64,000 nucleotides of DNA from Clostridiales bacterium (GTDB lineage Bacteria > Bacillota > Clostridia > Monoglobales > WRBX01). Below, piece by piece: positions 1 to 64,000 of this stretch (positions within the stretch are counted from its first letter, which is position 1; the number at the start of each line of letters is the position of its first letter). The translations under genes were made by a program, and so were the position numbers. The DNA is taken from assembly GCA_031263785.1 (NCBI GenBank), contig JAISFC010000023.1, forward strand, positions 20,679 to 84,678. The letters run 5' to 3'. The notes beneath the pieces were generated by a model. It had not been told where the DNA came from and ran no database searches. It saw nothing but the letters and a program-made list of their open reading frames with translations.

Positions 1-2426
1 GCGTGATTCATTCTGAACACCGACCGCCGCACGTCCCGCATTCCTATCGCGTGGAATAATTCCGAAAGCGCCAGCACCGTGAACGCGTACGTCTGCCCCC
101 GTTCCAACGAACCGCCCGAGCCCCAAATAAACGCCAGCATCGTAATTATCCCTATAATTGCGCCATATCCCACCGTCAGCGCAATGCCTCCGCGGGCAAA
201 TAAATGCTCCTTGGGGTCACGCGGTTTGCGGCTCATAATTTGACTCGCCGCGTTTTTATCCGCCCCGAGCGCAAGCCCCGGCAGCGAGTCCGTAATCAAA
301 TTTACCCACAAAATTTGAGTGGCGCGCAGAGGCGCAGCCAGCCCGGAAAGAATCGCCGTCAGCATCGCCACAATCTCGCCAAAATTGGACGAAATCATGA
401 ACAAAACCGCTTTCCTTATATTTTCGTAAATCCCCCGCCCTTCTTCAATCGCCTTCTCAATGGTGGCGAAATTATCGTCGGTTAGCACCATATCCGCCGC
501 GCTTTTAGCGACGTCCGTGCCGGTTATGCCCATCGCCACCCCGATATCCGCGTTCTTGAGCGACGGCGCGTCGTTGACCCCGTCCCCCGTCATAGACACT
601 ATATTCCCATTGTTTTTCAACGCCTTGACAATCATCACCTTATGCTCCGGCGACACGCGCGCAAAGACGCACAGCCCGCCGATTCGCTCCGCAAGCTTGT
701 CAATCGCGGCTTCGCCCTCGCCGAACGCGTCAAGCTCCGACCCCTCCATGCACTGCTCAATCGTCTCCGCAATGCCCAATTCGTGCGCTATTGCAAACGC
801 CGTCTCCTTGTGGTCGCCCGTTATCATGACGGTTTTCACGCCCGCTTTTTTGAAAATCCGCACCGCGTTCGCCGCCTCAGGACGTGGAGGGTCCATCATG
901 CCCATAAGCCCCACAAATATAAGCTTATCCTCGGCTAATTCCTCGCCCTTCTCATACTCGCGCCGCGCCAACGCAAGCACCCGCAACGCCGACTGCGCCA
1001 TCTCCCCCGTAGCCCCGTGGATGCTTGCCAAATCCGCCTTGTTTATCGCGCGAATGTCCTCGCCCTGAACCCGAATATGTGTGCACCTCTTAAGGATTTC
1101 ATCCGCCGCGCCCTTCGTGTACGCAACTCTGCCATTCTCCGTTTCGTGCAGGGTCGTCATCATTTTACGCACGGAATCAAACGCCTTTTCGCTTATCCGC
1201 GGATATTTTTCATCTAATTTAACCTTGTCCGTCTTCCATAATAATCCCAAATCCAAAAACGCCGTTTCGGTCGGGTCGCCAATCCGCGTGCCGTCATCGC
1301 TTATCACCGCGTCATTGCACAGCAAAAACCCTTGCAGAAGCTCCTCGTCAATCTCGTCATTTACGTCGCTGAGCACACCGTCGCCGCCACGAATTACGCT
1401 CTGTTTAACCACCGTCATCCTGTTTTGAGTGAGCGTACCCGTCTTGTCCGAACAAACTACCGTCACCGCCCCCAAAGTTTCCACCGCGGGCAGCCGCTTT
1501 ATAATGGTATTCACCTTCACCAGCCGCTGTACGCCCAAGGCGAGCACAATTGTAACTATCGCGGGCAGTCCTTCCGGCACCGCTGCGACCGCGAGCGAAA
1601 TAGCCGTTATCAACATCTCCGCTATCGGCTTATCGCGGATTATCGCTACCAAAAAAAGCAAGGCGCAAATCGCGACCGTCACGACCCCCAACAGCTTGCC
1701 GAGGTCCGCCAGCCGCTTTTGCAGGGGGGTCATCGTCTCGTCCGCTTCGTCTATCATTTTGGCGATTTTCCCTATTTCCGTCTTCATTCCCGTCGCGCAC
1801 ACGACGCCCTCGCCGCGCCCGTACGTCACCTGCGTGGTCATGTACGCCATGTTCGCCCTGTCGCCAAGCGGGAGATTTTCGCCTTTTGCCGCCGTAAATT
1901 GCGCGTCCTTTTCCACGGGAACGGATTCGCCCGTCAACGCCGACTCGTCCACTTTAAGATTAGACGTAAAAATCAGCCTCAAATCCGCGGGAATTTGCCG
2001 CCCCGCCTCCAGCACAACCACGTCGCCCGGCACCAGCTCCGGCGCGGATATTTCCTGCACCACGCCCGCGCGCCTCACCAAACAAACGGGCACGGTCAGC
2101 CGTTTTAACGCCTCCAACGCCGCCTGCGCCTTGCCCTCCTGCACCACGCCTATTATCGCGTTGATGAGGATAACCGCCAAAATTATCATGCTGTCGCTGA
2201 TTTCGTTTAAAAAAATGCAGACCGCCATCGCCGCAAGCAGGATGTATATCATCGGCTCGTTTAATTGCGCGATAAACATCTGGAAATACGTCTTAGGTTT
2301 TTTCTGCTTGAGCTCATTCGCGCCGTACTTCTCCAGACGCTCCCCCGCCTCCACGACTGTCAGCCCGCTATTTATATCGGCTCCAAGCTCTTTTTCCGAT
2401 TCATCAATCGTCTTTTGCGAAAACAT
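1..2426 (-). CDS. Cation-transporting P-type ATPase (Ca2+/type II-like); 3' end runs off the window
   Basis: Absent from the ORF track because no stop lies in the window. Minus-strand translation from ATG 2426 reads MFSQKTIDESEKELGADINSGLTVVEAGERLEKYGANELKQKKPKTYFQMFIAQLNEPMIY. The phosphorylation motif CSDKTGTLTQN is encoded near 1430-1460, and ILWVNLITDSLPGLALG near 270-325. The plus-strand ORFs here are low-complexity antisense artefacts. Confidence 0.9.
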   Translation of the reverse strand, partial: MFSQKTIDESEKELGADINSGLTVVEAGERLEKYGANELKQKKPKTYFQMFIAQLNEPMIYILLAAMAVCIFLNEISDSMIILAVILINAIIGVVQEGKAQAALEALKRLTVPVCLVRRAGVVQEISAPELVPGDVVVLEAGRQIPADLRLIFTSNLKVDESALTGESVPVEKDAQFTAAKGENLPLGDRANMAYMTTQVTYGRGEGVVCATGMKTEIGKIAKMIDEADETMTPLQKRLADLGKLLGVVTVAICALLFLVAIIRDKPIAEMLITAISLAVAAVPEGLPAIVTIVLALGVQRLVKVNTIIKRLPAVETLGAVTVVCSDKTGTLTQNRMTVVKQSVIRGGDGVLSDVNDEIDEELLQGFLLCNDAVISDDGTRIGDPTETAFLDLGLLWKTDKVKLDEKYPRISEKAFDSVRKMMTTLHETENGRVAYTKGAADEILKRCTHIRVQGEDIRAINKADLASIHGATGEMAQSALRVLALARREYEKGEELAEDKLIFVGLMGMMDPPRPEAANAVRIFKKAGVKTVMITGDHKETAFAIAHELGIAETIEQCMEGSELDAFGEGEAAIDKLAERIGGLCVFARVSPEHKVMIVKALKNNGNIVSMTGDGVNDAPSLKNADIGVAMGITGTDVAKSAADMVLTDDNFATIEKAIEEGRGIYENIRKAVLFMISSNFGEIVAMLTAILSGLAAPLRATQILWVNLITDSLPGLALGADKNAASQIMSRKPRDPKEHLFARGGIALTVGYGAIIGIITMLAFIWGSGGSLERGQTYAFTVLALSELFHAIGMRDVRRSVFRMNH

Positions 2427-2474
2427 CAATATCCGCCCCTTCGGTAGATATTGTATCCCATTTTGCGGTTTTTG

Positions 2475-4082
2475 TCAATAGGCAACCGAATAATTTTCAA
2501 AAGTCCTGATGTTAAAATCCGCGAACTCACCCACTCGTGAATTCTGTATAATATAGGCGGCGTCCATGTCCGCCTCGGCGGGGAAAATCGTGCTGAATTT
2601 GCCGTATGTTATCACGGGTCTGAACTCCGCGTCAGGGTGGGAATACACAACCGTATCCGCGAATTCATGCGGATTCATCTGCGAAAAGAACAACACCAGC
2701 GTATAATTCCCGTCTTTCACATATATTTTGTCGGTATCCAGCGCGTCAGCGAACTTCACCGCGTCGCCGAATCCGTCATAAAACTGCCTAGCGATTCGCC
2801 CCCCGTACTCTCCGCCGAAATACCGCACATTAAACGCAATAAACCCTACCAAAACCGCCGCGCATATCAAATATCCCGCTTTCCCCGCGACCCTCTCAGC
2901 TGTAAAGTAAATCCCTTCACAGATGAAATAAACTATCGGAATGTATATAAAATTTATGCGGTTTATATTTATGTTTATAATACTGCCCAAAATTACGGCG
3001 CAAGCCAGCCAAAGCGCCATTATAAGCGAGTGACCGCGGCGGCGCGCGACCGCCCAAATCCCGATCGGGAGAAATGGCGTGAGGAAAATATACGTGGTGC
3101 CGATTGACTCGATGGAATTCCAAATAAGCCCGTCATTCTGCGTAATTATGAGCTTTATAAGATTGTAAAAATTTTGAGCGACGGAATCAAGCATCACCGT
3201 GCTTCGGAATGTCGTGAGCCGCGGAACGGTGAAAAGCGGCGTTGCAATTTCGCCGAGCTTAAAAATATTGACGATATAAAACAAGATTATAGGCACGGAA
3301 ATTATTGCGAAGACGCCCGCCGCACACAATATACGGCGCAGGGGAATCGTCTTTTTCCATAGCAAGAATACCGCCAAACACAGCACAAACAGGGGCATAA
3401 TAAGGCACACCGTCGCGTATGAGTACATCGAAAGCGCCAGAACCGCCGCCGCCGCGCATAACGAGAGAGTGTTTTTATTTTGCAGCGCGACCACGATTAA
3501 GTAGACCGCAATGAGGAAAACGCCGGGTAACGCGTTAGATTCCAGCGCCCAACGTGAAATCATTATATGCCATGGGCAAATCGCCAACATAAACATTGCC
3601 GTCAGCGATTTTACGGCTTTATCGCGGGCTGTTTCGCTTGCCGAAAGGCGTTTGACCAAAAAGTACAGGACAATCGGCGAGGACACTCCCAGCAGCAAGC
3701 TGCCCAATCTCGCGGTGAACACGCTAAGCCCGAAAATCCGCACAAACACGGCGGTAATATACATCAGCAGCACATTTTGACCGCTGCCCCAGCTTATCGC
3801 GTAGACCGGCATGTGCGTACCGTTGCGGTCGATGCCGAAAAATGCCGTCGCCCACGCGTCGTATCCCATCGACGCCTCGTCCTGATTTAGCCCGCCGGGA
3901 ACTTCCAAAAAAGCGATAACTCTCACCAAAATCGTTAGCGCGGCGATTGCCCAAAATAGAATTTTTTCATGGCGGACGTACCACGGATTTTCCGCCATCA
4001 CGCGGCGCGGCAAAAAAAAGGCAATAATCACCAATGTCGACATAAAAATAGCCGCTATAATGTTAAACATTTGCATGTTCAT
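2475..4082 (-). CDS. Polytopic GT-C fold glycosyltransferase (ArnT/PMT, family 39/83-like)
   Basis: 535 aa with many TM helices. The first extracytoplasmic loop carries GGLNQDEASMGYDAW, a DE motif typical of ArnT/PMT_2 enzymes. It overlaps the upstream GH31 gene by 4 nt. Confidence 0.6.
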   Translation of the reverse strand: MNMQMFNIIAAIFMSTLVIIAFFLPRRVMAENPWYVRHEKILFWAIAALTILVRVIAFLEVPGGLNQDEASMGYDAWATAFFGIDRNGTHMPVYAISWGSGQNVLLMYITAVFVRIFGLSVFTARLGSLLLGVSSPIVLYFLVKRLSASETARDKAVKSLTAMFMLAICPWHIMISRWALESNALPGVFLIAVYLIVVALQNKNTLSLCAAAAVLALSMYSYATVCLIMPLFVLCLAVFLLWKKTIPLRRILCAAGVFAIISVPIILFYIVNIFKLGEIATPLFTVPRLTTFRSTVMLDSVAQNFYNLIKLIITQNDGLIWNSIESIGTTYIFLTPFLPIGIWAVARRRGHSLIMALWLACAVILGSIINININRINFIYIPIVYFICEGIYFTAERVAGKAGYLICAAVLVGFIAFNVRYFGGEYGGRIARQFYDGFGDAVKFADALDTDKIYVKDGNYTLVLFFSQMNPHEFADTVVYSHPDAEFRPVITYGKFSTIFPAEADMDAAYIIQNSRVGEFADFNIRTFENYSVAY

Positions 4083-5572
4083 TCAGCCCTTTCATATATC
4101 GGTATCGTATCTAATTCAGCAGGAGTAACGACGAATTCACCCTTGCTGTTCGCAATTTCATTCGTCCAAAAATTCCGCCATTTTCCCGCGGGGAGGTAAA
4201 CATTTTGAACGCGCTGCTCGGGGAAAATCACGGGCGCAACTAAATATTTTCTGCCGAACATATATTGATGGCTTAACCCCCAAACCCGCTCATCATGCGG
4301 AAAATCCAATGCCATCGCCCGCATGAGCGGCAAGCCCGTCCTGCAACTCTCCGCGAGCTCTTCCTTTATATAGTCCATCATCTCATATCTCAATTTTATG
4401 TATTTTACGGCGATTTTTTCGACCTCGTCCCCAAAACACCACGGCTCATGGCGGCGGCTGTCAATATCCGAGTGCGCCCTGAAAAACGGCATAAAAGAGC
4501 CCAATTGCATCCATCTGGCATACAATTCAGGCGTGGCGTCCTTGAAAAATCCGCCCGCGTCCGCGCCGCAAAACGAAATCCCGCAAATTCCTAAGTTTAA
4601 GCACATATAAATCGAAGCCGCCAAATCCGCCCAGCTGCTGGCATTATCGCCCGTCCATATCGCCGTATACCGCTGACTGCCCGCAAACGCCGCGCGCGAC
4701 AAAACGAACTCCGCCCCCGATTCCGCCGCCGCCCTCGCCACTCCCAAGGCGTACGCGTTATGGTGCTTCACAGGCGCGGTTTTCTCCTTTCGGACAAGGT
4801 CCGCGGGCTCGTTCATATCATTCCAAATGCCCGCCACCCCAAAGTCGAGAAGGTTCTCCTTAATCTGTTTTGCCCACCATTGGCGGGTTTTAGCGTCCTC
4901 AAAATCGGGGTACGCCACGCGCCCTGCCCACGCATTGCCACGCGCCGCAATTTTCGGAATTTCACGCGCGTACCGTGCCGGAATGTTCGGGTCGATTACC
5001 GCAACCACTTTAACGCCCATTTCATCAAGCTTTTTAATCATCGCGGCGGGGTTCGGGAAACGTTTTTTATCCCACGAGAAAACCCGATATTTCTTCATAT
5101 AATGTATATCCAAATACACCGCGGACAGCGGAATTTCGCGCGCACGGAACCCCTCGACAACCTCAAGAACTTCCGCCTCCGTTTGGTAACTATAGCGGCT
5201 CTGCGCAAATCCCAACGCCCAATCCGGCGGCATTTTCATACGCCCCGTAACAGCGGTGTACTGCTCAATTATTTCGCTCAAACTGCCGTGAAAATGCCGT
5301 ATATCCAGCTCATCCGCGCCGGAGCGCTCAACGCTCCACTCCCCCTGCCCACGGGAATCCAAATCAAAAATCAGTTTCTCCGCCGAGTTTATGAAGTATC
5401 CGTCGAAATCCCCTCCGACCCCCGTAATCACCAGCGGAATTGCGCGATAATATGGGTATTCATCGCGGTTCATGAGCGTTATCACCTGCCCGCGCTTGTT
5501 TATGAACTCACCCATATCACCCAGCCCTAATATTCTGGTTTGCGGCGTTATTTTATAGCTTTTTTTCATCAC
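4079..5572 (-). CDS. Glycoside hydrolase family 31 (alpha-glucosidase/alpha-xylosidase-like)
   Basis: The GH31 nucleophile signature GIWNDMNEP is present, and overall length and layout fit GH31. Confidence 0.85.
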   Translation of the reverse strand: MMKKSYKITPQTRILGLGDMGEFINKRGQVITLMNRDEYPYYRAIPLVITGVGGDFDGYFINSAEKLIFDLDSRGQGEWSVERSGADELDIRHFHGSLSEIIEQYTAVTGRMKMPPDWALGFAQSRYSYQTEAEVLEVVEGFRAREIPLSAVYLDIHYMKKYRVFSWDKKRFPNPAAMIKKLDEMGVKVVAVIDPNIPARYAREIPKIAARGNAWAGRVAYPDFEDAKTRQWWAKQIKENLLDFGVAGIWNDMNEPADLVRKEKTAPVKHHNAYALGVARAAAESGAEFVLSRAAFAGSQRYTAIWTGDNASSWADLAASIYMCLNLGICGISFCGADAGGFFKDATPELYARWMQLGSFMPFFRAHSDIDSRRHEPWCFGDEVEKIAVKYIKLRYEMMDYIKEELAESCRTGLPLMRAMALDFPHDERVWGLSHQYMFGRKYLVAPVIFPEQRVQNVYLPAGKWRNFWTNEIANSKGEFVVTPAELDTIPIYERAE

Positions 5573-5625
5573 GCAGCCCTTCCATTCCTAAACCCGTAAA
5601 ATCCCCCATATACAAGCGTTTTCTT

Positions 5626-6984
5626 TCATTTTCCAATGCAAAACTTTGAAAATATTTCTTCTATAATTTTTTCGCTGACGTTTTCGCCTATTATTTCACC
5701 CAGCGCCGCAATTGCTCCCTCAATTTCGCTTAAAACCGCGTCAGGCGGCACATTTTCCTTATTCACATCGCTCAAAATTGCAATGGCGCGTTCCACCTGC
5801 TGTTTTTGGCGCGAATTTGAAATAATCGGCTGTTTAAGCAGATTTTCATCGCCTCCGCACACTTTAGCAATTTCGGCATACAACTCGTCCATGCCCGTGC
5901 CGTTTTTCGCGGAAATGTGCAGTATCACATCATTTTCCACAGACCGCGGCAAATTCAATATCTGCTCCTTATCGCTCTTGTTCACGGCTATAATCCGCTT
6001 TTTCCCCGCAGTTTCACGCAAAATCCGTTCATCCTCCGCGTTGAGCGAACGCGAACCGTCCAGCACCACAATCACCAATTCCGCCCGTTTTATCTGCTCC
6101 TGTGCGTGAGAAATCCCTATTTTTTCAATATGGTCATCAGTCGGGCGAATCCCCGCCGTGTCCGCAAAATTCACTAAATTACCGAGAATATTCGCCTGTT
6201 CCCGTAGAACGTCACGGGTCGTCCCCGCCACATCCGTCACAATCGCCCGTTCCTGCCCCAAAATCGAGTTCAGCAGCGAGCTTTTGCCCACGTTCGGCGC
6301 GCCCGCAATCGTAGCATTAAGCCCTTCCTGCAAAATAATCCCAATATTAGACGTCTTTTTGAGCTTCTCCAGCCCCGACGACGCCCCGCGAAGCCCTTCC
6401 GCTAACCTCACACGCGGAATATCGGCATTATCATCGCTAAAATTCATATCCGCCAGTAGCTCCGCCGCAAGCTCTATCAACTGCCCGCGAATCCTTCTTA
6501 TTTCACCCGCAAGGCTATCCCTCACAAGGTCATTTGCCGCCGCTTCCAGCGCATTTTCCGTCTTTGCATGGACGATATTCCCAATCGCTTCCGCCTGTGT
6601 AAGGTTTACGCGTCCGCTCAAAAAAGCGCGGTGAGTAAACTCCCCCGCCATCGCCTGAACCGCACCCGCCGCAAACAGCTGATTCATCACCATTTTCCCC
6701 ACCACGCCGCCACCGTGACAGTGTAGCTCCACGACATCCTCGCCGGTGAAGCTATTAGGTGCGCAAAACACAACCACCAGCGCATCATCAATAAATCGGC
6801 TGTTATCCCCGAAAAAATGCACCTTAGTCCGTTCCATATAACGCGGCGGTAGCTCCCTAACATTGGCGTCACAAATTGAATTTGCCGCCTCAATCGCCCG
6901 CAAACCGCTAACTCTAATCACACAAACGCCTCCCACCCCTCGCGGAGTGGAAATAGCGCAAATAGTATCATTTATGTTGTTCAT
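5626..6984 (-). CDS. mnmE: tRNA modification GTPase MnmE (TrmE)
   Basis: N-terminus MNNINDTICAISTPRGVGGVCVIRVSG, G-domain GAPNVGKSSLLN and DTAG, and the C-terminal FCIGK tetrapeptide. I chose the internal ATG at 6984 (codon 39 of the 5626..7098 ORF) because it gives the canonical N-terminus and removes the overlap with the upstream gene. Confidence 0.92.
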   Translation of the reverse strand: MNNINDTICAISTPRGVGGVCVIRVSGLRAIEAANSICDANVRELPPRYMERTKVHFFGDNSRFIDDALVVVFCAPNSFTGEDVVELHCHGGGVVGKMVMNQLFAAGAVQAMAGEFTHRAFLSGRVNLTQAEAIGNIVHAKTENALEAAANDLVRDSLAGEIRRIRGQLIELAAELLADMNFSDDNADIPRVRLAEGLRGASSGLEKLKKTSNIGIILQEGLNATIAGAPNVGKSSLLNSILGQERAIVTDVAGTTRDVLREQANILGNLVNFADTAGIRPTDDHIEKIGISHAQEQIKRAELVIVVLDGSRSLNAEDERILRETAGKKRIIAVNKSDKEQILNLPRSVENDVILHISAKNGTGMDELYAEIAKVCGGDENLLKQPIISNSRQKQQVERAIAILSDVNKENVPPDAVLSEIEGAIAALGEIIGENVSEKIIEEIFSKFCIGK

Positions 6985-6985
6985 G

Positions 6986-7648
6986 CTACTCGATGTACAC
7001 CTGCACGGTACGCCGCCCGAACGCCAACGCCTCGGAGTGCGTATTAAAGCACAAATCGACCTTATTGCCGCGGATTGCGCCGCCCGTGTCAGCCGCAACC
7101 GCCGCCCCGTAGACGTAGCCGCCGCCGTCCGTTTCCACGTAAACGCGCGACCCCAGTGGAATAACCTTCGGGTCTACCGCTATTACGCCCCGTTGAGCCA
7201 CCGCCCCCGTAGCCGTCCTGCCGTTGCCCGAGCCCGTACAAATCGTACAAGCGCAATATGCCGTCGCCGTCGCGGTTATCACCTTAGAATAACGCGTCAC
7301 ATCACCGCGCCCCGCAAGGACAATCCTCTCCGTCGGACGCGGCGCTTCCGGCTTCTCCGTCGGTTTTACGGTCGCTTTCGGCTTAGGCGTCGGAGTTTGC
7401 TCAATTTCTACCTCTTCCTCCGCCAAAATCGGCTCCGCCTCCAGCGCAATGGTTTCCGTTATTTCGGGGTTATTCTGCACAATTTCTTCCGCAGGCTGCA
7501 ACCCGTAAACCCCCGTCGCGCTCACCGCCGTCAAACCTATCGCCGCCAACATACCGCATATCAAAACATTTACTCTGTCATTTTTAAAGCTCATTTTTGC
7601 GAGTATTTTCTTAATTTGCTCTAAGAACATAGGAACACTCCTTTTCAA
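6986..7648 (-). CDS. 3D-domain (RlpA/MltA-like double-psi barrel) secreted protein
   Basis: N-terminal signal anchor and a Pro/Thr/Glu-rich linker. The C-terminus TATAYCACTICTGSGNGRTATG...VDPKVIPLGSRVYV...AADTGGAIRGNKVDLCF is typical of the 3D domain. Confidence 0.8.
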   Translation of the reverse strand: MKRSVPMFLEQIKKILAKMSFKNDRVNVLICGMLAAIGLTAVSATGVYGLQPAEEIVQNNPEITETIALEAEPILAEEEVEIEQTPTPKPKATVKPTEKPEAPRPTERIVLAGRGDVTRYSKVITATATAYCACTICTGSGNGRTATGAVAQRGVIAVDPKVIPLGSRVYVETDGGGYVYGAAVAADTGGAIRGNKVDLCFNTHSEALAFGRRTVQVYIE

Positions 7649-7794
7649 AAAACACTCTATATATCTTTATATCATATTTTTAAAAGTTTGTCAACACTTT
7701 TTTTGGGAATTTTTCCCAAAACTCCCTAAACAAGCGGAAAATTTCTTGTTGCATTTTTCGACTTAATGTGATACAATGCAATTAGGTGAGGTTG

Positions 7795-9519
7795 ATGTTG
7801 AAAAAACTGTGTACCGTAGTGATTCTAATAATTACCATAAATGTCGGCTCCGTGAAAGCCGCTGTTTTTAGCGATATTTCGCTGTACGCATGGGCAGCGG
7901 AAGCGATTGAGCGCCTTGCGGACGCGAGAATTATGTTGGGCACGGGCAGTCAAAGCTTCAGCCCCGAACGCCCCATCACACGCGCTGAATATATCGTTAC
8001 TATGATGCGCATAATCGGCGAAAATAACACGTCGGCAAGCGATAATTTTCCGGATGTGCCTTCCGATTCCTACTATTATGAAGCGGTCGGCAAGGCAAAA
8101 GCCATGGGGCTGGTAAACGGGCGCGATGACGGCAATTTTGCCCCCGGGGAGCCGGTTTCGCGGCAGGACATGTTCGTCATGGCGGGGCGCACTCTGGAAA
8201 AAACCTCCCGCACTCTTTCAGCCGTGACAACCGCGATTTCTTTTGTCGACGAGCGCGATATTTCGGATTACGCAAAGCCCTACATATCTAAGCTTGCAAA
8301 TTACATAAGCGGCAATGACGAAGGCAAAATCAACCCGCGTGAAATAGCGACGCGCGCGGAAACGGCGGTATTTGTCGATAGATTGCGTCCTCAATTTACC
8401 GATTCTCCCGCGCCGGCGCCCACCGCGGCGCCTACCGTCGCACCCACTATCGCTCCGATTGAAAGCGGCACCGCTATTTTAGGCAAATCAGCGGCAACTT
8501 TGGAGCAAGCTAAGGCGTGGGCGGCAAACAACGGCGCAAGCCAAAAATATATTGATGCGGCGGAAATATATTGGAAATACGGTGATTTGACCGGGATTCG
8601 CCCCGATGTTTTATACGCGCAGGCGGCTAAAGAAACGCGCTACGGCAATTTTGGCGGGCGGGTTACTATAGAAATGAACAATTGGGCGGGCATCAAAACC
8701 GCCGATGCCACGGGGGATGAGCCCGGCGACCACGAGTCTTTCCCCACCTCGGATGATGGCATTCGTGCACATTTTAACCACGTTGGCGCATATATTGGCA
8801 TTGCGCCGATAGGTACGCCTCACGCGCGTTATCACGTTGTTGCCGCTATTTCTTGGGCGGGCAGCATTCGTTTCGTTGAGGAATTCGGCGGGCGTTGGGC
8901 TCCCGAAATAAGCTACGGAACAAGCATCGTCAGCGGATATCTCAACGATATGGTGAATTTCAGCGTCCCGCAGCCCCCCGCACCTATTGATAAATCCAAA
9001 AAAGTGGTGTATTTAAGCCCTTCTAACCAATATCTCAACTTGTACTCGTGGGGTATGACTAATGAAGGCGAACAGATGATTATGCTTGGCGACATCCTCA
9101 AAAACGAGCTTACTTCCATGGGTTTTAACGTTGTCGTCGCCAATCCGTCCTCCACATTTGAGGAGCGCGCTGCCGAAGCCGTAAGTTGCGGGGCATTTTG
9201 CTACGTTGCCCTTCACACCAATGCCGCAAATAAATCCGTCACGGGCACGGAAATTTATTACCGTCAGGACAGCGACGAGAGTTATAATTTGGCGTCCTTC
9301 CTGTATGGCAAGGTTGCGCCCTTTACACCGTCGAACGACCGCGGTTTGAAAAACGGTACGGCGGCAAAACTCCTTGAAATAAGGCTTCCCAACACTCCGA
9401 ATTGCTTGATTGAAATTGATTTTCACGACGTCGCTCCCATGGCGCAGTGGCTGGTTGAGCATAAAACCGAAATAGCCCACCTGCTCGCCGAAGGAATTGC
9501 GGAATATTGGTCTAATTAG
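7795..9519 (+). CDS. SLH-anchored bifunctional peptidoglycan hydrolase (glucosaminidase domain plus Amidase_3-like N-acetylmuramoyl-L-alanine amidase)
   Basis: Signal peptide, then SLH repeats (FSDISLYAWAAEAIERLA.., FPDVPSDSYYYEAVGKAKAMGLVNG..). The middle domain LYAQAAKETRYGNFGG...NNWAGIK is glucosaminidase-like. The C-terminus VVYLSPSNQ...ALHTNA...TEIYY...EIDFHD is amidase-like. ATG 7795 follows AGGTGAGG; the track's GTG 7786 is the alternative start. Confidence 0.8.
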   Translation: MLKKLCTVVILIITINVGSVKAAVFSDISLYAWAAEAIERLADARIMLGTGSQSFSPERPITRAEYIVTMMRIIGENNTSASDNFPDVPSDSYYYEAVGKAKAMGLVNGRDDGNFAPGEPVSRQDMFVMAGRTLEKTSRTLSAVTTAISFVDERDISDYAKPYISKLANYISGNDEGKINPREIATRAETAVFVDRLRPQFTDSPAPAPTAAPTVAPTIAPIESGTAILGKSAATLEQAKAWAANNGASQKYIDAAEIYWKYGDLTGIRPDVLYAQAAKETRYGNFGGRVTIEMNNWAGIKTADATGDEPGDHESFPTSDDGIRAHFNHVGAYIGIAPIGTPHARYHVVAAISWAGSIRFVEEFGGRWAPEISYGTSIVSGYLNDMVNFSVPQPPAPIDKSKKVVYLSPSNQYLNLYSWGMTNEGEQMIMLGDILKNELTSMGFNVVVANPSSTFEERAAEAVSCGAFCYVALHTNAANKSVTGTEIYYRQDSDESYNLASFLYGKVAPFTPSNDRGLKNGTAAKLLEIRLPNTPNCLIEIDFHDVAPMAQWLVEHKTEIAHLLAEGIAEYWSN

Positions 9520-9615
9520 CCTTTAACCATGACCGCGAAAACTTTTGGAGATGTCCTTTCATCCCATAAATTGTTACGAAATTATTACAACATAGATTTT
9601 TTTTTGCTAAACCAC

Positions 9616-9644
9616 TTGACATAATTGCGAAAATATGCTATAAT
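9616..9644 (+). promoter_or_regulatory. Consensus sigma-A type promoter (TTGACA-17-TATAAT) for the small ORF/holB/ricT operon
   Basis: TTGACA at 9616-9621, an exact 17-nt spacer, and TATAAT at 9639-9644. Confidence 0.7.
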
Positions 9645-9682
9645 ATAATTAACAAAGGTGATTATCTAAGGGGGAATTTAAA

Positions 9683-9853
9683 ATGTGCGGAGTAAGAGAT
9701 AACATATTGGTGAATGGGGCTCTTGCCATGGGCAAATCATTTCGCAATAAATATCCTGAATCTTTGAAGAAAAACACACCCGGTGACGCGTTGTGCGCTT
9801 TTTGCGATGAATTTAACATGGAGCGCCGCATAACGCGCGATTTGTCCCGATAA
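9683..9853 (+). CDS. 56-codon Cys-containing ORF abutting holB (unknown function, or a detached holB N-terminus)
   Basis: Below the track's 60-aa cutoff. A strong SD (AAGGGGGA) sits 7 nt before the ATG. Translation: MCGVRDNILVNGALAMGKSFRNKYPESLKKNTPGDALCAFCDEFNMERRITRDLSR. Its TAA is immediately followed by the holB ATG. Confidence 0.4.
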   Translation: MCGVRDNILVNGALAMGKSFRNKYPESLKKNTPGDALCAFCDEFNMERRITRDLSR

Positions 9854-10549
9854 ATGGCTCACACCTTTATTTTCACGGGCAATAATATCGAAATGGCACA
9901 GGAACGCGCTAAGCGGCAGGCTGCTCATGTCGGGGACATAGTTATCGCGAATAATCAGCGATTCGACCCCGATAATGAGGGGAAGCCCGCTTTTTCAATT
10001 GAGGGTGTGCGGCGTTTGCAAAATGAGGTGTATGCCGCGCCATTTGGCGAAAATAAAATAATAATCGTCCCGAATACGGATTTGATGGGGATCCCCGCGC
10101 AAAATGCTATGCTTAAAATTCTCGAAGAACCTCCTGAAAACTGCGTATTTTTTTTGGTTGTAGAAAATCCTAAAAAACTTTTGCCCACTATTCTCTCGCG
10201 CGCCGAGCTGGTCCGCACCCCCGCACCCTCCGAGCTCGAATTTATAAATCAAACTAAAGCGAAAAATCCCGAATTATATAAAAATATTTCCAACCTGGCG
10301 GTGCGTGCTTTTTCCGGCAAATCCGCCGATAAATATCGCGCAATTACGTTTTTAAACGAGTGCAAAGAAGACAAGCGCGACGTCCTGAACATCCTCAAAT
10401 GCATTTTTTCCTTGCATTCCGAAGACACTTCTGATATAATAACTAAGGCGGTTATACAAGAGCGTCTGGCTTCAGCCGAGCAGCGGCTTGCCGGGAATTG
10501 CAATTGGAATACCGTCGTCTGGGGGATTTTTACTGAAAGAAAAAGGTGA
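9854..10549 (+). CDS. holB: DNA polymerase III delta-prime subunit (short form)
   Basis: AHTFIFTG (the HAYLFxG box, with a degenerate P-loop) and AQNAMLKILEEPPENCVFFLV...LLPTILSRAE (the clamp-loader sensor region). It is followed by PSP1/ricT, as in Bacillus. Confidence 0.8.
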   Translation: MAHTFIFTGNNIEMAQERAKRQAAHVGDIVIANNQRFDPDNEGKPAFSIEGVRRLQNEVYAAPFGENKIIIVPNTDLMGIPAQNAMLKILEEPPENCVFFLVVENPKKLLPTILSRAELVRTPAPSELEFINQTKAKNPELYKNISNLAVRAFSGKSADKYRAITFLNECKEDKRDVLNILKCIFSLHSEDTSDIITKAVIQERLASAEQRLAGNCNWNTVVWGIFTERKR

Positions 10550-10557
10550 TTTTACTG

Positions 10558-11439
10558 ATGATAGAGGTAATCGGCGTAAGATTTTCCACAAATGTTTCCA
10601 GAGTTATTTATTTTAAACCGAACGGGCAAAAGTTCAACGTCGGCGACCAAGTTATTGCCGAAGCTCCGCGCGGGTTGGAATTAGGCGATGTTGCTATTGC
10701 CAACAAAAACATTGATGAAGTGGGCAACAAGCACGAAATTTTTTCTATTGTACGCCGCGCAAGCGACGCGGACTTGCAGACCCTAAAGCAAAACAAAGAA
10801 AAAGAGGTACAAGCCCTGCAAATATGCGCCGAAAAGATAAAGCTTCACGAATTGGAAATGGACCTCATAAGCGCTCATTACACCTTCGACCGTTCCAAAA
10901 TCTTGTTCTACTTCACTGCCGACGGGCGCGTCGATTTCCGTGACCTCGTCAAGACTCTGGCTTCGGTTTTCCGCACACGCATTGAGCTGCGTCAGGTGGG
11001 AGTCCGCGATAAGGCAAAAATCCTCGGCGGCATCGGCATTTGCGGGCGCACCCTCTGCTGTGGGACCTTTATGCGCGATTTTGAGCCGGTATCCGTTAAA
11101 ATGGCTAAGGAGCAGGGGTTATCGCTTAATCCCGCGAAGATTTCGGGCTGCTGCGGGCGGCTTATGTGCTGCCTCAAATACGAGCAGGTGGCATACGACG
11201 ATTTGATGAAAACGCTGCCCGGTTACGGCGCGGTGGTGGAGATTAAGGTGGGCGGAAAGCCTGAACGCGGCGTGGTTGAAAACATGTACGTTCTACGCGG
11301 TTTAGTGAAGATAAAGCTGGAAAAGAGCAACGAACACCACATACTTAAAGCGGAAAATGTAAAGGTGATTAAAAAAGGAACATGGCGGCAGGGCGATGAA
11401 AACACTGAAGAGGAAGAGGCGTCAAAAGACCTCGAATAG
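10558..11439 (+). CDS. PSP1 domain protein (YaaT/RicT-like)
   Basis: Cys-rich PSP1 C-terminal signature CGRTLCCGTFMRDFEPVSVKMAKEQGLSLNPAKISGCCGRLMCCLKYE. ATG 10558 follows AAAAGGTGA; the track's start at 10546 is a GTG overlapping the holB stop. Confidence 0.88.
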   Translation: MIEVIGVRFSTNVSRVIYFKPNGQKFNVGDQVIAEAPRGLELGDVAIANKNIDEVGNKHEIFSIVRRASDADLQTLKQNKEKEVQALQICAEKIKLHELEMDLISAHYTFDRSKILFYFTADGRVDFRDLVKTLASVFRTRIELRQVGVRDKAKILGGIGICGRTLCCGTFMRDFEPVSVKMAKEQGLSLNPAKISGCCGRLMCCLKYEQVAYDDLMKTLPGYGAVVEIKVGGKPERGVVENMYVLRGLVKIKLEKSNEHHILKAENVKVIKKGTWRQGDENTEEEEASKDLE

Positions 11440-11501
11440 AGGCGAAATGCTCATTTTTAATATGCGTCGGCTCGCTGTCACGCTCATAGCGGAGGTATCT
11501 T

Positions 11502-12713
11502 ATGCCTGAATTGCTCGCTCCCGCAGGGAATTTTTCAAAACTGCAAACAGCTTTTCAATACGGCGCTGATGCCGTTTATTTTGGTAATGAAGATTTTTCT
11601 CTACGCAGCAGTGGATTTAACGACGAAGACTCCCTCGCATCCGGCATCCTCCACGCCCACACTCTGGGCAAAAAAGCCTATATTACCGCTAATATTTTTG
11701 CGCACAACCGCGATTTAAACGCCCTGACGGAATACATAAAGCTTGCGAAGGAATTCTCGGCTGACGCGATAATAGTGAGTGATTTAGGGGTTTTTGAGTT
11801 GTGCCAACGCCACGCGCCGAACATTGATATTCACATAAGCACACAGGCTAACTGCACGAATAGTTTTTCCGCGCAAAAATGGCATGAAATGGGCGCAAAG
11901 CGTATCATCCCGGCGCGCGAGCTTTCCTTTGACGAAATACGCGAAATACGCCAAAATACCGCTCCCGAGCTGGAATTGGAGCTGTTTGTCCACGGCGCGA
12001 TGTGCGTAGCCTATTCGGGACGCTGCTTGCTTTCGTCCTATCTCGCGGAACGTGACGCAAATAAAGGGGAATGCGCGCAGCCTTGCAGGTGGGAATTTGA
12101 GCTGCTGGAGGCAAAAAGCGGCAATCATATTCAGGCTTTTGAAAATCGGCGGGGCAGCTTCTTTTTTAATTCTAAGGATTTATGCCTTATCCGGCGCATT
12201 GCCGACCTGGCTGAAATCGGCGTGAATTCGCTGAAAATCGAGGGCAGAAACAAATCTGAATACTACTTGGCGACGATAGTTAAGGCGTATCGCACGGAAA
12301 TTGACAACTTCCTCTCGGGGCAACCCCTCGACCCGAATTCCCTTGACGAGGTTGAAAAGGTGAGTCACCGCGAATATTGCGAGGGTTTCGCCTTCGGGGC
12401 GCAGGCAGGGCAGGTGTACAGCACCTCTTCTTACATAAGAAATTGCGATGTTGTGGCGGTGATTCTGGATTGTCAAGAGCGGGAAAACGGCGATTTTAGG
12501 CTGCTTGCGGAACAGCGCAACAAAATAAACCGCGGTGACGCCTTAGAAATTTTGCAGCCCGTCGGCAAAAATATTGCGATTGACCATGCTGAAATTTTCG
12601 ATGAGGAAGACGCGGAATTAGCCTCAACGCCCCACGCCGCCATGAAATATTGGCTTAAATGCCCGATTCCCGCGCAAGTCGGAAGTTTTGTGAGAAATGT
12701 GCATAAGATATAA
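11502..12713 (+). CDS. Peptidase U32 family protein (PrtC/TrhP-like)
   Basis: MPELLAPAGN...AFQYGADAVYFG and the U32 signature E.FVHGAMCVAYSGRCLLSSY. Confidence 0.88.
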   Translation: MPELLAPAGNFSKLQTAFQYGADAVYFGNEDFSLRSSGFNDEDSLASGILHAHTLGKKAYITANIFAHNRDLNALTEYIKLAKEFSADAIIVSDLGVFELCQRHAPNIDIHISTQANCTNSFSAQKWHEMGAKRIIPARELSFDEIREIRQNTAPELELELFVHGAMCVAYSGRCLLSSYLAERDANKGECAQPCRWEFELLEAKSGNHIQAFENRRGSFFFNSKDLCLIRRIADLAEIGVNSLKIEGRNKSEYYLATIVKAYRTEIDNFLSGQPLDPNSLDEVEKVSHREYCEGFAFGAQAGQVYSTSSYIRNCDVVAVILDCQERENGDFRLLAEQRNKINRGDALEILQPVGKNIAIDHAEIFDEEDAELASTPHAAMKYWLKCPIPAQVGSFVRNVHKI

Positions 12714-12727
12714 TCGGAGGAGATTTT

Positions 12728-13306
12728 ATGAAAATTCTAGCGGTAAACGGAAGTCCGAGAGAGCTTGGAAACACGGCGCAAATGCTAATAAGCGTGCTTG
12801 ATTTTTGCAAGGAGCGCGGCGCGGACGTCGAGTTTTTTCAGGCAGGGGGGCGCGCGGTGCAAGGGTGCCTCGCTTGCGGCTTTTGCACCAAAAAAAAGGG
12901 CAAATGCGTGACAAAGGACTGGATAAACGAATTATATCCCAAAATGAAGTCCGCCGATGCGATTCTTTTGGGGTCACCCACCTACTTTGCCGATTTAACC
13001 CCCGAAATTAAGGCGGTAATCGACCGTTGCGGGTACATATCGCGCGCGGACGGCAATTCATTAAGCCGCAAAATCGGCGCGGGCGTGTGCGCGGTTCGGC
13101 GCGCGGGGAGCATTCACGTTTTGGACTCAATCCAGCACTTTTTCCTTATAAACGACATGATTGTCCCGGGCAGTACATATTGGAACATGAGTGTCGCGCG
13201 CGATATTGGCGAATTTTCTTTGGATGACGAGGGCGTTTCCACCATGCAGCGCCTTGCCGAAAATATTATGTGGCTGCTGGAAATGAAGAGTACGAATGCA
13301 AAATAA
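12728..13306 (+). CDS. NAD(P)H-dependent FMN reductase / iron-sulfur flavoprotein-like
   Basis: MKILAVNGSPRELGNT, a Cys cluster GCLACGFC..KC, and LLGSPTYFADL. Confidence 0.75.
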   Translation: MKILAVNGSPRELGNTAQMLISVLDFCKERGADVEFFQAGGRAVQGCLACGFCTKKKGKCVTKDWINELYPKMKSADAILLGSPTYFADLTPEIKAVIDRCGYISRADGNSLSRKIGAGVCAVRRAGSIHVLDSIQHFFLINDMIVPGSTYWNMSVARDIGEFSLDDEGVSTMQRLAENIMWLLEMKSTNAK

Positions 13307-13430
13307 CGTGTAATTAAGCGATTTTTAGCAACTATGCGCATCTCGCCCGCTTAAATATCGAAATTTGTCGTAAATATCCTCTTGCTTTTTTGCGGATAAT
13401 ATGATATAGTATGCTTGTAGAGGTGATTCT

Positions 13431-14972
13431 TTGCAGAAACGATTGAGGCTGCCAAAATCTTCGGCAACCGGAAAAAAGGTTATTGTGCCGTCACGCAGCG
13501 TGAAAAAGTCCAACTCGACTAAACGGCTTTTAACCGCAATAAAGCACAGGCATCGATTTGCCCGTCGCAATATTCGTGTAGACAAGGCTAATGGGAAGGT
13601 CATTACGTCGAGCTTTTTCCGACCCCGCCCGCTTATCCATAAAATCGCTTCATACGCGGCGATAATCGCGATTTTGACCGTGGGCACCCTGAGCTCGTTT
13701 TACGCGTTCGACCTGCGGATTGGCAACGAGGTTATCGTAAACGGCAGCAGCGTGGGGCTTATTTCGGACGATGCGGAATTTGCCGCTCTGCTCACTGACG
13801 TACGCAATTTGATTATTGCGGCGGCGGACGGGATGGGCACCGGGAGCAGCGCGCAGGACTTGGATGTGACGTTTATCCCGCGTATAGTGCGGAGCAAGGA
13901 CGTTACGTCGGAGTTCACACTGCGGCAAAACATGCTCGCGGGCGTGGACCAGATGGTTCACAGCTACGCGATTTACGTCAACGGCGAGCTTATCTGCTCC
14001 TGCATCGAGGAAGAGGACGCTTTTGAGGCGCTGAGCATAGTCCGCGGGCAGTACAACAAGGGCGGGCTGCTGGAGGCGGAGTTCCTCGACGAGGTGTCCG
14101 TGCGCAAAGAATTCGTCCCGATTACTCAAGTTTTGCCGATGATAGGGGTTATTGCGGCGCTAAACGGCATGTCGCAGCACCGCGAATTTTACACCGCCAC
14201 GACGCAGGAGGACCTCGCCAACATAGCCGACCGCTTCAACATGACCATCGAGCAAATACGTGAAATAAACAGCGGAATCGACGATATCGCGGCTCCCGGC
14301 GTCAAGGTGAACGTCCTAAAGACGCAATCGGTCATCAACGTGCAGACTAAGTCTGTCGAAAAGTATAAAAAAGAGATGGATTACGCGGTAAATACCGTCA
14401 ATGACAGCTCGCTCCTTAACGGCACGACCACCGTTTCCAAAAAGGGGCGGGTGGGCATCAGCGAGGTTACGGCGACGGTTATAAGCGTAAACGGGCAGGA
14501 AGTTGAGCGCATACCTATATCTGAAATTGTCTCTCGCCAGCCGATTGATGAGGTCGTTCGCGTGGGCACGAAGAAGGGCGTCGCTTATGTTGCCGCCGCT
14601 GCTTCAAGCGGTTTCTTGCGCCCTGCTACCGGTGAGGTCACGTCAGTTTTCGGCATGAGGGGCTCCGAGATGCACACGGGGCTTGACATTGGCGCAACTT
14701 ACGGCGCGGCGGTCAGGGCAGCGATTGGCGGAACCGTGATACTTTCGGGCTGGAATGGGAACTATGGTCTTGCGGTGCGCGTTGACAGCGGTGGCGGTAT
14801 GCTCGAGATTTACGCGCATTGCAGCGAGCTTTTGGTGACGGAAGGCGATGTTGTCCGCCAAGGCGACGTAATCGCGCGCGTAGGCAACACGGGACGCTCC
14901 ACCGGCACGCATTTGCATTTTGAAATACGCAAAAACGGCACACCCGTCAACCCCGCTCCCTATATCGATTAA
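13431..14972 (+). CDS. M23 family metallopeptidase with LysM and G5 domains
   Basis: TM anchor. LysM-like YTATTQEDLANIADRFNMTIEQIREINS and G5-like TTVSKKGRVGISEVTATVISVNGQEVERIPISEIVSRQPIDEVVRVGTKK. M23 motifs HTGLDIG and GNTGRSTGTHLHFEIR. TTG start after AGGTGA. Confidence 0.85.
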   Translation: MQKRLRLPKSSATGKKVIVPSRSVKKSNSTKRLLTAIKHRHRFARRNIRVDKANGKVITSSFFRPRPLIHKIASYAAIIAILTVGTLSSFYAFDLRIGNEVIVNGSSVGLISDDAEFAALLTDVRNLIIAAADGMGTGSSAQDLDVTFIPRIVRSKDVTSEFTLRQNMLAGVDQMVHSYAIYVNGELICSCIEEEDAFEALSIVRGQYNKGGLLEAEFLDEVSVRKEFVPITQVLPMIGVIAALNGMSQHREFYTATTQEDLANIADRFNMTIEQIREINSGIDDIAAPGVKVNVLKTQSVINVQTKSVEKYKKEMDYAVNTVNDSSLLNGTTTVSKKGRVGISEVTATVISVNGQEVERIPISEIVSRQPIDEVVRVGTKKGVAYVAAAASSGFLRPATGEVTSVFGMRGSEMHTGLDIGATYGAAVRAAIGGTVILSGWNGNYGLAVRVDSGGGMLEIYAHCSELLVTEGDVVRQGDVIARVGNTGRSTGTHLHFEIRKNGTPVNPAPYID

Positions 14973-15016
14973 AAGCCTCGTTATTAAAAAAAATCTTCCG
15001 TTTGACAAAATTTTTG

Positions 15017-15045
15017 TTGACATTTCCCTTCCGTCGTTATATACT
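15017..15045 (+). promoter_or_regulatory. Sigma-A type promoter (TTGACA-17-TATACT), about 230 nt upstream of the response regulator
   Basis: TTGACA at 15017-15022, a 17-nt spacer, and TATACT at 15040-15045. Confidence 0.55.
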
Positions 15046-15275
15046 AACTAGAGAGTGACAAAAATGCCGATAAACGCAACATAACTTGCAAAAAGACGTC
15101 GCAACCGCGCTATATAATAGCGAAAACCGCTTTTGTTCCGGTTTTTTAGGAAATTCGCTTATCTATATATATTCAGGGTGATAAATCAGAGATGTCGCCC
15201 CGATAGGACGCCGTGATTAAAACTTGCGAAAATTTTGATTATGGCGCCATACCAATGTGAAGGAGTTGATGTTTT

Positions 15276-15998
15276 GTGTCATCTAGAAAAATTCTGGTCG
15301 TCGACGATGAAGCGCCTATTGTTGACATCTTGCGATTTAACTTAAAGAAAGAGAATTACGAAGTCCTCGAGGCGTATGACGGTGAAAAGGCTGTGGAAAT
15401 CGCGCTGGATACGGACCCGGACTTAATACTGCTGGATGTGATGCTCCCCAAAATGGACGGATTTTCGGCATGTCAAAAGATACGCAAGAAATCGCAGGTT
15501 CCCATAATCATGCTGACTGCCCGCGAGGAAGAGGTGGACAAGGTATTGGGGTTGGAGCTGGGCGCTGACGATTATATCACAAAACCTTTCTCAATCCGTG
15601 AGCTTATGGCGCGCGTTAAGGCCAATTTGCGCCGCGCGGACACGGACCTTTTGGCGGCGAATCAGGCAATCGCGGACGCAACCGCGCACAACGACAATAT
15701 TATCCAGCAAGGCGTGATAAGCGTCGACCTGAACCGTTACGAGACGCGCAAGGACGGGCAATTGCTGGACTTGACTCTGCGGGAATTTGAATTATTAAAA
15801 TTCTTGATTCTTCAGCCCGAGAAAATTTACTCGCGCGAAAGTCTGTTGGAAAAAGTGTGGGGATATGAGTATTACGGCGATATCCGTACTGTTGACGTGA
15901 CAATCCGCCGCTTGCGAGAAAAGCTCGAGGACAACCCGTCGAACCCGGAATACGTTTGCACAAAACGCAGTCTGGGCTACTATTTCGCGGCACATTAA
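15276..15998 (+). CDS. OmpR/PhoB-family response regulator (WalR/YycF-like); no adjacent histidine kinase
   Basis: Receiver motifs ILVVDDE, LILLDVMLPKMDG and DDYITKPF. Winged-helix LTLREFELLKFL...TVDVTIRRLREKLE. GTG start after GAAGGAG. Confidence 0.9.
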   Translation: MSSRKILVVDDEAPIVDILRFNLKKENYEVLEAYDGEKAVEIALDTDPDLILLDVMLPKMDGFSACQKIRKKSQVPIIMLTAREEEVDKVLGLELGADDYITKPFSIRELMARVKANLRRADTDLLAANQAIADATAHNDNIIQQGVISVDLNRYETRKDGQLLDLTLREFELLKFLILQPEKIYSRESLLEKVWGYEYYGDIRTVDVTIRRLREKLEDNPSNPEYVCTKRSLGYYFAAH

Positions 15999-16028
15999 AT
16001 TAAAAAACCGGAATTCGGGGGTTGACTT

Positions 16029-19000
16029 TTGGCGTCCGAATTTTTTATTGGAGTGATATTATTGACTTCTTATGAGCAGTTCAAATTGAATCAGGAAAAG
16101 CTGATTAACAGCTTGGCAACCGACCCTCCTCCCTCAAATGCGCCGACGCAAGGCAGTGTCATATGGGGCGAGGTCGGCGCGTTCAGCGGCAAAACACGCA
16201 CCGTCGGCGCGGGAACCATAGACGATATGAGCGGAACCGTCAACATCCTCGGCGAAGTTTTTTTCCTTAGAACGCGCGATATTTGGGGAGGCAAACTGCT
16301 GATTAAATTTGATGTTGAGACGGAAGATTCCATGTGCGTATCCTGCAAGCTCATCCTCGAGAAAACCGTTTCCACCTCGGTGCGTAGCAATGTGATAAAC
16401 TCCCTGAAAGTAGGCACAAATATACTGCTTCGCGGTGACGCTCAATATGATAAATACTCGCGCGAGATTGTTCTGAATACTCTGGCGATAAAATTACTTC
16501 CGCCCACTCCCGTGCGTCCCGACAACGCGCCCGAAAAGCGGGTTGAGCTGCATCTTCACACGCAAATGAGCGCAATGGACGGCGTTTCTCCTGCTTCCGA
16601 CCTAATCGCCCGCGCGATACATTGGGGGCATTCTGCTATGGCAATCACCGACCATGGCGTCGTTCAGGCGTTCCCCGACGGGCATAAAGCCGCGCGAAAA
16701 CACAAGAATTTTAAGCTTATTTACGGCGTTGAAGCCTACCTTTCCGCGGCTTCATCCACGGAGAATCCGACCTCCACAATTCCTCCAAAATATTATCACG
16801 CCGTTATTTTGGTGCAAAATTACGAGGGCTTGCGCAATTTATATCAATTAATTACGGACTCCCATATAAATAATTTCTATAAAAAACCCCGCATTTCAAA
16901 ACAGCTTTTAGCCGCAAACCGTCAGGGGCTGCTGCTTGGCTCCGCATGTGAGCAGGGCGAACTTTTTCGCGCGATTCTGGATGGAAAGCCACAGACTGAG
17001 ATTGATGAAATTGCGGATTTCTACGATTATTTTGAGGTAATGCCTCTTGGCAACAACAAGTTTATGGTTGAAAACGGCATCACGGATTTCGACGGATTAA
17101 AAGAGATAAATAGGAAGATTATCGAGCTGGGGCGCCGGAAAGGCAAGCTCGTGACAGCAACGGGCGACGTTCATTTTCTGGACGAAAAACACGCAAAAAA
17201 TCGCGCTATTTTGCAAGCGGGGCAGGGCTTCGCGGACGCCGATAATCAAGCTCCTTTATTTTTCCACACAACCGCCGAAATGCTCGCGGAATTTGATTAT
17301 CTCGACGATGCCACCGCGCGCGAAATCGTCATAACAAATCCCAATAAAATTGCCGATAAAATCGAGCGGATTCAGCCCATTCCCGACGAAACCTTCCCCC
17401 CCGTCATCGAGGGGTCGGAGCAGGAAATACAGCAGCTGTGCTACACCCGCGCGGCGGAAATTTACGGCGAAAATCTGCCCGAAACCGTGGCGAACCGCAT
17501 GGAGAAAGAGTTGAATAAAATCAACAAATACGGCTTCTCCGTGATGTACATAATCGCTCAAAAGCTTGTGGCGAAGTCACTTTCCGACGGTTACGTCGTC
17601 GGCTCACGCGGCTCGGTCGGCTCATCATTTGTGGCGTTTTTATGCGGTATTACCGACGTCAACGCCCTCCCGCCCCATTATATTTGCCCGCGTTGCCATC
17701 ACAGCGAGTTTATCACCGACGGTTCGCAAATTTGCGGCATCGACATGCCCGATAAGCCATGCCCGCACTGTTCGTTGGAAAAGATGACCAAAGACGGCTA
17801 CGACATTCCTTTTGAGACTTTTCTGGGCTTTGAAGGCGATAAGGAACCCGATATTGACCTGAATTTTAGCGGAGATTATCAGACCACCGCCCACAAATAC
17901 GTCGAGGAGCTTTTCGGCGTCAACAACGTTTACCGCGCAGGGACGATAAGCACGCTGGCGGACAAAACCACCTATGGGTTCGTGAAAAAATACATGGAGT
18001 CGCGCGGCGAAAACAATGTAAATAACGCGACAATCAACCGACTTGTGCAAGGCTGCATCGGCGTCAAGCGTACGACGGGTCAGCACCCCGGGGGCGTCAT
18101 GGTCCTTCCAAAAGGGCATGATATTCACGAATTTTGCCCCGTCCAGCACCCGGCGGACGACAAGAGTAAAAACGTCCTGACCACCCATTTCGACTACCAT
18201 TCCATCAGCGGGCGCCTGCTCAAGCTCGATATTTTGGGGCATGACGACCCGACCGTGATTAAAGTGCTGGAGGATTTCACCGGTATCAGCGCGAAAAGCG
18301 TCCCGCTCGACGATCCCGCGACCCTAAGTCTGTTCACCTCAACCAAAGTGCTGGGCGTCACGCCTGAACAAATAGGCAGTAAAGTGGGCACATTTGGGGT
18401 TCCCGAGTTCGGCACGAAATTTGTCCGCCAGATGCTCCTGGACACAAAACCAACCACTCTCGCCGAGCTTATTCGCATCAGCGGGCTCTCGCACGGCACC
18501 GACGTTTGGCTTAATAACGCGCAAAATTTGGTGAAAGAAGGCGTCGCGTCCCTAAAGGAAATCATATGCACCCGCGACGATATCATGACCTATTTGATGT
18601 ATCAGGGGCTGACGCCGAAGTCCGCGTTTGACATCATGGAGCGCGTGCGCAAGGGGAAAAAGCTGCTGCCGTCCGACGAGAAAATCATGCGCGAACACCG
18701 CGTTCCCGAGTGGTACATAAGCTCATGCAACCGAATCCAGTACATGTTCCCGAAGGCGCACGCCGTGGCATACGTCACGATGGCGTTCAGAATCGCGTGG
18801 TACAAGGTGCATCAGCCGCTGGCGTTTTATCTCGCGTATTTTTCCGTGCGCGCCGACGAGTTCAATGCTCAGACCATGACCGACCAACAAATCGCCTTAA
18901 AAACCCTGCGCAAACTGGAAACAATTGAAAATACGCTCAACGCAAAGGACAAAAACGTCATAACAATCCTGCAGGTTGTCCGCGAAACTTTCGCGCGCGG

Positions 19001-19268
19001 TTTTGAGTTCCTGCCCGTGGACCTATACTCGTCCGAGGTATCGAAATTTACACAGGAAAACGGCAAGATTCGCCCGCCGCTTATTTCCGTGCCCGGGCTT
19101 GGCGAAAACGCCGCGATTGCCATAAAAGAAGCGCGTGACAAATCGCCCTTTTCATCTGTGGACGACCTTAAAACGCGCGGAAAAGTCAACAAAACGGTCA
19201 TGGAGCTTTTGGAACAACAAGGCTGCCTCGAGGGTATGCCGGAAAGCGACCAATTGAGCTTTTTCTGA
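16029..19268 (+). CDS. polC: PolC-type DNA polymerase III alpha subunit, short form lacking the inserted exonuclease domain
   Basis: OB-like N-terminus, PHP motif VELHLHTQMSAMDG..AITDHG, PolC zinc module CPRCHHSEF...CPHC, and catalytic PDIDLNFSGDYQ. A TTG at 16062 after GGAGTGA is an alternative start. The PHP-N to PHP-C junction is only GVEAYLSAASSTENPTSTIPPKYYHAVILVQN. Confidence 0.85.
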   Translation: MASEFFIGVILLTSYEQFKLNQEKLINSLATDPPPSNAPTQGSVIWGEVGAFSGKTRTVGAGTIDDMSGTVNILGEVFFLRTRDIWGGKLLIKFDVETEDSMCVSCKLILEKTVSTSVRSNVINSLKVGTNILLRGDAQYDKYSREIVLNTLAIKLLPPTPVRPDNAPEKRVELHLHTQMSAMDGVSPASDLIARAIHWGHSAMAITDHGVVQAFPDGHKAARKHKNFKLIYGVEAYLSAASSTENPTSTIPPKYYHAVILVQNYEGLRNLYQLITDSHINNFYKKPRISKQLLAANRQGLLLGSACEQGELFRAILDGKPQTEIDEIADFYDYFEVMPLGNNKFMVENGITDFDGLKEINRKIIELGRRKGKLVTATGDVHFLDEKHAKNRAILQAGQGFADADNQAPLFFHTTAEMLAEFDYLDDATAREIVITNPNKIADKIERIQPIPDETFPPVIEGSEQEIQQLCYTRAAEIYGENLPETVANRMEKELNKINKYGFSVMYIIAQKLVAKSLSDGYVVGSRGSVGSSFVAFLCGITDVNALPPHYICPRCHHSEFITDGSQICGIDMPDKPCPHCSLEKMTKDGYDIPFETFLGFEGDKEPDIDLNFSGDYQTTAHKYVEELFGVNNVYRAGTISTLADKTTYGFVKKYMESRGENNVNNATINRLVQGCIGVKRTTGQHPGGVMVLPKGHDIHEFCPVQHPADDKSKNVLTTHFDYHSISGRLLKLDILGHDDPTVIKVLEDFTGISAKSVPLDDPATLSLFTSTKVLGVTPEQIGSKVGTFGVPEFGTKFVRQMLLDTKPTTLAELIRISGLSHGTDVWLNNAQNLVKEGVASLKEIICTRDDIMTYLMYQGLTPKSAFDIMERVRKGKKLLPSDEKIMREHRVPEWYISSCNRIQYMFPKAHAVAYVTMAFRIAWYKVHQPLAFYLAYFSVRADEFNAQTMTDQQIALKTLRKLETIENTLNAKDKNVITILQVVRETFARGFEFLPVDLYSSEVSKFTQENGKIRPPLISVPGLGENAAIAIKEARDKSPFSSVDDLKTRGKVNKTVMELLEQQGCLEGMPESDQLSFF

Positions 19269-19313
19269 TTCGGCATTGGCGAATTCTGCGATTTTTTAAT
19301 GTGTTTTATAAAT

Positions 19314-19343
19314 GCGCAACTTTATTGTTTGCGCCGCTTTTTT
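19314..19343. terminator. Hairpin between convergent polC and the downstream gene (possible bidirectional terminator)
   Basis: GCGCAA, a 9-nt loop, TTGCGC, then CGCTTTTTT. It overlaps the last codons of the minus-strand ORF. Confidence 0.4.
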
Positions 19344-20074
19344 CCGTTTGCTTTTTTGTAGCGCACCACGCATAAGACGCCTGCCACAAAAGTGGAGCAT
19401 ATTTCCGCCGAAATTAAAAATACAAAAAAATTCCCAATGGGGCTTATCAATGTGCAAAAGCTGTATAACGCCGCTAAAACCGCGGTAATTGCCACGAATC
19501 CTTTCCACGCGTACGCGTCCATGCGCAAAGACGGCATAGGTGCGCTGAACCCGACTAAAATTCCGTAACACAAAAGAGGCGCAAGACGCACGATTAAGCT
19601 GCCCGAAAAGCGCATCCTCCCTGCCGCCAATAGCACCGCGTACATAAAAAACGCGCAATCTACCGCGCAAACAGACATCCACCGCACCACACGCGCCAGC
19701 CTCTTTATCCGCCCGCGGTTGCGTTTTTTGCGCTCTGCCCGCCGCCGGTCCTCATGCTTCCTCGTCATCTCCACCGGGTCATAAATCTCGATTATAGTCC
19801 CCTTTTCGCCGCCCGCCCGCGCCGCAAGCCCATGCGGAACCAGCTCCCTATTCATCGCATCCACACATATGGCAGGGTCAAAATACAGGTTGCCGTCCGC
19901 ATAGAATATGTATTCCTTTTTTTCCAGAAATTCCCGCAAATATTTGTCCGCCCATCGCTTACTTTCCTTGGCGTACATGTCCTTAACGGCGGCATATTGA
20001 CGCTCCCTTTCCGCGAGCTCAAGCGCCTTTTTCTCGGGTATCCCTTCAAACGCCCTTCTATAATCCGGCATCAA
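19322..20074 (-). CDS. Hypothetical membrane protein (soluble charged N-terminal half, 3-4 TM C-terminal half)
   Basis: 250-aa ORF with no motif I recognise. An Arg/Lys-rich linker RRRAERKKRNRGRIKR precedes the hydrophobic segments. Confidence 0.5.
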   Translation of the reverse strand: MMPDYRRAFEGIPEKKALELAERERQYAAVKDMYAKESKRWADKYLREFLEKKEYIFYADGNLYFDPAICVDAMNRELVPHGLAARAGGEKGTIIEIYDPVEMTRKHEDRRRAERKKRNRGRIKRLARVVRWMSVCAVDCAFFMYAVLLAAGRMRFSGSLIVRLAPLLCYGILVGFSAPMPSLRMDAYAWKGFVAITAVLAALYSFCTLISPIGNFFVFLISAEICSTFVAGVLCVVRYKKANGKKRRKQ

Positions 20075-20100
20075 ACGCCTCCGTTCCGCAAAACTTTTTA

Positions 20101-20673
20101 TCAGATGTACGCAAATATTTCCGCTAAATTCCTGTATTTCTGCGCATAATCCAACCCGTAGCCCACGACGAACCTGTCGGGTATCTCAAACCCGATATAA
20201 TCCGCCTCCAGCTCTTCGACCCGACGCGCGGGTTTTGACAAAATCACCGCCGTCTTCACGGTTTCCGCCCGTTGCGCAAAAATCACGCGCAGCTTTGCCA
20301 ACGTCGCGCCCGTGTCGATTATGTCGTCCACAAGCAAGACGTGTTTGCCCGATAAATCCGAAATCGTATCCTTGAAAATCGTGACTTCTCCCGTGCTTTT
20401 CATGCCATTCCCGTAGCTGCTCGCGGTGATAAAATCCACTTCCACGTCCAGCTTGGGGTCAAGCTCCCGCATGACATCCGCCAGAAACATCACACACCCG
20501 CGCAAAATCCCCACTAACACCAGCGATTTCCCCTCGTAATCGGCGCTGATTTGACGCGCGATTTCCTTGACCCGCCGCGCGATTTCCTCTTTCGCAATCA
20601 GCCTTTCCATATTCTCCGTCACCCGGCGCTCGCATTCCACAGCCTCGGGTGCCCTATCTGTCGCAGTTATCAA
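20101..20673 (-). CDS. hpt: Hypoxanthine phosphoribosyltransferase
   Basis: PRPP-binding VLLVDDIIDTGATL and C-terminal FVVGYGLDYAQKYRNL. Sits downstream of tilS, as in other Firmicutes. The start is uncertain: TTG 20673 or ATG 20610. Confidence 0.9.
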   Translation of the reverse strand: MITATDRAPEAVECERRVTENMERLIAKEEIARRVKEIARQISADYEGKSLVLVGILRGCVMFLADVMRELDPKLDVEVDFITASSYGNGMKSTGEVTIFKDTISDLSGKHVLLVDDIIDTGATLAKLRVIFAQRAETVKTAVILSKPARRVEELEADYIGFEIPDRFVVGYGLDYAQKYRNLAEIFAYI

Positions 20674-21565
20674 CCCTCACCATCCCCTTCCTCAAACTCA
20701 CCCTAAAACCATCGGGCATCTCAATTATCTTGCCGCCGTAATTTTTCGCTATCATCTCAATGCACGCGTCCACGCGCTCCAGCTGAATCGTCCGCTCTGT
20801 CGACGGCTTAATCAACATCTGCAAAACCCGCCGTTTAATCGCCTTATGTAGGCTATTGAACCAATTTGCGCTGAATTCACCCTCACGCACATTTTCACAC
20901 ATCAGCCGCGCGACCTCCGCCCGCAGAAAATCCTCTTCCTCACGCAAAATTCCGCTCGCCCGCCCCAACGCCTCCAGCCCCGCGTTTTCGTAAATTATCG
21001 GCATAATCTCATGGCGCACCTTGTTGCGGAAAAACTGAGTATCATCATTGGTCTCGTCGCGTAAATATTCAATCGAATTTTCCCTGCAATACTCTTCAAT
21101 TTCCGCCCTCGGCATGTCGATAATCGGGCGAACAACCCGCGTCCCCGCCAGCTCACGGGACCTTATTCCGCAAAGCCCCGCCCTGCCGCTCCCCCGCAAA
21201 AGGTGCATGATAACGCTCTCAGCGCTGTCGTTCGCGTTGTGCGCGGTGGCGATAATTCCGCCGTTTTCACGCGCTATTTCCACAAAAAACTCATATCTAA
21301 GCAGCCGCCCCGCCGTCTCCGTCGAAATCTTATGTTCATGCGCATATGCCTGCACATCCTCGCTGCGCACCCTGCACTCCACGCCCAGCTTATCGCAGGT
21401 TTCCCGCACAAAAAGCGCGTCGGCACCGCTATTTGCGCGCAGCCTATGGTCAAAATGCGCCGCCACAACCTCGCAGCCGCGCCAATCCTCCAGCTCACCC
21501 CGCGCCAGCTTGTGCAACATGCAAATCGAATCCGCGCCCCCCGAAACCCCTGCAATAATCCGCAT
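20654..21565 (-). CDS. tilS: tRNA(Ile)-lysidine synthetase
   Basis: PP-loop AGVSGGADS at the N-terminus and HNANDSAE. The start ATG overlaps the dnaB stop (TAATG). Confidence 0.88.
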   Translation of the reverse strand: MRIIAGVSGGADSICMLHKLARGELEDWRGCEVVAAHFDHRLRANSGADALFVRETCDKLGVECRVRSEDVQAYAHEHKISTETAGRLLRYEFFVEIARENGGIIATAHNANDSAESVIMHLLRGSGRAGLCGIRSRELAGTRVVRPIIDMPRAEIEEYCRENSIEYLRDETNDDTQFFRNKVRHEIMPIIYENAGLEALGRASGILREEEDFLRAEVARLMCENVREGEFSANWFNSLHKAIKRRVLQMLIKPSTERTIQLERVDACIEMIAKNYGGKIIEMPDGFRVSLRKGMVRVDNCDR

Positions 21566-22902
21566 TACTCCACCTCGTGCGCCTTGTCAAGCACGCGGAA
21601 CGTGGTAAATTGCGGGAGCCAGCGCAGCTCCACCATGCCCGTCGGACCGTTTCTGTGCTTGGCAATTATACATTCGGCAATGTTTGGGCGCGCCGTCTGC
21701 GGGTCGTAATAATCCTCGCGATAAAGCATCAAAACCAAATCCGCGTCCTGCTCGATTGCCCCCGATTCGCGCAAATCTGAAAGCGCAGGACGGTTTTTCG
21801 CCCGTCCCTCGGGGTTACGGTTCAACTGCGACAGCACCACCACCGGCACGTCCAAATCCTTCGCCAACAGCTTCAACGTCCGCGATATCTCCGCCACTTC
21901 CTGCTGACGATTATCCGTCCTCCGCGCGCTCTGCATCAGCTGCATGTGGTCTATTATTACCAATCCTAAGCCCTTTTCGCGCTTTAGGCGGCGGCATTTC
22001 GCGCGCATTTCCGCCACGGTGACGCTGCCGCTGTCGTCAATATAAATCGGCACGGACGCGAGCTCCTTTTTGGTGTCTATCAGCTGCCGCCATTCGTCGT
22101 CGTCCAAATCCACCTTCTGGATTTTCGTCAGCTCCACCATGCTATCCATGCTCCACAGCCTGTTTGCAAGCTCCCCACGGCTCATTTCCAGGCTGAAAAA
22201 TGCCGTCGGCACCTCGCTTTTAGCCGCATTTATCGCCAAATTAAGCGCAAAACTCGTCTTGCCCATTGCCGGTCGGGCGGCAATAAGCACCAAATTCGCC
22301 TTGTGCAACCCGTGCAAAATGCTATCCAGCGAGGAAAACTGCGTCATAATGCTGTCATCAACCGCGCCGCCCTCGCGCACCCGCTCAAGCTGCTTGTAAT
22401 TGCTCTCAATTGCCTCGGACAAATATGTAAATCCCTCTAAATCGCGATTTTCCAATATCTCGAAGATGCGCTGCTCCGCCATGTCTAAAATTTCGCTCGC
22501 TTCACCTTCCTGCGAGTAGCTCGCCTTCGCAATCGCCTCCGACGCCGCGATTATCCGCCGCCGCATCGCCTTTTCCTGCACGATCTGCGCGTGATACGGC
22601 AAATTCACCGAGGTCACCACGCTGTTCGCAAGCTCCACCAAATACGGCAGACCGCCCACCTGCTCGAACGTTCCGCGCTTCTCCAGCTGTGACTGCACCG
22701 TCGTTATATCCAGGGGCGCGTCCGCCATGAAAAGCTCGATTATCGCCTCAAACACCGCGCCATTTGACGGCACGTGGAAGTCAGCCGCGCGCAACCCCAT
22801 CTGCGCCGCCTTCTCCACCGCCTCTTTGCTAATCAACATAGCGCCCAAAACCGATTGTTCCGCCAATAAATTGAACGGAATCACTTGCAATTCATTCTCC
22901 AT
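21565..22902 (-). CDS. dnaB: Replicative DNA helicase (DnaB family; DnaC in Bacillus nomenclature)
   Basis: PFNLLAEQSVLGAML, Walker A ARPAMGKTSFALNLA, IIDHMQLM, and SQLNR..E.R. Confidence 0.95.
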   Translation of the reverse strand: MENELQVIPFNLLAEQSVLGAMLISKEAVEKAAQMGLRAADFHVPSNGAVFEAIIELFMADAPLDITTVQSQLEKRGTFEQVGGLPYLVELANSVVTSVNLPYHAQIVQEKAMRRRIIAASEAIAKASYSQEGEASEILDMAEQRIFEILENRDLEGFTYLSEAIESNYKQLERVREGGAVDDSIMTQFSSLDSILHGLHKANLVLIAARPAMGKTSFALNLAINAAKSEVPTAFFSLEMSRGELANRLWSMDSMVELTKIQKVDLDDDEWRQLIDTKKELASVPIYIDDSGSVTVAEMRAKCRRLKREKGLGLVIIDHMQLMQSARRTDNRQQEVAEISRTLKLLAKDLDVPVVVLSQLNRNPEGRAKNRPALSDLRESGAIEQDADLVLMLYREDYYDPQTARPNIAECIIAKHRNGPTGMVELRWLPQFTTFRVLDKAHEVE

Positions 22903-22906
22903 AATA

Positions 22907-23356
22907 TCACTTTTCTTCTACAATATTCACATTCAGGCTCACCCGGACCTCGGGGTGAAGACGCACCTCCACCTCGCGCTCCCCGAGCGTTTTAAACCCC
23001 TCATGCGCGCTCAACCACCGCTTATCAATAATCAGCTTGTACCTTTTCCGCAGCTCTTCCGCGATGTCCTTCGCCGTGACGGACCCGAAAAGCTTCCCGT
23101 TCGCCCCCGATTTCGCGCCAATTTCTATCATCGCGCCGTTCAGCTTGCCCGCCACCTCCTGCGCCTCCGAAAGCTTCAACTCCTCCACCGCCCGCTCATG
23201 CGCCTTTTGCCCCGCGAGCATGTTCAAATTCGCGGGGGTATGCTCCAGCGCGATTCCCTGCGGAAATAGCGCGTTTCTGGCGTAACCGTCCGCAATTTCA
23301 ATTATGTCCCCGCACTTGCCCTTACCCTTTAGGTCCTTTTGCAAAATCACCTTCAT
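22907..23356 (-). CDS. rplI: 50S ribosomal protein L9
   Basis: [36 protein letters not shown]. Confidence 0.95.
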
Positions 23357-23433
23357 AAAAACACCTCTTTCAATATGATTTCATGCCAATCGCGCCGATA
23401 TCGCCCCTGCAACGACCTGCGCAACGCCGCCGC

Positions 23434-25326
23434 TTAATTAATCACCGCAACCTCGTCAATCGCTTGCTTCACTTGGTTCAAAACCGCCGCCATACTGCCC
23501 TTTATTTGCCCGCCCGCGCTGGTCGCGTGACCGCCGCCGCCCAGCGTCTCCATAATCAACTGCACGTTCACCTTCGCAAGGCTCCGCGCCGACACATCGA
23601 CCATTTCGCCCTTTTGGCACAGCGCGAATCCCGCGTCTATCCCGCTTATATTCAGCAAATCATCGGCACACGCGCCCACCTGCGCATGTTTGGGGCTGTC
23701 CTCCAGCTTCGCGATTGCAATGCACCCCCGATAAATTTCGCTCCCCGCGACCGCCTCCGTCTTCTTCATGTAATCCTCAAAATCCACCTGAAACATGCGC
23801 TTAACCGCCACGGTATCAACGCCCATCGACCGCAGATACGACGCCGCCTCAAATGTGCGCACGCCCGTTTTGAAGGTGAAATTTTTGGTATCCAGCACGA
23901 TCCCCGCGTATAAACACTGCACTTCTTCCTGCAAAAGCGGTATCCCGCCGTCGATATACTGCAAAATTTCCACCACCATCTCGCACGTCGACGAAACGTA
24001 CGGCTCGTGGTACGTAAGCGCGGTGTTGCTTATAAAATCCGCGTCCAGCCTGTGGTGGTCAAATATGACTATCTGCGGTCTTCTCTTGAACAATTCGGGG
24101 CATTGCGCAATCGACGCCTTATGGCAATCGACCAAAATCAGCAATTCGCCGGGCTCAAATTCGTCCATCGCAGCCTTCGGCGAGATAAAAACACTGTGAG
24201 AATGCGCGTTTACATACTTTCCGCTTTGCTTTAAAAGCTCCACGAACATTTGCGCGTCGCAGGTCGGCTCGTCGAGGATAATCCGCGGTTCCAGCCCCTT
24301 TTCGCGCACCAGCGCACACAACCCGACCGCTGCCCCGATGCTGTCGGCATCCGCCGATTGATGCCCCATGATAAAAACTTTTTGATTCTTCGGCAGCAGC
24401 TTGACCAGCGCGTCCGCCACCAAACGGGGCTTTACTTTATTGCGACGTTCGACGTCCAACGAGCGACCCCCGAAATACAAAAACCCGCCTGAATTGCACA
24501 CAACCGTCTGGTCGCCGCCGCGCCCCAGCGCCATATCCAACGCATCGTCCGCAAGCAGGCTGGATTGCTGCAATGTCGCGCCCGAATCGCCTATGCCAAC
24601 GCTGATTGAAATAGGAATGCGCCTTTTTTCGTTAATTTCCTCGATAATTTTAAAGAAATTAAATTTATCGTCAATTTGTTCCTGTAGCCTATCATGCTGA
24701 AAAACTATAAAATATTTGTCCTTTTCGTATCTGATTGCCACGCCGTCCAGCAGCTTCACCCAAGCGTTAATTTGCTCGTCAATTTCGGTCAAAATCGCCG
24801 CCGCCTTGCCGGACTCACCATCAGCGCGGTTGTGCTCCAAGCTTTTCACCAAATCATCGTAATTATCGACCATAAGCCAGCAAGCGACCGCCTTGATATT
24901 TTCCAGATTCCTTTCCAAATGCGTTTCCCGAGTGCGGTCTATCAAGTATAAAACAATGGAATAATCCTCATTTTTGGGAGTGTGAGAGATTTTCCCCACA
25001 ACGTCAAACGACAATTCCGCCCCGAATTCATTTTCGGGATTCCTCAACGTCTCCTGTTGAATACGCACATTAAACGCAATCTTCCCCGTCGACACCGTTA
25101 CCCGCGCAAGCTCCTCCTTGATAATTTTTTCAAAAACAGAAACGCCCCCTGCCAAACTATCGGCAAAAAGACTATTATACCACACTATTTCAAGGTTAGA
25201 CGACACCACCACCATCGGCAGCGGAAAATGCAACAAATTGTCCTTCGCGCCGGCGGCATGGAACGCTACGAGTTGCGCCTGCAACCGCTTTGAATTGTTT
25301 CTGCTTTTGAAAAAATTAAACTTCAA
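23434..25326 (-). CDS. DHH/DHHA1 phosphoesterase with PAS-like and degenerate GGDEF-like regions (GdpP/YybT-like c-di-AMP phosphodiesterase), no N-terminal TM helices
   Basis: DHH motif FIMGHQSADADSIGAA, DHH-type FDHHR, and DHHA1 GGGGHATSAG. Position upstream of rplI-dnaB matches yybT in Bacillus. The N-terminus MKFNFFKSRNNSKRLQAQL.. is not hydrophobic. Confidence 0.75.
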   Translation of the reverse strand: MKFNFFKSRNNSKRLQAQLVAFHAAGAKDNLLHFPLPMVVVSSNLEIVWYNSLFADSLAGGVSVFEKIIKEELARVTVSTGKIAFNVRIQQETLRNPENEFGAELSFDVVGKISHTPKNEDYSIVLYLIDRTRETHLERNLENIKAVACWLMVDNYDDLVKSLEHNRADGESGKAAAILTEIDEQINAWVKLLDGVAIRYEKDKYFIVFQHDRLQEQIDDKFNFFKIIEEINEKRRIPISISVGIGDSGATLQQSSLLADDALDMALGRGGDQTVVCNSGGFLYFGGRSLDVERRNKVKPRLVADALVKLLPKNQKVFIMGHQSADADSIGAAVGLCALVREKGLEPRIILDEPTCDAQMFVELLKQSGKYVNAHSHSVFISPKAAMDEFEPGELLILVDCHKASIAQCPELFKRRPQIVIFDHHRLDADFISNTALTYHEPYVSSTCEMVVEILQYIDGGIPLLQEEVQCLYAGIVLDTKNFTFKTGVRTFEAASYLRSMGVDTVAVKRMFQVDFEDYMKKTEAVAGSEIYRGCIAIAKLEDSPKHAQVGACADDLLNISGIDAGFALCQKGEMVDVSARSLAKVNVQLIMETLGGGGHATSAGGQIKGSMAAVLNQVKQAIDEVAVIN

Positions 25327-25449
25327 GCTTTTTCACCTTCTTTCCGAAAGTCCGCCCTGACGGCAAGAATTAAACTCGCTTATAATCATAATAATCAGCT
25401 TTAAATTGAAAACGCGTGGAAAATATATTTCTTAATTTTCCTAAAAAAT

Positions 25450-26982
25450 CTAATTTCGGCTTGCAATAAGGCTTTCACCCGTCATTTCAGCCGCTTTCGG
25501 CAATTTCATAAGCTCAAGGCATGTCGGCGCAATATCCGCCAGCCGCCCGCCGCCGCGCAGCTCAACATTGCCGCCGTTTACCACTATCAACGGCACGGGA
25601 TTCGTTGTGTGCGACGTACACGGCTTGCCGGTTTCGCCGTCAATCATCGCCTCCGCGTTGCCGTGGTCAGCCGTCACAATCGCCGTGCTGCCCGTCTCGC
25701 AAATCACGTCGATTATCTCGCCCAAACACTCGTCCATAGCCTCAATCCCCGTCACCGCCGCGGAAATATTCCCCGTATGCCCCAACATATCGGGGTTCGC
25801 AAAATTGACTACGCCGAACGCGTACTCCCTGCTTTTAACATATTCCAGCACCCCGTCCTTGATTTCAAACGCCCGCATTTTAGGGGATAAATCATAGGTC
25901 GCCACCTTCTCGGACGGGATAAGCGTGCGCTCCTCGCCCTCGTATGCGCGCTCCACGCCGCCGTTGAAATAAAAAGTCACGTGCGCGTACTTTTCAGTTT
26001 CGGCAATATGGAACTGTTTCAGCCCCTTTTTCGCGATATATTCCGCAAGACAATTCTCAAAATTCTGCGGTGGATACGCCACGCTCACATTCTTTATTTC
26101 CCTGTCATAAAGCGTCATACATACGTAATGCACAGGGAAAATCTCGCGTTCAAACCCCGCAAAATTCTCGTCAACCAACGCCCTCGTAAACTCACGCGCG
26201 CGGTCCTTGCGATAATTAAAATTAATAACGCTGTCATTCGGGCTTATTTTGGCAATCGGCGCGCCTCCGCTTGTAATCACAATAGGCTCAATAAACTCGT
26301 CCGTAACCCCGTTCGCATACGACCGCTCGATGCCGTTTATCGGGTCGTCATTATACTCGCCCTCGCCCAAAACCAGCGCATTATAGCCCTTTTCCACGCG
26401 CTCCCAGCGATTATCGCGGTCCATGATATAATATCGCCCGCACACGGTCGCAATCCTGCCGACGCCTATTTCCGCCATTTTAGCCTGCAATTCCCGAACA
26501 TAATCAATCGCGCTTTGCGGCGGCGTGTCGCGCCCGTCTGTAAAGGCGTGAACATATACATCCTTCAAGCCATGCCGCGCGGCAAGCTCCAAAAGCGCGT
26601 ATAAATGCGTGTTATGCGAATGTACCCCTCCGTCGGACAGCAAGCCCATGATATGCAACGCCGAATTATTCCGCTTGCAGTTTTCGATTGCACCCAAAAA
26701 CGCGGGATTCTCAAAAAATACGCCGTCATCAATAGCCTTTGAAATCAGCGTCAGGTCCTGATAAACAACCCGTCCCGCGCCCATATTCATATGCCCTACT
26801 TCCGAATTCCCCTGCTGCCCCGCGGGAAGCCCCACATCCACGCCGCTCGCCGCAATTTCCGTGTGCGGGTACGTCTTCATAAGTGCGTCAAAATTAGGCT
26901 TTTTCGCCAACATCACCGCGTTGCCCTGCCCCGTCCCGGCAATCCCGAACCCGTCCAATATGATTAATACCAACATTTTCAT
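25450..26982 (-). CDS. gpmI: 2,3-bisphosphoglycerate-independent phosphoglycerate mutase
   Basis: LIILDGFG, GNSEVGHMNMGAGR, and the C-terminal ADHGNAE. Confidence 0.95.
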   Translation of the reverse strand: MKMLVLIILDGFGIAGTGQGNAVMLAKKPNFDALMKTYPHTEIAASGVDVGLPAGQQGNSEVGHMNMGAGRVVYQDLTLISKAIDDGVFFENPAFLGAIENCKRNNSALHIMGLLSDGGVHSHNTHLYALLELAARHGLKDVYVHAFTDGRDTPPQSAIDYVRELQAKMAEIGVGRIATVCGRYYIMDRDNRWERVEKGYNALVLGEGEYNDDPINGIERSYANGVTDEFIEPIVITSGGAPIAKISPNDSVINFNYRKDRAREFTRALVDENFAGFEREIFPVHYVCMTLYDREIKNVSVAYPPQNFENCLAEYIAKKGLKQFHIAETEKYAHVTFYFNGGVERAYEGEERTLIPSEKVATYDLSPKMRAFEIKDGVLEYVKSREYAFGVVNFANPDMLGHTGNISAAVTGIEAMDECLGEIIDVICETGSTAIVTADHGNAEAMIDGETGKPCTSHTTNPVPLIVVNGGNVELRGGGRLADIAPTCLELMKLPKAAEMTGESLIASRN

Positions 26983-27037
26983 ATCCCGTTAAATGTCTCT
27001 TAACGGCAGCCTCCCTCCATCAAAAAGTCAACGGGAA

Positions 27038-29119
27038 TCATGCCATCGGCAACGTTGCCTTGTGCGACAGATTCACTCTTCCCTGCTGGTCAATCTCGAC
27101 GATTTTCACCTTCATCTCGTCGCCGATTTTAACCACATCTTCCACCTTTTCCACTCGCTCCCTCGCGAGCTGCGATATATGAACCAGCCCGTCTCTCCCC
27201 GGCATAAACTCCACAAACGCGCCGAAATTCATGATTCTCACAACCTTGCCCACGTATATTTCACCCACAACCGGGTCGCGGACGATGTCCTCTATCGTCT
27301 TTTTCGCGGTAATCCCGGACTGCTCATCCGTCGAAAATATCAACACGCGCCCGTCTTCCATAATATCAATTTTAGCCCCTGTATCAGCGACAATTTTCTG
27401 TATGACCTTGCCGCCGGAGCCGATGACGTCGCGGATTTTGTCAACGTCAATTTGAATCGCGATAACGCGCGGCGCATGTGGCGACAGATTGCCGCGTGGC
27501 TCTGCAATCGCGTTTTTCATCACGCCGTCAATAATTTCACAGCGCGACTTGCTCGTCTTTTCCAACGCCTCTTTGATAATTTCAGGCGTAAGCCCGTCTA
27601 TTTTAAGGTCCATTTGGATGGCGGTTATGCCCTTTTTCGTGCCCGCAACTTTAAAATCCATGTCCCCGTAAAAATCCTCTATGCCCTGAATGTCAAGCAT
27701 CGTCTTGTACTCCGCCCCGCGCGTCACCAGACCGACAGAAATGCCCGCAACCGCCGCTTTAATCGGCACTCCCGCGTCCATCAGCGCAAGCGTACTCCCA
27801 CAAACGCTCCCCTGCGACGTGGACCCGTTGGAAGTCAACACCTCCGAAACAAGCCGTATCGTGTACGGGAACTCCTCTTCGTTGGGCAAAACTGCCTCTA
27901 ACGCGCGCTCCGCAAGCGCCCCGTGACCAATCTCACGCCGCCCGGGTCCCCGCGACGGACGCGTCTCCCCCACGCTGTACGAAGGGAAATTATAGTGGTG
28001 CATATACCGCTTTTCATCGTCTAATTCGATACCGTCCAGCCGCTGCATGTCGCCCAACGCGCCCAACGTCGCCACCGTCAGCACCTGTGTGTATCCGCGC
28101 GCAAAAAGCCCGCTCCCGTGCGTACGCGGCAGCACTCCAACCTCGGCGCTCAACTCGCGAATATCCTCCAGCCCGCGCCCGTCCACGCGCTTCCCATCGT
28201 CAAACAGCCATTGCCGCACAATCTGCTTTTGCAGCTTATACAAGCATTCCCCCACTTTTGAATCCTGCTCCGCGTAAGTATCCGAAAAATGCCTCTTCGC
28301 CTCGTCGCAGACGGCGTCCACCGCCTCGTCCCGCGCGCCTTTTACCGCGTTATTTAGGGCAATTTTCAGCTTGTCCTCCGCGTATCCCTTGACCGCCTCA
28401 TACATGCCCTCATCGACGGCTTGCGACTCATATTGCGTCTTAGGGGCGCCCACCTCGCGCACAATCCCGTCAATAAAAGCGCAAATCTTCTTGATTTCCT
28501 CATGCGCGCGCATAATCGCGTTGAACATCGCGTCGTCCGGGACCTCCTTCGCCCCCGCCTCAATCATCACGACCTTGTTCGCCGTCGCCGCCACCGTCAG
28601 CGCAAGCTCGCTCCGCTCCCGCTGCTGCGTCGTGGGGTTAATCACAACCTCGCCGTCCACCAGCCCCACCTGCACCCCGCCAATCGGCCCGTTAAACGGT
28701 ATCTTGGACATGGACACCGCCACCGACGCGCCTATCATTGCCGCAATTTCCGGCGAATTGTCCTGCTCCACGGACATCACCAGCGCCACAATGCTCACGT
28801 CGTTGCGCAAATCGCTCGGGAAAAGCGGGCGCATGGGGCGGTCGATAACCCTCCCCGTCAAAATCGCCTTCTCGGTGGGACGCCCTTCACGCCTCATAAA
28901 CCCGCCGGGAATCTTGCCGACGGAATACATACGTTCCTCATAGTCCACGCTCAGCGGGAAAAAATCAATCCCTTCCCGCGGTTTGTCCGACATCGTCGCG
29001 GCGCAGTGAACAACGGTGTCGCCGTAACGCACCATGCACGCCCCACTCGCCAAATGTGCGGTCTTCCCGATTTCAACCGTCAAAGTCCTGCCCGCAAGCT
29101 CCATTGTAAATTTATTCAT
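27038..29119 (-). CDS. pnp: Polyribonucleotide nucleotidyltransferase (PNPase)
   Basis: Two RNase PH domains, a KH domain (IRDVIGSGGKVIQKI) and an S1 domain (GEIYVGKVVRIMNFGAFVEF). Sits downstream of rpsO. Confidence 0.95.
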   Translation of the reverse strand: MNKFTMELAGRTLTVEIGKTAHLASGACMVRYGDTVVHCAATMSDKPREGIDFFPLSVDYEERMYSVGKIPGGFMRREGRPTEKAILTGRVIDRPMRPLFPSDLRNDVSIVALVMSVEQDNSPEIAAMIGASVAVSMSKIPFNGPIGGVQVGLVDGEVVINPTTQQRERSELALTVAATANKVVMIEAGAKEVPDDAMFNAIMRAHEEIKKICAFIDGIVREVGAPKTQYESQAVDEGMYEAVKGYAEDKLKIALNNAVKGARDEAVDAVCDEAKRHFSDTYAEQDSKVGECLYKLQKQIVRQWLFDDGKRVDGRGLEDIRELSAEVGVLPRTHGSGLFARGYTQVLTVATLGALGDMQRLDGIELDDEKRYMHHYNFPSYSVGETRPSRGPGRREIGHGALAERALEAVLPNEEEFPYTIRLVSEVLTSNGSTSQGSVCGSTLALMDAGVPIKAAVAGISVGLVTRGAEYKTMLDIQGIEDFYGDMDFKVAGTKKGITAIQMDLKIDGLTPEIIKEALEKTSKSRCEIIDGVMKNAIAEPRGNLSPHAPRVIAIQIDVDKIRDVIGSGGKVIQKIVADTGAKIDIMEDGRVLIFSTDEQSGITAKKTIEDIVRDPVVGEIYVGKVVRIMNFGAFVEFMPGRDGLVHISQLARERVEKVEDVVKIGDEMKVKIVEIDQQGRVNLSHKATLPMA

Positions 29120-29160
29120 TATATTATCCTCTCTAACTTCGTAGTAAACTGCATGAACCG

Positions 29161-29427
29161 CTATTTTCTCAAGCCGAGCTTCTCAATAATCGCCCTGTAC
29201 CGCTCGATATCCACCTTTGTCAAGTAACTAAGCAGCGCGCGACGCTTCCCGACCATTTTAATAAGCCCCCGCTGTGAGTGATGGTCCTTCTTGTTTTCCT
29301 TCAAATGCTCGTTGAGATAGTTAATCCGCGCTGTCAGAATCGCGATTTGTACCTCGGGCGAGCCTGTGTCACCCTCATGCCTTTCATTTTCTTTAATAAT
29401 TGCCAATTTCCCCTCTTTTGATAACAT
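29161..29427 (-). CDS. rpsO: 30S ribosomal protein S15
   Basis: [45 protein letters not shown]. Confidence 0.95.
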
Positions 29428-29612
29428 TTTAATACCTCCTGTTTTTTAACCGCGAAACCGCGCCGGAGGTCGAGGAACCTCAAACCCCGTTTCGGGAATA
29501 TCTATATTGAATATATCATAAATTTCCCAATTTGTCAAACATTATTTTTACAATGCACGGCGAAAAAATATTTGTGACAATCCCCGCGGCATTCTTATTT
29601 CGTAATATTTAC

Positions 29613-29644
29613 ACCAAAACGACGCGGTTCAATGTCCGCGCCGT
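29613..29644 (-). terminator. Rho-independent terminator of LRR cassette 1
   Basis: The minus-strand RNA forms ACGGCGCGG, an 8-nt loop, CCGCGUCGU (9 bp, one G-U), then UUUUGG. The same element follows cassette 2. Confidence 0.55.
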
Positions 29645-29670
29645 TTGTTTTCTATGATTAATTCGTTGTT

Positions 29671-32926
<3,256 letters not shown>

Positions 32927-33002
32927 GTTTTCGCTTCCTCCTTTGTAAATTTAAAAATCTTATTGACTGTACTGTATCATAAAAAAACAGTCACGTGGGA
33001 TT

Positions 33003-33046
33003 TGTAACACAAATGTAATATAATTGTAACATAATTGTAATATTTC
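33003..33046. promoter_or_regulatory. Four tandem 11-bp-phased TGTAAY repeats upstream of LRR paralog 1
   Basis: tgtaacacaaa|tgtaatataat|tgtaacataat|tgtaatatttc. Nearly identical arrays occur at 56453-56496 and 63603-63646, and a related one at 42470-42513. Confidence 0.6.
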
Positions 33047-33179
33047 CTTTTAATTCCATATACTTCTAAACGAATGAATTTTCCGTGTCTTTTAAGCGTT
33101 TTCAATTTGCAAAAATTATACTTTTGAGTAATTTCTCGACATAGATTTGACATTTTTCGGCACGGCGCAAATTTAGGGG

Positions 33180-33208
33180 TTGCACTTTTCGTCAAGATGT
33201 GATATCAT
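33180..33208 (+). promoter_or_regulatory. Promoter TTGCAC-17-(TGa)TATCAT placed to start transcription at the GT2 start codon
   Basis: TTGCAC at 33180-33185, a 17-nt spacer ending in TGa (extended -10), and TATCAT at 33203-33208. The ATG lies at 33216 with no SD. Confidence 0.45.
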
Positions 33209-33215
33209 ATGTTAC

Positions 33216-33935
33216 ATGAAGATATCCGTGATCATTCCCGCATACAATGAAGAGAAAATTATTGACGCAAATTTGCGCGCCATGGCAAGTTTTTTAGGCG
33301 AAAACTTCGACTGCTTCGAGCTTCTGCTTGTCAATGACGGCAGCGTCGACCGCACATATGAAATCGCCCAAGCCGTCGCGGCAAGCAACCCGAATGTGCG
33401 CGTAATTTCGTGCCTCGGTCATCTGGGCAAGGGGAACGCGGTGCGCGAGGGAATAATGCGGTCCACGGGCGATTTAATCGTCTTTACCGACGCGGACCTC
33501 GCCTACCCGCCGCAATATATCCCCTATTGTGTGCGCGCGCTGGAGCAATGCAACATCGCAATCGGCAGCCGTTATCTTTCAGGCGTCAATTCGACGGAAA
33601 AAGGCTCCTCAGGCTACAAAAATTCGCGGATGCTCGCGTCGCGTATATTCGTTTGGTTCGCAAACTTCGTGCTGGGGCTTAATTTAACCGATATTCAGTG
33701 CGGAATCAAGGGTTTTCAGGCGGATGTCGCGAAAGAAATAGCCGAAAATTCTAAGATTGCGGGCTTCGGATTTGACGCGGAATTCCTCTGTATCGCGAAA
33801 GAAAAGCAATATACAATCTTAGAATTCCCCGTCCGAATGTGCGAAAATTCCGAAATTCGCCCTTCCCGCGTTCGGATTATCCGCGACGGTTTGAAAATGT
33901 TCGCGAACGTCCTCGCGTTAAAATGGCAATTCTAA
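33216..33935 (+). CDS. Family 2 glycosyltransferase (polyprenol-phosphate glycosyltransferase-like)
   Basis: MKISVIIPAYNEE, LLLVNDGSVDRT, and VFTDADL (DxD). The start is set at the internal ATG 33216, which gives the canonical GT2 N-terminus. Confidence 0.85.
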   Translation: MKISVIIPAYNEEKIIDANLRAMASFLGENFDCFELLLVNDGSVDRTYEIAQAVAASNPNVRVISCLGHLGKGNAVREGIMRSTGDLIVFTDADLAYPPQYIPYCVRALEQCNIAIGSRYLSGVNSTEKGSSGYKNSRMLASRIFVWFANFVLGLNLTDIQCGIKGFQADVAKEIAENSKIAGFGFDAEFLCIAKEKQYTILEFPVRMCENSEIRPSRVRIIRDGLKMFANVLALKWQF

Positions 33936-34011
33936 GCTAAAACACAGCTAAAATTATCTGCACAAATATTTATAGATAAACAATTGATTTTATCAAAAAG
34001 GAGTTGTAAAT

Positions 34012-34533
34012 ATGTCAAAAACACGCAGAATAACAATGTCCGCATTGTTGCTGGCGCTGGCGATTTTGTTCCAAAACCTGCGTCTGCTGCCCTTCCTCGC
34101 CCCCAGCTTGCCTCATTCTACCCTAATAATCGGCTCGCTCGTAAACATGACAATCATAATCGCCGTCGGTTACGTGGGTTTAGGGGGGAGCATCGCCATT
34201 GCAATCCTCGCGCCGTTGTTCGCGGTGCTGCAGGGGCATCTCCCGAACATCGCGCTGGCTCCCGTAGTGATGGTAGGCAACGCGATTATGCCGTTGTTTT
34301 GGTATATCTTTAACATCAAGATGAACAAAATTTCGCAATTTTTATCTGTCATAATCGGAAGCTGCGCTAAATTCCTGTTCCTCTTTTTGTCCGTTCCGCT
34401 TGTGTACAGGGCATTTGTGGGTCCAAACGTACCCGCGCTGTTGCTCACGTCATTTAGCTATCCGCAGCTGATAACCGCATTAATCGGCGGCACTCTGGCA
34501 ATAATAATCCTCCGCTCGCTTCAGAAAGAATAA
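34012..34533 (+). CDS. Small polytopic membrane protein, probably an ECF-transporter S component
   Basis: 173 aa with 5-6 TM helices. The N-terminus RRITMSALLLALAILFQ is typical of S components. SD AAAGGAG. Confidence 0.5.
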   Translation: MSKTRRITMSALLLALAILFQNLRLLPFLAPSLPHSTLIIGSLVNMTIIIAVGYVGLGGSIAIAILAPLFAVLQGHLPNIALAPVVMVGNAIMPLFWYIFNIKMNKISQFLSVIIGSCAKFLFLFLSVPLVYRAFVGPNVPALLLTSFSYPQLITALIGGTLAIIILRSLQKE

Positions 34534-34592
34534 CGGGCGCGCGGTAAAAAAAGGAGGGTTCCTGTTAAGGTACGCTTTAATAGGCAAGAAAC

Positions 34593-35153
34593 ATGAAAAA
34601 CTTACCTAACATACTAACAGCATTCCGCATACTTCTTCTGCCGTTTTTCGTATATTTTTACGTGTTCGCGCAAAAGCCGATTCCGGCAAGCGTAATATTC
34701 CTGCTGGCAGGTCTGACCGATGTTGCCGACGGTTTTATTGCGCGCAAATACGGGCTTATCACCAAGCTCGGCGCGCTTCTGGACCCGCTGGCGGACAAAT
34801 TGCTTCATCTAACGGTCACCACATGCATTGCCATCGGCGGCGTGGGCGAGCACCCGAAAATCGAGGGATTCCGCTTTATGTGGGTGATTGTCGGGTGCCT
34901 TATGTGCAAGGAATTGGTGATGCTTATCGGCGCGATTCTCCTGTACAACAAAAACGATATCGTCGTGCCTGCCCGCTGGTATGGCAAGCTTTCCAGCCTG
35001 TTTTTGTCGTCGGTAATATTGGCGATAATCCTTTTGGGCGACATAATGAGCGCAAATCTGAAAATTGCGCTCGCTTTCACCGCACTTTTGGCTTGTATAC
35101 TCGCTTGTATCGGATATTCCCTAAACTTCTTGAAAATACGCCGTAAATCCTAA
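34593..35153 (+). CDS. pgsA: CDP-diacylglycerol--glycerol-3-phosphate 3-phosphatidyltransferase
   Basis: CDP-alcohol phosphatidyltransferase motif DVADGFIARKYGLITKLGALLDPLADK. Confidence 0.88.
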   Translation: MKNLPNILTAFRILLLPFFVYFYVFAQKPIPASVIFLLAGLTDVADGFIARKYGLITKLGALLDPLADKLLHLTVTTCIAIGGVGEHPKIEGFRFMWVIVGCLMCKELVMLIGAILLYNKNDIVVPARWYGKLSSLFLSSVILAIILLGDIMSANLKIALAFTALLACILACIGYSLNFLKIRRKS

Positions 35154-35165
35154 TTTCGCCACGCT

Positions 35166-37178
35166 TTACAAAGTTTTCGCCACAAACGGATTCACAATAT
35201 CCTCATCCAGCCCTCCGCGAATTATTACATCCGCCGCATTCATGCACTCCCCCCATATATGTAAATCCTCGTATAAATTCGCTATTTTCAGCTGTGGTAT
35301 CCCGTGCTGACGGGTTCCGAAAAAGTCCCCCGCGCCCCTGAGTTCCAAATCCCTCTGCGCCACTTCAAACCCGTTGGACGTCTGCTTCATTATTTTCATG
35401 CGTTCCACCGCGATTTTGTTCTTGCTCTGGTTGAACATGATGCAATAAGACTTGCTGTCGCCGCGCCCCACTCGACCGCGAAGCTGATGCAGCTGCGAAA
35501 GCCCGAATCTCTCGGCGTTTTCGATAACCATCACGCTCGCGTTAGGCACGTCTATTCCGACCTCGATTACCGTGGTGGACACCAGCGCGTCTATTTCGCC
35601 CAGCGCGAATTTTTCCATTATTTCCGCCTTTTCTTTGGCTTTAATACGTCCGTGCAACAACGCAACGCGGAAGTCCGCCAGCGCATCGTCCTGCAAATGC
35701 TTCGCAAGCTCGGTCGCCGCGCGCAAATCCGTCTTTTCGCTCTCCTCAATAAGCGGGCAAACTATGTATATCTGCCGCCCTTCTTCAATTTGCCGCCGCA
35801 TAAATTCATTGATTCTCAGCCGATAATCCTCGTTGACGCAATGGGTCTGCACGGGCTTGCGGTTGGGCGGAAGCTCATCGATAATCGAAATATCCAAGTC
35901 GCCATACACAATCATCGCCAATGTGCGCGGAATAGGCGTCGCGGACATCACCAAAAAGTGCGGCGAATTGCCCTTTTCCGTCAGTTTTTCACGCTGATTC
36001 ACGCCAAAACGGTGCTGCTCGTCCGTAATAACCAAGCCCAAATGCGAAATTTCCACATAATCCTCCAAAACCGCGTGTGTGCCGATTATTATACGAACTC
36101 TTCCATCGCTCAATTTTTCCGTCAGCTCGCGTTTTTCCTTTGCCCTCAGCCCGCCTTTGACAAGCACTACCTCGCAAAGTCCGTCAAAAAGACGGGAAAT
36201 CGTATCAAAATGCTGCTCCGCAAGAATTTCGGTCGGAGCCATCATGACGCTGCTCGCACAGCTTGTCCTTGCGATAAACATCGCAATCGCCGCCAGAATC
36301 GTCTTCCCGCAGCCGACGTCCCCTTGCAGCAAACGACTCATCGGACGCTTACCTTTTAAATCGTCCATAATCTCCTGCATCACGCGTTGCTGCGCCAGCG
36401 TCAGCTTAAACGGCAGCGCCTCCACGAACTCGGTCAGCCCCATCGTGCTGTCTAACGCCTTGCACTTTTTGGACGCAAAACGGTCCCTCATATTCCTCAA
36501 ACTAAGCTGCAACATTAATAATTCCTCGAAGACCAAACGGTGCCGCGCTTTTTCATACGCCTTAAAATCCAGCGGAAAATGTATGTTTTTAAGTGCAAAA
36601 CGTATGCCGCAAAGCTTATATTTGCGCAAGATTTTTTCCGGCAGAGTCTCCCGCACCTCCGAGATTACAGGCGCACACTCACGAACCGCCTGCCGCATCA
36701 TCTTATTCGTCACGCCCGCCGTCAGGCTGTAAATCGGCATAATCGACTCCGTATACGTATCCACGCGCTCAAATTGCGGAGCGGTCATCTGCCACTTTTG
36801 CCCGACTTTTTCAGGAGTACCGTAAAAAATGTACTCCACTCCCGCTTTAAACGTGTGGCACATGTAGTTCTGATTGAACCAAATCGCGTTCAGGACACTG
36901 CCCTCATCGTCCACAATCCGCGCCTTTTGCATGCTTCGCCCGCCCGGCAAATTGACGCTCATGACCCCTGTCGCCGCCCTGCCGCGCACGAAAACAGGCA
37001 CCAGCCACTCTAGCTCGTCCAAATCCTCGATGGTGAAAACAAGCGTTCTGTCCTCATAGCTTCGCGGAAAACAGAAAAGCAGGTCGGAAATTGTTTTAAT
37101 TCCCAACCGCGCCAATCTTGCAGCCTTTGTCTTCCCAATATTACGTATTTCATCAATAGGGGAATTCAAATTCATCAT
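35166..37178 (-). CDS. recG: ATP-dependent DNA helicase RecG
   Basis: Wedge/OB N-terminus, Walker A LLQGDVGCGKT, DEQHRFGV, and QLRGRVGRG. Confidence 0.95.
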   Translation of the reverse strand: MMNLNSPIDEIRNIGKTKAARLARLGIKTISDLLFCFPRSYEDRTLVFTIEDLDELEWLVPVFVRGRAATGVMSVNLPGGRSMQKARIVDDEGSVLNAIWFNQNYMCHTFKAGVEYIFYGTPEKVGQKWQMTAPQFERVDTYTESIMPIYSLTAGVTNKMMRQAVRECAPVISEVRETLPEKILRKYKLCGIRFALKNIHFPLDFKAYEKARHRLVFEELLMLQLSLRNMRDRFASKKCKALDSTMGLTEFVEALPFKLTLAQQRVMQEIMDDLKGKRPMSRLLQGDVGCGKTILAAIAMFIARTSCASSVMMAPTEILAEQHFDTISRLFDGLCEVVLVKGGLRAKEKRELTEKLSDGRVRIIIGTHAVLEDYVEISHLGLVITDEQHRFGVNQREKLTEKGNSPHFLVMSATPIPRTLAMIVYGDLDISIIDELPPNRKPVQTHCVNEDYRLRINEFMRRQIEEGRQIYIVCPLIEESEKTDLRAATELAKHLQDDALADFRVALLHGRIKAKEKAEIMEKFALGEIDALVSTTVIEVGIDVPNASVMVIENAERFGLSQLHQLRGRVGRGDSKSYCIMFNQSKNKIAVERMKIMKQTSNGFEVAQRDLELRGAGDFFGTRQHGIPQLKIANLYEDLHIWGECMNAADVIIRGGLDEDIVNPFVAKTL

Positions 37179-37346
37179 TTATTTCACCGGTGCACCTACA
37201 GGGCAGATATCGGCACACGCCCCGCATTCGATGCATTGGTCTTCGTCAATCATGAATTTGTCGGTGCCGGAAGTTATGCAGGAAACAGGACATTCCGCCG
37301 CACACGCGCCACAACTGATGCAATCATCGGTAATCTTATAAGCCAC
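37179..37346 (-). CDS. 2x[4Fe-4S] ferredoxin (55 aa), missing from the ORF track
   Basis: Minus-strand translation (M)AYKITDDCISCGACAAECPVSCITSGTDKFMIDEDQCIECGACADICPVGAPVK has two CxxCxxCxxxCP motifs. GTG start after GAGGTG. Its TAA directly abuts the recG ATG. Confidence 0.8.
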   Translation of the reverse strand: MAYKITDDCISCGACAAECPVSCITSGTDKFMIDEDQCIECGACADICPVGAPVK

Positions 37347-37390
37347 ACTCAACACCTCACTTTTTATATAACCTTACTTTCTTCTCATTT

Positions 37391-37419
37391 ATTTTATCAT
37401 GCTACAATACATATGTCAA
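37391..37419 (-). promoter_or_regulatory. Sigma-A type promoter TTGACA-17-(TGa)TAAAAT for ferredoxin-recG
   Basis: On the minus strand, TTGACA at 37419-37414, a 17-nt spacer, and TAAAAT at 37396-37391. Confidence 0.6.
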
Positions 37420-37459
37420 GAAAAATTTCTCAAGTATTTGCGCGAATAAGAAGCTACCC

Positions 37460-37499
37460 GCAAATAAAACACACGAGTATCAATAAGCATACTCGTGTG
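37460..37499 (-). terminator. Rho-independent terminator of the 1593-aa SLH protein gene
   Basis: Perfect 12-bp stem ACACACGAGTAT / ATACTCGTGTGT with an 8-nt loop, followed on the minus strand by UUUAUUUG. Confidence 0.75.
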
Positions 37500-37530
37500 T
37501 AAATTATTCGTAAAATTTCATGTTTTCCGC

Positions 37531-40500
37531 TTAACGCGCCTGGTTCAATACGCGAAGGAGCATCACCGTAGATTCCGCGCGGGTCGCGTGCTCATTAGGA
37601 TAGAAGAAACGTCTGCCCTGCGTCTCGTCGAAGCCTTTTGCCAGTCCGGATTTTCTCGCCAGCTCCACCGCGACGGTTGCCCAATCCTTGATGTTATTCT
37701 TGTCCGTGAACTCATAATCTACGTTCGCGTCCTGCAACGCCAGCCCCTTGTAATCCAGATACCTCGATATCATCGTCATCATTTCCTGCCGCGTGATTCT
37801 TTCGTTCGGCGAGAATGTGATGGCGTCCAAACCGTTGGCGATTCCTTTGCTCCAGCCCCACGCGACGTATTTTGCGTGCCAATCATCGACCGATACGTCC
37901 AAAAACGGTTCGTGCCCCTCAAGCGCGTCGCCGCTCATAGTCGCAAGCATTTTCATCATTTCCGCCCGCGTTATCGCCCTGTTAGGCGCGAATGAGCCAT
38001 CGTCCATGCCTTGCGCGATGCCCTGCCCCGCCATGTCGTAAATCTCCGTTTCCGCCCAATGCCCCGAAACATCGTCAAAACTTACGGCGGTCCCGGGTAT
38101 CGGGTCGGGCTCATCTTCGCCGTCGTCGGGCGTCGCCGCGGGAGTGGGCTGCGCATTTTCCGTCGGAATCGGCGTCGGCTGCGAGGGCAACACATCATTC
38201 TCAGTCGGTCCCGGTGTCGGTTGTGGAGGCAGCACGTCATTTTCGGTCGGTCCCGGTGTCGGCTGCAGAGGCAACACATCATTTTCCGTCGGTCCCGGTG
38301 TCGGCTGCGGACTGGGCGTCGGCGTCGGCACAATCACAGCTATATTAAACTCTACCCTCATCGGCTCCACATTCAGATAATCCCCGATAAAGCTTATAAC
38401 CGCGGTCGCTTTGCCGACATTGACGTTATTATTGTAGCTCACCGCGTAATCCACGTTTTTCTCAAGCGTTTTTAGCCCCTGACGCACCGTCGTTTCGGGC
38501 TCCCTAAGTCCGCCCGTGAACGCTTGCGTGGGAATTTCATCTATCACAATTTCCTGAATCCACCGCGCATATAGGGTCATCGCGCCGGTTACCGCATCGG
38601 CGGTGAAATTCCACATCGTCACGAAAGAATTGTTAGTGAACCAGCCCGCGAATGTCACCCCTGCTTTAAGCGGACTTATCGGCTTTTGAACCAACCCGTT
38701 CAGCAATATATTTTGAGTTTCCGGCACAGATTCGCCGCCGTCCGCGTCAAATAACACATCGTAATGAGGTATCGGTGTTGGACTCGGTGTCGGACTCGGT
38801 GTCGGGCTTGGTGTCGGACTTGGCGTCGGACTCGGTGTCGGGCTCGGTGTCGGACTTGGTGTCGGACTCGGTGTCGGACTTGGTGTTGGGCTTGGTGTCG
38901 GACTTGGTGTTGGACTTGGCGTCGGACTTGGTGTCGGGCTCGGCGTTGGGCTCGGTGTCGGACTGGGCGTTGGGCTCGGTGTCGGACTTGGCGTCGGGCT
39001 GGGTGTTGGGCTGGGTGTTGGGCTGGGTGTCGGCGCAACTATCGGTCCTGCGACCTTTGAATAAATATTCCCCGAATACCCGCTTGCCGTGTTGGGTTTG
39101 TACCAAACACGTATCGTATATCCGGTCCACGAGGAAGTCACCGTTACCGTCCGCGCGTTCGTATCATCTAATATGTACCATGTGTTTCCGTCCTTCGATC
39201 CCTGCCACTGATACGCCGTTGTTCCCGTCGGGAGCATGGCTGCCGTCAGCGTGTCTCCGGATTTAATCCCGCCTGTCGGCGCAGCCAACATTCCCGATAG
39301 CTGAATCGCTTGAATCGGCCCTATATATGATGTATCCAGCGTTCCCACGTACCCTGCCGCGGAGTAGAACCTGCACAGGAAATACGCGCCTATATCATCC
39401 GCGTTCGTCGTATACGTCGCGCCCGTCGACCACGGTATCCATGACGAATTCGCCATGCTCCTATACCACACTCGGCTCGCGGCTCCCGTCGGCATTGCCG
39501 CTGATAATACCGTCCCGACCGTTAGCCCGTTCGACATCTGTATCGCGCCCGGCTTCGCCATTGCTCTCGCCGCAATTGCGCCCACCGGTTCCGTGTATAC
39601 CGTGCCTTGGTACCCCGTGGTCGCATCGTATCGGATTCTGAAATAGTAGCCCACTTGTGACGACGAGGGTGTGTAAGACGCGCCGCTCGAACCGGCGGAA
39701 TACCACGCGCCGCCCGCTGACGTTTTATATTGCCACTCCGTGCGGGTGCCTCCCACCGGCGTACTCGGCGCATACAACGCGTTGCCCCACTCTAAACCCG
39801 CGTACGTTATCCCCGCCGGCTTCCCGATATTCAGCGAAGTTATGGGTCCTATGAGTTTTGAATAAATATATCCCGAATATCCCTTTGCCGTGTCAGCTTT
39901 GTACCAAACGCGTATCGTATAGCCAATCCACGAGGACGGCACTGTTACCGTTCGCGCGTTCGTATCGTTTAATATGTACCACGTGCTTCCGTCCTTCGTA
40001 CCCTGCCACTGGTACGCCGTTGTCCCCGTGGGAAGCACTGCTGCCGTCAGCGTGTTCCCGTAAGCCGAACCGCCCGTCGGAGCAGCCAGCGTCCCCGTTA
40101 GCTGAATCGCCTTAATCGGTCCTATATATGCCGTGTCGACCGTTCCCGTGTACCCTGACGCGGGATAGAATCGGCACAGGAAATATGCCCCGATATCATC
40201 CGCGGTCGTCGTATACGTCGCGCCCGTCGACCATGGCAACCACACCGAATTCGATATACATCTGTACCACGTTCGGCTCGCCGCGCCCGTTGGCATCGCC
40301 GCCGATAACACCGTCCCCACCGTCAGCCCGTTCGACATCTGTATCGCTCCCGGTGTCGATATTCCCCGCGCCGCAATCGGACCGTACGAGTTGGTCATCT
40401 TCGCGACTCCCGAATAGCCTGAAAGCACGTCGTATCTAACGGAAAAATATTTGCCCACATCGCTTGCCGTCGTCGTATATGTGCTCGAGCGGGTGGAGAT

Positions 40501-42312
40501 GCCTACCCAGCCCGTTGCCGACGTCCAATATTCCCAGCGGTCTATATACATTCCGCCGGGGGTTGACGGCGCGTAGAGCGTGCCGCCTACCGTTTTAGAG
40601 CCCGTGATTTCGCCCAATGTGCCGGAAATAGGCTTTAAGTCAGCCGCCGTAATCGGACCGTACGAGTTGGTCATTTTCGCGTTCCCTGTATATGCCGAAA
40701 ACACATTGTACTTGACGGAAAAATATTTGCCCACATCGCTTGCCGTCGTCGTGTATGTGCTCAAGAAGTTGGATGTGCCCACCCAGCCCGTTGCCTGCGT
40801 CCAATATTCCCAGCGTTCTATGTACATGCCCGTTGGGGCGGTTGGCGCGTAGAGTGTGCCGCCCACGGTTTTAGAACCCGTAATCTCACCTAAGCTCCCC
40901 GAAGCCGCCTGTTGAGTCTTTGTAATCGGTCCGACCTGCGCCGTGTATACAGGACCTCCCGTGTACCCCGTAATTGCGTCGTAACGCACCCTAAAGTAGT
41001 AGCCCACTTGTGACGCTGTCGGGGTGTAAGTCGAGCCTACCGCACCGGCATAACTCCACGCACCGCTCGACGATGTTTTATATTCCCACCATGTAATACT
41101 TCCTCCTGTCGGGTTGCTCGGCGCGCGTAACGTATTTCCGTATTGCAAGCTTGAATACGTTATGTTCCCCGGCGTTCCTATAGATTTACTTTGCGTCGTA
41201 ATCGGTCCCACCGGCGCTGTGTATACGGGTCCGCCTGTATATCCCGAGGTTGCGTCGTAGCGCACCCTAAAATAGTAGCCCCCTTGTGACGATGTCGGCG
41301 AGTACGTTGATGCGTTTGAGCCTATTGAGTACCACGTGCCGCCCGACGACGTTGCATATTCCCATTGCGTACGGCTCCCGCCAGTCGGATTGCTCGGCGC
41401 ATATAACACAGCGCTGCCGATTTGCAAGCTTGAATATGTTATGTTCGCAGGCGTCCCGATACTTTTACTTTGCGCCGTAATCGGTCCCACCTGCGCCGTG
41501 TATACAGGTCCGCCCGAATATCCCGAAATCGCGTCGTAGCGCACTCTGAAGTAATGTCCTACTTGCGTTGCTGACGGCGTGTACGATGCACCGACGTTGC
41601 CCATAGAATACCACGTGCCGCTGGACGACATTTTATATTCCCACTGTGTGCGGCTCCCTCCCGTCGGGTTGCTCGGCGCATATAACGCGTTGCCGTATTG
41701 CAGGCTGGAATATGTTATATTTCCCGGCGTCCCCATAGTCTGGGTTGATGACGACGTTCCCTTAATGCCCGGGAAATAAGGCGACGAAATAGTCCCGTTG
41801 CCCTTTGACCCCACCTCGTAAGCGGGCACCGAAGCCGATACGCTCTCATTATACGCAAGCGTAGAGCTGTTGAAAACCGTTGGGGACGTGCTGTATACCT
41901 GCTTGTACGCGCTCCCCACGCCGTAGCCTATTCCACCGTAGTAATTCTGCCAGCCCGCGTAAGTATAATGCGCGTTCACTCCATAGACGGTCGTACCTTT
42001 AGGCACGTAGCCGGACGAAGAACAATACCTTAGCTGATTTTCATACGCCGAAAAAGCCAAGCCGGCAACTCCAATCTGTTCACCGACCTCAGATTGATAC
42101 ACCGTTATCTTGACCAGCGAATACTTTGAAGCATCGCTATTGGTGAAATCTTCATTGATGAAAAATTTTCCGCTAAAATCGGTAGGAACCGCTTGCGCCG
42201 AGTCCAAGTACATAGAAGAATCGTCAAGCGCAGGAAAAAACTGCAAGATGCTCGTCATCATAAAAGAAAACAATAAGCAAAGCGTTAAGGTCTTCTTTAA
42301 CATAAAAACCAC
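37531..42312 (-). CDS. Giant SLH-anchored cell-surface protein with about a dozen tandem modules of roughly 90 aa
   Basis: Signal peptide. Repeated modules such as [40 protein letters not shown]...YTP...[23 protein letters not shown] long (PSPT)n linker, a Listeria-Bacteroides-type repeat ([14 protein letters not shown]...FAGWF), three [13 protein letters not shown] repeats, and C-terminal SLH domains ([17 protein letters not shown].., [17 protein letters not shown]..). Confidence 0.85.
38175..38320 (-). repeat. Three tandem 48-nt coding repeats ([13 protein letters not shown])
   Basis: Near-identical 48-nt units are visible in the sequence. Confidence 0.8.
38770..39040 (-). repeat. 12-nt tandem coding repeat array encoding a (PSPT)n linker
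   Basis: GGTGTCGGACTC/GGTGTCGGGCTT-type units are repeated across about 270 nt. This array generates several spurious Arg/Trp/Cys-rich ORFs in other frames. Confidence 0.9.
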
Positions 42313-42469
42313 ACCCTTTTTAATTTTCTACAATATATAACCTGCATTAATTACCTATAAATGGGCGAATCGTCCGTCCCCGCCCGCGAAAGGAAAAATG
42401 TTCCGTGAAAATATATCACCATTCCTCCCTACTTTATATTATAAGGGAAATAATTCCTTAAAGGGGCAA

Positions 42470-42513
42470 TGTAACACAAATTTAATAGTTTTGTAACATA
42501 AATGTAACATTTT
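42470..42513. promoter_or_regulatory. 11-bp-phased TGTAAC repeat array between the XRE regulator gene and the SLH protein gene
   Basis: tgtaacacaaa|tttaatagttt|tgtaacataaa|tgtaacatttt. Confidence 0.55.
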
Positions 42514-42635
42514 GAGCCGTGGATTATAAACGGACGTATTACAAAAAAGCGCTTATTATAAGCGATTTCAAGCAATGACGGAATTAAATTTCTACCAAAA
42601 TTACAGTTGAAAAGCTGCACCGTACCGGAGCATGT

Positions 42636-42878
42636 TCATACCAACTCTTGTTCTAAATTTTCAAAGACTTCATCCGCAAAAAATTCGATTAACGATATCT
42701 CTAAGCCGTCGCATAGCTTTTTGATGGTCGCTATCGTAGTGCTGTTGTTGCGCCCGCTAACGACATTATTAATCGTGGACTGCGTCACACCGCTAAGCGT
42801 CCCCAATTTGTTTATCGTTATCCGCTTGCTCGCGCAAAGAGCCAATATTCTTCGCCTTACCGCTTCCCCTGCATTCAT
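42636..42878 (-). CDS. XRE/Cro-C1 family helix-turn-helix transcriptional regulator
   Basis: RRRILALCASKRITINKLGTLSGVTQSTINNVVSGRNNSTTIATIKKLCDGLEISLIEFF is a typical HTH_3 sequence. The alternative start is 42896. Confidence 0.85.
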   Translation of the reverse strand: MNAGEAVRRRILALCASKRITINKLGTLSGVTQSTINNVVSGRNNSTTIATIKKLCDGLEISLIEFFADEVFENLEQELV

Positions 42879-43267
42879 ATTATCACATCCTACCATTAAT
42901 TTTAACCTTATACAGCTAAAAAACTTACCTCTTTTAGGTTGACTTGTCGGATATTCGATGTTTTGAGTAACTTAAAAGCGAACGCGGCTCATTTATTCCA
43001 CTCTTTTTCTTGCCGTATCACCTTCTCTCCTAAAAATATAAAACGCAAATTAACCCCATAAATAAGGGGTTTTTGCATATTTCCGTTATTCAAAATTTTT
43101 TTGATGTAATGGTTTTTTCGGCAAATAAAAAAAATGCAACACATTGAAGCATTAATTCATAAAAAAACTTATGTTCAGATTACGCAAAAATTTCCCAATA
43201 TTTTTCACCTTGCGCCGCACTCGCCGTCCATATCCACTCTGCAATCCGCCGGACGACTATTTTTCGA

Positions 43268-43303
43268 GCAAAAAAAGGAGCGAAAGTGATGTACTCCCGC
43301 TCC
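43268..43303 (-). terminator. Rho-independent terminator of the 506-aa orphan gene
   Basis: On the minus strand, GGAGCG, a 15-nt loop, CGCUCC, then UUUUUUUG, located 19 nt after the stop codon. Confidence 0.65.
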
Positions 43304-43321
43304 ATGAATTCGTTTGATTTA

Positions 43322-44842
43322 TCAGCCGCGCCCGTTCTGTTGCCCGCCAATCGGACGTTCCCCTACATCGCGATTCGGATTAGGCGCACCCTTTCTTTTC
43401 TCAAACTCTTCTATCGCAGTTTGCAATGCGGCAATCGTGCTTAATGCTTGCCCTTTTTCATTCGCAAGCGCTAAAGTTTTAACTGTATCGCTACACAATA
43501 TACTACTAGTGACGCGGTTTTTCCCAAAGCTTGAGTTTCCAAACATACATTCTCTAACGGTTTTTTCGCCTGTAAGCGTAATCCCGCGGAACGACACAGA
43601 GTTCTCGTAGCCACTATCCACATACTCCAAATTACCAAATAATTGCCTGTATTTTTCACCGAGAAAATCTAAAGGGTCCCGGTCTCTTGCATCCCGATCT
43701 TTTGCCCACTCTTTTGCGATGGCGTCAATAGCTGTTTTTTGCTCGTTCGCCGTAAGAACGCCAAACCCTTTTATCTCTTCAAAGCAAATCTGAACCGCGC
43801 GTTCTCTATCCGCCAACGAAATGGCAACTTCTTTTTGTGGAATTCCCGCTTTTTTAGCTGCTTCCAATAAATGCTTGCCATAATCTTTTAGTCTCCAAGA
43901 ATCAACACCAATCTGATATGCTTCTCCTCTTCCCGAACCTCTTATATCCGCGCCATCTTCCATAAGCGCATCTGCGAGCATTTCAGTTAATGTTTCTTTT
44001 TCTTCGGGCGTTTCAAACTTAACGCCTTGTATGTCGGAATTATAACCCATCTCATAATAATCCAAGAAATGCTTAGCTCTATCGTACACTATTTCATAAT
44101 GCTGCCCGCCTTTGCGCGAAACACCGAACCTTTGCATATTTGAAGCAAGCGCATCGCGCGCCAAATCTGTGCCATGACCATCAATCCCATGACCGTCATA
44201 CTTAACTTTTTTCAACGCAGTCGTTATTGCCATTTCTTTATAAATCGGGTGTATATCGCCTAATTTGGCGCACACTTTGTCCACATCTTCTCTTATGCTA
44301 TTTTCAATACGGTTCACAAACTCCGTTGCCCGCGCTCGCAAGTCCTCCATGAAATCTCGTTCCAAATCGATGCGATCATTCCACTCCGGCTGAAAAGAAA
44401 GCGCATTCTTATTTTCGTATTCACATAGCTCCTTTAAGCCAATGTCCGCATAGTTTTCAGCAACCGCAGGGCATCTCGTGTGTATGCGTTCTTTGATATA
44501 GTCCCTAACCTCTTTATTGAGGTCATCAATGCCTTTTTGGATTTTGTCGGCAATCTCATTTTCATTCCAACCTATTGAATAAGTAATGGTATTCGTCCTT
44601 TTATCGCGTTGAAATTTAGCCTCTGCCAATTCACTAAACCAAACTAGATCCCGCTTTCCGTTGGCGTCGTTCTCCACATAGTAGCGCTTTTTTTTAAGCA
44701 CCTCACCCACCGCAGGCGGAACTTTTCCAGCATGTTTTTTTAGAAAACGGTCAATAATCTCCGTTACAAGCTTCTCGCCATCTTCAATGGCGGCGCTTAA
44801 AATTTTGTCGTCATTCGGTACGTCTCCTGTCATTTTTATCAT
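43322..44842 (-). CDS. Hypothetical cytoplasmic protein (506 aa), no recognisable domain
   Basis: Long ORF. ATG 44842 (MIKMTGDVPNDDK) follows GAAGGGAG. No signal peptide or TM helix. Flanked by A/T-rich non-coding DNA. Confidence 0.6.
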   Translation of the reverse strand: MIKMTGDVPNDDKILSAAIEDGEKLVTEIIDRFLKKHAGKVPPAVGEVLKKKRYYVENDANGKRDLVWFSELAEAKFQRDKRTNTITYSIGWNENEIADKIQKGIDDLNKEVRDYIKERIHTRCPAVAENYADIGLKELCEYENKNALSFQPEWNDRIDLERDFMEDLRARATEFVNRIENSIREDVDKVCAKLGDIHPIYKEMAITTALKKVKYDGHGIDGHGTDLARDALASNMQRFGVSRKGGQHYEIVYDRAKHFLDYYEMGYNSDIQGVKFETPEEKETLTEMLADALMEDGADIRGSGRGEAYQIGVDSWRLKDYGKHLLEAAKKAGIPQKEVAISLADRERAVQICFEEIKGFGVLTANEQKTAIDAIAKEWAKDRDARDRDPLDFLGEKYRQLFGNLEYVDSGYENSVSFRGITLTGEKTVRECMFGNSSFGKNRVTSSILCSDTVKTLALANEKGQALSTIAALQTAIEEFEKRKGAPNPNRDVGERPIGGQQNGRG

Positions 44843-44918
44843 GATAATCGCGCTCCCTTCGCAAAATGTAATTCCACTCCCGCGTATATAAAAACAATAT
44901 ATCATCAGCGGAAGACAC

Positions 44919-44942
44919 TATCAAAAAGTGTAGGTTTTGATA
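44919..44942. repeat. Left lox-like site: TATCAAAA-AGTGTAGG-TTTTGATA
   Basis: 8-bp palindromic arms around an 8-bp asymmetric core. The partner site at 45128-45151 has the core inverted. Confidence 0.85.
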
Positions 44943-45127
44943 AAAGCGCATTAAAGAAAAGCGATTGCGGATTTATCCCTTAAAATCGCAATCGGGACAA
45001 AAAAATAAGAAAAAATACATTTTCTTTACAGAAATTTAACATAACTTTAACATTTTGGCATTGACAACGGATTTTAAAGGGCGTATAATTAAATATAGAA
45101 AGGTAAATTTTGTAATTTTTTGTAAAC
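44943..45127. other. Candidate invertible promoter segment (inverton), currently oriented away from the 506-aa gene
   Basis: 185 bp bounded by the two inverted sites. It contains TTGACA-17-TATAAT on the plus strand. Confidence 0.6.
45061..45089 (+). promoter_or_regulatory. Perfect consensus sigma-A promoter inside the IR-flanked segment
   Basis: TTGACA at 45061-45066, an exact 17-nt spacer, and TATAAT at 45084-45089. It is preceded by tttaacataac|tttaacatttt (45035-45056). Confidence 0.7.
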
Positions 45128-45151
45128 TATCAAAACCTACACTTTTTGACA
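45128..45151. repeat. Right lox-like site: TATCAAAA-CCTACACT-TTTTGACA
   Basis: The core is the exact reverse complement of the left core. One arm mismatch (C for T). Confidence 0.85.
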
Positions 45152-45394
45152 GTTGTTTTTTTGTCTTGCTTACTCGCAATTCCGCCAAACGCATGTAAAA
45201 AGTGGCAATTTTTAAGTTTATTCGCTGTAATAATTATTCGAGTGTCGGATTTTTGGATACAGAAAAGGCGCTTATAGGAATTCCCCACAAGCGCTTTAAT
45301 TTTAATTCAATTTTGTTTGTCTATGTCAATTTTTTTCGCTCGTCTTGCTGCAACGCTATATTTCGCGCTGCTTAAATAATAATTCGGATGCGAA

Positions 45395-46054
45395 TCACAC
45401 GGATTTATCCCGCTCCGCGCTTGTTTCTTTTTTGAATTCCCGATAGGAATAAACCGCTGTCACGATAAGCCCAGCTGTCATAACCGACAAGGGCAATATA
45501 AAGTTCAACGGCGCGGGAATCAATGCGCCGAGAATGAATACAACGCCGCTTATGACAAACACATATCCGCCGAATTTGTGCGTTTTTACCCAGACATTTT
45601 CGCTGGCAAGCGTCCACGGGAGCCTGAGTCCCACGGAATAATTTTGCTTTACCTTTGGCATATAACTGCCCATTAAAACAAACATTAGCCCTATAATCAG
45701 CGGTATAATCACATTAACGGGCATCGATATCCCAAAAGAAGCGGCTAACACTATTGCCATAACTATCGTCATCAAAACAGCGACGGACACCTGCGTTATA
45801 GGCAGCAACGCCGATTTTTCCACGTTTTTTCCTTTGGGGTCAATTTTGGGCAACGCCTGTATGAGGAGCGTAAATAAAAGCGTGAAAGCGGGGAAGATAA
45901 ATAGCGTCCATGTTGCCGAAAACCCGTTAATATTGCCTGCCGCGTCCCAATGCGAGGGTATTAAATCAGGAAGATAGCGATACAAAATCGCCGCCGCAAC
46001 CAATTGAGCAAGCGCGATTGCGATGCAAAAAATAAAAATTTTTCGATTTTTCAT
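45395..46054 (-). CDS. SdpI/YhfL-family membrane protein (DUF1648 plus SdpI-like)
   Basis: LPDLIPSHWDAAGNINGF (DUF1648-type) and multiple TM helices. ATG 46054 follows AAGGAGG. Confidence 0.65.
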   Translation of the reverse strand: MKNRKIFIFCIAIALAQLVAAAILYRYLPDLIPSHWDAAGNINGFSATWTLFIFPAFTLLFTLLIQALPKIDPKGKNVEKSALLPITQVSVAVLMTIVMAIVLAASFGISMPVNVIIPLIIGLMFVLMGSYMPKVKQNYSVGLRLPWTLASENVWVKTHKFGGYVFVISGVVFILGALIPAPLNFILPLSVMTAGLIVTAVYSYREFKKETSAERDKSV

Positions 46055-46107
46055 GATTTTTAGCCTCCTTTTCAAATGAAATCACACGTATGCTAAATAT
46101 AGCTTTA

Positions 46108-46773
46108 TTATCTTTTTCCTCTGCATTCAAAGCCTAATAACGCGCCCTTTTCCCACGTGTCAATTTTGGTAAAATATTGCTCTAATGTCGCTGTCAGTTC
46201 CGCTTTTGTCTTATATGGAGGCGTGGTAAACTTCATTCTCGTGTAGATTTGTTTTATGAAAAAGTCGCTCATTTTGCGCGCTCCCTTAATGTACGAGCAC
46301 CCGACTAAATCGCCCCCGGTTTTAAGCGTCCGCATAATTTCACGGATGGACTGCTCTTTTTCAGGGAAACACGGCAGCCCGTTCATGCACAAAACCATGT
46401 CAAAATCACCGTCCGCAAACGGCATATTCGCAACATCGCCCTGCTGCAATTTGACAGCCGCACCGGCTTCATCGTACGCCTCTTTCGCCTTATCAAGCAT
46501 GCCTTGCGAGTAATCAAGCCCGGTTATATCGGCATTTTTCATCCTCGCGTATTTATTCTTTGTGAATAGCCCCGTGCCGACGGGAACATCAAGTAGCCTG
46601 CCGCTGAAATTATCGTCCAAATTGTCAACAACGCGCTCCTCAATATAGCTCGCGTCCTTCATCCCCCAAACCATGGAGGTGACAAGGGTCGACCATAGCG
46701 ACTTGCCCGACAGTGTTTTGTTATACAAACTAGCCTTTTTAGTATACGCCTTGCCCACCTTGTCGATTCTCAT
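46108..46773 (-). CDS. Class I SAM-dependent methyltransferase
   Basis: [12 protein letters not shown] (motif I), [11 protein letters not shown], and [14 protein letters not shown]. Its start overlaps the ybjQ-like stop (ATGA). Confidence 0.8.
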
Positions 46774-47090
46774 GATTCAACGACAACCGCCGTTCCGCTC
46801 GCCGTCACCATAAGCATGTTGCCTTGCCCCAATACCTCATAGTCGATATCCACCCCGACGACGGCATTCGCGCCTATTTGACCCGCTCGCTGCTCCAGCT
46901 CCTTCAGGGCGTTTTCTCTCGCGTCAATCAGCTCGCCTTCGTAAGAACCACTTCGACCGCCGAAAAAGTTTGTCAACCCCGCGGCAAAATCCTTAACAAA
47001 ATTCACGCCGTTGACAACCTCGCCAAAGACAATCCCCTTATATTCCTTAATTACTTTCCCCTCAATTTGAGGTGTTGTCGTTATAATCAT
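46770..47090 (-). CDS. YbjQ/UPF0145 family protein
   Basis: [26 protein letters not shown]...[10 protein letters not shown]...[30 protein letters not shown]. Confidence 0.85.
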
Positions 47091-47138
47091 TGATTTCGTC
47101 TCCTTTATCCAAATTTTTTCCGCCTGTCCGTTTTTTGG

Positions 47139-50100
47139 CTACCTGCTCATTATTAAATCCGCGTTGCTCAGCACCGATTTTGTAAAGTTCAATTCCTGCG
47201 CCGCTAAAATCATGCTCCCCGCGGTTTTCGTGACCAGTAGCTCTGGCGCCAAATCGTTAGTGGTTTTTTTCAATCGGAATCTTGTGCGGTCCAGCGCGTC
47301 GCCGTCCCTCAAAATGTGCGCCATCTCCATGAGCCTTTCCTTCCGCTCCGGAGAAATGCCCTCAAGCTGCGCATTTAACAGCTCTTCAATCTTGCTCGCG
47401 GGGTCCAAAGAATGCGCCTCAATTATAAACATAATTTCCCTAACCTCGCCATCGGAAAAACCCGAACTGACCATTTCCCGATATTTTTTTGCGCCCACCG
47501 CCCCGTGGTCCTCATTCGCGTCGTTGTGAACCCTGCCGATATCATGATATTTCGCCGCCTCCACGATAATCCTCACATCATCGTCCGAAAGCCCCTCATT
47601 TTTGGCAATGTAATACGAAAAAACCGTCACATTATCCGCGTGCGTCTTGCCGTGTATCCCCTTTAAATAAAATTTATCGTCGATATTCTCGCTCAATTCT
47701 TCGTTGAACCACTCAAATCCCGTCTTGCCCTCAAACTCCTTTATGCCACAAATCACGTCGCCCATGTTTTTCTGCTTGCAAATATCACCGTAATTCTGCA
47801 TTTTTATCGAGAGACTATTGTATGGGTCCGTGAATTCCCGTCCGTAGTCCCTTTGGAAAATCTTGCTGTACATGCTAACGGCTTCCTCCGCCTTCCGCGC
47901 CGCAAGGAACTCGCGAATCCCCCTTAAACTCGTCAACTCCGCGCTTTCAGACGTCGTGGGCGAATCTTCCGCGAGACGAGCCGTCAATCCAACGCGCTCA
48001 ATGCTCTGCTTAGCCATCGTTTTCTTATCCAGCCGACTTTGCGATATGTAATCAATTGTATTCTCAAAAGTACGCATACTTTCTTCGGAACCTCGGGCTT
48101 TAACGGCTTTATAAAGCTGTTCCGCCCTTCGCGGTATGTCCGAGCGTTTCAGGAAAGCGTCGCCGTCAGGACGATTATTGTGCATCCAAGCGTACCCGCT
48201 ACAATATGAGGTAAGCAGCAGCAAATAATCCTCCGTAAGCGCCGGCGTTATTTCCCCCTCGGCGATAATTTTTTCAAGCTCCGTGATTTTTTGCCTGTGC
48301 TTCATCTTATACTTCCTCGCGTCTATCTTGACAATCGGCAACGCAGGGTCAAACGCCTTTGCCGCCTTCCTTTGCGCGTTCGTAATCGTGCCGTTGAAAC
48401 ATAACACACAATTCGGCATAATCCGCTCCCCGCTCTCCGCCTCGCGGTACAACACATACTCGTTATGATAGTGCAACGTTCTTTTCGCCGTTTCGTCGGA
48501 AGTCATGCACTCATAAGTCGTCGCCGTTACATTTCTGTTGTTCAGCCCGTAAGCCCCCGACGCGCTGGAACGCAAGTCGGTCGGACCGGACATAACATAC
48601 ATATCAGGCGTAAAATTAACAAATCCCAGCCTGATACTGCCTTCCGTTTCGCCGTACTCCGAAACATGCCCCAAAAAATTATTATTCACCAAACAGGCGC
48701 AAAGATATGCACTGCCCCGCTCGCGAGTTGTGAAGTCCGAGATTTTCGCGCCGCTCCCGCACCCGTTAAGCGTGTGCACAATCATGGAAAAGTCCTGACC
48801 GTTCAGCTCAATAACCTTCAGCCCGGACTTTGAATCAATTGTATTATGAAGCGTATGTATGTCTATCATGGACTTTTTAAGCTCAGCCCCGTACAATTTT
48901 TTTAATTCCTTCTTAAAATCGCAGAATTGACCGTTAATTTCGTCCAGCCAGTTGTCCGTCAACGCCGCGTTGCTGAGCAGCTGCTTATTTAATTTTATAG
49001 CTAATTCCTTGAGCAATTCCTTGTCCCGGCATTCTTCGATTTTTGATAAAATGTCCGTAAACAACGTGAAATATTTTATTTTATCGGCATACTCCGCGCC
49101 CAATTTTCCGCCCAAATCCTTCAACTTTTTTATGCTCGCAATTCTAAGCAAAATTTCCGATATCTTTTCCGGCGGAGTGCAGCAGAGAATAGAATAAATG
49201 CTCCGTTTAATCTCAAAAATATCATCCGAATTTATAAGCTTGCTATTTTTTATGTGCGCCAAATACGGCAACATACGCAAATCATGTACGCTATTGACTT
49301 CATATGTTTTCTCCGAATTAAACAGCTTTTTAAGCATAAAAAAATCGTACTTGAAAACATCGGACTCCATAAGCTCGCCTATAAGCTGCTGATAGTCCGC
49401 GCAACCGTTGATTACCTTCTGGAATAGAGACAAATTAAACGAATCCTTGGGCATCCCGTTGATTTCCTTCAGCTTTTCAAATATACGGAGCGCGGCTTCA
49501 AGCTTGCCGGTTTCATAAAGCTCGTTCAGTTTCAGGGTCTTTTTCGGGACCTCCAAATATTTTATTATGCTGTAAACGTTTTTCTCGCCAATTAATAAGG
49601 TAACCGCCGGGTTGAGCAGCGCGCCGTTTTGCATGCTGAAAACGATATTGCCCAGTTTTTTATACACGTCCTTGACAAACGTCGTTTTGGGGATATTGAG
49701 CAAATTATACAGCTTCCCCGCGTACTTCCCCGTGTGTATTCCGCCTGATTCAGCTAAAAGATGCGGCAGAATACTCACATCCGCCCCGCTGAATTTCGGA
49801 CGTTCAACGGGATTGACAATGCCCAAAAATAAATCCATCCGCAGCTGAAAACTTGCCCCCTTAATAAGATTGGGATTCTCGTTTATCAGCGCGGTCAAGC
49901 CTTTTTTATCCTGCAAAAATTTCCGCGTACAATAATATAGAAGATAATCATTCGATTTCGCCGCGATATTCATCAAGCTGAAATTATCCTTCAAATGCTC
50001 GGGTATATTCTTATATTCCGCCCCGTCCTTCGTTAAAACCTTCTTCAAAATCGAAATTTCATTCTTAAATCTGTCCCCGATTGCGTTCACAAACGAATTA

Positions 50101-51242
50101 TTGCCGCGCCCGGACTCCAAAGAAGGGCTCAAATGCTCCAGCGCAAGCCTCACCAGCCACCTATTATTCCTGTATTTTTCGTCCAATATCGCTATGTTGC
50201 GCCCGTCCTCCGTGAGCATCTTTTCTATATGCGCGGGAGCAATCATATCATTGGGCAAATATTTTACTAAATCGGGGAATTCGTACCTCAAGACGTTCAT
50301 AAACGCACGCACGTCATAAAAATTTTTGATGGGCGAAATAATCGCATCGCCATAATCCGAATCATCCGTCCGCCACTGTTCGTTCATTTGCCGCTTGCTC
50401 TCGTCAAGGGCTTGCACAAAAAAAGGGTTCGCCTCCGCAAGCGTCAGGAATTTCCTCGCAATATCTTCCGTCATGTGTTCGACGGGGAAACGGCTGATTG
50501 TGAACGGATACACCTCAAGCGCGACCTTCGCAAATTCGGGGCTCTTAAAAAACGGCAACAGCATGGGCGGTATTGGTTGCCCGTACGCTTCCTCATAAAT
50601 CACATGTTCATGTTTGTTTTCCGCCAAAAAGTCCTCCAGCAGCTTACGCGCGTCCGCCTCCGTCATGTTTTCGGGCTGCAACACAAACTCGTCGTACACC
50701 GCCGAACGCTTTGTGTCGGTCCGCAAAAACGCCCTGATAACCCTCTCGTTTTCCGCGTGAATCGTCGGCAAATGAGCCATGTCAATCCCGCGCGAAACGA
50801 GCGTTATCGCCTGTTCCTCGGTTATATATCTCAACGCGTTGCGCAGCGTCCTGCTGTTTTTTAAATCATCATTGGTCACATTCGGGATAAAAGCCTGCAC
50901 AATTTCATCTTCCACGACAATTCGGGGGTCCACACACCATAGACAATCCACGTATCCATGCGCAAATATAAACGCCAGCTCTTTGTCGGTTATAAACACA
51001 TCTTCCGCCTTGGAATTCAGCCACTCCGCCACCGCCGCGATTACTTCGGGGTTCTGCTTCGACCGCGGCGGCAAATGATTTACCAAATCGTACGGAGACA
51101 TCACAGCCCGCTGTTGAGAAAAAATGTTAATAATAGCTTTATCTCTCAAAAAAGCATAGTCGGTATTTTTCTCAATCTCAATTGCCCCGCCGTCCTCCAT
51201 GCCGACCGAAACGTCAGCCGTATCAAATGCACTCGGAGCCAT
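47139..51242 (-). CDS. 1367-aa hypothetical protein with a C-terminal HD-domain phosphohydrolase module
   Basis: The last ~200 aa contain HGKTHADNV...AAKYHDIGR...DHG...EAHS...LRDGDALDR (an H..HD..H..D pattern). The remaining ~1150 aa have no motif I recognise. No signal peptide or TM helix. No convincing SD at ATG 51242. Confidence 0.65.
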   Translation of the reverse strand: MAPSAFDTADVSVGMEDGGAIEIEKNTDYAFLRDKAIINIFSQQRAVMSPYDLVNHLPPRSKQNPEVIAAVAEWLNSKAEDVFITDKELAFIFAHGYVDCLWCVDPRIVVEDEIVQAFIPNVTNDDLKNSRTLRNALRYITEEQAITLVSRGIDMAHLPTIHAENERVIRAFLRTDTKRSAVYDEFVLQPENMTEADARKLLEDFLAENKHEHVIYEEAYGQPIPPMLLPFFKSPEFAKVALEVYPFTISRFPVEHMTEDIARKFLTLAEANPFFVQALDESKRQMNEQWRTDDSDYGDAIISPIKNFYDVRAFMNVLRYEFPDLVKYLPNDMIAPAHIEKMLTEDGRNIAILDEKYRNNRWLVRLALEHLSPSLESGRGNNSFVNAIGDRFKNEISILKKVLTKDGAEYKNIPEHLKDNFSLMNIAAKSNDYLLYYCTRKFLQDKKGLTALINENPNLIKGASFQLRMDLFLGIVNPVERPKFSGADVSILPHLLAESGGIHTGKYAGKLYNLLNIPKTTFVKDVYKKLGNIVFSMQNGALLNPAVTLLIGEKNVYSIIKYLEVPKKTLKLNELYETGKLEAALRIFEKLKEINGMPKDSFNLSLFQKVINGCADYQQLIGELMESDVFKYDFFMLKKLFNSEKTYEVNSVHDLRMLPYLAHIKNSKLINSDDIFEIKRSIYSILCCTPPEKISEILLRIASIKKLKDLGGKLGAEYADKIKYFTLFTDILSKIEECRDKELLKELAIKLNKQLLSNAALTDNWLDEINGQFCDFKKELKKLYGAELKKSMIDIHTLHNTIDSKSGLKVIELNGQDFSMIVHTLNGCGSGAKISDFTTRERGSAYLCACLVNNNFLGHVSEYGETEGSIRLGFVNFTPDMYVMSGPTDLRSSASGAYGLNNRNVTATTYECMTSDETAKRTLHYHNEYVLYREAESGERIMPNCVLCFNGTITNAQRKAAKAFDPALPIVKIDARKYKMKHRQKITELEKIIAEGEITPALTEDYLLLLTSYCSGYAWMHNNRPDGDAFLKRSDIPRRAEQLYKAVKARGSEESMRTFENTIDYISQSRLDKKTMAKQSIERVGLTARLAEDSPTTSESAELTSLRGIREFLAARKAEEAVSMYSKIFQRDYGREFTDPYNSLSIKMQNYGDICKQKNMGDVICGIKEFEGKTGFEWFNEELSENIDDKFYLKGIHGKTHADNVTVFSYYIAKNEGLSDDDVRIIVEAAKYHDIGRVHNDANEDHGAVGAKKYREMVSSGFSDGEVREIMFIIEAHSLDPASKIEELLNAQLEGISPERKERLMEMAHILRDGDALDRTRFRLKKTTNDLAPELLVTKTAGSMILAAQELNFTKSVLSNADLIMSR

Positions 51243-51277
51243 CTGCTCAATGGAACTATGTATCTATCTCACCCCAA

Positions 51278-51436
51278 TTATTCGCTGCAATTTGCCTCGA
51301 CATCTTTAAATATAGACGAATCGACAAAATCCAGCATTTCTTTTAAAGGTTTTATTAATTCTTCATTCGTTTTTTCGCCCGCGCCGCTGCCCCGTTTACG
51401 GTCAGAAACACCGCTGTTTTCCATTGTTTTATGCAT
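51278..51436 (-). CDS. Possible 52-aa ORF upstream of the HD-domain giant
   Basis: AGGTGG SD, then MHKTMENSGVSDRKRGSGAGEKTNEELIKPLKEMLDFVDSSIFKDVEANCSE. Below the track cutoff and without a known motif. Confidence 0.3.
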   Translation of the reverse strand: MHKTMENSGVSDRKRGSGAGEKTNEELIKPLKEMLDFVDSSIFKDVEANCSE

Positions 51437-51529
51437 CCGCACACCACCTGTATGAAAATCCTTTGTATATTATTATATACCTTTTTTCACGGACAGTCAA
51501 GCTTTTTTTAATAATCTTCGTTTCAAGAT

Positions 51530-52024
51530 TTATTCATTTTCCTCCGTTGAATATTTCAACAAAATGCTCTTCAAAAACCAACAAACAACAACTTGCCAAG
51601 CGATTGTTATCACAATATCCATAGGCAGACTAAATACAAATTGTTTGGCAATAAGCTCCATAGCAATAGAAAACAGCGAAAAAAATGACGCAACTATAAT
51701 ATACACCAGCGCGACCCCTTTTGCTAATTCTTGTGTTATTGTCCGCCTTTTGCTGTAAATAAAGGTGGACAACCAAACCGCGAGTAATTGCGTGCAGAAG
51801 CTAATACTCCACTGAATAGCCACATATTGAGATTTATCGGGGTTTTGCGCTATTAAAGCGCTAAGCGGCAACGTCTTAAGAAAATACACGCAAATCATTA
51901 CCTCAAGAGCCAATTCAACGACAAATACGGCAATGCTGCATAGAACGGCAACACCCACAAAACTCCAAAAACTCCCTTGCTTTTTCTCTTCATCCAAACA
52001 AAACCCCTCCTCGTTATCTATCAA
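51530..52024 (-). CDS. Hypothetical 4-TM membrane protein
   Basis: 164-aa ORF with four hydrophobic segments. Overlaps the upstream SPase-like gene by 11 nt. Confidence 0.5.
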   Translation of the reverse strand: MIDNEEGFCLDEEKKQGSFWSFVGVAVLCSIAVFVVELALEVMICVYFLKTLPLSALIAQNPDKSQYVAIQWSISFCTQLLAVWLSTFIYSKRRTITQELAKGVALVYIIVASFFSLFSIAMELIAKQFVFSLPMDIVITIAWQVVVCWFLKSILLKYSTEENE

Positions 52025-52511
52025 TCAAAACTTTCCCGATAATCCTATCTTTGCTAATAAACCCTTTACTTGAAAAACGGCTACCACCGCTATAATTGCG
52101 ATTATCTTCCATAACAAAATAACTATCTTTTGGCACAGTTATAGGATATTGCAAATCACCGATGATTTCCATTCGCTCCTGTTTTATGTACGGCTCATAA
52201 AGTAGCTGCCCGTCAACATAAACCGCGCTCTGCTCAAAAACAATGTTTACAACCTGCCCCTCAGTCGCAATAATGCGTGTAATATGTGTTTCGCCTTCGT
52301 TGGATTTATAGGCAATAATATCGCCGTTTTTGAAGTTTCTATTAAGCTTGTATATAGTAATTTTATCACCGGTTGTTAGTGTCGGAGCCATCCCCTCGCC
52401 CCCCGACATAATCGCGCGGGAAACAACCCATGTTTTTATAGCAAATAGCCCAAAAAACACGAGGGAAAACGCCAATATTATGCCCAACGAAATAAAAACA
52501 TACTTTTTCAT
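52014..52511 (-). CDS. Signal peptidase I (S26) homolog with both catalytic residues substituted
   Basis: ATG 52511 follows AAGGAG. One TM helix, then GGEGMAPTL (canonical SM.PTL, Ser replaced by Gly), HITRIIATEGQ (canonical KR.IG.PGD, Lys replaced by Thr), and FVMEDNRNYSGGSR (canonical GDNR.NS.DSR). Confidence 0.7.
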   Translation of the reverse strand: MKKYVFISLGIILAFSLVFFGLFAIKTWVVSRAIMSGGEGMAPTLTTGDKITIYKLNRNFKNGDIIAYKSNEGETHITRIIATEGQVVNIVFEQSAVYVDGQLLYEPYIKQERMEIIGDLQYPITVPKDSYFVMEDNRNYSGGSRFSSKGFISKDRIIGKVLIDR

Positions 52512-52536
52512 TAGCCTACTCCTTTCTTTATATACA

Positions 52537-52565
52537 ATAATAACACACCATACGGGAAATTGCAA
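52537..52565 (-). promoter_or_regulatory. Promoter TTGCAA-17-(TGt)TATTAT ahead of the SPase-like/HD-giant gene run
   Basis: On the minus strand, TTGCAA at 52565-52560, a 17-nt spacer, and TATTAT at 52542-52537. Confidence 0.55.
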
Positions 52566-52675
52566 GTGTTTTTTACAAAAATCTACCGCCTTTTTCTACA
52601 TATTTTTTCTCTTGTTTTTTCGCTGACTGATTTTTCGCGCATTAACATCACGCATTCTTATTTCGTAATATTTAC

Positions 52676-52707
52676 ACCAAAACGACGCGGTTCAATGTCC
52701 GTGCCGT
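52676..52707 (-). terminator. Terminator of LRR cassette 2 (copy of the cassette 1 element, one stem mismatch)
   Basis: ACGACGCGG at 52682-52690 pairs with CCGTGCCGT at 52699-52707, with a U-tract on the minus strand. Confidence 0.45.
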
Positions 52708-52733
52708 TTGTTTGTTAGGATTAATTCGTTGTT

Positions 52734-56375
<3,642 letters not shown>

Positions 56376-56452
56376 GGTTCCTCTTCCTTCCCTTGTAAAT
56401 TTAAAAATCTTATTGACTGTACTGTATCACAAAAAAACAGTCTCGTGGGATT

Positions 56453-56496
56453 TGTAACACAAATATAATATAATTGTAACATAATTGTAATATTTC
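56453..56496. promoter_or_regulatory. 11-bp-phased TGTAAY array upstream of LRR paralog 2
   Basis: tgtaacacaaa|tataatataat|tgtaacataat|tgtaatatttc. Confidence 0.6.
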
Positions 56497-56656
56497 CTTT
56501 TAATTCCATATACTTCTAATATGAATGAATTTTTACCGTCTTTTTAGCGTTTTTAATTTTCCAAAATTACGTTTTGGAGTAAATTTTAAGCTGCATTCAG
56601 GTTCTCACCATGAATTGTTACAAAATTAAATCGCCGTGCATTAGCATATGTGGTAG

Positions 56657-56685
56657 TTGACAAACATACTTTTTCGTGATATAAT
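56657..56685 (+). promoter_or_regulatory. Consensus promoter TTGACA-17-(TGa)TATAAT for the 368-aa hypothetical gene
   Basis: TTGACA at 56657-56662, a 17-nt spacer ending in TGa, and TATAAT at 56680-56685. Confidence 0.7.
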
Positions 56686-56792
56686 TAACCTCACAGCAGA
56701 TGTAATTTCGCAATCCGTCCCGCATAAAAGATATCGTAACGCTCAATGTCTGCATATAATTAATCAGAAAGTACCGTCAAAGGGGAGATAAA

Positions 56793-57899
56793 ATGAACTC
56801 ATCAGAACTTCTGGATGCAATAAAAGACGCGAAAAATGTGGAGGCATCCACCAAAATCCTCATGGAAAATTGGGAAGAGGCAAGCCGCAAAAGCAGTGAA
56901 GCCGGGCGCGTCGAGGAATATGAGAAAATTTTTGGGGAGTATTCGATAAAGATTTCCGAAGCTGATGCAGCGGGCACTTTGACCGCGCAGGAATTGACGG
57001 ACGCGCTGCAATCTTCTTATGACCGCGCGCTGTCCCTCAAGGCGTATTCGCGCAAAAAAGCGCCTAATTTCTATAAAAACGGCGATAAGGTGTTGTATTC
57101 CATCGTCACGGTCTCAAAAAAGGTGGCGGACTCGTTTATGCGCAAATATACCGATTTTCTGGAAAGTCCCCTCTGCGGGCTGTGGAACAAGTATGCGGAT
57201 ACAAGGGAAAATGCGGATTATAAAGAATTTGCTGTTGAGTCGGAAAAGCTGAATTTCCCCTCCGGCTGGACACCCACGACCGACGTAGTCGCGGATAAAA
57301 CGTTGCTTCTGCTGTTCCCGGACGGGTTTGACGCCGCTCCTTTGCAGGGCGCCGAGGAGTTTTTTGGCGAGGAATACATGAACGTTCTCATTTCATACTT
57401 TGGGGGGCTTCGACCCACGCCCACGTCCCCGATTCCTTTGGAAGGTCCGATACCGCAGAACGATTACGCCTCCGTAATGCGGCTTAAAATTGCGCCTTCT
57501 TTTAACAAATCTTTCATGGAAGCCATGCGCTTTCGTCACCAAATTGACAACTGGAGCTCCATGCTGGACGCGGAGGAATTTTTGGCGGTCAGCATAGATT
57601 CGCTCGTGCCGAAATACCTCGATAAATCCGCGGAGTATGATGAAAATTCACCTGAAGCCGGCGCTCAAAAATCTGATGAGCAAAACGAAAATACCCGCGT
57701 AAATCAAAAATTGCTTACGGTGGATAAATTAGTGCATTTGTCGCCTAAAATCCCGTTTTTGTCAAGCAGTAATCCCGCGCGAAAATTATATAAGTTTGTC
57801 GGGAGGGAGCGCACCCACGAGTTTGCCGCTTTAGACAGCTTCGCGGACAAAAATAAAGTCGCACGTAGCATCGACCCGTTGCGCCCTCAACAGCCCTAA
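56793..57899 (+). CDS. Hypothetical protein (368 aa), no recognisable domain
   Basis: Strong SD AAAGGGGAG before the ATG and a consensus promoter upstream. No signal peptide or TM helix. Confidence 0.6.
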   Translation: MNSSELLDAIKDAKNVEASTKILMENWEEASRKSSEAGRVEEYEKIFGEYSIKISEADAAGTLTAQELTDALQSSYDRALSLKAYSRKKAPNFYKNGDKVLYSIVTVSKKVADSFMRKYTDFLESPLCGLWNKYADTRENADYKEFAVESEKLNFPSGWTPTTDVVADKTLLLLFPDGFDAAPLQGAEEFFGEEYMNVLISYFGGLRPTPTSPIPLEGPIPQNDYASVMRLKIAPSFNKSFMEAMRFRHQIDNWSSMLDAEEFLAVSIDSLVPKYLDKSAEYDENSPEAGAQKSDEQNENTRVNQKLLTVDKLVHLSPKIPFLSSSNPARKLYKFVGRERTHEFAALDSFADKNKVARSIDPLRPQQP

Positions 57900-57943
57900 A
57901 ACTCTGCCGATATGCGGTCAATTTATTAAATTTAATTTTATGG

Positions 57944-57972
57944 TTGAAATTTTGATTAAGATGTGGTAAAAT
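57944..57972 (+). promoter_or_regulatory. Promoter TTGAAA-17-(TGg)TAAAAT for tRNA-His
   Basis: TTGAAA at 57944-57949, a 17-nt spacer, and TAAAAT at 57967-57972, about 40 nt before the tRNA. Confidence 0.55.
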
Positions 57973-58013
57973 AATAATGTAAACGCTCCGGGGTCATCAA
58001 TGCCTTGTAATAT

Positions 58014-58091
58014 GGTGGGTATAGCTCAATTGGTTAGAGCGCTAGATTGTGGTTCTAGAGGTTGTCGGTTCGAGACCGATTATCCACCCCA
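58014..58091 (+). tRNA. tRNA-His (anticodon GUG) with encoded G-1 and 3' CCA
   Basis: Hand-folded. G-1, then acceptor stem GUGGGUA/UAUCCAC, D arm GCUC-AAUUGGUUA-GAGC, anticodon arm CUAGA-UUGUGGU-UCUAG, T arm GUCGG-UUCGAGA-CCGAU, discriminator C73 pairing with G-1, and CCA. Confidence 0.9.
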
Positions 58092-58092
58092 G

Positions 58093-58130
58093 TATCGGGG
58101 CAAATCTCTCTTTGCCCCGATATCCTTTCT
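58093..58130 (+). terminator. Hairpin terminator after tRNA-His
   Basis: 12-bp stem TATCGGGGCAAA / TTTGCCCCGATA with a 6-nt loop, followed by TCCTTTCTT. Confidence 0.6.
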
Positions 58131-58287
58131 TACGTCGCAATGCGCGTCGCTATGTTCATTTCCGCGCTGAAAAACGCGCGAAAATATCACCCGCCCCGTC
58201 ATTGCTCCTTCTCCGCAAAAGGTCACGCTGCTGCGTCGCCTAAGCCCTTGTAAACGCGGGCTTTTAACGGCGTCTTGCGCTACCACC

Positions 58288-58780
58288 CTTTTGCGGTAAA
58301 ACCACCTGAAAAATCAATAAATGTATTTGAGAGTTTGGTGAAAACTCCTTTTTTTGCGCTAAAAACCACCTTTAAAAAAGAAAAATGTACTTGGGAGTTT
58401 TATACGAACTTCTTCTTTTGCTCTTAAAACCACTCCTATTTCGGGGAGTGAATCCCCGAAAGTCCGCTCTTTTACTATAGGGAACAGGTAATAGGGAACA
58501 GGGAACAGGTATTGTTGAATTGCTTACGCAATTCTTTTTATTTTATTTAATTCAAAAGATTTTCGCAGGTACAAGTAATAGGTGATAGATAGTGTTAAAT
58601 TGCTTACGCAATACTTTTTTACTATAGGGAATAGGTAGTGTTGAATTACCCCACGCAATTTTTTTATTTTTTTCATTCAAAGATTTTCGTAAGAAAATCT
58701 TCCACACCTGTTCCCTGTTCCCTGTTCCCTATTCCCTTCTACGCCTGTTACCTGTTACCTGTTACCCCTGTTCCGTTCAC
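58288..58780. repeat. Non-coding mosaic of degenerate tandem and inverted repeats
   Basis: About 64-nt units start near 58288, 58352 and 58416 (TTTTGCGNTAAAAACCACCT...AAATGTAYTTGGGAGTTT). About 146-nt units start at 58470 and 58616 (TTTTACTATAGGGAA...GTTGAATTGCTTACGCAATTC+T-run). GGGAACA heptamer runs (58484-58510) face CCTGTTC/CCTGTTA heptamer runs (58706-58772). Confidence 0.8.
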
Positions 58781-58816
58781 AAAAAGGGACGGTGAATTTT
58801 ACACCGCCCATTTTTT
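58781..58816 (-). terminator. Terminator of LRR paralog 3 (bidirectional-looking hairpin)
   Basis: GGGACGGTG / CACCGCCC stem flanked by an A-run and a T-run, 18 nt after the stop codon. Confidence 0.55.
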
Positions 58817-58833
58817 ATGATTAATACGCTGTT

Positions 58834-63524
<4,691 letters not shown>

Positions 63525-63602
63525 GTTTTCGACTTCCTCTCTTTGTAAATTTAAAAATCTTATTGACTGTACTGTATCATAAAAAAACAGTCACATGGGA
63601 TT

Positions 63603-63646
63603 TGTAACACAAATGTAATATAATTGTAACATAATTGTAATATTCC
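63603..63646. promoter_or_regulatory. 11-bp-phased TGTAAY array upstream of LRR paralog 3
   Basis: tgtaacacaaa|tgtaatataat|tgtaacataat|tgtaatattcc. Confidence 0.6.
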
Positions 63647-63751
63647 CTAAAAAATGGAAAAAAGCGCGTTCACATCTGTAATCCACGTCTTTTAAGCTTT
63701 TTTATTTTTTAAAAATTACGCTGCAGTAGAAAAGTTCAAGCGCATTTTGCG

Positions 63752-64000
63752 CTAATTCGCGGATGTCGACAGGCGCGCGAAGCCTTTCCCCGTCACCTCG
63801 CGCGCGTCCATTGTGACAATAAACGCCGCGGAATCAATGGAATAAACCATACTCTTCAACGAGGGAATTTCTCCCGGGCGCACGGTGCATAAAAGAATGG
63901 TTTTGGGGTCTTTTTCGTATGTTCCCGCTCCGTAAAGGGCGGTCGCGCCGCGGTTCAATTTTTGATGAATCCGCTCGCAGATTTGTTCGTGTTTCTCCGA
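63752..64000 (-). CDS. C-terminal DUF2179 domain of a YitT-family membrane protein; 5' part lies outside the window
   Basis: The frame is open to the window edge. ...RGATALYGAGTYEKDPKTILLCTVRPGEIPSLKSMVYSIDSAAFIVTMDAREVTGKGF is typical of the YitT C-terminal domain. The listed TTG is internal. Confidence 0.7.
   Translation of the reverse strand, partial: SEKHEQICERIHQKLNRGATALYGAGTYEKDPKTILLCTVRPGEIPSLKSMVYSIDSAAFIVTMDAREVTGKGFARLSTSAN

Follow-up and report, generated by a model that had tools for sequence, protein, structure and literature searches.

The analysed window is a 64-kb stretch of a 97.9-kb contig from a Clostridiales bacterium and carries a polC gene at 16029..19268 (+). An OmpR-type response-regulator gene (15276..15998, +) ends 31 nt before polC on the same strand. 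No terminator-like site was found between the two genes, and their adjacency is kept at the locus of the closest orthologue. A promoter-like site upstream of the response regulator (15017..15045, +; TTGACA-17-TATACT, 11/12, a consensus match only) is a candidate promoter for a transcript comprising both genes. The window represents housekeeping chromosome with mnmE, holB, the dnaB helicase gene, tilS, hpt, pnp and recG, and the locus of the nearest orthologue (P0002) is syntenic with it. A phage or plasmid origin of polC was rejected in view of the conserved synteny and of the neighbouring genes, which serve chromosomal housekeeping and replication. No second C-family polymerase is encoded in the window; the genome may have dnaE1, a second polC or dnaQ-like genes elsewhere.

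The polC frame is unbroken across 1079 codons and encodes 1079 aa when read from TTG 16029 (NCBI MDR1101101.1). The ORF is present as given in a preliminary description of this DNA, but the start chosen there is probably not the best one: TTG 16062, with a GGAG 8 nt upstream, is the likelier start and yields 1068 aa as in the JGI call. The assignment to the PolC type was borne out. The product passes both NCBIfam PolC equivalog cut-offs, with 1444 bits for NF001688 (cut-off 873) and 1347.9 bits for TIGR01405 (cut-off 1043.45), whereas the best NCBIfam DnaE model reaches 246 bits, far under its cut-off of 1260. The PolC equivalog match falls into two stretches, the main one of which connects residues 254-1079 of the query with model positions 613-1444. 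The nearest named homologues are found in Petroclostridium and Acetivibrio. Pfam assigns a PHP domain (residues 173-332), DNA_pol3_alpha (466-737), the fingers (741-878) and HHH_6 (991-1071).

The protein begins with an N-terminal remnant (residues 1-70; 16029..16238, +) that replaces the ~237-aa N-terminal domain (NTD) of PolC and does not resemble an NTD HMM; residues 1-40 are modelled by AlphaFold with low confidence. It is followed by an OB-fold domain (residues 70-157; 16236..16499, +), a predicted beta-barrel with a pLDDT of about 85-93. This domain has diverged: Pfam PF01336 (OB) does not match the protein. However, residues 71-160 align with the OB region of 3f2b, the structure of G. 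kaustophilus PolC-ΔNΔExo, and a fold search matches tRNA-synthetase OB folds. The PHP domain consists of an N-terminal half (residues 171-239; 16539..16745, +) with the ligands H175, H177, D184, H209 and E235 and a C-terminal half (residues 254 to about 400; 16788..17228, +) with H257, C307, D380 and H382. Between both halves, at the site of the ~210-aa DEDDh exonuclease in canonical PolC, lies only the linker SAASSTENPTSTIP (about residues 240-253; 16746..16787, +; pLDDT about 53). The polymerase palm/thumb core, identified as Pfam DNA_pol3_alpha (residues 466-737; 17424..18239, +), contains the catalytic residues D608/D610, which are part of PDIDLNF (residues 607-613; nt 17847-17867, +), and D734. 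The PolC-type Cys4 zinc module CPRC/CPHC (C553, C556, C578, C581) is encoded at 17685..17771 (+). The fingers domain defined by Pfam (residues 741-878; 18249..18662, +) and a tandem helix-hairpin-helix (HhH) duplex-binding domain (Pfam HHH_6, residues 991-1071; 18999..19241, +) complete the enzyme together with the C-terminal beta-clamp-binding motif QLSFF (residues 1075-1079; 19251..19265, +; motif definition in PMC3919608). The OB fold precedes PHP, and a DnaE-type C-terminal OB/CTD is missing, as the protein stops after HhH and the clamp motif. The PHP ligands, the zinc module and PDIDLNF had been recognized correctly in the preliminary description. Its C-terminal HhH/tau-binding region holds for HhH only; QLSFF is a beta-clamp motif, and there is no established tau-binding region.

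The built-in DEDDh exonuclease (Exo) is a textbook hallmark of PolC, itself an antibiotic target. In the query PolC, both this insert and the NTD were shown to be cleanly deleted. A profile search, as suggested earlier for the apparent lack of exonuclease motifs, yielded no Pfam match to RNase_T/PF00929 in the ORF even at E<=1, and nothing in the query corresponds to the exo segment (residues about 428-637) of the full-length PolC 9qpc. A MAFFT alignment of the query with 120 homologues was used to measure the segment between the PHP halves and the region preceding the OB fold. The inter-PHP segment is bimodal among the aligned PolCs, with one group at about 210 aa and another at 11-42 aa, to which the query belongs with about 16-20 aa; the short link between the PHP halves reported before is thus real. 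The pre-OB region measures 59-70 aa vs about 237 aa in other PolCs. Custom HMMs for Exo and NTD were made from these segments of the Exo-containing (Exo+) homologues. The Exo HMM had no match in the query PolC, its clade or the window, and the HMM for the NTD, a domain with the subdomains NI and NII, did not match the query even at E<=100, in agreement with the NTD loss proposed initially. A six-frame search of the entire window with both HMMs found nothing (best E about 1), i.e. there are no frameshifted remnants, and a split or frameshifted polC gene was thus ruled out. The deletion boundaries coincide with those of other natural Exo-less PolCs.

Since the query is known from one contig of a metagenome-assembled genome, it was considered that the gene might have lost ~600 nt during assembly, be a pseudogene, or be a degenerate second copy beside a full-length polC. 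Such an artefact or decaying gene is highly improbable. Eleven divergent relatives with 58-67% identity, found in other samples and obtained with other assemblers, have the same architecture and form one 12-member clade with the query (NJ bootstrap 85%), which argues against an assembly artefact. The sequence of the nearest orthologue is identical in two assemblies made independently, ENA and Logan. An assembly deletion, one of the caveats of the preliminary description, is thereby effectively excluded. The frame of 1079 codons is uninterrupted, other natural Exo-less PolCs have matching deletion borders, and every catalytic residue is conserved. A weak additional point is that each of the 80 genome loci among the matches listed, none of which belongs to the query's own clade, comes from a different assembly. 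In the clade members P0007 and P0014, polC occupies its classical position in pyrH-frr-uppS-cdsA(-dxr-rseP-ispG)-polC, and this canonical locus argues against a degenerate extra copy. The ORF 16029..19268 is an intact chromosomal PolC gene that naturally lacks exonuclease and N-terminal domain.

The remaining enzyme is highly conserved. All nine PHP metal ligands (HHDHEHCDH: H175, H177, D184, H209, E235, H257, C307, D380, H382) are kept, and this motif is complete in all PolCs examined, both Exo-less (106/106) and Exo+ (91/91). All 197 aligned PolCs share D608 and D610, likewise C553/C556/C578/C581, and D734 is invariant in alignment A1. Among 284 positions that are at least 98% invariant in 109 PolCs outside the clade, the query retains 270 (95%). 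Its terminus reads ...ESDQLSFF, and Q-x-x-[FL]-[FL] is present in every clade member. The AlphaFold model (pLDDT 88.6) superposes on 3f2b with TM 0.87/0.94 and an rmsd of 2.7 A, and both sequences can be joined in a single continuous 1009-residue alignment with 49% identity. With polymerase aspartates, Cys4, QLSFF and the nine PHP ligands intact, the gene looks functional, as had been supposed. We infer that the product still polymerises on the beta clamp, by analogy with engineered ΔNΔExo PolCs of S. aureus and G. kaustophilus, which are active or well folded.

The clade also provides hints to the order of events. As the nearest orthologue is only 67% identical to the query, synonymous sites are saturated. 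Subdomain NI is retained in the basal members P0014, P0007 and P0008 and absent in the query; hence, judged from the sequences, NTD loss was apparently stepwise. In none of 100 NJ bootstrap replicates was the clade nested within another Exo-less group, so its Exo loss looks independent of that in other Exo-less PolCs. Among clostridial PolC relatives, there is evidence for 6-12 independent Exo losses. Exo+ PolCs with a short NTD also occur. Tentatively, the clade might record a stepwise natural minimisation, in which Exo and NII would have been lost first and NI later, leaving exactly the core shared with DnaE, with PHP as the sole proofreader and no clamp-loader contact via the NTD. If this were true, the 6-12 losses would mean that PolC can in general do without the DEDDh proofreader as long as its PHP site is active, and the clade would be a natural test bed for the division of labour in PolC+DnaE1 replisomes.

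PolCs without Exo insert have been described before and are still classed as PolC (PMC3919608). They represent 6% of all PolCs (the DEDDh insert is found in about 94%), come from Clostridia/Negativicutes and are paired with DnaE1 (Timinskas et al., NAR 2014; PMC3919608). In complete genomes such as that of Acidaminococcus, they are the only PolC beside DnaE1 (PMC3919608). The A. fermentans protein YP_003399045.1 (1191 aa) has the order NTD-OB-PHP-Pol3-HhH (PMC3919608). In this literature, PHP proofreading is the favoured alternative to the missing insert (PMC3919608). The query resembles these proteins in the absence of the Exo insert, the intact HHDHEHCDH, the C-terminal clamp motif and its clostridial host, a Clostridiales bacterium from one of the two groups named. 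In contrast, they keep an NTD of ~230 aa, whereas in the query the OB fold is preceded by just about 60-70 residues unrelated to it. Furthermore, the DnaE1 pairing is documented for their genomes, while the query is known from the 64-kb window alone. The string OB-PHP-Pol3-HhH has been recorded once, in Table S2 of Timinskas et al., for the second PolC of a PolC+PolC+DnaE3 genome that belongs to the Thermotogae according to the main text (PMC3919608). This PolC, too, has neither NTD nor Exo and is identical to the query in its domain string. However, it is an extra copy beside a full-length PolC, whereas the query clade belongs to the Clostridia and has members in the canonical polC locus. As Exo-less PolCs have been catalogued in Clostridia since 2013, the query is a more stripped-down version of a known oddity and not a new kind of enzyme. 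The novelty is modest: a clade in which the NTD, too, has been lost, apparently in steps, and evidence for 6-12 independent Exo losses.

Replicative proofreading is normally held indispensable, and the preliminary description had asked where it comes from here, with a DnaQ-like subunit in trans or PHP exonuclease activity as options. We consider it probable that this gene serves an uncultured Clostridia lineage as its resident and functional polC, cut to the OB-PHP-Pol3-HhH core, that any proofreading is performed in cis by PHP, and that the enzyme works in a clostridial-type PolC + DnaE1 replisome. The 3'-5' proofreading activity, if any, would reside in the PHP domain with its nine ligands complete. 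Thermus DnaE proofreads through its PHP domain. The same applies to M. tuberculosis DnaE1 (PMC5636811), which like the query is a C-family enzyme without DEDDh domain and with a complete nine-residue PHP site. However, PHP-proofreading DnaE1 has the DnaE-type order with OB and CTD at the C-terminus, and the query fails the NCBIfam DnaE cut-offs. HHDHEHCDH is the motif by which a PHP domain is called 'active' in the literature (PMC12926913). Since Exo+ clostridial PolCs have preserved it just as well, its presence is not proof of compensation, and no demonstration of PHP exonuclease activity was found for any PolC in the literature consulted. Loss of the NTD, the proposed contact to the clamp loader, would imply that the enzyme attaches to the latter more loosely or in another way.

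Alternatively, proofreading could occur in trans, with a stand-alone DnaQ/epsilon-like DEDDh exonuclease that is encoded elsewhere and binds the PHP domain of PolC (or DnaE1) in place of the insert. Bacterial proteomes contain on average >3 stand-alone DnaQ homologues (PMC12926913), and mycobacteria have DnaQ as second proofreader beside PHP (PMC11348249). This arrangement is nevertheless quite unlikely here. The 64-kb window has no Exo-like ORF, whichever frame is read, and no Exo-less polC in the 80 genome loci listed has a stand-alone DEDDh gene at a distance of up to about 10 kb. The same holds for five of six clade-member loci examined (L081-L085). At the sixth, L086, an RNase_T-family gene lies 9 kb from polC; its product was rejected as an epsilon-like proofreader because it is KapD-like and below every cut-off. 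Moreover, the PHP site is intact in the query and typically degenerate in epsilon-dependent polymerases (PMC3919608).

Another proposal concerns the division of labour: DnaE1 would do the bulk of chromosome replication, leaving the stripped PolC as an accessory polymerase with relaxed demands on fidelity and tethering. Timinskas et al. raised this possibility for Clostridia with PolC+DnaE1, and according to them all Exo-less PolCs occur in such genomes (PMC3919608). The stepwise domain loss inside the clade, the 6-12 Exo losses among the relatives and the existence of NTD-short Exo+ PolCs fit this proposal, and a PolC that sheds accessory domains one after another might just as well be under relaxed functional demand. 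However, the core is conserved as in canonical PolC with 95% of the near-invariant positions retained, the clamp motif is kept, clade members still have polC at the ancestral locus, replication genes surround the query polC, and the 64-kb window shows no DnaE1 for this organism. An accessory role is rather unlikely. Natural Exo-less PolCs indicate that fidelity in some Firmicutes can be ensured by the ancestral PHP nuclease or else by a partner polymerase, a point made since 2013 on the basis of complete genomes.

The resident minimal PolC preferred here can also be compared with engineered enzymes. Gka-PolC-ΔNΔExo (3f2b) has almost the same boundaries as the query (49% identity, TM 0.87/0.94). 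Sau-PolC-ΔNΔExo is fast, with a kpol of 330 s-1 (PMC3656037), so the ΔNΔExo architecture is catalytically competent. Both are laboratory deletions of full-length enzymes, whereas the query is a natural inherited gene. Its value lies in being a naturally minimal PolC with the boundaries of a crystallisation construct and a candidate for biochemical work on PHP proofreading and NTD-independent replisome attachment.

The polC ORF announced in the preliminary description is present: positions 16029..19268 (+) are open over 1079 codons without interruption. The TTG at 16029 is the start called by NCBI (MDR1101101.1). A TTG at 16062, called by JGI (1068 aa), is preceded by GGAG 8 nt upstream and would, judged by this motif, be the better start. 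The protein passes both NCBIfam PolC equivalog models (1444 bits versus a cut-off of 873; 1348 versus 1043) and scores far under the cut-offs of the DnaE models. Pfam assigns the PHP domain to residues 173-332, the Pol III alpha core to 466-737, the fingers to 741-878 and the HhH domain to 991-1071. The nine PHP ligands, CPRC...CPHC and PDIDLNF, all quoted previously, were found, and the polymerase aspartates D608, D610 and D734, the Cys4 zinc module, the HhH domain and the clamp motif are intact. Of the C-terminal HhH/tau-binding region described before, only the HhH part holds: the protein ends in the beta-clamp motif QLSFF and not in a documented tau-binding region.

The DEDDh 3'-5' exonuclease domain (Exo) and the N-terminal domain (NTD) are truly missing. 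A Pfam search of the ORF with a threshold as lax as E<=1 gave no match to RNase_T/DEDDh. When the protein is aligned with the 120 best homologues, the stretch that joins the PHP halves falls into two sharply separated length classes: 74 sequences have about 210 aa there and 47 have 11-42 aa, the window's PolC about 16-20 aa. The region before the OB fold comprises 59-70 aa compared to about 237 aa in most aligned sequences. Custom HMMs for Exo and the NTD, trained on Exo+ homologues, had no match when all 64 kb of the window were searched in six frames (best E about 1), so there is no frameshifted or split remnant. A second C-family polymerase was not found within the window either. Exo-less proteins retain the short stubs that flank Exo in Exo+ relatives, and on alignment the junction appears as a clean excision.

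The NCBIfam PolC match is split in two stretches, the main one pairing residues 254-1079 with model positions 613-1444. In a search against solved structures, full-length PolC (9qpc) also aligned in two stretches, with its residues about 428-637 skipped, whereas residues 71-1079 gave a single continuous alignment with 3f2b. The latter is an engineered G. kaustophilus PolC with deleted N-terminal and exonuclease domains. The natural protein has almost the same boundaries as such constructs, which structural biologists had to engineer. An AlphaFold model built from a 47-sequence alignment (mean pLDDT 88.6, pTM 0.81; low confidence confined to residues 1-40 and the linker 241-253) superposes on 3f2b with TM 0.87/0.94 and an rmsd of 2.7 A over 1017 columns. 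From this superposition, the PHP barrel is predicted to close over the short linker, and the OB fold at residues 70-157, which Pfam no longer recognises, to be retained.

An assembly artefact, a pseudogene or an extra polC copy could produce such a gene, but all three are highly improbable. The architecture recurs in eleven other proteins (1047-1146 aa, 58-67% identical) that come from different samples and assemblers, and together with the window's PolC they form one clade with 85% NJ bootstrap among 197 PolCs. The nearest orthologue, P0002, is identical in an ENA and a Logan assembly and has the same neighbourhood: mnmE, U32 peptidase, PSP1, holB, response regulator, polC, gdpP, dnaB, tilS and hpt. 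Two deeper clade members, P0007 and P0014, are encoded where Firmicutes classically have polC, downstream of pyrH-frr-uppS-cdsA(-dxr-rseP-ispG), which identifies their genes as the resident, orthologous polC. The window, too, is chromosomal DNA with housekeeping genes: mnmE, a delta-prime-like gene, the replicative helicase, tilS, hpt, gdpP, pnp and recG. In addition, 284 positions are invariant to at least 98% across 109 PolCs from outside the clade; the protein keeps 270 of them, and its substitutions at the others are mostly conservative.

A functional-looking PolC devoid of Exo and NTD is thus supported, and its core feature is already in the literature. Timinskas et al. found 6% of PolCs without the Exo insertion, all but one in Clostridia and Negativicutes and always in PolC+DnaE1 genomes, where they account for 16% of PolCs (NAR 2014, PMC3919608). 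The window's polC is a member of this known variant class. The named examples from Acidaminococcus fermentans and A. intestini (NTD+OB+PHP+Pol3+HhH, PHP motif intact) keep the NTD, which the window's protein lacks. The string OB-PHP-Pol3-HhH occurs only once in their Table S2, for the second of the two PolCs of a PolC+PolC+DnaE3 genome assigned to Thermotogae in the main text (PMC3919608); in contrast, the clade described here belongs to Clostridia and has its genes at the canonical polC locus. The accessible portions of further literature on PolC contain no discussion of a form lacking both domains. The additions are modest: the NTD is lost too, the proteins form a coherent uncultured clade with a resident polC, and their Exo loss is apparently independent.

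At one genome per GTDB species, a scan yielded at least 80 polC loci; among the 80 listed, about 61 are Exo-less and 17 Exo+, a ratio biased to Exo-less matches because the query itself lacks Exo. The Exo-less loci among the matches listed come from MAGs labelled Acutalibacteraceae, Lachnospiraceae, Oscillospiraceae, Syntrophomonadaceae and Negativicutes. None of the 80 belongs to the window's clade, which is known so far from metagenomes only. In distance (NJ) trees of 197 sequences and 945 core columns, Exo-less proteins form 8 maximal groups (6-12 over 100 bootstrap replicates). The clade was nested in a larger Exo-less group in 0/100 replicates, and the proteins at the shortest distance from it are Exo+ (P0006, P0013, L005). 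This argues that Exo was lost repeatedly. Again from tree and profile comparisons, the NTD looks as if eroded stepwise within the clade: in the deeper-branching P0014, P0007 and P0008 the NTD HMM still recognises the first subdomain (positions 2-75, domain E about 1e-6 to 1e-7), whereas it found nothing comparable in the derived members, i.e. the window's PolC, P0002, P0004, P0005 and P0012, which match neither subdomain. The retained piece comprises about 65-75 aa, the second subdomain being unmatched. Five other PolCs of 1313-1339 aa (P0058, P0082, P0095, P0101, P0113) keep Exo with a short pre-OB region of 105-125 aa, so NTD reduction occurs independently of Exo loss, too.

Engineered S. 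aureus PolC-ΔNΔExo polymerises with a kpol of 330 s-1 (PMC3656037); by analogy, the natural architecture should be polymerisation-competent. For proofreading, the PHP domain would be the best candidate. Its metal ligands HHDHEHCDH are complete in the window's PolC and in 106/106 Exo-less PolCs examined, a complete set being the literature's criterion for an 'active' PHP domain (PMC12926913), and M. tuberculosis DnaE1 proofreads by such a site (PMC5636811). However, the motif is equally intact in 91 Exo+ relatives and is therefore permissive, not diagnostic. A literature search turned up no PolC for which exonuclease activity of the PHP domain has been reported. Proofreading in trans by an epsilon-like subunit is less likely: the window has no DEDDh gene, and neither do the flanks (about 10 kb) of the Exo-less polC genes in the 80 genome loci listed nor the clade-member loci L081-L085. 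The only one nearby, in L086 (22498-23415 (-), 305 aa, RNase_T family), is found 9 kb away, downstream of the Exo-less polC encoding P0014. It was rejected as epsilon subunit or excised PolC Exo, as NCBIfam matches it best to KapD, at 74.7 bits against a cut-off of 169. Timinskas et al. raised the possibility that DnaE1 is the main replicase of PolC+DnaE1 Clostridia, with PolC under relaxed demands. Repeated and stepwise domain losses agree with this, but the strong conservation of the PolC core and clamp motif is at odds with it. That the clade has a naturally minimised PolC with PHP as sole proofreader and a lost NTD-mediated clamp-loader contact is a tentative and rather doubtful proposal.

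An OmpR-type response-regulator gene (15276-15998 (+)) precedes polC on the same strand, with a gap of 31 nt. No terminator-like site separates the two, and a strong promoter-like site (15017-15045 (+)) precedes the regulator. The closest orthologue's locus (L081 6586-7335; L082 527-1276) has the same adjacency with a gap of 18 nt. Apparently, the regulator is co-transcribed with the replicative polymerase. Such an arrangement is unusual. The delta-prime-like clamp-loader gene (Pfam DNA_pol3_delta2; 9854-10549 (+)) encodes 231 aa, and its counterpart in a related genome (L081 5059-5730) 223 aa; delta-prime usually has around 330 aa. Only positions 70-156 of the 161 in the profile are matched, and no upstream ORF supplies the missing part. 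The lineage that lost the PolC NTD may have a compact clamp-loader subunit. An Oscillospiraceae MAG with an Exo+ polC has a second C-family ORF about 4 kb downstream (L057 17473-20874 (+), 1134 aa stop-to-stop, 151 bits to the window's PolC), presumably DnaE. Very large ORFs (1081-1593 aa), all on the minus strand, occupy 29671-32916, which encodes a BspA-type leucine-rich-repeat protein, 37531-42312, 47139-51242, 52734-56375 and 58834-63387. GC is about 0.41 at 42-46 kb versus about 0.50 elsewhere in the window. The part with these large ORFs may be a surface-protein or acquired region. Directly downstream of polC, a 250-aa ORF on the opposite strand (19322-20074 (-)) has no Pfam match; its C-terminal half appears hydrophobic and membrane-like.

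Follow-up and report, generated by a model that had tools for sequence, protein, structure and literature searches.

Upstream of a 506-aa gene of no recognised family, in a 64,000-nucleotide stretch of Clostridiales bacterium DNA (the window, by which we mean the whole stretch analysed), two short inverted sites enclose a promoter that points away from the gene. Is this a DNA inversion switch, which class of recombinase would act on it, and can it still turn? The sequence-only reading described a loxP/FRT-type inversion switch, OFF as assembled. We find it highly probable that the locus is, or derives from, a promoter inverton of the serine-invertase kind, whose own invertase has decayed to a stub. 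Such promoter flip-switches are a known kind of element; what is new is this copy, orphaned from its invertase.

Two inverted 26-bp sites enclose a consensus promoter

A repeat search recovered inverted arms of 26 nt at 44917–44942 and 45128–45153, complementary at 25 of 26 positions and separated by 185 nt, in agreement with the sequences and coordinates (44917–45153) first reported. The best parse of each site is a 26-bp hix-like sequence in which two 12-bp half-sites flank a 2-bp core (CTATCAAAAAGT-GT-AGGTTTTGATAG), and with this 12+2+12 division 183 bp lie between the sites. The principal features are listed here; L numbers denote loci on public metagenome contigs that are described below.

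43322–44842, minus strand: cargo gene encoding a 506-aa ORFan, with ribosome-binding site GGGAG and ATG at 44842, monocistronic
44918–44943, no strand: distal (target-side) 26-bp crossover site, CTATCAAAAAGT-GT-AGGTTTTGATAA, 25/26 identical to invertase-adjoining sites in L029, L007 and others
44944–45126, no strand: interior of the invertible segment, 183 bp, unique to the window locus (blastn against L002–L007 matches the sites alone)
45061–45089, plus strand: sigma-70 promoter match TTGACA-17-TATAAT, 12/12, the highest-scoring promoter-like site in 42000–47500, facing the invertase remnant
45127–45152, no strand: proximal (invertase-side) 26-bp crossover site, CTATCAAAACCT-AC-ACTTTTTGACAG, inverted relative to the distal site and with the same GT/AC core

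The pattern TATCAAAA-N8-TTTTGATA, with up to two mismatches allowed, has just two occurrences in the 64 kb window, at these sites (chance expectation 0.04), and two matches were reached in none of 100 shuffles of the window. Each site departs once from the canonical 26-mer, with a G at half-site position 3 in the proximal site and a T at position 1 in the other; each of these departures is present in 9 of 40 half-sites of the wider family (see below). Both sites agree with the family consensus at all invariant positions, and their core dinucleotides are identical. The promoter within the segment is a perfect match to consensus and is directed away from the 506-aa gene, as had been read from the sequence. 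The proposal of an invertible-promoter switch, presumably OFF for this gene as assembled, is also sustained, relatives with the same site being seen both ways round.

The window has the same orientation as Logan contig L001 (SRR14710921), these being the two assemblies of the locus; the SRR14710921 contigs (L001 and L036) break at 45025 and 45546, away from the sites. Among contigs encoding an identical cargo protein or an identical upstream methyltransferase (two Logan contigs, both from SRR14710921), we saw no flipped form. Representative genome contigs, a set from which the window's MAG is absent, gave 11 single matches to the site pattern and no paired ones, in unrelated taxa (Elizabethkingia, Bacillus thuringiensis and others), and viral contigs gave no match.

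The sites belong to a family that adjoins small serine recombinase genes

A scan of public metagenome contigs for a shared 22-mer yielded six unrelated contigs (L002–L007), in which the 26-bp site is identical or near-identical and for which blastn to the window matches 25–30 bp of site alone. Because the site is common to otherwise unrelated surroundings, we regard it as a functional sequence that is conserved and multicopy, and the unit it bounds is not a MITE. In L005/L029 and in L007 the site lies directly against the 3' end of a gene whose product, about 200 aa long, has a Resolvase catalytic domain (PF00239, E 6.5e-28). At every locus examined that has a recombinase gene adjoining the site or a variant of it, the product is a small serine recombinase (Pfam Resolvase), and at none is it a tyrosine recombinase. 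The invertase has at least 7999 relatives at E<1e-30; the top 120 listed are 71–100% identical, JGI gives some of them the name 'DNA invertase Pin-like', and the MAGs that hold the listed relatives are labelled Oscillospiraceae, Defluviitaleaceae, Desulfovibrio and Synergistaceae. At least one of the source metagenomes, 3300010369, is a higher-termite gut compartment (PMC7800795).

The contexts of six invertase family members reveal a recurring module, consisting of the invertase gene, a 26-bp site at or just past its stop codon, a promoter segment of 98–213 bp, an inverted 26-bp site, and the start of a target gene. This module is present across L019–L035, each with its own site variant, and the window read on its minus strand has the same order (invertase position, proximal site, segment, distal site, target gene). 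From 20 sites (40 half-sites) drawn from the window and L002–L029 we derived the half-site consensus C-T-R-T-C-A-A-A-A-N-S-T, in which T2, C5, A7, A8 and T12 never vary. At the center, every site pair has a non-palindromic dinucleotide, which is GT, or CT in L027 and AG in L031. The loxP/FRT-type description thus stands as regards an invertible-promoter architecture, with relatives in both orientations, and fails as regards a tyrosine recombinase acting on an 8-8-8 site, the partners being serine recombinases and the half-sites 12 bp long.

Not every copy has an invertase beside it. Four loci (L002–L004 and L006) share the site type and lack an adjacent invertase, and two of them, L002 and L004, are invertons with perfect sites. 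The site type of the window is that found beside the P0002/L029 and L007 invertases. Two paralogous cassettes are present in each of metagenome 3300010162 and assembly ERZ27257297, both labelled as Oscillospiraceae MAGs (P0012, P0062). The best promoter faces the invertase (OFF) in the window, L029, L025, L027, L031 and L034, and it faces the target (ON) in L019 and L026, and also in L004 with no invertase adjacent. Most invertase-linked relatives are therefore assembled OFF, and the OFF orientation of the window is typical. We speculate that, with the switch OFF, antisense transcripts running into the invertase gene could serve as an orientation-dependent control.

Related loci are found in both orientations

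Two loci from different samples of one study, L025 and L026, encode an identical invertase (P0110) and have 109-bp segments that are exact reverse complements of one another. The invertase-side junction of L026 is recombinant, with the outer half of the L025 proximal site joined to the inner half of the L025 distal site; the crossover can thereby be located between positions 10 and 22 of the site. The contig of L026 also runs on via the unflipped junction back into the invertase gene, and this fold-back suggests that both orientations are present in one sample.

A second comparison is provided by L003 and L004, homologous polysaccharide/ABC-transporter loci that have homologous leaders and first genes (an ABC-2-type transporter) and the segment in opposite orientations. 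The two segments match at 132 of 179 positions in reverse complement and at 107 of 179 in the same orientation; the TTGACA-17-TATAAT promoter of L004 faces the operon, and that of L003 points away. At five further loci (L005, L006, L030, L033 and L035) the contig ends at a site or a few nucleotides from one, which as a sign of inversion is suggestive only, since near-palindromes break assemblies too.

The invertase gene of the window is reduced to its last 24 codons

The module predicts an invertase gene to the right of the proximal site. At this position we identified the following:

45159–45230, minus strand: remnant of a serine invertase gene, its last 24 codons (LQRINLKIATFYMRLAELRVSKTK), aligning to profile positions 178–201 of 201

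The profile was built from 120 members of the invertase family, and the remnant is its top match among 2533 six-frame segments of the window (E 0.017; runner-up E 1.7). It is located at the predicted place, strand and offset, with its end 6 nt from the proximal site, and its DNA is identical to that of L005 at 19 of 21 positions at an equal offset from the site. The remnant lacks a start codon and is closely preceded by a stop codon. Since the match is limited to these C-terminal codons, with no start and an upstream stop, we conclude that the invertase gene of the cassette has been deleted except for its end. Neither tblastn nor a six-frame search with the family profile found an intact serine recombinase in the 64 kb window, and ten mid-sized window ORFs encode either housekeeping proteins (DnaB, a PP-loop ATPase, a U32 peptidase and others) or proteins with no Pfam match (3 of 10), and none of them is a recombinase. 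The earlier statement that the window has no recombinase gene accordingly holds for an intact gene and overlooks the 24-codon remnant adjoining the right site.

With the invertase cut to 24 codons, the switch is orphaned and could flip only through a paralogue. It is plausible from the distribution of the sites that a paralogous invertase serves the window switch in trans, because this site type adjoins the P0002/L029 and L007 invertases and also occurs where no invertase is adjacent (L002, L004). If the genome does have an invertase beside a CTATCAAAAAGTGTAGGTTTTGATAG site, trans action would be favoured. Whether the window switch still flips we judge to be roughly an even question.

Promoters, hairpins and neighbouring genes

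Four further elements bear on transcription around the switch.

43277–43303, minus strand: terminator-like hairpin right behind the cargo stop codon, from the promoter/terminator scan
44896–44924, minus strand: junction promoter candidate TTGATA-17-TGaTATATT, 10/12 plus TG extension
44962–44994, minus strand: hairpin followed by CUUUUCUUU, -12.4 kcal/mol, z only -1.05, like shuffled sequence
45268–45294, no strand: bidirectional terminator hairpin (minus strand -17.8 kcal/mol, z -4.2; plus strand -13.2 kcal/mol, z -2.9)

It had been stated that the 506-aa gene has no other recognisable promoter between its ATG and the left site. This is wrong, since the junction candidate, a minus-strand TTGATA-17-TATATT with a TG extension, matches consensus at 10 of 12 positions. 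Its -35 element (44924–44919) lies within the outer half of the left site, and its -10 element, TATATT, is at 44901–44896; with the -35 in the outer half-site, the candidate is unchanged by inversion. If active, it would provide basal, switch-independent expression that bound invertase would occlude, and a fair constitutive promoter at this position could render the switch dispensable.

The hairpin at 44962–44994 is possibly a weak terminator against read-through that would insulate the cargo gene when the switch is OFF. The hairpin noted near 45266–45300 is real by folding energy and z on both strands, and we place it at 45268–45294. It terminates the upstream minus-strand operon (encoding an HD-domain protein, YbjQ, a methyltransferase and an SdpI-like protein), which ends at 45395; all of the neighbouring genes are on the minus strand. 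On the plus strand, the OFF-state transcript of about 200 nt probably ends at the same hairpin. At the gathering cut-off, Rfam reports a single match in the whole window, a tRNA at 58015–58088, and a permissive scan of 44700–45450 gives chance-level matches only, so the OFF-state transcript corresponds to no known RNA family.

The gene downstream of the switch

All sources call the cargo gene as encoding 506 aa, and the protein is 100% conserved in the second assembly. It matches no family in Pfam, PADLOC or PHROGs, and both a word-indexed search of 5.8 billion clustered proteins and an exhaustive HMMER search of 1.84 billion representative proteins return only itself. A single-sequence AlphaFold model is of low confidence (pLDDT 39) and mostly helical. 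There is no similarity to the 510-aa cargo protein of L027. The cargo of relatives includes SLH/LRR/RCC1 surface proteins, a lipoprotein, a multi-pass membrane protein, glycosyltransferase and ABC-transporter operons, and an NRPS-like gene; these are mostly surface proteins or polysaccharide loci, so a soluble-looking ORFan is atypical. The sequence-only reading had likewise seen a cytoplasmic-looking protein with no recognised domain, unusual as inverton cargo.

A proposed mechanism of switching

In the scheme that we favour, an invertase dimer would bind each 26-bp site at its two 12-bp half-sites, around the non-palindromic 2-bp GT core, and the two sites would then synapse. From the known chemistry of small serine recombinases we infer that four strands would be cleaved at the GT core with a 2-nt stagger; half of the tetramer would then turn by 180 degrees, and religation of the strands would leave the segment inverted. 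In the OFF state, the promoter at 45061–45089 would transcribe across the proximal site and the invertase remnant to 45268–45294, a distance of about 200 nt. Inversion would give the ON state, in which transcription from this promoter would cross the left site and, after a leader of about 135 nt, enter the 506-aa ORFan. The orphaned copy could flip only if the genome encodes, at some other place, a paralogous invertase with matching site specificity (P0002/L007 type). As a separate matter, bound invertase may possibly act as a secondary repressor at the sites.

Alternative explanations

An alternative to which we give slightly less than an even chance is that the switch is a fossil, its invertase lost and the segment locked OFF, with the 506-aa gene transcribed, if at all, from TTGATA-17-TGnTATATT and the consensus promoter producing a dead-end transcript of about 200 nt. 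The loss of all but 24 codons of the invertase gene, start included, is consistent with this, as are the single orientation in both assemblies of the locus, the one deviation from the canonical 26-mer in each site, and a junction promoter (10/12 plus TG) that is inversion-proof with its -35 in the outer half-site. However, active-looking relatives vary at both of the deviating positions, and the invariant positions and core are intact. Perfect sites are retained in L002 and L004 although no invertase adjoins them, and the pairs of paralogous cassettes in 3300010162 and in ERZ27257297 (Oscillospiraceae MAG) likewise argue against a fossil. A single orientation in two assemblies tells little, as many relatives with an intact invertase are also OFF.

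The other explanations dispense with a serine invertase altogether. It is very improbable that the sites are loxP/FRT-like, with 8-bp arms around an asymmetric core of 8 bp, and are the substrate of a tyrosine recombinase whose gene lies elsewhere. The arms are indeed palindromic, the central 8 bp are exact reverse complements, and the window has no intact recombinase of whatever type, but the adjoining recombinase is always serine-type and never tyrosine-type in the loci examined, the 12-bp half-sites are conserved with an invariant T at position 12 around a 2-bp center, and the remnant at the right site derives from a serine invertase. The 8-8-8 'lox-like' parse is another division of the same 26-mer, with both the partner enzyme and the pattern of conservation against it. 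We give equally little credence to the sites being two operators of a dimeric transcription factor beside divergent promoters, with the DNA not rearranged. Operators might indeed look like this: both sites are imperfectly palindromic, the -35 of the junction promoter overlaps the left site, and the right site lies at about +32 to +57, counted from where the transcript of the consensus promoter is inferred to begin; yet the non-palindromic center is retained 8/8 in inverted orientation, the same 26-mer adjoins invertase genes elsewhere, and relatives show inversion. A MITE-like multicopy element with terminal inverted repeats, independent of the neighbouring genes, which the sequence-only reading had itself named as the finding that would count against a switch, is hardly credible. 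The 26-bp ends are multicopy in related metagenomes, but only these sites are shared with the window, the interiors being unrelated in most loci, there is no flanking target-site duplication, and in many loci the unit has a fixed place, with an invertase gene on one side and the beginning of a target gene on the other. A serine-invertase promoter inverton is the reading that we carry forward.

Comparison with known inversion systems

The Din-family sites (hix, gix, cix and pix) are 26 bp long with a 12+2+12 layout, and strand exchange takes place at the two central bases (PMC3241671 Table 3; PMC3798978). The cassette resembles Hin/hix of Salmonella, one of the Din systems (Hin, Gin, Cin, Pin), in that a small serine recombinase is paired with inverted 26-bp 12+2+12 sites and a promoter is re-oriented. 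The half-site of the window, AGGTTTTGATAG, agrees with the conserved hix half GGTTTTTGATAA at 9 positions out of 12; the whole site has 13–16 identities of 26 with individual Din sites, and its core is GT where those of the Din sites are AA or GA. Unlike in Hin/hix, the invertase of the cassette is encoded outside the segment, by a gene whose 3' end adjoins a site, and the segment is 98–213 bp rather than about 1 kb. The catalytic domain, moreover, is nearer to Sin (2r0q, E 1e-27) and to the gamma-delta/Tn3 resolvases (1e-17) than to Gin (about 5e-15), and the C-terminal DNA-binding region alone has no significant PDB match, the Hin DNA-binding domain (1IJW) included. The cassette would work like Hin/hix, yet on these comparisons it is not demonstrably a member of the Din subfamily.

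Sin is thus the closest solved homologue of the cassette invertase, which is also 50–55% identical to the products of 'recombinase family protein' genes on Bacillus and Staphylococcus plasmids. The Sin and beta recombinases of Firmicutes plasmids (resolvase/invertase group) serve mainly to resolve dimers, at res sites that are direct repeats and have accessory subsites, whereas the cassette has single 26-bp inverted sites around a promoter. Cre/loxP and FLP/FRT are similar in having palindromic arms, an asymmetric center and inversion as the outcome of inverted sites, and they differ in using a tyrosine recombinase, 13-bp arms, an 8-bp spacer and a 6–8 bp stagger, in place of a serine enzyme and a 12-2-12 site.

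In genomic arrangement the family recalls the Mpi-controlled capsular-polysaccharide invertons of Bacteroides fragilis and PhaseFinder-type invertons, with short invertible promoters ahead of surface or polysaccharide genes. As in the Mpi regulon, several loci share one site type and some have no adjacent invertase (L002–L004, L006); unlike in the Mpi regulon, most cassettes have their own invertase and their own site variant, and the inverted-repeat motif and host lineage differ. Invertons have been documented in the class Clostridia (PMC11892184). Two supplementary files of that study do not contain the 26-bp motif, a slight indication that it is undescribed so far. A further parallel is RADS, in which small serine recombinases mark antiphage defence genes and for which inversion has been speculated by the authors to regulate the cargo (PMC13552941). 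Both have a small serine recombinase beside variable cargo genes; the founding RADS case is co-transcribed with its cargo, with no inverton described (PMC13552941), and the cargo of the window has no PADLOC match.

Recognition of a serine invertase and hix-like 12-2-12 sites changes what should be searched for in this genome and how the switch would be engineered and assayed. The 26-bp consensus together with the cassette architecture allows family invertons to be found without reads, in termite-gut and other anaerobe genomes. The window locus offers a concrete case of an inverton that has outlasted its own invertase gene, and a rare one of an ORFan, with no homologue in 1.84 billion representative proteins, under a dedicated phase-variation device.

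A more far-reaching interpretation, which we offer as rather unlikely, is that the invertase-site-promoter-site unit is a self-contained, horizontally mobile 'plug-in' cassette for phase variation, of which the window would be an orphan end state, served in trans and driving a lineage-specific ORFan with a possibly costly function such as antiphage defence. This interpretation draws on invertases that are 70–84% identical across MAGs labelled Oscillospiraceae, Defluviitaleaceae, Desulfovibrio and Synergistaceae, on the placement of the cassette ahead of arbitrary genes, and on the occurrence of the identical 26-mer in contigs spanning 35–50% G+C.

Related invertons in other contigs

Metagenome contigs L025 (3117–3280) and L026 (1129–1312), which derive from two samples of one study and carry identical invertases, have their segments in opposite orientation. 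Starting in the invertase gene, contig L026 crosses a recombinant junction into the flipped segment; it then passes back across the unflipped junction and re-enters the invertase gene, now as its reverse complement. This assembly foldback suggests that both orientations are present within one sample.

Other contigs also bear the 26-bp site or a variant of it. At L002 (200–570), an inverton with a TTGACA-17-TATAAT promoter is flanked by two divergent regions, each led by a glycosyltransferase gene, and the leaders of these regions are inverted repeats of each other that extend approximately 57 nt past the 26-bp site; this inverton toggles between two operons and is not an ON/OFF switch. The polysaccharide-transporter inverton at L003 (230–300) has a segment homologous to those of L002 and L004 and a perfect operon-side site, and no partner site is recognisable at the expected position; it may be a locked-OFF derivative. 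In contigs L019–L024, a single metagenome supplies two cassettes that are paralogues, one with sheath, tube and M15 peptidase genes upstream, and the other with SPP1 portal and major capsid genes downstream. As both adjoin phage-like genes, some cassettes may be located in prophages or tailocin-like regions.

Repeats at the surface-protein genes

Three perfect (GA)n tracts are present on the minus strand of the window:

32860–32905, minus strand, (GA)n tract, 23 units
56301–56354, minus strand, (GA)n tract, 27 units
63454–63504, minus strand, (GA)n tract, 25.5 units

Each is preceded, by a few nucleotides, by the conserved start, ACATGAAAAAAC, of one of three large surface-protein genes (ORFs of 1081, 1213 and 1517 aa) that have ~72-nt internal repeats in common. 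The tracts look like slipped-strand phase-variation switches. Only in the 1213-aa gene is the frame of the conserved ATG that of the long ORF, and the 1081- and 1517-aa ORFs require gain or loss of one GA unit to join it, such that one candidate switch looks to be ON and two OFF.

All four large surface-protein genes of the window, including the one a short way downstream of the 506-aa cargo gene that encodes a 1593-aa SLH protein, are preceded by a conserved element of ~110 nt containing about four 11-nt TGTTACAAnnn repeats, which may constitute a common regulator-binding array and promoter:

33002–33043, conserved upstream element with TGTTACAAnnn repeats
42470–42514, conserved upstream element with TGTTACAAnnn repeats
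56452–56493, conserved upstream element with TGTTACAAnnn repeats
63602–63643, conserved upstream element with TGTTACAAnnn repeats

Neighbours of the cargo gene and segment

Between the cargo and SLH protein genes is a gene for an 86-aa HTH_3/Xre-type regulator (42636–42896, minus strand), whose PHROG matches are repressors and whose weak PADLOC matches include the HTH components RmrA and capH. An exact 12-nt direct repeat, CGGATTTATCCC, has one copy in the hairpin loop within the segment (44968–44979) and a second in the SdpI-like gene, at its 3′ end (45400–45411); it may be coincidental, since roughly 0.1 occurrences are expected by chance in 2 kb.
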